A DNA stretch of 34,420 bases from Catajapyx aquilonaris (GCA_000934665.2 JYFJ02004142.1:1-34420); one strand, 5' to 3'. Positions 1 to 34,420 are shown, counted from the first letter of the stretch. A program made the numbers and translations. The notes: a model not told the origin generated them from the letters alone.

Positions 1-33
1 TGGCGGGAAATTTTGTCATCCCGGTGACGTCAC
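1..33. promoter_or_regulatory. E2F-like site and palindromic CRE upstream of MRPL44
   Basis: TGGCGGGAAA at 1-10 is the reverse complement of TTTCCCGCCA (E2F consensus). GTGACGTCAC at 24-33 contains the CRE TGACGTCA. Both lie about 240-270 bp upstream of the MRPL44 ATG in CpG-rich DNA. Confidence 0.45.
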
Positions 34-270
34 TACCGCTGCGCTATAATTGGCCCGATCCGTTATGGCGCTACCTGTAGGCTTCTATATACTTTGGGCA
101 GGGGTGGCAAGCATGCTCCTAGCGCCTGATCACCACCGGGCTTCTTGAGGGCAGAGCCAGGGGGGAAGGCGGGTGTGTTCGAGGCACTTCGCTTTCGAAG
201 GGGGACTAGGGAGGTTCGGGTCTCTTGCCCGCGGGAGAGCTGCTTGATCTTCTCTATACTTGAGGTCGGG

Positions 271-3200
271 ATGGCTGCCTGCGTGGTCCGATCCGTACTC
301 GTGTCTTCCCTGGCCAGGAGGAGGCCATCCGCACCATGCGCCCTCGCTCCGGCTGGGATGCTGTGGCCCACTCAGACAGGTACGCCCCAAAGAGACATTC
401 AGCAGGCGAGGGTGGTCACTCCAGCACTGTGTTCTCTTGCAGGTTCGACCAGGGGGATCAAGCGGTGGGTGGCCCCCGTGCTCAGGACGCTCAAGAGGAG
501 GCAGGAGAAGCAGGGGCCGCAGCCTGTGCAGCCAAGGAACACCTACCTCGAGTGGTACGTGGTCCACGGAACGCTCCCACACTAACACGTCCCACGCTGC
601 CATTGCCAGCGTACCATTACATAGAGTACTTTGAACCAGGGATGGAAAAAGAACCGCTTCCATTGAACACATTCGCTTCACATTTGATCATCCCTGTCAA
701 TGGATGACATGCACTGAATAGAACACTGGACATTCCTAAACATAAGTGATGTTGGAGGTTCAGTTTGTAATAATAGAAGCTATTTTATTATGAGTCTGTG
801 GATGGACAGTAGGTGACACTTGTTGTGTCCAAGGTTGATATCAGGTCGGTAGTATGGTAGCAGATATCGCATGTAGAAGTAGGAGCCTACATTTTGCTGC
901 GGAAGTATTTTACAGTCCAGATTTGTCAGGTACCATGCTTTTCAAGGCAAGTTTTCAAGTGGAAACGTACCGTAATTGACTTTTGACATTGGGGAGTATC
1001 ATACGTTATGCCTGTAGGAGCCGCACATTACCTGTACATTAAAAATAATATGCAGGGTGGAAGATGGACAGGGAACAAAATATTGATACATATGTTGAAC
1101 ACTTAATTTACCAAATTAATAATGGCTGCTTAACATGGAGGCAATAATCGAGTCCTTCAATGCACTTTGTTCTCATCTTACACTTCACTTGATGCAGTGT
1201 TATGACATAAGGTACAAATTGAGTAATGATGTAAGATGTGCAAACCTAAGTGAAGGGCAAGCCAATGACATGACATGAAGCAGTATTCTAGCATGTTGCA
1301 CGAGCATGGCTTTTATTTTACAGGCACATCAGGAAGTCAGGTGTGGTAGATTTTCACGTGGCACACTGTGGCCTCGTGCTGCCAAAAGTTTTTGGCAAGG
1401 AGCAACGAGGGCCAGTACAAACTAGAAAGAATGAAATTTGCCGCCAAAATGGGCCCGTGCCAGGCTTCTGCTGGTGGCCTGATCACCTTTTTTTTTTTTG
1501 TATCACCTATGGTTGATATAGCGGAGCATCTTATTTTGGAATCTTGGGTTCAATGCATCCAGAGGAATTTGCATGTAGGACTATGACGTGAACTTGTTTT
1601 TGTGTGTCCAAAATGTCAGGAAGTGCCAGTGGCAGCGAGTGGCAGGATGTAGGGTATTGCTCTCTTGCAGGCATGTCCACGTCAGCTTACAAGTGTTCAC
1701 CTACACTTGTCATTGATTGCGATTAGCCTTGACTGACACATTTTCTTGATATAGTCTAGATTGAGAGATGATAGCGATCTTGCAATTCTTATTTTGCTGC
1801 TTAGAGTGGGATCAAAGGCAAGATCTTGTTAAGTAGGTGAGATACACAGCGCCACATATTTTCTTGCGATATGACTGTTTCCAAGGCACAATAGTTCGGC
1901 GCGTTCTGCCACATAATTAAAACTATTTTCTGTTTATGCATCATATTTGGCAAGCCTGATTAGAAAGAGAGAATAATATGGAACGCAGTTTCTACCATTG
2001 CCCCACGTAGGGAAATATGTGTATGAAATTGTGTGATGTGCAGGCCTTGAGCAGGTCTTTCAGTCAGGTAGCATTAGTAGGTGCAAACTTCATTTGTGAG
2101 CCCTGTGAATAATACTTAACCATGCTTGGGCTGAATTTAATGAGGAATTGTCTAACGTATGAGGCTCAATTTTATGTGAAAGCAGTAACTACATCGATAG
2201 GAGTAACAATAGGTCTGCATGCCAGATGCGCTCATGGAAATTGCCGACCTTGGGGTGCAGCGTGGTACATTAATAGGTATCCAGATTCCAGAGAAAGATA
2301 CTGGCATTCGGCCTGCTGTCACTTGCACTAGTTATAGTTCTGCAAGCTGTCTTTTTTAGTATGCTTGGTGTAATTCTTAATTTGTTGCGATATTGTACAC
2401 TTGCTGCAGAACTCAAGAGCATCCCATTCCTGTGCCTCTCATATCTAAATTATCTTACAGAGCAAAGCAATTAGTTGTCGGCTATTTTGAGATGTAAGCG
2501 TATATTACTGTTATCTAGTCCCCTAGGTCTATGTGATGAATGCAGAAGTATGTTAGAGCTGTTTTTTCTGAAGGGGGCCTTTTTTTTTCTAGGAACTATG
2601 ATGCGGAGCTTTTTGCATTTGGTGCCCGTCTGGGTGAAACTTTCGACGAGACTGTACTCCGCCGAGCCCTCACACATCGCTCTTATGTGGTTCGGGAACA
2701 GCAGCGCCAGGAGGAACTGGGTGTCACAGATGTCCGGCTAGATCTTCCTGACAATCAGGAGCTTTCCCAAAAGGGTGCTGAGCTGCTGGGTCGCTACGTC
2801 CAGCGCTACCTGCGTGCTGCTCTCCCCTACTTCCCAGAGGAAGGGATTCAAGCAGTGCGCAACCACCTCACATCTGTGGAGGTTCTCTCAGATGTCTCCT
2901 TCCACTTGGGCACCAAGGACCTGATCCTGTGTGACGAATATCCTCCCACAAGAGAAACTCTGGCAACCACCTTTGAAGCAATTGTTAGCGCTCTGGAGGT
3001 GTCATCAGGGAAGCAAAGGGCGGAGACCTTGGTGAGGGATGTGGTGCTCTGCAGGCTGTCTACACTAGATATCAACGACCTGTGGGAGATAAATGACCCC
3101 ATGGGTTCCCTGGCTGGAATACTGAGGCGAGAGGGAAGGGGAGAACCCGTCCCACGGCTATTGTGGCAGGCCGCACCCAACACTATCTTGGCCACTTTCC

Positions 3201-3632
3201 TGGTCGGGATCTATTCAGATAAAAAGCTACTTGGCACAGGTGAGAAATATGTGCAAGCAAATGTTATTTTTAATTGTCAGTTTGTAAATAGGAGCCGCCA
3301 AATATCTTACCCAGAAAGACAGCAATGTGAAACGTTTTTCTCTTTCTCCTAAAGGGATCGATTTGATATTTGACCTTGTCAATTTGGGGGAAAACGACTG
3401 AATTTTTACAAGCTTTTTCGTAATTTCAGGTCCTGGTGAGACTGTAGAAATAGCTCAAGAGGTTGCAGCACGTGACTCCCTCCGTCGAATGTTCCATACT
3501 AGTGAAGATATGCCTCCACTTCCGCTGGGTCACAGGGCAGACCAATTGGATGTGACGTCCGCACCGGAAGCAAACATTAGTGTCAAAGAGTGGACCCATG
3601 AGAAAGTCCTTAACAATGTTGCTCGATGCTAG
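271..3632 (+). CDS. MRPL44: Mitochondrial large-subunit ribosomal protein L44 (RNase III-like and dsRBD folds), about 356 aa
   Basis: Exons 271-379, 443-554, 2593-3239 and 3430-3632, all GT-AG and phase-consistent. The spliced protein has an Arg/Ala/Ser-rich presequence, then RGIKRWVAPVLRTLKRR...EWNYDAELFAFGARLGE...ALTHRSY...DPMGSLAGILRREGRGEPVPRLLWQA...GIYSDKKLLGTGPGETVEIAQEVAARDSLRRMF, matching mL44 family motifs. Confidence 0.93.
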
Positions 3633-4783
3633 ACCAATCCATGGTATCAATACAAGAAAATGCATGCATGCATAGTGAAACACAACAAGGCTGCAACTCT
3701 ATGTGTTAAGGAACTATTAATGCCACTGCAGTCTCAAAGGCCTTTGCTGTGTTGAAATGTAAATGTTAGGCAGCATTGTTAGTCCCCCTCATCCAAGTTG
3801 GACGTTTTGTATTGTTCTGTCAAATAAGATCCCTTGTGACCCATGGCTTTTCTGTCATTTCGTCATAATCCCTTCAAAAAAGACCCTCAAAAATGCATTA
3901 ATTTACACCTATATGTGAAATAATATTCAAACATTACAGGAAAAATCAATACCTCATAGAAACAACAATAGTGCATGAATGTTTTCTAGATTCAACATGC
4001 CAGCCTGGTCGTGGGGTCATCTTGTTACCTTCACAGGAACAACCGTTGAGCTGACCTCACAAACCATAGGGAGTTGACAAGTGGTCATTAGCCAGTCACC
4101 TGTCACATTGATGCTTGCTTATAAACAACCTTAATTTACCCCCATGTGTTTAAAAAAATTTAATCTTATTGGGATGCTGGGTTCTTGGGAAAAATATTTA
4201 ACTGCATGAGGAAGCCCCCAGTTGTATGCAGGTGTTTTTTCAAAAAAAAAAATTCCATAGGTTAGACTTGAAAGAATGATTGGATGGAAATTTTTACTTT
4301 TTGTTTTAAATTTCATTAGTGGACAAATCAGCAAATCAATAAATCAACAGTTCATTAGACTGCCCTTCCCCCCCAAAAGAGCACCGCTCTACCACGGGGT
4401 TAATTAAATAAAAAACAAAAACAAAATAAGGCTGCCCAGCATTTCTTTCTGACTGGTATGAGGTACTGCTAGCTATCTTTAGTCATGTATAAATAAAATA
4501 AATAGTACACTTACAATGCTCGGTAAATGTGCAGAAGGGATTCTGGACACACCAAAAATGTCAAGCGAGCATGAGGTGATTGTAAAAGAGCATTGTAAGT
4601 GTACCATTTATTTTATTTAGACATGACTAAAGATAGCAGTACCGAGCAGTACCGTACTTATTTTTCGGCATATTTTCTTTGGCACCCACCCGAAATACTC
4701 TAACAACAGTGCACACTTGCGTCTCCAAGTGTGAGTTAGCCTGGGAGTCTGGGAGCCTGGAAGCCTTGCCCCTTGCCTGCACG

Positions 4784-5593
4784 CCATGAAAAAATGTTAT
4801 CCCAGAGAATATTAACGATTTACCCAACAATATTTTTTCTTCTAATATTTTCCCTTCTCCCTCCCGATAGTAAATTGAGATTGTGCGTTTTATTTTTTTA
4901 TAATTTAAAATAAAACATTTGATTAAATTTTATTTCACCATGAAATTCTCCTGTTCATTACCTTTCATTTTATATATATCATGTAGGCATGCAATGTAAT
5001 GGTTTAATAATGGAATATAGGCGGTGTGTGTACATTGTTGAGATTGTCAACCACTTTATACCACGTGAATTTTTATACCACGTGAATTTTTATACCACGG
5101 ATATTTTTATACCACGGGAATTTGCATAGCATGGATATTTTTATACCAGCGAAATTTTTATACCACGATTTTTTTAAAAATATCACATGAAAAGAAATCA
5201 TAACAGGATTTGTCTTTGTTTTTGGCACACGAATAATTTTTTAAGAATATTTACGCGTTTTGAGCGCCATAACTTTCGAATGAAATTTCATTCGAATGAT
5301 ATTTCTTTCGCATTAAATTTATACCATGAAAAATGTTATCCCAGAGAATTTTTACGATTCACCCATCAATATTTTTTGTTCTAATATTTTCCCTTTTCCC
5401 TCCCCATAGTAAATTGAGATTGTGCGTTTTATTTTTTCATAATTTAAAATAAAACATTCGATAAAATTTTATTTCACCATAAAATTCTCCTGTTCATTTG
5501 ATCTCCTTTCATTTGATATATATCATGTAGGTATACAATGTAATGGTTAAACAATGGAATATAGGCGGTGTGTGTACATTGTTGAGATTGTCA
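4784..5593. repeat. Two diverged ~265-270 bp AT-rich direct repeats (4784-5049, 5324-5593) flanking a spacer that contains a 17-bp tandem array
   Basis: Both copies run CCATGAAAAATGTTATCCCAGAGAAT...AGTAAATTGAGATTGTGCGTTTT...GGCGGTGTGTGTACATTGTTGAGATTGTCA with scattered substitutions and small indels. Confidence 0.9.
5055..5173. repeat. Minisatellite, 7 x 17 bp (consensus about TTTATACCACGKGAATT)
   Basis: Units start at 5055, 5072, 5089, 5106, 5123 (degenerate), 5140 and 5157. Confidence 0.9.
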
Positions 5594-7236
5594 TGCTTAT
5601 ATCTTTGGGAAATATAACTCCAGGAGTGTACAGTTTTGGATTGGGAATTAAGTTCTGTATGGCTACATACGTATTTATTTATTTTTTAATCGAAAGGGGT
5701 CGAGCCACAAATTTTCCGAAAATTTACTGAATTGACATGGAATGACCCTACTGTCAAAATTCAAATTAAATTCAGTGGTTGGCATTAATATTGAAGAGAG
5801 AGAGAGTATCTGTTACATTTGTTGAAGATTCATGATAATAATAATTTGGGTTTTAATAAACTTTACTTTGTTGTCCACATATTTCCAACCACAACTTTTC
5901 AGGAATTTTTCCGAATGATTCTCCAGAGGGCTCCTGCTGACATTGATAATTTAATAAATTCATTTAAAAAAATACTGGCCTTATTTTTAGGATTTTAAGC
6001 CACCAGATGGCATGCTCTATGTGCCACATGTTCAAAGCCATATCTCCTGTGAACCTGCAGCATTGACATAATCATAATGTCTGTACCAACTGAACAAGAC
6101 GTCGACCTATTTGGAGATATAGTGGGAAGTGCTCCCAGTGCGTAAAGGGCCAGTGCGTGATCGCCTAGTCGTGCGTAGTGCCTCCCCCACCCCACGTCCT
6201 TCGCTCCTTTGGGATCTGGTGGAAACCAGTCTCGTCAGGGGAAAAATACAAATGAATATTAACAAGTACAAAACTTTAATTCAAAAATGTTTACACAATG
6301 GACGGCATGACAATTTCTAATACTACAATATTCAAGTCTTTACAGTTCAATAGCCTCTGACTTATAATTATGTCATCAAGAACATCACTCACTGATGTCA
6401 GTGCAGTGCAATCTCCATAACAGAAATACAAAAAAATACATGCATAGCAAAATACAACTGTGGCTGAAACATAGTGTATGATAGAATTACCAGTTTCACA
6501 ACGGTCAAAAAACCTGTTCTAAAATATAAACATTCCAAATGTAAGTTTGGGGCAGCATTCTCTCTGCAAACATTTGTATTCTTGCTTTCATAACACAAGT
6601 ATCATTTGGGCATAAAATTGTTCCAAGAATTTCCCCCCCAGACAAATACACAATGCTGCAAAAGGTCTTTGCTTCTTCTAGGATCGAGCTTTTTCGAGCT
6701 TTTTCGAGATTCTAGAGGAAGCATGGACCTCTAGTTGATTTTGTCGATTTCAGATCCATGACAGAGATGATCACACACGAAATCCGCGCACTGACCTGAC
6801 GGAACAATTGAAACAATTTTACACCCAACTTGTTCTTACTTTACAAACACACTAATACTCCTCGTGACTCTCCTTGCTAATAAGAACTATGAAATCTACA
6901 TGTAATCATCAGCGCAGGGTACATTAACACATGGTACACTCTAAAATCAAAATATAATTTACATATAAAAGGCATTTGAATTGTTATACTTTGTTAGCTT
7001 TATCTCATTGCACAATAAAAAAATCCACTGGTGTCCTTTTTTGGCAGCCTTTACAGTTATCAAACTTAACTGCAATTGGTATTAAGGGTATATGAAAATA
7101 ATATGATAAACTAGGTATGAATGTCTAGTTTATCCTATTATTTATGTGAGCCACAGAAACAAAAAAAACCCATCAGTATTGCCCTTTTTTGCTTATGGTG
7201 CTCACGGCATGACTTATTACCTTTCTTTCCTGACAA

Positions 7237-10200
7237 TCAAGCCTGTGCATCAAGAATAAGGTTTCCTTGCGCATCTCTGACCCTAACTCTCCCTGAAGGG
7301 TATTTAGTCTCCTGCCTTCCATCGTCAGAGTAGATGGTCTTGACTGTTCCGTCAGGGTATTCTCTGGACTTGTACTCTGGAGTGTGTATCTCCCTCTGCC
7401 CGTTGGGTAAGCTGAGAGTGGTGTTTCCATTTGTATCCTCATGAACAACTACGCCATCTGGGTACATGTTCTCCTTTGAGCCATCTGGACGAATCAGCAT
7501 CATTGATCCATTCGGGAAAGTCACCTGAAAGATTACGTCATATGATTGTTGCATAATATACAAATTGAATTCTTTTAGCTTCCTTGCAAAATTACAAATC
7601 TTCCCACTTTTCCAGCTTTAGCACTGACCTCAACAGTTCCATCCTTTAGCTGCCTCTCCACTTGCCCATCAGGAAACTCGACAACATTGAGCCCGTCTGG
7701 GTAAGTAGTGTTCCAGGCACTCGTCTTCTTGTAGAAATAGCGCACAGTTCCATCTCCAAGAGTCTCCTTCAAGTCCCCATTGAAGTATCGGATAGTGTAG
7801 GAGTCCCCTTTCCTGGACACTGATTGCACCTTCCCGCTGGAGAAGTGGATCTCTTTGTGACCATCTGGCATTATCACCTCCTGCCCAACGCATTGTTGAT
7901 TGGGTGGCAGGGATTCTGTGGAACCCTCAAGCGAGTCACAGAAGCCTGGTGCAGAACCATCCAATGAATCTTTGCTCATGCTTGTAGTTGATGCACCTGA
8001 CTTTGTGACTGGTTTAGCATTCAGGGTCTTTGTAAGAGGCTTCTTGCTGGGTATCATCATTGGTGGTTTTGAGGTCATCTTTGCAGTGGGTAGAGAGTTG
8101 AAATATGAATTAGGTATGTCCTTGGTGGGCCGGACATCAACAATCTTCATCTGATCTTTCACCAATAATTTTGGCCGGTTCTGCTCTAACATTTTGTGTT
8201 TGGATGAGGACGACAGTCCAGGTGTAAGGTTTCCTCCTTTTCCCAAGCCATGTGGCTTCCTGAGTGCCATCACCTGGTGGTACAAAACCAAATTAATAAA
8301 TGCAAAGTGTTCTGTTCATATTGAGATACAGGGTCATTCCATCTCAATTTAGCCGAAGCCTCCCCCTTCTGACCAAATAAAGACGACTTTCAGCAAATTC
8401 AAGTTGAGACAGTATGACCCTCTACTCAACTTTTAAGTGTCACATTGTAATTAGAAGTACATGGCATGCGCAACTGACCTCATCCTTGACCCGCTTATTC
8501 TCCTCCTCAAGCTGCTTGACTCTCTCCTTAAGCCTGGCCTGTGCCGCTGCCCACCTGGCTTCCTTCCTCTTGCCTTCTTCCTCCAACTCTGCAAACTTCT
8601 CTCTCCATAACTTTGCCTCCTCTCGATCACCTCTTCCACCCAAGCGCTCCCTCAACTCCTTCTCCTTCCGCTCCAACAAGTTCCTCTCCCTGCGCAGAGC
8701 GGCCTTCCCCTCTGCGATTTTAGCTTCTTCATCTGCCTTCTTCCTTGCCCACTCCAAAGATTCCTGCCTCACCTTCCTAGCAGCCAATTCTTGCTGCACC
8801 CGCTCCTTCTCTGCAGCTACTCTTTCCCGCTTCAAAGCTGCTATTTCCTGCTCCATTTCAACCACCCTGGCATGAAGCACTGCTTTGGTCAGCTCTACAT
8901 CATCTTGTGTAGTAGGACTCGGGATCTTAGGTGCATCATCAGCAGCCTTCTCAGGTGATGGATTTCGGGGTAGCTTCTCTTCAACAATCACACTAGAAGA
9001 AACAGCATCCTCATCTGCTTCTAAGGTGTCATCGGTGTCAAGCGTATCATCGTCATCCTCACAGGCAGTGTACTCGTGCCTTTCAGGAGTCGTCTCAGAG
9101 AAGTGCACATGCAAACTCTCTTCCTTGCTCTTGCCTTCGTCAATAGGAGACTCCTGAGCCAATTGGTACACCCGCTTGCTTTGGGTGAAGTAGTCGTAAT
9201 ATGTGGGTGGCTTCTGGCCATGCGAGACACTGTTGTTGGGGCTCGAGACATCCAGCAGGCGCAACATGGTAGATGAGGATGAACAGAAACTGGAGTCCTC
9301 TGCTGCATCTTCAAGGTATTCGAAGACTGCCAGTTCACGCTCCTCCTTCTGCAAAAGATCGTCATTTTATAAGATTCACACTTTAAATATCTAAGGGTGA
9401 GGTGTATGAAAGCGAACTAGGGACAATCTCCAGTTACATACAGGCATTTAATAAGTAATCTGAGATTGGATGAAGGTCAGCTTAAAATTAATTCTCAACA
9501 TGGTAGCATAAATTAAATCCAGGTGATCCATGCATGCACTAAAAGTTATTCAGCATTTACTGACCTTGCCTTTTAAACAGTGTTCCTTACCTTCTGATGC
9601 TTAGTATCATCTTTTAGCTTCTCAACCACAATGGCACCCTTTGTTGGCCGAACTCCAACCTTTGCTGGCCGAACTCCACCCTTTGCTGGACCCAAGGTTG
9701 CGGAATGGGGTCGATATACCGTCCGCTTCATTGGAACTGCCATTAGATCAGAGCCGCTGTCACTTCCTGAGTCAGTACTGGACATGTTGCCATTTGCATT
9801 ACTGTCGACTCCAACACTAACAGCTTTAGGATTTGGACTCTCAAGCTCTTTGTGCCTTGGACTGTCATTGGGAATGCTAGGCACAGCCTTTTTGTTTGTA
9901 CCAAAAGGAGTGGATTTGGAATTGTCAACACTAGCTTTTGAACTAGAGTTTGAATTTGTAGCAGTACTAGTCAGGTTTGTTTTTGAACTAGCAGGAGTCA
10001 GGCCAGCTTTTGAACTAGGCCTCGTAAGGCTTGTCAGTGAACCAGCACTAGTAAGGCTAGTTTTTGAACCAGCCCTAACGAGACTTGATTTTGAACTAGC
10101 CCTAACAAGACTGGTTCTTGAACCATAACTGGTTGGGCTAGGTTTTGAGCAACTGTGAAGGTGACTAGATTTGGATCCATTGGATTTGGCGCTTGCACCG

Positions 10201-12451
10201 TTCAGGCTAGTTTTGGATGCTGCACTGTTGATGGCCCATGGCCTTGGTCTGGAAGCCAGGTCCTTTCCTTTTGTACTTTTCTCCAGGGTGTTCTCTGCAA
10301 ATGGACCCATCCTGAAGCGAGCGAGTCCCTGACCTCTCCTGAGAAATGGCTGCTTTATCTTGGTCCCATTGTTATCATCAGAAGCTTCATCACTGTTCTT
10401 TTGAAGCTCTGCCTCAAGCATCTCCTCGAAGCGTTTCTTGCTTGGAGTGATTGGTGTCTCTTCAAAAGACACCTGTGGTAAAGGTGGCAGAGTTTCTTCC
10501 ATGTGACCACTGTCAGGAAAGGAAGGAATCTGCGGTGATATGTCCCCTTTTCCGTCCTGATTTTGGAAGTGTTGCGACTGATAAGTAAAAGGAATTGGAC
10601 AGCCCATGACAAACACTTCTTCCTCTCCACTCTCTGATTCCTGATTGAAGCCATCTCTCAAACCATCTTCCCTGTCACTCATCTCGAACTCCTTGCTGTT
10701 GCGTTCTTCGTCATCATAGTCTGGATGTGAGTTCTCATCCCTTTCCTCATTGGGCTTGCTAAGAGGTGCACCATCTTCCTTTTCTTCTTCACTCTCAGTC
10801 TCGGGTAGTGATTCAATTCCTTCTAAATCAGAGTCAACGTCTTGGGATGTCTCATCCTCTCCATTCGTGACACTTCCTTCGTTGTTCTGACCTGTGAGGA
10901 CAACACAAATTTCATTGCAGTAACTCTGTAACAAATATGCATATTGCTTTCAATATTCATGGTTCACTCTGAAGATGTGCTCTGTCGCACAAGTCCGGTA
11001 AGTGAATCAACCCTTTCACAAACTGAGACACGATTAAGAAACGAAGATGTGATGAGAAACACTGGGTGGTTAGTTTAGTCTTGTAAGACTCCCTTGTCAG
11101 TAAGAAGGTACAGGTAGCCCCTGTTTTACGCCAGTCCACTTTGCCACACTACCTGAAAACTGGGCCAAAAGCTTTCAGCAGAGGGTGAGAGGAAAAACTC
11201 TTTGACCACTCCAGATCTCACAGACGTTCAGCACAACATCAATCCAACACTGGAGCCATTGAACATTGCATGCACACAACTCGGCAATGGACAACATGGG
11301 ATCTTGCTTTTGAGTGTTAAAATAAGTTAGAGCACTACAGCCAGAGCCATGTGTCGTCCACTGCCACAATTCATTTAAGAAAACCATCGCCCTCACTGCG
11401 ATAGTTTAAAATGTTTCTCAGCGAGGGAAAAGTGGTGCCACTTTTGGACCTCAGAGAGATGATGCCAACTTCCTGAGTCCCATGTCTTTCAGAGTCCTAT
11501 ACATAGTGCATACACTCAAAGGCAAGCTCCCATGCAGGAACCTCGGTAATGGACAACATGTCCATTACCGAGGTTCCTGCATAAAACATTCAATGCCTCC
11601 AGCAGTCCCCCTGCTTCTTCCAGCCCAGCCCTGTCATTATGGTAGTCTCCTCTAGATCGGGAATTTAGCGCTGGCACAGCCCCACAAGAATCTATTGGGG
11701 GTCGGTTTGGGAGGACGCCTTCTGAACCAACCCAAACCGTCCTTTCCTCAGAGGGCATTTGCAGACTAGGATTTGGATGGCTGGCAGCGATAGATGGCTG
11801 TGGCGATGTGCCAGCGTCAAAATTTCGGGCTGGTGGAGATTCTGTAATTAAACTACCGTATCGTAGGAGTAACAGGGGCTAGGCTCCAGTGATAGAATGA
11901 TGTTGTGGAGGTCTACCAGCTCTGAAGTGGCCAAAGCACCTACAGTTCCAACCAAGGCAACCACACCATAGCCAAGAATAATCTGCCAGGTGGCGATACT
12001 TGTATTTATCCATTAATTTCCACTGCTATACATCAGCAATCTGAGTTACGTACAAATCCGACTTACACATATCCCTGTTTGTAGACCAGGGACATCCTAT
12101 AATCAAATGATGCCAATGGCACTGATGCTAATAAGTACAATGCCTCACTGTGCTGAAGGCCTAGGCCTTGCCATTTTCCATCCATAAATTTAGCATAACT
12201 CGAGACTGCAATGAATTGAAAACGAGCATAATTCTGGTCACTTGGAAGCCCCCTGACTTGAACTCATATCTCTCCTCACCTCTAGGTGTGGCAAGTAACA
12301 AGAGCTCCGCAAGGCGCCTCTTCTCCTCCTGAAGTTTGGCCTTCTGCTGCATCTGCTCCTCCAGTAGCTTTTGCTCCTGCTCCCTCTGCCACTCCTTCAG
12401 CTCAGCAAACTGCCTCAGCAAATCCTGCAGGGAAGCATCCGCCTCCGCCAT
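7237..12451 (-). CDS. CENPJ: Centromere protein J / SAS-4 / CPAP centriole protein, about 1182 aa with exon 2
   Basis: Exons 12451-12280, 11841-11569 (less certain), 10891-9591, 9348-8479, 8273-7629 and 7524-7237, GT-AG and in frame. Contains KQPFLRRGQGLARF, KEERELAVFEYLEDAAEDSSFCSSSS, a long coiled coil and a C-terminal Gly-rich beta-repeat TCP10/G-box domain (FNGDLKE...YPDGLNVVEFPDGQVE...FPNGS...REYPDGTVKTIYSDDGRQETKYPSGRVRVRDAQGNLILD). Confidence 0.92.
9963..10124 (-). repeat. Coding tandem repeat, 6 x 27 nt (9 aa), within CENPJ
   Basis: GSRTSLVRA/SSKSSLVRA/GSKTSLTSA/GSLTSLTRP/SSKAGLTPA/SSKTNLTST. Each DNA unit begins RGTTCA on the minus strand. Confidence 0.85.
11532..11582. repeat. Perfect 24-bp inverted repeat with 3-nt loop
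   Basis: ATGCAGGAACCTCGGTAATGGACA (11532-11555), loop ACA, TGTCCATTACCGAGGTTCCTGCAT (11559-11582). Confidence 0.97.
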
Positions 12452-12699
12452 TCTGCAGCCTGTCTGTGGGGCACAACAATATTATTGTCATGAAATATGG
12501 CTGAACTGCTCATGCACCTTCACCTGAATACAGGGAAGAGCATGAAATGTGCTAGGCCCGGTGCTCGTTCCAAACATGTTTCCCGACAGTTACCTGCTGC
12601 TGTCCCTCGGTGCCGGATTCAGTCATCCCCGCCTGTGGATCCCCCCGCAGACAGGGCCGAGAGAAGAGAACGACGCGAAGAACCCAGCCTCATCCGCCA

Positions 12700-12960
12700 T
12701 AATGGTCAAAAACCAAGCACCGTTGCCACTGCACGCACACAAGAACCGGAATTATCTTACCAGGAAAGTAACACCCAAAATTCTAAATTTGAATTTTAAA
12801 TTAATCTAGCTCAATTGGCACTATTAAAATGAGGTTTTAATAAAGTGGAATTATGAAGTGCGTCATAAGTATCGATGTTTCCTGCATATCGATAACATTG
12901 ATGGGCGCCATTTTCTAATCCAAGATGGCCGCTTCCTTTCACGTGGCGACGTGACTGATT
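12700..12960. promoter_or_regulatory. Putative bidirectional promoter between CENPJ and CCDC86 (DRE, YY1-type and E-box motifs)
   Basis: Start codons are divergent and about 570 bp apart. TATCGATA (DRE) at 12887-12894, near-DRE TATCGATG at 12870-12877, CAAGATGGCCGC (YY1/Pho-type) at 12921-12932 and CACGTG at 12940-12945. Confidence 0.6.
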
Positions 12961-13022
12961 TGGTGAGTCTGCTGTTGAATTCGTGGTTCTGAGAGCTTGT
13001 GGAGGATATTTGGAGGGCAGAA

Positions 13023-14510
13023 ATGGTTCGGACCAGAGCCAAGCGGTACTCGGAGGAGAGGGAAACTACGAACAGGAAGAGGAACGCTTCTGAAGAGTCT
13101 GAGGCGAGTGAGGCGGGTAAAGGAGATGGCCAAGGTGGGACAGAGGGACACAGAAGCCTGCCACCTGACCGGGAGGAATTGGCCAGTCGTGCAGATAATT
13201 CCATTCCGGATGCTGCTCCAACTGAAGTGAAGACGACGGAAGTAAATGAAGAGCTTCCCAACACCAATGGCACAGAAACATCTCGGGTTGGTGCAGAGGA
13301 GGCGGGTAAGGTCGACGCAGTTGTGGAAACGTTGCCTGCACCCACCACTGAAGGTGTTTCAGAAATGAAGTCAGTTGAACCAGTTGCCGAGATGATGGAC
13401 ACATCAGATGCAGCGCCCGAGACTGAGCCGCCTGCTCTTCGAGTTTCAGAAGTTGCACCAATAGAACCAGTTTTAGAGCTGGAGACCTCAGAAGCAGATT
13501 TAGAAACAAAGCCAGTTAATGCTGATTCAAAACCTACCATCACAAGGGTCGATGAGAATGTCACTGACGACGTAGTAGAGAGGATGGAAACTTCCGATGC
13601 CGATTCAGAGAAAGGACCAACTGTTTCTGATTCTGCAGAAGGCACTTCAGAAGCTGCCACACTGAAACCCTCCGGTGAAGTCTTAGAAATTAAATCAGTT
13701 GGTCCCACCCTGGAAACTCCTGCCAGTGCCGATGTAGAAAAGAATGCTGTTGAAGGAAATGAAGCTTCAGAGGTGTCCAGTGCTGCACCAGCTAAGGACA
13801 CTGAATCATCACCACTTACCTGCACATCAAATGGGACTCTTGAAATAAATTCAACCTCAAAACCTACAACTAAGGTATGACCCATTGCTAACTTTACAGA
13901 GTCGAGCATTTGAAGAGGTATTTAATTCCTTGCTTTTAATTTTGTAATTACAGGCATCAAAATCAGCCAAAAGGAAATCCAAAAAGAGGGAGGCAGAAGC
14001 ACCTTCACAGGAGCAGGTCATTCCAAGAGGAGTACCCAAGTCAGGCAGATTCTGGAAGATGCCTAAGGAAAAGTATGACTGTCCAAATTTAACTAGTATT
14101 GTAGTGCCTTATCAGCGAAATGAATGGTCCATAATTTCACACACCATTTGCAGGTTCTCCAAAACTATCAGGACGAAGGGCCTCAAGAGCTCATTTGAGA
14201 AAAAGATGGAAAAGAAACAGGAGTGGAAGAAAGTGCAAGGAATGGAGCGGGAGATGAAGGAGGCCAAGAAGCAGGAGAAGGAAGAGGTGCAGCGCAAACA
14301 AGAGGAGCGCAAGAAGATGAAGCTCGAGAATGAGCGCAAGGCTGAAGTAGTCCAAGTGGTAAGTCTCGGTTGCAGCTGGAAGAGTGGCAAAGTACTCATG
14401 TCACATCATTTCAGATCAAAAATCCTGCCAAGATCAAGAGGATGAAGAAGAAGCAACTCCGCATGATTGCCAAGAGGGACACCACCCAAATGGTGAAATC
14501 AGCTGTCTGA
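13023..14510 (+). CDS. CCDC86: Coiled-coil domain-containing protein 86 (Cgr1-like nucleolar protein) with a long acidic N-terminus, about 423 aa
   Basis: Exons 13023-13874, 13954-14072, 14154-14358 and 14415-14510. The C-terminus IPRGVPKSGRFWK...KKMEKKQEWKKVQ...[35 protein letters not shown] is the characteristic CCDC86 motif. Confidence 0.92.
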
Positions 14511-14990
14511 TAACATGTAAAATCTGAAATTAAAAATGCATTTTCCATTACTCGCTCTGGTCATTCCAAAAGACAAGGTTTTAAGGCAACCCCCATTTAC
14601 TGATAGATTTTTGTTGCACATGTAACATTTAACAAATGGCACCTCAGTTGTGCGCTACCAAGCACTGGGAGGAAGTTTGTGTATGTACACTGGTTGACCT
14701 GGTTTTATTCAGTCACAATAATTCACAACAACGTAGGGTAAATTTCGTGTTACGGGCCTGCTAAACATTTACTAAAATAAATTCTCTGTTCATTGTATGC
14801 ATGCATGGGAAAAACAGTGGAAATTATCCTCTACATTTGGCTACAGTGATCTCACTCTCCATATTTACTTTGCAACCTGCAAACACCACATGTGGTTCTC
14901 GGGCATGTCTAAATTACGTTCCTCCTAAATGTTCTCATGTGGAAAACTTAACCAAAAAAATATTGTCATGATATTTTGCTTGTGCTACGT

Positions 14991-17091
14991 CTAGTAGGCA
15001 TGTGCAGCCACAAACAAGTCCTTCCCGGCGGCGGCGCCAACACAGCTCCCAGCCACATACTTTCCAAGAGATGCTTCTCCACAGGCCTGTTCCAAGTGGT
15101 GGGGAAGGAAAGAAGTTTCTCATTAAATCGAAAAACCCTCCAAGAACATTCACTGAAATAATGCATGGTTGCAACTTCAATAATTCATGCATTCACTCGA
15201 GGAGAAAAAACTACAGCGCAGACAAGTGCGGTGAAACAATTAGTGCAACCAAGGAAAAACACAAACAAAAAATTAAACAGTCTGCTGCCATGCAAGAAAA
15301 CTTAGGTGTAACTGATAACAATTAATAACACAAAGATCTTAATTCATTTGGGAAAATGTTGGTTCACTCTCTTTTAATCCCAACAATGCGAAGGCAACTG
15401 TATCGGTGTGCTTCGTTAAGTTTTTGTTATGGACAGCAGACTGGTAGCAAAATAAATTGAAAAAAAGAGCAAGCAATCTACAAACCAAGCATAAGTCCAC
15501 ACATTCTCTCAAAAATAATTGTTGGGGGGTATCAGCAATGCAGTTTAATAAGAGTGTGTGGCCACAAAGTTGGACTTGTCGGCAGCAAGGCTCTTGATCA
15601 AGCCAGGCGTGTACTTGCCCTGGCAGGCCAAACCATTCGCCTAGATGAGGAGTGGGCACGGAAAATTAAGTATTGGACACATGATGCACAACTGAAACAC
15701 ATGGGCTTTGCTGGCGGGAAACCTGCAGAGTGGTCAGCACTTTTCTAGCAAACAGTTGACTGTTAAAGAGACACTCCACTCAAATTTGCATTGCCAAAGC
15801 TCCAGTGCTTTATTCAGCATTTATGCAAATTTGAGTTGCACAAACTGCAGGTCCCCCTGAAAATAATGTAATGTTTCACTTCATGCAACATGATCACATC
15901 CCATGCCATATGCGATATGCCTCCCACCCCTCTAAGTTACCTTAGCACGCTTCAGAAGCTCGTCCTGCCCAGCCTTGACGTTCTCAGGCTTGCCTTGCCA
16001 GGCCCTGAGCACAGAGGCCTGAAGAGCACGGCCGTAGCTGAAGGTCAGCTTCCAGGGCTTGATGAGGGTATTGGCATTGATGGCATTCAAGTGGACAGTG
16101 GCCTCTTCTTCTGACTGCCCACCAGACAAGAAGGTAACTCCAGGGACAGCAGCAGGAACGGTGCGCCTCAGGGCAGTAACGGTGGCACGAGCAACTTCTT
16201 CGGGGGTGAACTTGGTGGGGCATGACTGGCCAGCCATCACCATGTTGGGTTTCAGAAGGGTGCCCTCCAAGTACACGTGGTGGTCTTGCAGAGCCTTGTA
16301 CACGAAGCTCAAGACCGCCTCAGTCACCTAGAAGGAAATGTAATGAGCATTTTTAAAGCCATTTTGAGGGATGGCCAAGGTGCCCAACATCATCCCAGAA
16401 ACACTGTCTTGAGGTGCCCCCTTAAACCTCGAGATACTTGCATCCTGATCTGACAAAATCATTGGCATATCTTACGCACCTTCTGGGCACGATCCAGGTC
16501 ATGCTCTCCATCAGGGAGCACCTCAGGCTCAACAATGGGTACGATCCCATTGGCCTGGCAGATGGAAGCATAACGGGCCAGCACATTGGCATTCTCCAGC
16601 ATGGCGTGGAAGGAGGGAGTGTTGCGCTTGATCTTCAGCACACAACGCCACTTGGCGAAGTGGCACCCATCCTTCTTGTACTGGGCACAGCGCTTGTCCA
16701 GGTCATCCAGGCCCTGGGTGGTGCACTCATCCTCAGACCCAAACAGGTTCACGACTCCCTTGTCCAGCTTGATTCCTGGGATGATGTTGCGCTGACGAAG
16801 CAGCTCAATGAAAGGGGTTCCATCATCAGCCTTCTGGTACACAGTCTCATGGAAGAGGATGACACCAGAGATGTTATCTCCAATCATGGGATCGGTGGCG
16901 AAGAGAAGCTGGCGGTACTTGCGGCGGTTCTCCTCAGTGTTCTCCACGCCAATCTCCGTCAGGCGCTTGCCGCATGTCGTCACAGACTCATCAGCAGCCA
17001 GAATACCCTTTCCGGGTGCAACAATTGCCTCTGCAATCTTGCGCAGCTCCTGCTGCAGTTCTGGAGTGGGGTACTGGAAGTAAGTAGTCAT
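14991..17091 (-). CDS. Ald1: Fructose-bisphosphate aldolase class I, 364 aa, with alternative terminal exons
   Basis: Exons 17091-16480 and 16327-15941, then either 15640-15545 ([31 protein letters not shown]) or 15086-14991 ([31 protein letters not shown]). Motifs: [36 protein letters not shown], the Schiff-base Lys in [21 protein letters not shown] and [10 protein letters not shown]. Confidence 0.97.
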
Positions 17092-19789
17092 GTCGAATGC
17101 TGAAAAGAGGACAGGATGCAAATTATTCCTGCACACTAGGAAGATGGCAACAGTTGATTCCAATCATGTTCCAACAATAAGAACACAAATTCACTGCATC
17201 AGCAGCTGCCACATATGGCATATTCTATAAAAATACATTATATCTCAGAGAGTGCATATGTCCCACCTGGAATAATCACAAGTCAAATAGCAGCCCTGAC
17301 CTTGAACAGGCACAAGGCCACAAGGGCAGACTTCTATTCCTGCAAGCTATAGTTGCACACAAATCCAGATGTCTGGACAGGGAACACTGACACTAGATAT
17401 TGTCTTGTTCAAGGCTACCATTACATGGTGTCACGCAGTAAGGCTCTCAGTACAAGTGATTATTCCCACGCCACCATGTTCTGATATGAAATGACCCACG
17501 CCACTATGCCTTCCCATTTCACGCTACTCCGATTAGATAACAAACTCATTAATGACAACCAATATGTTATATCAAACTGCCTAGCACTGCCAATATCGCA
17601 AGTCCCAAAATATTACAGATGCATAATTACTTGGCGGTTCCACTGAAAATCCTACTGAACAATTACAGCCAGGCAAGAAAGGTCACCCTTTCACCCCAAC
17701 AGCTCCCCTCAAGTCCCATTGACCCCATTTATCTTAACAGTTCTTGTCAGAAAGGGGAGCCCAGTTCAAGGATAGCCTCAACTTCCTCCCCAGACTTCCA
17801 CTTTCCCTGCTCCAAATCAATCTCATTACCCACTTCCCCACATGAATCACACATGAAAGGCAAATATGTTCCAAGTTATTCCACAAACACCATCATATGA
17901 GTATTAACGTTGCCACATATACACTACGATTGAGCAAAACACATTATATGCCATCCCACATCATGGCCTCATTCTCGACACAACCACATTGCCCTTTTGT
18001 TTGACTCCTTTGCATATATAGGTAAGGTTGGCGCAAGGACATTAATATTTAGAGTCTAGGCATGGAGCCAGTATCCTCAAGTAGCCTTGGCCTTCAAACC
18101 ATGTAGGCTAAAAGGAGGATGGGTCGTTGAGCCACGCCACGAACTAGGAAAGGCACCTGAGCAGCTTCCCCAACTCAATGAGACATCACAGGTGTATTGG
18201 AATCAGTTGTATAGGAATGCTCAGGCAGGTTATCTTATCCTGCGTATTTCAAAGTCACCTTTCCTTGCATTTTCAAGGCCGTTCCAATTGGCAACCGCCA
18301 GGAAAACTATGCAATTGTTTCAGAACTGTAAGGCGCTTATGCCGTAACACCCTGATGAGGTCATTAGAATGTTCTTCCTGACTCCTAAGGTCCTTCCTGT
18401 CCATTCTAAAAGTCGTGACCTTAGCAGAGTCTTACATGATGAGGTCCGAGTGCAACATTTGATTCCTTAGTGCAAACTATATCTCGTGCAATAAACTCGG
18501 GGGAATTGCGGCTAATTATATCTCCCATAAAATCAATAAAATTACATGTACCCAGCATTAAAAATTCTCCCAGCAGCAGATTCCTGATTGGTTATCATAA
18601 GTTTTGAGACCTTGGCTCTCATGACATCTTATCAGTTCCATAGTCAAATTCTTCAATTTGAAAGTTCTACTGGGCTAAGTCCCAATTTGACCAATAGCAT
18701 TGCCCATTACAGTCTGACTGTCAATTTACCATGATGCAATGCCTACCTTTACATGCCATCATTTACGGCCATTACTAAATCATTGCCGAGCCTACGTGCA
18801 TGGTGCACTGCGGCGGTATGACTTCACGACAACCCCAAAATGTGCAAACCCCTTCCATATCCCGTTGGTATAATACCGTAAGGGTCTGGTGTTTTGGGTC
18901 TCTCAGGTCCGCAAGCCTCTAGTCGTGCTAAGGATGCAGGTGGCTTTCCGCAGCACCCTGGACACACTTGCTTGGTCTTATCACTGTAACACGACTTGGT
19001 ACAGTTGCAAGGCATATCTCGCCAAGCAAGCCCGTCTCTCCTGCCTGTCTCCTGCTCTCACTTTGTTGTGTTCCAAACACCGGCAACACAACAATGCCCC
19101 CCTCCAACGGTGCCAACCCCATGACAATGCTATGCTTACCGGTTGTGCAGGGTTCAACCTGGGAGAGCGATGCAGGCACGTCCTATCCGATGGGGACTCA
19201 AGGGCGAAGAGGTCGACTCTTTCGGCACGTCACAAGCTCTCCGGAATGGGGGGAAAAAAAAGTGGGGGAGTGGGGAGAGGGTGGGAGAAATTGATATGAA
19301 AAAAAGTGCAGTCGCGTGCCCTCCAGCGGCCACCCACCCAACTAGGCGACTCGATTGTTTCGAGGGCGTTGCCAGAGTTATGGGGTTGGAAGCAGGGTTG
19401 CCGGATGGAGCAGGGTACGCTACAATTCGGGGCTGCTGTGCCAATAAAAGTGCCGACGTCGATACACTCCCGGTGCACTCGGCAGGTACTGTACTGCACT
19501 GGGGGGAGGGCTGGGGGCGGTACCGGTGGCCATACCGGTGCTCTGGAGGAGGGCAGGGGGGCACGTTGTTGTGCGAGTGTGTCAACAGAATATTGTTGTG
19601 AGGTGTCGTTTGCATGGGTTGAATGTACTGCATGGGCATGGCTGTGTGGTGGAATCGGGTCACTTACAAATACAGCAGAATAAAACCTGGCCGGGCACCT
19701 GGCCGTAACGGAAACATTCCTCAACGTGTCGCATGTGACGATTACAACATGAATGTACTCGTCTAAACTGTGCGTGTTTGCAGGCAACG

Positions 19790-20632
19790 ATGAAGGAGAA
19801 GAAGGCCCACAAGCGTCGCAGTCGCTCGTCGTCCTCGTCCGTAACGTCCTCTGGTAGTGGGAGTGATTCGGATGCTGAGAGTAAGAAGAGGCGTAGTCTG
19901 GCGCGGAAGGAGAAGAAGCGTTTGAAGAAGGAGAAGAAGAAGAAGCGCAAGGAGATACGCAGGTTAAAAAAGAGGATCAAGGTTGCAGCAGCAGCCAGGG
20001 ATAGAAAACTTGCCCAGAGTAAGGAGGCATCGGCACCGGCGCCAGCGCCTGAGCCGGAAGTGGCAGCAGGGAGCAGCGGGGTTGATCCCGAGGACCGCCT
20101 GGCCAAAGATGCTGAGGAGGCAACGGGTATGAAGCGGAAAGCCATGGCTCCCATGACCAAAGAGGAGTGGGAGAAGCAGCAGAGTGTGGTGCGCCGGGTC
20201 ACCGACCCAGAAACTGGACGCACCAGGTCACTTTTATAAATGCTATATGAACATGGAATTTCAAAATTTTTGCTGGCTGCTACAAAGTGGCTCTTAAATT
20301 ACTATCCACAACCCACTAGTATGAACTGATCAAAAATTCAAATCCTTTCTTGGAATTTCACTGCAGAATGACAAATGTGCGATTAGGATTCATGATCAAA
20401 GAAGGTTGAAGCCATGGTGTAGCATCTCTATTTTTGTAAAAATATCGACTTGTCAAATTATTATAACTCTCATGCTGTTTATACCCACTGTATTTGCAGG
20501 TTGGTGAAAGGAGATGGCGAGATACTAGAGGAGATTGTGTCTCGTACGCGACACCAGGCAATAAACCGCCAGGCAACATCTGGCGATGGTGCCTATTTCC
20601 AGTCCCAGCTGAATACGCGTGTAAATAAATAA
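19790..20632 (+). CDS. ARL6IP4: ADP-ribosylation factor-like 6 interacting protein 4 (SR-25 family), about 189 aa
   Basis: Exons 19790-20226 and 20500-20632. Ser- and Lys-rich N-terminus, then the conserved [62 protein letters not shown]. Confidence 0.92.
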
Positions 20633-20833
20633 ATTCGACAGTAAATGGGACCAACCTGCACTTTTATTTCCTTCTCGACAGGAATGAACTGATACAAAAC
20701 AATGCTGAGCCCTGTGAACGTTTCCATATAAAAATATACATATAATATACCCCTTCAAGTCTGGAAGAGCTGAGACTTGTCCCAAATAATGTACATGCGA
20801 TCCTTCACCCACGCCAAATGGTACCCTGCTTTA

Positions 20834-23800
20834 TCAAAAGAGTTGTATGAAGTGTGTGGTGGCTCCGTCCCGCCACACTGGATCATCCACCACCTGCGCC
20901 CTGCACATGGGGCAGGTGCGCTCCCGGTCAAACCAGGTTGCCACGCACTCCTCGCAGAAGATGTGCTTGCAATGGAGCATTGTGGGTGTTGCAAAGGAGT
21001 CGTGGCAGATGGGGCATTGGTTGCCAACTGCACTCACTTGCTCCAGTGATGGGCTAAATCCATATTGCTATGAACAAACACTGATTAGTCACTCTTAGCG
21101 CATGTCGTATATGCAGGAATATTTCCAATCAGTTTTCACATATTCAATTGCATGCCATGTTGTAAACTTTTGGATATTAATTTTTCTGTGATGCTAAGTA
21201 ATAAGTTTCCTTGTCAACGTGCAAGAGAGTAATATTTCGTGAAAGTCATCTGCTCCAAGCACAATGTCCATCAATTCTGATTGGCACAAATAAATGTCTT
21301 GCCATTGGAACGGCTGTAGCAAGTTATGCTGCTGGTTGATGCGGAAAACTTACCACATTTTGAAGCAGCTTAAAGGCAGCAGCTCTCCATGCACGAACCC
21401 TCTGGATCAGGTCGCTGCCTTTGGCCATCATGTATGCGGCCACCAAGAGTACACCAACAACTCGACTTGCACCTTCGTAAGCTTCAAACAAGTAATAAAG
21501 CCAGGGGTGGATGGGACACAGGCTGCGGTACAGCTGGGAACTCTCCTCTATAAACAGGTAATATTTGCCCTTGAAATGGAAGAAAAAGAGGGGTCAGACA
21601 CATCTCACCGAACAGCTAACAATGTTCATAAGCTGTACGTACCCTCTTAGGAAATGGTAAGAGGACCTGACTTGGTATGGCCACAATTACCATTTTCAAT
21701 AGTATAGTTATCAGCTTCAGCACATAGTCGGTAATACCAACTACCCACAGAAGGTCCCACACTGACATGTTTTCAAGGTTCGGTGGGAAAAATATCAAAC
21801 TGTAAAGAAGTAACAGAACGTTATCGCTGATGTTTGAAAGTTGCTACTGGACCGCTTACCTCAAGTAAAGCTTCTCCTCCTCGAATATGAAGTAAATGAA
21901 GAGCATACATGCCAACAAGTTAACAGCTACAATGAGCAGGGAGCCCAACTGCCTCTTGCTCTGCTTCCCCACTTCCCTTTTGACTGCTGAATTAGCATGG
22001 CTGAAGGTGACTGCCAGACCCGCAAACACCAGCAAGCCTAGGTAAAATTTGTCAATGGATCATACAAGATCATCACAGAATTTAAATATTATGGCCACTC
22101 CTACTAACCTGTCCTGTGGTCATAAATTCCCTTGGCAAGTAGGATGAGAACAAACGTCACATACTTCTCAAACACATTGAGAACAGCACGTATCTCAGGA
22201 TTCTGTCGCAGTATGTCGGCAGCATTCCCAGTCCGCTCGGCCAGAGTGTTGTTGTTGTTGTTTTGGGCACCCCCATCCCCACCTGCTGCTGCTCCTGCGC
22301 CTCCCTCCCCTGCTTGCACCCCAACCCCAACTCCTCCAGCATTGTTGTGGTCGTTACCATTGGGAACTCCATCCACATCTATCACAAACTGGTTCTCTGG
22401 CAAGTCAGCAGTAGGTGGTTGTGGTTCTGGTGATAATGGTCCATGATTGTGGTGGAGGTGGTGGTGGTGGTGGTGTGTATGGCTCACTGCATCCTGTAGG
22501 AATGACAACCACACGAAATTAGTCACCTGTGTCATTTTCAATATAACATGAAACCAACCATGTTGTTTACAAGCCTTTCCGAACCAAAAATAAGTATAAA
22601 AACAGTGAATTACTGCAATCCCAACGCTTTTTTTTTGGGAGGCCTGTTACATAATCTCATCATCATGTAAATTAACTCCTCATGACATTTCAATTTCCCT
22701 TGCTTATACCAGCCTACTACTTTACACCATTGAGTCATCAGTACGCAGAATCAGCAATTCAACTACTATAATACACACCAAGTACTTCAAGTAGTACCAC
22801 CACTCACAGTATGTCACGGAAATTATTTCAGGCATGATGTTTAGGGAAAAGGAACGTTGCAAGAAATGCTTGAATCGCAAAACCAAACAAAAACACCTCA
22901 AGAACATGATTAGAACTCTTTTTTCTAACTGAACTTTGCAAAGAAAACAGCTGAACACAAAATGTGCCACTATCAGGTACAGCAGTGTAATGGATGTTGT
23001 ATGTTGTATTTCTAGTTCAAGCAATCTCTTCTCTATCTCTATAAATAAGGAAGTTTGTCAGTTTATTTGTCAATTTGGATGTTTGTCCCTTATAGAAATC
23101 CGGGGGAAGGCCCCTACACCGCCTTAAATGAGCATATCGGGAGTTACATTTTTCAAGGAATTTAATGCCGCATGTTTCAGCTTCCGAAAATGAACCTAAC
23201 ACCCATAACACGCATATTCCCAATTAACCAATTATCAATTACCTATTTAACAATATTCATAGATTTCCATGGTAATGCCCTCATTACATTGTAGGCCTAC
23301 CACCATAACAATGACCATAACATACCCGGGCAACTCCGGGTAACCTGCTAGTTTCTAAATAAAATGACTTCTTACTACAGGTCAAGAATGATATTGTTTG
23401 CTTCTTCCTTCAAGGTCAACTTCACAAAAGAAAAAAGCTAACAAACATCTCAGAGGGAAATAACCTGTCACAGGTTTTCCCCTTCAAGTTCTACGCACTG
23501 TAACTTCATTACAAATCAATGAAAGAACATCAACATTTAGAAGTAACAGAACACTTATCCAAACCTTCTTAGGGCCGGTTTCACCGAGCTCAGTATATGA
23601 TAAAACCAGGGTATTTCTCAAAATCCCTATCTATTTGTATGGATTTTCCTAAAGAAACCTGGTTTTATAATATACCAAGCTCGGTGAAACCGGCCATTAG
23701 TCGCATCATTTATTCTCTAATTAGTTGTCCTCCTGGCAAATCAGCCCTACACTCCCCCTTGCTTCACTTAGGCCTTGTCTGTTTGGCTGCTCCAAAATAG

Positions 23801-24316
23801 TCTCAATTAGGTCCATTGGCCTTGTGGCACATACAGGGCCGATGGAAGTCAGGGGAGCTAACTCCAAATCAGTTCAGACCAGACAAATGGGCGCCCGTTC
23901 GTGCAGGCTTTGGCTAATCAATTATGTCTCTTGCCATGTCACTTGAGAATCATTAATGTGTTAACAAAACTTGACATTTTATAGAGGAAGCAGGTAAATC
24001 AAAACGATATGTCAAATATTGTACTTCCTAAGGAATGAGATATTTCTGCAATAAGCAGCCACCATTTCAACCTTACCCTGCCATTCCGAGTGTGACGAAG
24101 AAGCGTCTGCTCTACAAATGGCCTGAGTCCCCTAACAACTTGGTGCAGATCACCCCGCAGGTGCAGTGAGGAGGGCAAGTTTGCCCTGCGCCAGTCAGAC
24201 AGGCGGGCTGATCCAAACGAGCCTAGGTTCAGCCTGCTTGACCCTGGTTGTGGTTGCTCTGGTGGATCACGCGACCCACCTTCTAACGAGCCATTCAGTC
24301 CACCTCCTTCAGCCAT
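20834..24316 (-). CDS. RNFT2: RING finger and transmembrane domain-containing protein (RNFT1/RNFT2 family), about 469 aa
   Basis: Exons 24316-24077, 22493-22109, 22037-21860, 21799-21643, 21569-21354 and 21067-20834, in frame. Has a His-rich tract, several hydrophobic TM segments (WDLLWVVGITDYVLKLITILLK, GKYYLFIEESSQLYRSLCPIHPW) and a C-terminal C3HC4 RING CPICHD...CKHIFCEECVATWFDRERTCPMCRA...WRDGAT. RNFT1 versus RNFT2 cannot be resolved from the sequence. Confidence 0.88.
23025..23351 (+). mobile_element. Non-autonomous Helitron in an RNFT intron
   Basis: 5' A|TC start (23025, or alternatively 23036) followed by TCTATAAATAAGG and GTTTGT-rich sequence. Subterminal hairpin TACCCGG-GCAACT-CCGGGTA at 23323-23342. 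Terminal CTAG at 23348-23351 followed by T. No TSD. Confidence 0.78.
23572..23696. mobile_element. 125-bp PIF/Harbinger (Tourist-like) MITE
   Basis: Perfect TIR core GGCCGGTTTCACCGAGCT...AGCTCGGTGAAACCGGCC, extending imperfectly through TATAT-ATAAAACCAGG. Flanked by a TTA duplication at 23569-23571 and 23697-23699. Confidence 0.85.
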
Positions 24317-25754
24317 CTAAGCAAATCTGAAAATGAGCAGCAAATCATGAACATTCGTTTAAAATACACAGCAAGGAGCATGTCCCCCCCAGCAAGTGTG
24401 TTACAGTACCACTTGCAAATATGGGCATATTTGCATGCATTTCTTCATCAAGGTCATCGTTTCTCAGCAGGTTTTCTGAATTTCACATACATACAATCTA
24501 AAACATGAATCAGATTGCTTATTTTTCTGAACACATTAATATTCTATATTTCAAAGCCAGCAGCTGCTGTATATTCACAAGGACCAAGTCATGTTTTAAC
24601 GACCCAAATTCCATGTGTCTCCCAGTTTCACATCAAAACCATTGAAGATGATGACTTGTGGGAATATGGACAGCCCTCTAGTTATTGTATGTAAATTCCT
24701 GCCCAAAAAAGATAACTCTGTAAGTGATGGGAACCTCAACAAAAAAAAATCGGCCACTCTTCATTTTTATTGTTCTTCTCTTGCTGTAAGTGAAAGTGAG
24801 CTAATTGGAATTCACTAAGAGTACATTGCATTGTTAGGATCAGCTGCAATGATTCAAATTAAGAAGAAAATTTCCAGTTGTATCTGATTGTGTCATACAG
24901 AGAATTATGAAACAAACATAGTAAATTGCATTTACATGTTTGCCAGTCCTCTATTTAAAATTATTTTAAAAAACAATGCAGATTAATTTGCATTGACACT
25001 TCTGAAGACATGGATAGAAAGGTCTTGAAGGAAATTGTTGCCAATACTTTGTGCGTTTCAGGTAACAACTTTCTACTCCTTCTGGTCTGAGTCAAAGCTA
25101 GACTGTGTGTCACCTTTTGGTCAATCATACAAAATTTGTCTAAGTCAAATAACTGTTCACAGGCCTACTGTGATGAGTTCCTTTCTTCAAAGGTTTGGGT
25201 GGTGATACCATGCAACCATACTAATCATAACATCAGGCTGGCTCTTCTTATCACACTTTGTGGAAATCATGTGATGATAACCACTTCCGAGTAATCTGAG
25301 TACGGAGTACGCGACAGGGTGGCTAAAGCAAGGTATGACAGCTTGAATGAATAGTCCATTTGTTGCACATTTTTGATGCCACGTAGCCGCATGTAGCTGT
25401 GTCTTTAGAACAGTCCAGTTAGATGATATTCAAAACAAACAAACCAGGCAAATAATAATATGCAGGGAATTTCAAAATATGCTAGGAGTTTTCAAAGTCA
25501 AAACATCCATCTGAATACATCAAAATTGGCAGCTGACTCAACCCAACCATCTGTTTTGCCATATGCATTAACTGGATCATGCTCATTGCAACACCTGCTG
25601 ATTGCAACAATTCATAAGGGTTAACCACACTATCTGTAATCTTTATTGTTGAGAATATGCATGGACCTGTTGACAATACAGCAGCAAAAATGTCACCCCA
25701 TTAGAAAAATGGGTAGCGTGTTGTTGTAATAGTTAAGGCCATGACCATACCACA

Positions 25755-26176
25755 CAGCACCAGATTTCCCATTAGGCACAGTAGGCACTTGCCTAGGGGC
25801 AGCCGCGAGAGTTGCAGTAAATATTTAACACCACCACCGTCATGACATTTCCCTATATGGGGTAGTCAGCGATGAAGGGAGATGCTAGTTAACCCCACAT
25901 AAACTTGTAAAAATGAAACTTTAAACAACCCATCCCACCCCCCCACACTGCCCATCTCAGACGAAAATGAATTGTCTGCGAGTGCTTGACCAGTGCTCCA
26001 GATATTTTTCTTTTCAGTCATAATGAGATGTTCGGGAGAGCCGCAATCCCGTATGTTACTATGTATATTTTTAAATAAAATGAAATGTTGGTGAGAGACA
26101 ACACACAAGAGAAAGCATGCGGCGGGTAGAGCTCTCAACTGCCTAAGGCCGGCCGCAAGGGGTAAATCCGGTGCTG
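25755..26176. mobile_element. 422-bp hAT-like non-autonomous element
   Basis: TIRs CAGCACCAGATTT...AAATCCGGTGCTG (12/13 match). The 8-bp flanks ATACCACA and ACACCGCA match at 6/8, both differences being transitions. Subterminal TAGGCA/TGCCTA motifs are present. Confidence 0.7.
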
Positions 26177-26987
26177 ACACCGCAGGTGAGGTCCTAAATT
26201 TGACCTGTGGATCTGCCAGCGGATTATCTCAACTGCTAAGAATATTTATCGGTTTTCTCCGCTTGTCTCGAGCTGTCCTGTTCCCTTGCACTTACAGATC
26301 CACGGTGGTCCTGGCCATTCCGAAGTGCACCTGATTATGACTACATAGTGACTAATCCTACTCTATTAGTCATTACGAGGTGTGAATAAAGCGCACCGTC
26401 CACCCTGCCGTTAACCTGTGCCTGGCAATCCCTGTCCCTTTGTTCCCCACACAAACCACAACAGCAATAGGCTTATTTACTACACTGATTGTGTGGAATA
26501 GCAGTAGAATGGTGGTGGTGATGCAACACACCTGTTTATACCAGCCTCAAGAGTTCAGGTACCTTCATGCAACGGTTGGCCCTACAGCTGGGCTCCAATC
26601 TCATCCCAAAGGCGCCCACGGATCCTCTTCCTTGGCCCCCTTTTTTTATATGTCTACCCCCACTCCACCTCAGTCAACAGAGAGTACAAAACACAGCTAT
26701 GTCGCCCCCAACAGGAGCCAGTGAAATAAAAACTACGACTCATCCAGTTCAGATCCGGCCCGTCCTACGTCGCTTCGGTCACACCAAAAAAAAAATAAGG
26801 AGGCGGAGTCAAAAAATGGGTCCTTGTGTACAGTGACCTCCGCTGGAAAATTAGTTTTGGAATTAAATTTACAGAAGAAAATTATTAATGTAAGTGAATA
26901 TCTTTTTTTTTGTTCAATCGGGGGTGCGGTGGCAGCCATGTTGTAATTCGGACGCGGCCTCAGCTTCTGAGTCGATCAACAGCGAAA

Positions 26988-27436
26988 ATGAGGCTGACTT
27001 TGATGCTTCTTCGTAAGAGGATGCCGCCAGGAAACATTTGGACAGGGTGAGTGCTACTACTGGAATTGGGATGGGGCGTACCAGAGGACTGCAGATGCAT
27101 GTTTGTCCTGTAGGAAGCATCGCATGATTCCGAAGATCACGGAGAAGGCTCTGGAGAGGGAGAGGGAGCAGATTCGGCTGGAGGAGCGGAACATGTTCTA
27201 CCTCAGGCACCCGTACCTCACTGAGGTAATTATTAGGACATCTCAACAGCTTGATAAGGAATGTGAACATGATGGTTGTGTTGCAGGAACAGGAGAAGGG
27301 GCATGTCGCTGTCACTGGAAAGAGGGAGAGGCAAAGAATAGAGTTGTTGAGCATGAGGCAGCGAGGGAGTCTCAAGCCGCACAGCATGATGGAAGACCAC
27401 CTGTTGCATTTGCGGAGTAATGAGGGGTGGGAATGA
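26988..27436 (+). CDS. MRPL57: Mitochondrial ribosomal protein L57 (MRP63 / mL63), 106 aa
   Basis: Exons 26988-27046, 27114-27225 and 27287-27436 give MRLTLMLLRKRMPPGNIWTGKHRMIPKITEKALEREREQIRLEERNMFYLRHPYLTEEQEKGHV...KPHSMMEDHLLHLRSNEGWE. This matches the MRP63 pattern (W-x-GKHR, PY-x-T-x-EQE-x-GH, D-x-L-x-HL). The ORF track does not show it as one ORF. Confidence 0.9.
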
Positions 27437-27785
27437 CGTGTGAAGTTGGTATTCATTTGCCAGTTGTAGGGCGCACTTTGTACAAAATAAAGTCTGTTAA
27501 GCTACATGCCGTAGCCGTACGACTCATAATTCTGACGAATTCCTGGTGGCATGGCAACTGGGCAACTGTCATAAAAACTGCTAAACTGACATTTTCCACA
27601 CGTTTTATTAATGCTTCACATAAACTATTATTCGTATCAACGTAAATATGTAATAAATTGAGAAAAATAGCGCCATTTCTTTGGGTAATATGATTCAACA
27701 AAGTGCAAAAATGCTGCGAAACAAAAATACACGTCTGATGTCAGTTGCAAAGTTCTGACAGTCACACACAGACCATGGTCACACA

Positions 27786-29865
27786 TTACAAGGTTGCCAG
27801 CTCGTCCTTATTGACAGACTTCCCAATGGCCAAGATCTCGGCCACCTTGGCAGCCAATGGATCTCGGTCCAGGGTGGCTGTGGCCAAGAGCTGGCCATCT
27901 TCGTTGAGAAAGTGTGCAGCGAACTTCATCTCCTTCAGGTTGCCGTCGATTACCACCTCATGGAATCCTGCGTTGTATCCAGCAAAGCGGAGGCTCTTTC
28001 CAAACATAACGGACCAGAAGAACGGGACGCTCTTGATTGCACGATTGTGTCCCAGGGCATTTAAGGCAGCAAGGCGACCATGGGCCAGTGCCATCTGCCA
28101 GTGACCAATGGCCACTCTCTCTCCATCATTTATAAACAACGGAAAAGAAGCTATGTCCCCTGCCGCAAACACATCCGGAACGCTCGTCTTCAGCATCTGA
28201 AAATTAAAGATCACCCAAATTGCTCATGGCAGTTGATTGATAGACAACTACATAAGAGGGTTATACCAACCTCATCAACCACAACATATCTCCTGGAATC
28301 CAACTCAACTCCTGACCCAGCCAAGAAGTCTGTGCTTGGGACAACCCCAACTGCCACAAGGCACAGGTCAGCCTCCACTGGATCCCCTCCTTCAACCTTG
28401 ACCTTCACACCTTCCCCATCCTTTTCAACGCCTTGAACCCTAGCCCCCATCCTGAAGAGGACCCCCTTCTCTTGGTACCATTCCATCAAACGTGATCCAA
28501 TCTCTGCTCCAAAGACTGCTGTAAATGGAACCTTCCCTGGGCCAACCACAGTCACCTCAGATGCCTTTCCCATCAAATAAGCTGCTACTTCCATCCCTAT
28601 AAAGGATGAACCAACAATGGCCACCTTCTTTCCAGATACTTGTGCTGCAATCTTATTGGCATCATCAGGTGTGCGTAGCATAAATGTATTCTCAGCTCCT
28701 TCGATGGACCTGGGGCGTCCTCCCGTTGCAGCAATTAAGACGTCATACTTTACTTCCTCGCCTCCACGTAATTTCAGGGTCTTGGACTGTGTGTCAAGTC
28801 CAGTTGCTTCCTTCCCTAGCATCACCTCGATGTCATAACGCTCGTAAAAGTCGGAGGGTCTGAGAGCAAGCTTCTCAGCTGTGGCATCCAATGCCTTACT
28901 GAGCTTAGGACGGTCATAAGGATAGGCGTCCTCCTTGGTCACCAAAACAACACGACCAGTGAAGCCTCCCTGACGAAGAGCCTCAACACTGGACTGACCA
29001 GCACCACCTGTAGCACAGTAAGGGTTAAAGTTGCTCAACTGCAAATTAATGAAAAGCATGAAATGCCTCTCACCTCCCCCGACTACAACAATGGTCCTGG
29101 TGTTTGCCTTGTCCCTGACAGCCATGGTCTTCATCCGCTTCTCAACCTTCCCCTTGCTCCTGTCCACTTTAACCTTGACTTGTCCCTCGTCATCAATCCG
29201 GACGGAATAACACGGCAAGCTGTCCAGCCCTGGGAAGTCCTCGATGTCACCAGTAGCTGCATTAAAGCAAGCACCATGCCAAGGGCATCGAACCTTCCCA
29301 TTGGCAAGTACACCCTTGGCCAGCGGAGCTCCGTAGTGGGTACATTTGTTTCCAATCGCAGACAGCATCCCATTCTGGTTCACAAGCAATATGCGACCCA
29401 AGTCGTCACCCAGCGGAAGCTCCTTCATCCTAGTAATAACAATGCGGTTAGATACTGTCGGATGTGCATACACCATACGTACTCATTGTCACCAATCTCA
29501 GTTGACTTGCAGACAACATATTCAACCTCATCGTCCATCTTCTTCGTACAACTCCCTGCAAATCACATGTATGTCAGCTTGTATATTCACATAATATGAA
29601 TCTGAAATACCTTTTGTAAGTTTGGCCCCCATTGTAGACACTGTGGATAGATACACAACTTGTAGAGTCTACTCGATCATATCACTTCCAAACACTATCT
29701 GTGACTACCTGCTCTGAAGCACTGATATGAGAGAAGGGCGTGGGCAATTAGAGGATCCCTTCTCCCTATCGACAAGGGAAGGAGGCTGTAGGGACCTTTC
29801 CCCTGCCCCCGATAGAGCGTGCGCCTTAGGATTTGTGGTGAGCGGAAGAAAAGCGCTTTTCGCAT
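27786..29865 (-). CDS. AIFM3: Apoptosis-inducing factor 3-like Rieske [2Fe-2S] / FAD-NAD(P)H oxidoreductase, about 587 aa (532 aa from internal Met)
   Basis: Exons 29865-29709, 29640-29611, 29555-29483, 29429-29074, 29007-28271 and 28196-27786. Has Rieske ligands CTHYGAPL...RCPWHGACF, GDIEDFPGLD, FAD-binding VVVGGGGAG, PYDRPKLSK, ATGG, NAD-binding IVGSSFIGMEVA, VFAAGDIA and SVPFFWS. Confidence 0.92.
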
Positions 29866-30024
29866 GGCAGAACTCAACCGAGGTCAGCCCCCCACTATTT
29901 TTCCCCCTCTCCCCACCTGTCAACACATCAAGGACACAACCAGCCCGACTATTGTCCTGGGTTTGTAACCCCCGCTGGTGGAATATGACTCAATTATTGA
30001 TTGAAAACCAGGCCACTGACATTT

Positions 30025-30050
30025 TTTTGGCGGTGTGACGTCATGGCGCC
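30025..30050. promoter_or_regulatory. CRE with adjacent E2F-like and YY1-like motifs upstream of AIFM3
   Basis: TTTTGGCGG at 30025-30033, TGACGTCA at 30036-30043 overlapping CATGGCG, about 170 bp upstream of the first ATG. Confidence 0.4.
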
Positions 30051-30218
30051 AATATTCGGATGGATGTAGTTCAGGTGGGGCAACACAGATGGAGTTCACA
30101 TCGCCTTTTCGAACAGGCGATCAGATAATTAATTAAATTTAATTATTACAAATTAAATTTATCCAGGCCGTATGAATATGGGCAAGGCCATATTGGGTAC
30201 TATAAAACACAAAAAGAT

Positions 30219-30283
30219 TGTCGCGCTGTATCCGTGTGGTGTCCGTGCGATAGTCGCGGACACCACACGGATACAGCGCGACA
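30219..30283. repeat. Perfect 27-bp GC-rich inverted repeat with 11-nt spacer
   Basis: TGTCGCGCTGTATCCGTGTGGTGTCCG (30219-30245) and CGGACACCACACGGATACAGCGCGACA (30257-30283). Confidence 0.97.
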
Positions 30284-30899
30284 TGCACAGTTGGTAAACA
30301 AACAGGGTGACAAAATCGCAAAACGTGCGTGACCCTGCAGGTCATTGGCACCAGTTCAATCCAGATGTGGTCTGGGAGGAAGGGGTTTGAGGGTTACTAG
30401 ATAATCCTCTAACAGCAGCTAACACTTATTCCATGTGTGAATGGAACTTGTTAATGGCAATCTGTGATAAGCCTGCTGACCTCAACATTGCACTTGTGAG
30501 AGGACACAGTGCATTACTCCGGCCCCTTACCTAATGTATTACCGGATTACGAAACGGTGTAGGACACGCGAAAAAAAATAATGAAAACATTAGAAAAACA
30601 CTTGTTCCAGAACCGCGCCCATAGTCCCTTCCCGTATCTCTAACCCGATCTGATTAATTTGTCACGAGCACACGGATGCGACTGGTTGACACTTGCACTG
30701 CGTAGGTACTACCACTCTCGAAATGTTTGCGATTCCTAGGAATGTTAGTCAAGGACAAGGGGTTGTATGGGCTTGGTTCCGGCCATTCTTTTTTTTAACA
30801 TGTTAAGTCACTGGGGGGCGGATGTGGGTAGGCCAATAGACGTGTGACGTATATATGGGAGCGGTGTTTATGTAACTATCGGATTTGTATATTTTTATA

Positions 30900-31198
30900 G
30901 TCGGCCTTCTGCATTTTCTGTTGGACGATTACCAATAGATGGTCCCAGTACAATTTTTTGGGTACCGTACCGTATATTATCGTCGCAATGTTGTATGGGT
31001 TATGCTTTCTGATTGGTACGCCGGCGACGCTTCAGATTGGCCCCCGTTCTGCGCATGCCCAATGGGGGTGGAGGCAGCGCCTCTGGTGGGTGAGACGATG
31101 AACCATCCATTCGTTCGCTGTCTGCCGGATGGTATACATCGATCCCTCCCTACCCCCGCACCCAGTGAGCGAAGCGAGGGTTTTTCTACGTATTTAGT
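30900..31198 (+). mobile_element. Possible degenerate Helitron-like fragment (3' end only)
   Basis: A GC-rich block ends in CCCAGTGAGCGAAGCGAGGG-TTTTT-CTACGTATTTAGT, resembling a GC-GAA-GC subterminal hairpin followed by a decayed CTAG, then changes abruptly to AT-rich DNA. The 5' boundary is not identified. Confidence 0.35.
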
Positions 31199-34191
31199 GT
31201 AAATGTTCAGTAGATTAAGATAGACGGAAGCAGGCTAAATAAGCTGCATAAATTTGCATAATTTTATTATTTAATTAGTTGATTTGATTTTTAATGATAT
31301 AATTTCATTCATAATAAGGTTATGATTGGTCAACACTGACACAATGTGAGCAACTCAAGCATTTTGATGCAATAATCCCTTTTATGTGTAACAAGTGCCG
31401 AAATAATAAATAAATACGCTACCGCTCTTCACCAACCGCGCATATGACGTTATCGCTAATTTCGTCTAATTTACAACCAAGAGCAATGCGATGGCGTGAA
31501 CCATTTGCAGAAAAAAGTGCAAAAAGTAAACATGGAATCTACCCGGATTTCCCCCCCTGCGGAGAGTGAGTAACCTCCTCAGTACAATCAGATACAAGAA
31601 AAGGCAGCCAGGTAGGTATAGTATGGGTCAGATGGCGAAGTTCCTTCCTACCTGGTCTCGCTTTAACGGCCTCGCAACTTTTGTTCCCGCATGATGGCGC
31701 TCACATCGCTTATGGAGTTCTGGCTACTTCTTAGGCCTATAAGATGTGGGAGGGGGGTTAACGACAGCAATTAGGCTGCTGGGTTCAAAAGTGCACTTGG
31801 TAATCATTTCCACGCTGTTTATTTGCTGCATAATGAGTCTCACCTGCACGTGGTCGCCATTTTGGGGCAATTTGGTCCGATTGGATTGGTTCAATTGGTA
31901 TGTTGATTTGGATAGGGGTAGGTAAACAAGCATATCAGGTCCACAAATAGTGTATTGTTCCATCTACTTGGAAGGAGGAACCCCGTTCCTCTTAAGTGTA
32001 GCCTAGAGGCGAATTATCTCAAGTGCGAAAACTGACTTGCATAGTAACAACCCATGCAATTAAAGTGGAAAATGCGACGTAACAGTACAACGTGCTATAA
32101 AGGCAACAGAGGTGGTCAGAATAAAAAGGCTTCTTCTTCACCACTCCGAAACGGCTTTTAGTTGATGGTCTTTTCTTTTCTTCCTGAGTCGCGTCTTCAG
32201 GGGGGGATCCATCGAACAGGGGGATTAACCGTAGCCCATTCCAACCTACTTGTTAATTAATGACTGCCGGCCAGATCAAAAACAGCTTATTTCCGCTTAG
32301 TCAACCTCACTTCCGCCAACTGCACTTCCGCCAAAGCATTGCCCTCCCCGATGGGTCAACCTCAAATAAGGTTGTGGTCATTACTGAATAAGCTGGGCAG
32401 CCAACAAAGTGAAATACATAGTCGAAAAATAACGAATTGTTGCTTACTAATTAATAAAATGTAAATAAGTAGAACAATTAGCAATTAATTTTAATAATAC
32501 TAATTATTCACAATAAACAGTGACAGAGTCGATTGATTAAAGCAGTTTAGTGACCAAAATTCCCGCGTAGGGGACGGCAGGAATCGGAATGCGCCCTAGG
32601 CCACGCCCCATTTTTGCCGCGAAAATATCGTGACTTTTAAACTCCTGATCTAAGAGGGCCCCAGCCCTATAATGGGGTATTCAAAATGAATTAAATTAAA
32701 TTAAACACCTGATCGAAGAATGACATTTTGGTGCTGAAAAGTCGTGTGTTCAATTTCCCTTTGAGCCTCTGGGAATTACGTAACACTTACCCCGTCGTCA
32801 CGGACCGTGACTTTTCACCCTGCAGATACAAGAGTGCCGGCGTTCCTTATTCATTTTCGGAAGGTGCGAGATAATATCTGAACCCCATTTTCAGATGTGT
32901 ATTATTATTAGCAGGCTGTGGTAATGATGATGGTAATAGTCAGGGAGGCTGTAACCCCACGCGTCAGCAGCTTCTGGCATTACTCTTTGACCCCTGACGT
33001 GCATGCGCAACCACTATGGCGTAATTTACTCTTAAGAATTGTTTCTAAGGGACAGGTGGTTGCAATTTTTTTTTGATTAAAAAGAATCCTACATCATAAT
33101 TCCTTAAAATGGAAGGCCCTATTATTACATACGCAGCAATTATCTAAAGGCATAATCAAGTAGATAATTCATCAAGTGACCACCGTTAGGAACGAGTCTG
33201 GTATATACAGTATGTAGTTTTTCGCAGGATATTTTACAACTACTGATTTCCTATACTTTATTGCAGTCGAAATATCAACAATGTCAAAGTGTGAATAGGT
33301 ATCGATACGCATCGCTCGTTGCAACAATTCTTTTGTTCCTATCTGACAACCTCTTCCGCTGCAGGCTACATTTTACAGTTTTGTTTTGACATTTTTTCAC
33401 CTAGCTTCCTGATTGTGCCTATTATATAACCAACAATTTCCTCTGATATTAAGCATTGAGCCATTACACTATTTATAGTAGGCTAAATAATTTGTTTCAG
33501 CCAAATGATAATAAGCGTAACATAGTGCACATCTGTGCATAACGAATGATAGGTACAGAGGAAACTTGCATATTTAGTAGTCCACGGGTGATTTTGAAGC
33601 AATTTCTGTCTCATAAAAGTTCAGAACTCCAGTGTATATAACCTATAAAAATAACTTACGCCACCACTCATACAACCACTCGTACATCTTGAACAATATC
33701 TGCACTACTATGGCAACTCAAATGTCTAATAGAGAGCCCAGTAATTAAAATATTATTAAATTAAATGATTAAAAAATTAGAAATAAATGTTTCAAAAAAA
33801 TGAAAATTGGCCCTCTATCTCACCTGACACCCCAGAGGCGCCATAACCTGGAAGAACCACCACTTAAAACCGGTGCTAACGTCCCCATCAGATCTGGATG
33901 TCCCTTTTTTAAAAAAACGGTGGTGTCTTGGCAAACAGCTGCAGATAACCTAAATTCCCCCCCTCCGTTAGCTGAGATGAAGACCGGAGAAGAGAAGCGT
34001 AATTTGGAACCGTATGTTTTGGAAGTGAATGTGTGCCAGCTAAACGGAAGCCTCGTCTGAGAAGCTCATCACGAACTTGTTTCTCTCTTCGGAAGGGCAA
34101 TCCCGCAGCAACCCCAACCCTCCTCCCATTCCCCTCCTATACCCCCCACTTGTCTACCACCAACTGATTATTTTTTCTTCTCCTCTCACAG

Positions 34192-34278
34192 GTCCTCTCT
34201 TTCGTCCAAGTCCAATCTTCTTCAACGAGGGGAACCTCTAATTTACCGCTGGCTACCAGGGAGCAATTTCACAGCAGG
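34192..34278 (+). other. Putative isolated exon (5' UTR or coding) of a gene continuing beyond the window
   Basis: Branch-like CTGAT, a long polypyrimidine tract and CAG acceptor (TTTTTTCTTCTCCTCTCACAG), 87 nt, then donor AGG|GTATGC. No recognisable product. Confidence 0.4.
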
Positions 34279-34420
34279 GTATGCCTGGTTAGCGATGGAT
34301 AAATCGGAGCCAGTTGGCATTCTGGAGCTTGTGGTTTGAATGTGGCGCCGAATTTTCCATAGTGCGCTCAGTACTCGGTAAGCCGGGCCAAATGAGGCGT
34401 TTGAAATAATAATCGACGAC

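Follow-up and report, generated by a model that had tools for sequence, protein, structure and literature searches.

AIFM3 (in the fly presumably the gene named CG4199) is a poorly understood Rieske flavoprotein, which has been reported to be mitochondrial, yet is N-myristoylated in humans. FSP1/AIFM2 is a myristoylated oxidoreductase of the AIF family. Mitochondrial presequences make up the N-terminal 15-60 residues of a protein and are rich in Arg/Lys and in hydroxylated or hydrophobic residues, with nearly no Asp/Glu, and the site of the mitochondrial processing peptidase has an Arg at -2 or -3. Leaky scanning, by which a ribosome reaches a second start, needs a weaker context at the first AUG and no intervening AUG. 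For human AIFM3, Takamitsu et al. (2015, PMC4550359) describe N-myristoylation, which metabolic labelling revealed both in transfected cells and in a cell-free system. In NADH-cytochrome b5 reductase, according to PMC2171821, N-myristoylation steers the protein between the ER and the mitochondrial outer membrane. Dual targeting by two in-frame AUGs that flank a mitochondrial targeting signal is described for yeast PIF1 (bioRxiv 10.1101/2024.01.21.576553) and for human ELAC2 (PMC3084753), and alternative N-termini for dual targeting are already a well established class of mechanism. In the literature searched, which was thin in subscription journals, we found no description of an upstream presequence-type start for human AIFM3, nor of a presequence/myristoyl N-terminus pair for AIFM3, and the main text of a preprint on start-codon selection and mitochondrial isoforms (PMC11974929) mentions neither AIFM3 nor myristoylation.

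The window analysed here, a stretch of 34,420 nucleotides from Catajapyx aquilonaris, contains a six-exon gene on the minus strand, and its GT-AG joins give an open frame of 1764 nt encoding 587 residues. The original prediction had named this gene AIFM3. Such identity was borne out by three Pfam domains, namely PF00355 (Rieske [2Fe-2S]) on exon 4 (E 9.6e-17), PF07992 (Pyr_redox_2) on exon 5 (E 9.6e-49) and PF14759 (Reductase_C) on exon 6 (E 5.2e-10), as well as by the best named relatives, which are apoptosis-inducing factor 3. Judged from the predicted protein and its domain order of Rieske, Pyr_redox_2 and Reductase_C, the gene is an AIFM3 orthologue. In the homologue search, performed with the central 423-residue stretch as query, 2164 significant proteins were found among 7999 candidates. 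The best 120 of these 2164 showed 43-51% identity, the named ones being mostly apoptosis-inducing factor 3, and the named AIFM3 matches among the 120 reached 44-51%; no relative above 51% identity was present among the matches listed. Four loci were found in the metagenome contigs searched, the best with 43% identity over 44 residues, and none of them was a close relative to which the leader could be compared. The Rfam search of the whole window gave 0 matches at gathering scores. The neighbour gene, which is convergent, encodes an aldolase, and the best aldolase matches are from insects and crustaceans, with 80-85% identity, which makes a pancrustacean arthropod of a sparsely sampled lineage the most likely source; the protein Atlas named it simply as aldolase, with no informative taxon. 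The features of the AIFM3 gene, in which ATG1 and ATG2 denote the upstream and the downstream candidate start, are listed below together with their basis.

29884..29886, minus strand: in-frame TGA just 5' of ATG1, which closes the leader frame upstream
29709..29865, minus strand: candidate exon 1, coding part, with ATG1, 52 codons and one base; donor CAG/GTAGTC (sequence; RNA contig record 3)
29641..29708, minus strand: 68-nt GT..AG interval, candidate intron 1 (sequence; present in RNA contig record 3)
29611..29640, minus strand: 30-nt microexon with ATG2, encoding MGAKLTK and the first base of a Gly codon (homology; contig record 3 to 29624)
29556..29610, minus strand: candidate intron 2, 55 nt, AAG/GTATTT...TTGCAG/GG (predicted from reading frame and homology; bridged by no contig)
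29483..29555, minus strand: exon 3, encoding ...GSCTKKMDDEVEYVVCKSTEIGDN; third in-frame ATG at 29538-29536 (aagATGg) (3' 55 nt in contig record 2)
29430..29482, minus strand: intron 3, 53 nt (spliced out in contig record 2; joint 29428>29482, CT..AC, cut +1)
29074..29429, minus strand: exon 4, Rieske [2Fe-2S] domain (PF00355; contig record 2)
29073-29008, minus strand: intron 4 (spliced out in RNA)
28271..29007, minus strand: exon 5, Pyr_redox_2 flavoprotein domain (PF07992; contig record 2)
28270-28197, minus strand: intron 5 (spliced out in RNA)
27786..28196, minus strand: exon 6, Reductase_C domain and stop codon 27788-27786 (reading frame; PF14759)
29624..29887, strand not given by the contig: RNA contig record 3, 265 nt, depth 7.97, collinear with the genome

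An upstream ATG in the context gccATGc and a 55-residue Arg-rich leader behind it had been read from the sequence before, and both matched the minus-strand reading and its translation. ATG1 lies at 29865-29863 within a stop-to-stop ORF of the leader frame at 29695..29883, and since the TGA at 29886-29884 is in frame upstream, it is the first start in this frame. The 55 residues ahead of the second Met contain 8 Arg, 2 Lys, 1 Asp and 0 Glu (K+R 10, D+E 1), which is the composition of a matrix presequence, and the first 25 residues have K+R 7 and D+E 0. As a null model, the leader DNA was dinucleotide-shuffled 20000 times, and 2934 of the shuffles (14.7%) stayed open. The composition thresholds were chosen after the leader had been seen, so the resulting figures are indicative only: K+R>=10 with D+E<=1 was reached by 7.3% of the 2934 open shuffles, K+R>=7 with D+E=0 in the first 25 residues by 1.4% of them, and the latter was found in the leader only when all 164 first-ATG ORFs of at least 40 codons in the six frames of the whole window were compared. 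The maximum hydrophobic moment of the leader was 0.64 against a null mean of 0.51, a value which is not special and was reached by 17% of open shuffles. An Arg stands, by eye, two residues ahead of the exon 1/microexon junction. The Pfam search of the leader gave no match.

With the end of exon 1 placed at 29709 (CAG/GTAGTC), the interval that follows runs from 29708 to 29641 and is 68 nt long, which refines the earlier coordinates. Removal of these 68 nt leaves phase 1, so that the frame carries from ATG1 into the microexon. In length and donor strength the interval is inside the range of the RNA-confirmed introns of the same gene (53-74 nt; donors GTTGGT, GTACGT and GTGAGA), and its acceptor is good, with a pyrimidine-rich ...TATCTATCCACAG. 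A TAG at 29697-29695 inside the interval ends the ATG1 frame when the interval is retained, and a 3-codon ATG ORF is present there at 29680. In the spliced form, the 162 nt between the two starts contain zero ATG in any frame, as was seen in 12.8% of 20000 shuffles, and the context of ATG1 (G at -3, C at +4) is weaker than that of ATG2 (A at -3, G at +4), which is the arrangement suited to leaky scanning. The proposed in-frame splice from ATG1 to the 30-nt exon therefore stood as far as its GT-AG ends and its frame are concerned, but the only RNA contig over the site retains the 68 nt.

The 30-nt microexon at 29640-29611 is flanked by ...CCACAG on its 5' side and GTATTT on its 3' side, and carries ATG2 (29632-29630) in the strong context acaATGg. 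Together with exon 3 it reads MGAKLTKGSC, in agreement with what had been predicted for the minus strand. By arithmetic, skipping of the microexon is frame-neutral. The VEYVVC block of exon 3 is conserved and aligns with the homologues. When searched as a regular expression, MGAKLTK at ATG2 matches G-{EDRKHPFYW}-x(2)-[STAGCN]-{P}, the N-myristoylation pattern (PROSITE PS00008). Among the best 120 of the 2164 homologues, 47 start with the MG motif and 22 have it internally after a leader, and a wider count, which adds one homologue with MG 5 residues in, gives 70/120. In these 70 motifs, S stands at position 6 in 60 cases and T in 5, and K occupies position 7 in 49; MGAKLTK carries T and K there. 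The earlier claim of an N-myristoylation-type start thus finds agreement in the pattern, in the family motif of 70/120 best homologues, and in the N-myristoylation of human AIFM3 as described in PMC4550359.

Basic leaders before the MG motif were also found in related animals, as had been asked of the upstream frame. A leader of 24-80 residues stands directly before an internal MG in 14 of the best 120 of 2164 homologues, a count to be read with caution, since annotation pipelines prefer the longest ORF and database entries with a leader become too frequent as a result. These 14 homologues come from decapods, cockroach and termite-like insects, a damselfly, a spider, a horseshoe crab, two corals and a hemichordate. 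Summed over the 14 leaders, K+R is 119 and D+E is 11, about eleven basic residues per acidic one, while chance translation of a 5' UTR should give about two. Several of the leader homologues are transcript-derived contigs of about 2 kb, which places leader and MG on one mature RNA in those animals. The leaders of two crabs, counted from the alignment, are identical at 42/47 positions. Short MG-initiated forms are present in the same or sister taxa, and homologues from gastropods and ants have an MG-type or a basic/hydrophobic first segment on the same downstream sequence. Taken at the level of sequence, the best 120 of 2164 homologues suggest that the layout with two N-termini may be widespread.

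One public run, of unrecorded library type, covers the stretch; as five GT-AG introns are missing from its contigs, it was taken as RNA-derived. The introns at 29482-29430, 29073-29008 and 28270-28197 are confirmed by contig record 2 (2274 nt, depth 19.2), which extends into the convergent neighbour. From 29887 to 29624, contig record 3 matches the genome collinearly and includes ATG1, exon 1, the whole 68 nt and the first 17 nt of the microexon. Over the site it is the only RNA-derived contig, has a depth of about 8 and keeps the 68 nt unspliced. Contig record 2, which crosses the other three AIFM3 introns, has all of them spliced out, and no contig of the run contains their sequence. A joint between exon 1 and the microexon was found in none of the contigs of this one run, and contigs drop rare variants, so a minor form may be missed. 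In the retained form (contig strand not given), the upstream ORF opened by ATG1 has 56 codons and terminates 62 nt ahead of ATG2 with the TAG at 29697-29695; next come the 3-codon ORF and then, from ATG2, the main ORF. In this contig, the only one over the site, the two AUGs do not share a frame on a single mature mRNA. The spans 29538-29623 (the microexon towards its 3' end, candidate intron 2 and 18 nt at the beginning of exon 3), 29888-29943 and 30187-31008 have no contig cover and were not counted as evidence.

Since the contig reaches 29887, ATG1 is transcribed, if the RNA is sense, and the condition under which the original prediction was to fall, namely that all transcription start sites lie downstream of 29865, does not hold. 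Contig records 2 and 3 stop exactly 31 nt of spliced mRNA apart. Core-promoter motifs seen by eye were TGACGTCA at about 30045 and Inr-like TCAGTG at about 30028 and about 29725, which are too weak to place a start site.

We tentatively favour a facultative leader, in which the MG start on the 30-nt exon would be the conserved default of the family and the leader form would need removal of the 68 nt; jointly we give this a probability of about 0.45, that is, plausible and unproven. What speaks for a facultative presequence is the composition of the leader, the lack of ATGs in the spacer, the resemblance of the 68 nt to an intron in ends and length and, most of all, that the layout recurs across animal phyla. 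By default, removal of Met at the MG start would expose Gly2 in G-A-K-L-T-K and create an N-myristoylation-type anchor. If the 68 nt were removed, ATG1 would come into frame and give a 587-aa precursor with a basic leader, and in this spliced form MG would be internal and not open to myristoylation. If the 68 nt were retained, ATG1 would open the 56-codon upstream ORF that ends 62 nt before ATG2, and the 532-aa MG product would be made via leaky scanning past the weaker ATG1, via reinitiation, or from a downstream start site. We infer, accordingly to this scheme only, that the splice would occur, that the leader would import into mitochondria and that the MG form would be lipidated. A broader version, in which an ancient, metazoan-wide AIFM3 switch between a matrix presequence and an N-myristoyl anchor is thrown here by removal or retention of the 68-nt intron, appears unlikely.

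The alternative that survives best, a real possibility though short of probable, is that exon 1 is 5' UTR only. The 68 nt would then never be removed, the 56-codon upstream ORF would damp or regulate a single MG-initiated AIFM3, and the presequence look and the in-frame splice would be coincidental. In favour of a plain 5' leader with an upstream ORF are the 68 nt kept in the RNA and a codon usage in exon 1 that looks non-coding. Over 29887-29624 the RNA contig is collinear with the genome, and the ATG1 frame in the retained form ends at 29697-29695. For codon usage, the training set was 865 codons from the AIFM3 body and the aldolase, i.e., two genes, one of them highly expressed. Codon log-odds of exon 1 in its own frame were -10.5 and -15.3, against about +30 and +29 for 52-codon coding windows and -4 and -14 for open non-coding ones. 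Because the amino-acid make-up of a presequence is odd, a synonymous-only test was run as well, in which exon 1 scored -16.0. The 22 coding windows had a mean of +13.2 (minimum -2.2), with 0/22 as low as exon 1, and the mean of 119 open non-coding windows was -13.0. Cross-training gave the same picture: with the aldolase used against AIFM3, and the reverse, 0/19 and 0/12 held-out coding windows fell to the score of exon 1, which 42-73% of the open non-coding windows exceeded. As judged from only 52 codons and a training set of two genes, exon 1 uses codons like non-coding DNA and is in this respect indistinguishable from open non-coding windows, which counts against it as ordinary coding sequence.

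An in-frame donor is also not very improbable by chance, given three GT dinucleotides near the end of the ORF, and 47/120 best homologues are annotated with an MG start, as a UTR-only exon 1 would have it. However, the 7 basic and 0 acidic residues at the beginning of the leader are matched by 0/163 other ORFs of the window and by few (1.4%) of the open shuffles, and in the spliced form the two starts have no ATG between them. The 68-nt interval has a good acceptor and an intron-typical length, the leader-before-MG layout occurs in 14/120 best homologues, which belong to several phyla, and the crab leaders are conserved at the amino-acid level.

It is quite improbable that the leader form is constitutive in this species, with the 68 nt as a normal intron, the contig as an unspliced precursor, and MG as an ancestral internal Met-Gly that is never a start. 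Reading downstream from the contig end at 29887, one reaches ATG1 as the first ATG, and its -3 position is a purine; the intron ends are canonical and the length is typical, and long isoforms are annotated in other species. An unspliced precursor, however, sits poorly with the run itself, in which the other three AIFM3 introns are absent from all contigs and the 68 nt are present at a depth of about 8. ATG2 moreover keeps both its strong context (acaATGg) and a full myristoylation-type motif including T6 and K7, leaky scanning is in keeping with a spacer free of ATGs, and exon 1 looks non-coding in its codon usage. Equally doubtful is the reading that the RNA over 29624-29887 is not sense AIFM3 but upstream antisense or promoter-associated RNA, with mRNAs that start downstream and use the MG form or the third ATG (29538, MDDEVEYVV...): the contigs carry no strand, the third ATG is in a strong context (aagATGg), several homologues are annotated to start just before the VE-x-VVC block and a Met is retained at a similar point in decapods, but the ORF at 29718-30035 on the plus strand has no Pfam match, nothing positive speaks for an antisense RNA, and the MG motif of the microexon is homologous to the family start, so that transcripts must include the microexon.

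All these results confirmed the sequence features as observed, and partly supported their interpretation as a dual N-terminus. For the proposed switch between two N-termini speak the MG motif of the family, the leaders found elsewhere and the RNA over ATG1, and against it the contig unspliced over the 68 nt and the non-coding-like codon usage of exon 1; from this window alone, the dual N-terminus case is unproven. If it is true that invertebrate genes encode both a form with a cleavable presequence and a lipid-anchored form, this would reconcile the mitochondrial reports on AIFM3 with the N-myristoylation of the human protein, and ATG1, ATG2 and G2A mutants would offer a genetic handle on the site at which AIFM3 acts.

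Among known systems, human AIFM3 (AIFL; PMC4550359) has the same domain order of Rieske, Pyr_redox_2 and Reductase_C and a Met-Gly start like the MGAKLTK of the window. The window protein shares about 44-46% identity with vertebrate homologues among the matches listed, and the lipidation known for the human protein is predicted here. Long AIFM3 isoforms of invertebrates, namely those of cockroach (X1, P0003), shrimp (X1, P0007), crab (X1, P0034), lobster (X2, P0047), horseshoe crab (X2, P0042) and corals (P0070, P0112), are known from database models or transcript contigs, and their leaders differ from that of the window in having no detectable similarity to it. They resemble it in layout, as a basic, acid-poor leader of 24-80 residues ends at an internal MG-x-x-x-S/T upstream of the Rieske domain.

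With NADH-cytochrome b5 reductase and FSP1/AIFM2, the predicted MG form of the window protein would have in common that they are flavoprotein oxidoreductases whose location is set by an N-terminal myristoyl-glycine; unlike the gene proposed here, those have one N-terminus and no alternative presequence start. With PIF1 and ELAC2, the gene would share the use of the first AUG for a presequence form and of the second AUG for a form without the presequence. It differs from them in that the two AUGs here share a frame only once the 68 nt, which the observed RNA retains, have been removed, and in that the second start here would also switch on a lipid anchor.

The AIFM3 gene lies on the minus strand of the window, and the other coding features found in the same contig were as follows.

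14994-17091, minus strand: gene for a class I fructose-bisphosphate aldolase, split into three or more coding blocks
19739-20236, plus strand: exon for an SR-25 protein (nuclear RNA-splicing-associated), with a high content of Lys, Arg, Ser and Glu
20834-21067, minus strand, opposite to the SR-25 exon: C3HC4 RING-finger exon
22104-22646, minus strand: ORF rich in His, Asn and Gly
26942-27420, plus strand: MRP-63 (mitochondrial ribosomal protein 63) domain gene, convergent with AIFM3

The aldolase showed 84% identity to a hemipteran aldolase across the first 205 residues. In the MRP-63-domain gene, two introns (~27046-27112 and ~27224-27284) were confirmed by RNA. A single RNA contig ran unbroken from this gene into the 3' end of AIFM3, indicating a tail-to-tail overlap between their transcripts.

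At the 5' end of AIFM3, three further features were located around ATG1, the upstream start at 29865 that opens the basic leader frame.

30219-30283: perfect inverted repeat, 27-nt arms, 11-nt spacer, ~350 nt upstream of ATG1
29944-30186: RNA contig of low depth (2.2), upstream of ATG1
29538-29536, minus strand: third in-frame AIFM3 ATG (aagATGg), immediately before the conserved VEYVVC block

If the RNA behind the low-depth contig is in sense orientation, the upstream ATGs at 30101, 30044, 30022 and 29928 would be added to some AIFM3 leaders. The inverted repeat occurred once within the window (none of 100 shuffles gave a match), and comparison with Rfam matched it to no family. Possible identities are a hairpin-forming element and a small transposon remnant.

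Several AIFM3 homologues have their annotated start at a position comparable to the third ATG, and a Met at this place is kept in decapods. A third, signal-free isoform starting there is conceivable.

Among the 120 best AIFM3 homologues, database isoforms of gastropod (P0087, P0097, P0102 and P0113) and ant proteins (P0039, P0067, P0078, P0107 and P0117) carried either an MG-x-x-x-S/C-K start or a basic/hydrophobic leader. Within each group, both N-terminus types ran into the same downstream sequence, and this either/or joining suggests that the first exons of gastropod and ant AIFM3 are mutually exclusive, as opposed to a single exon being extended.
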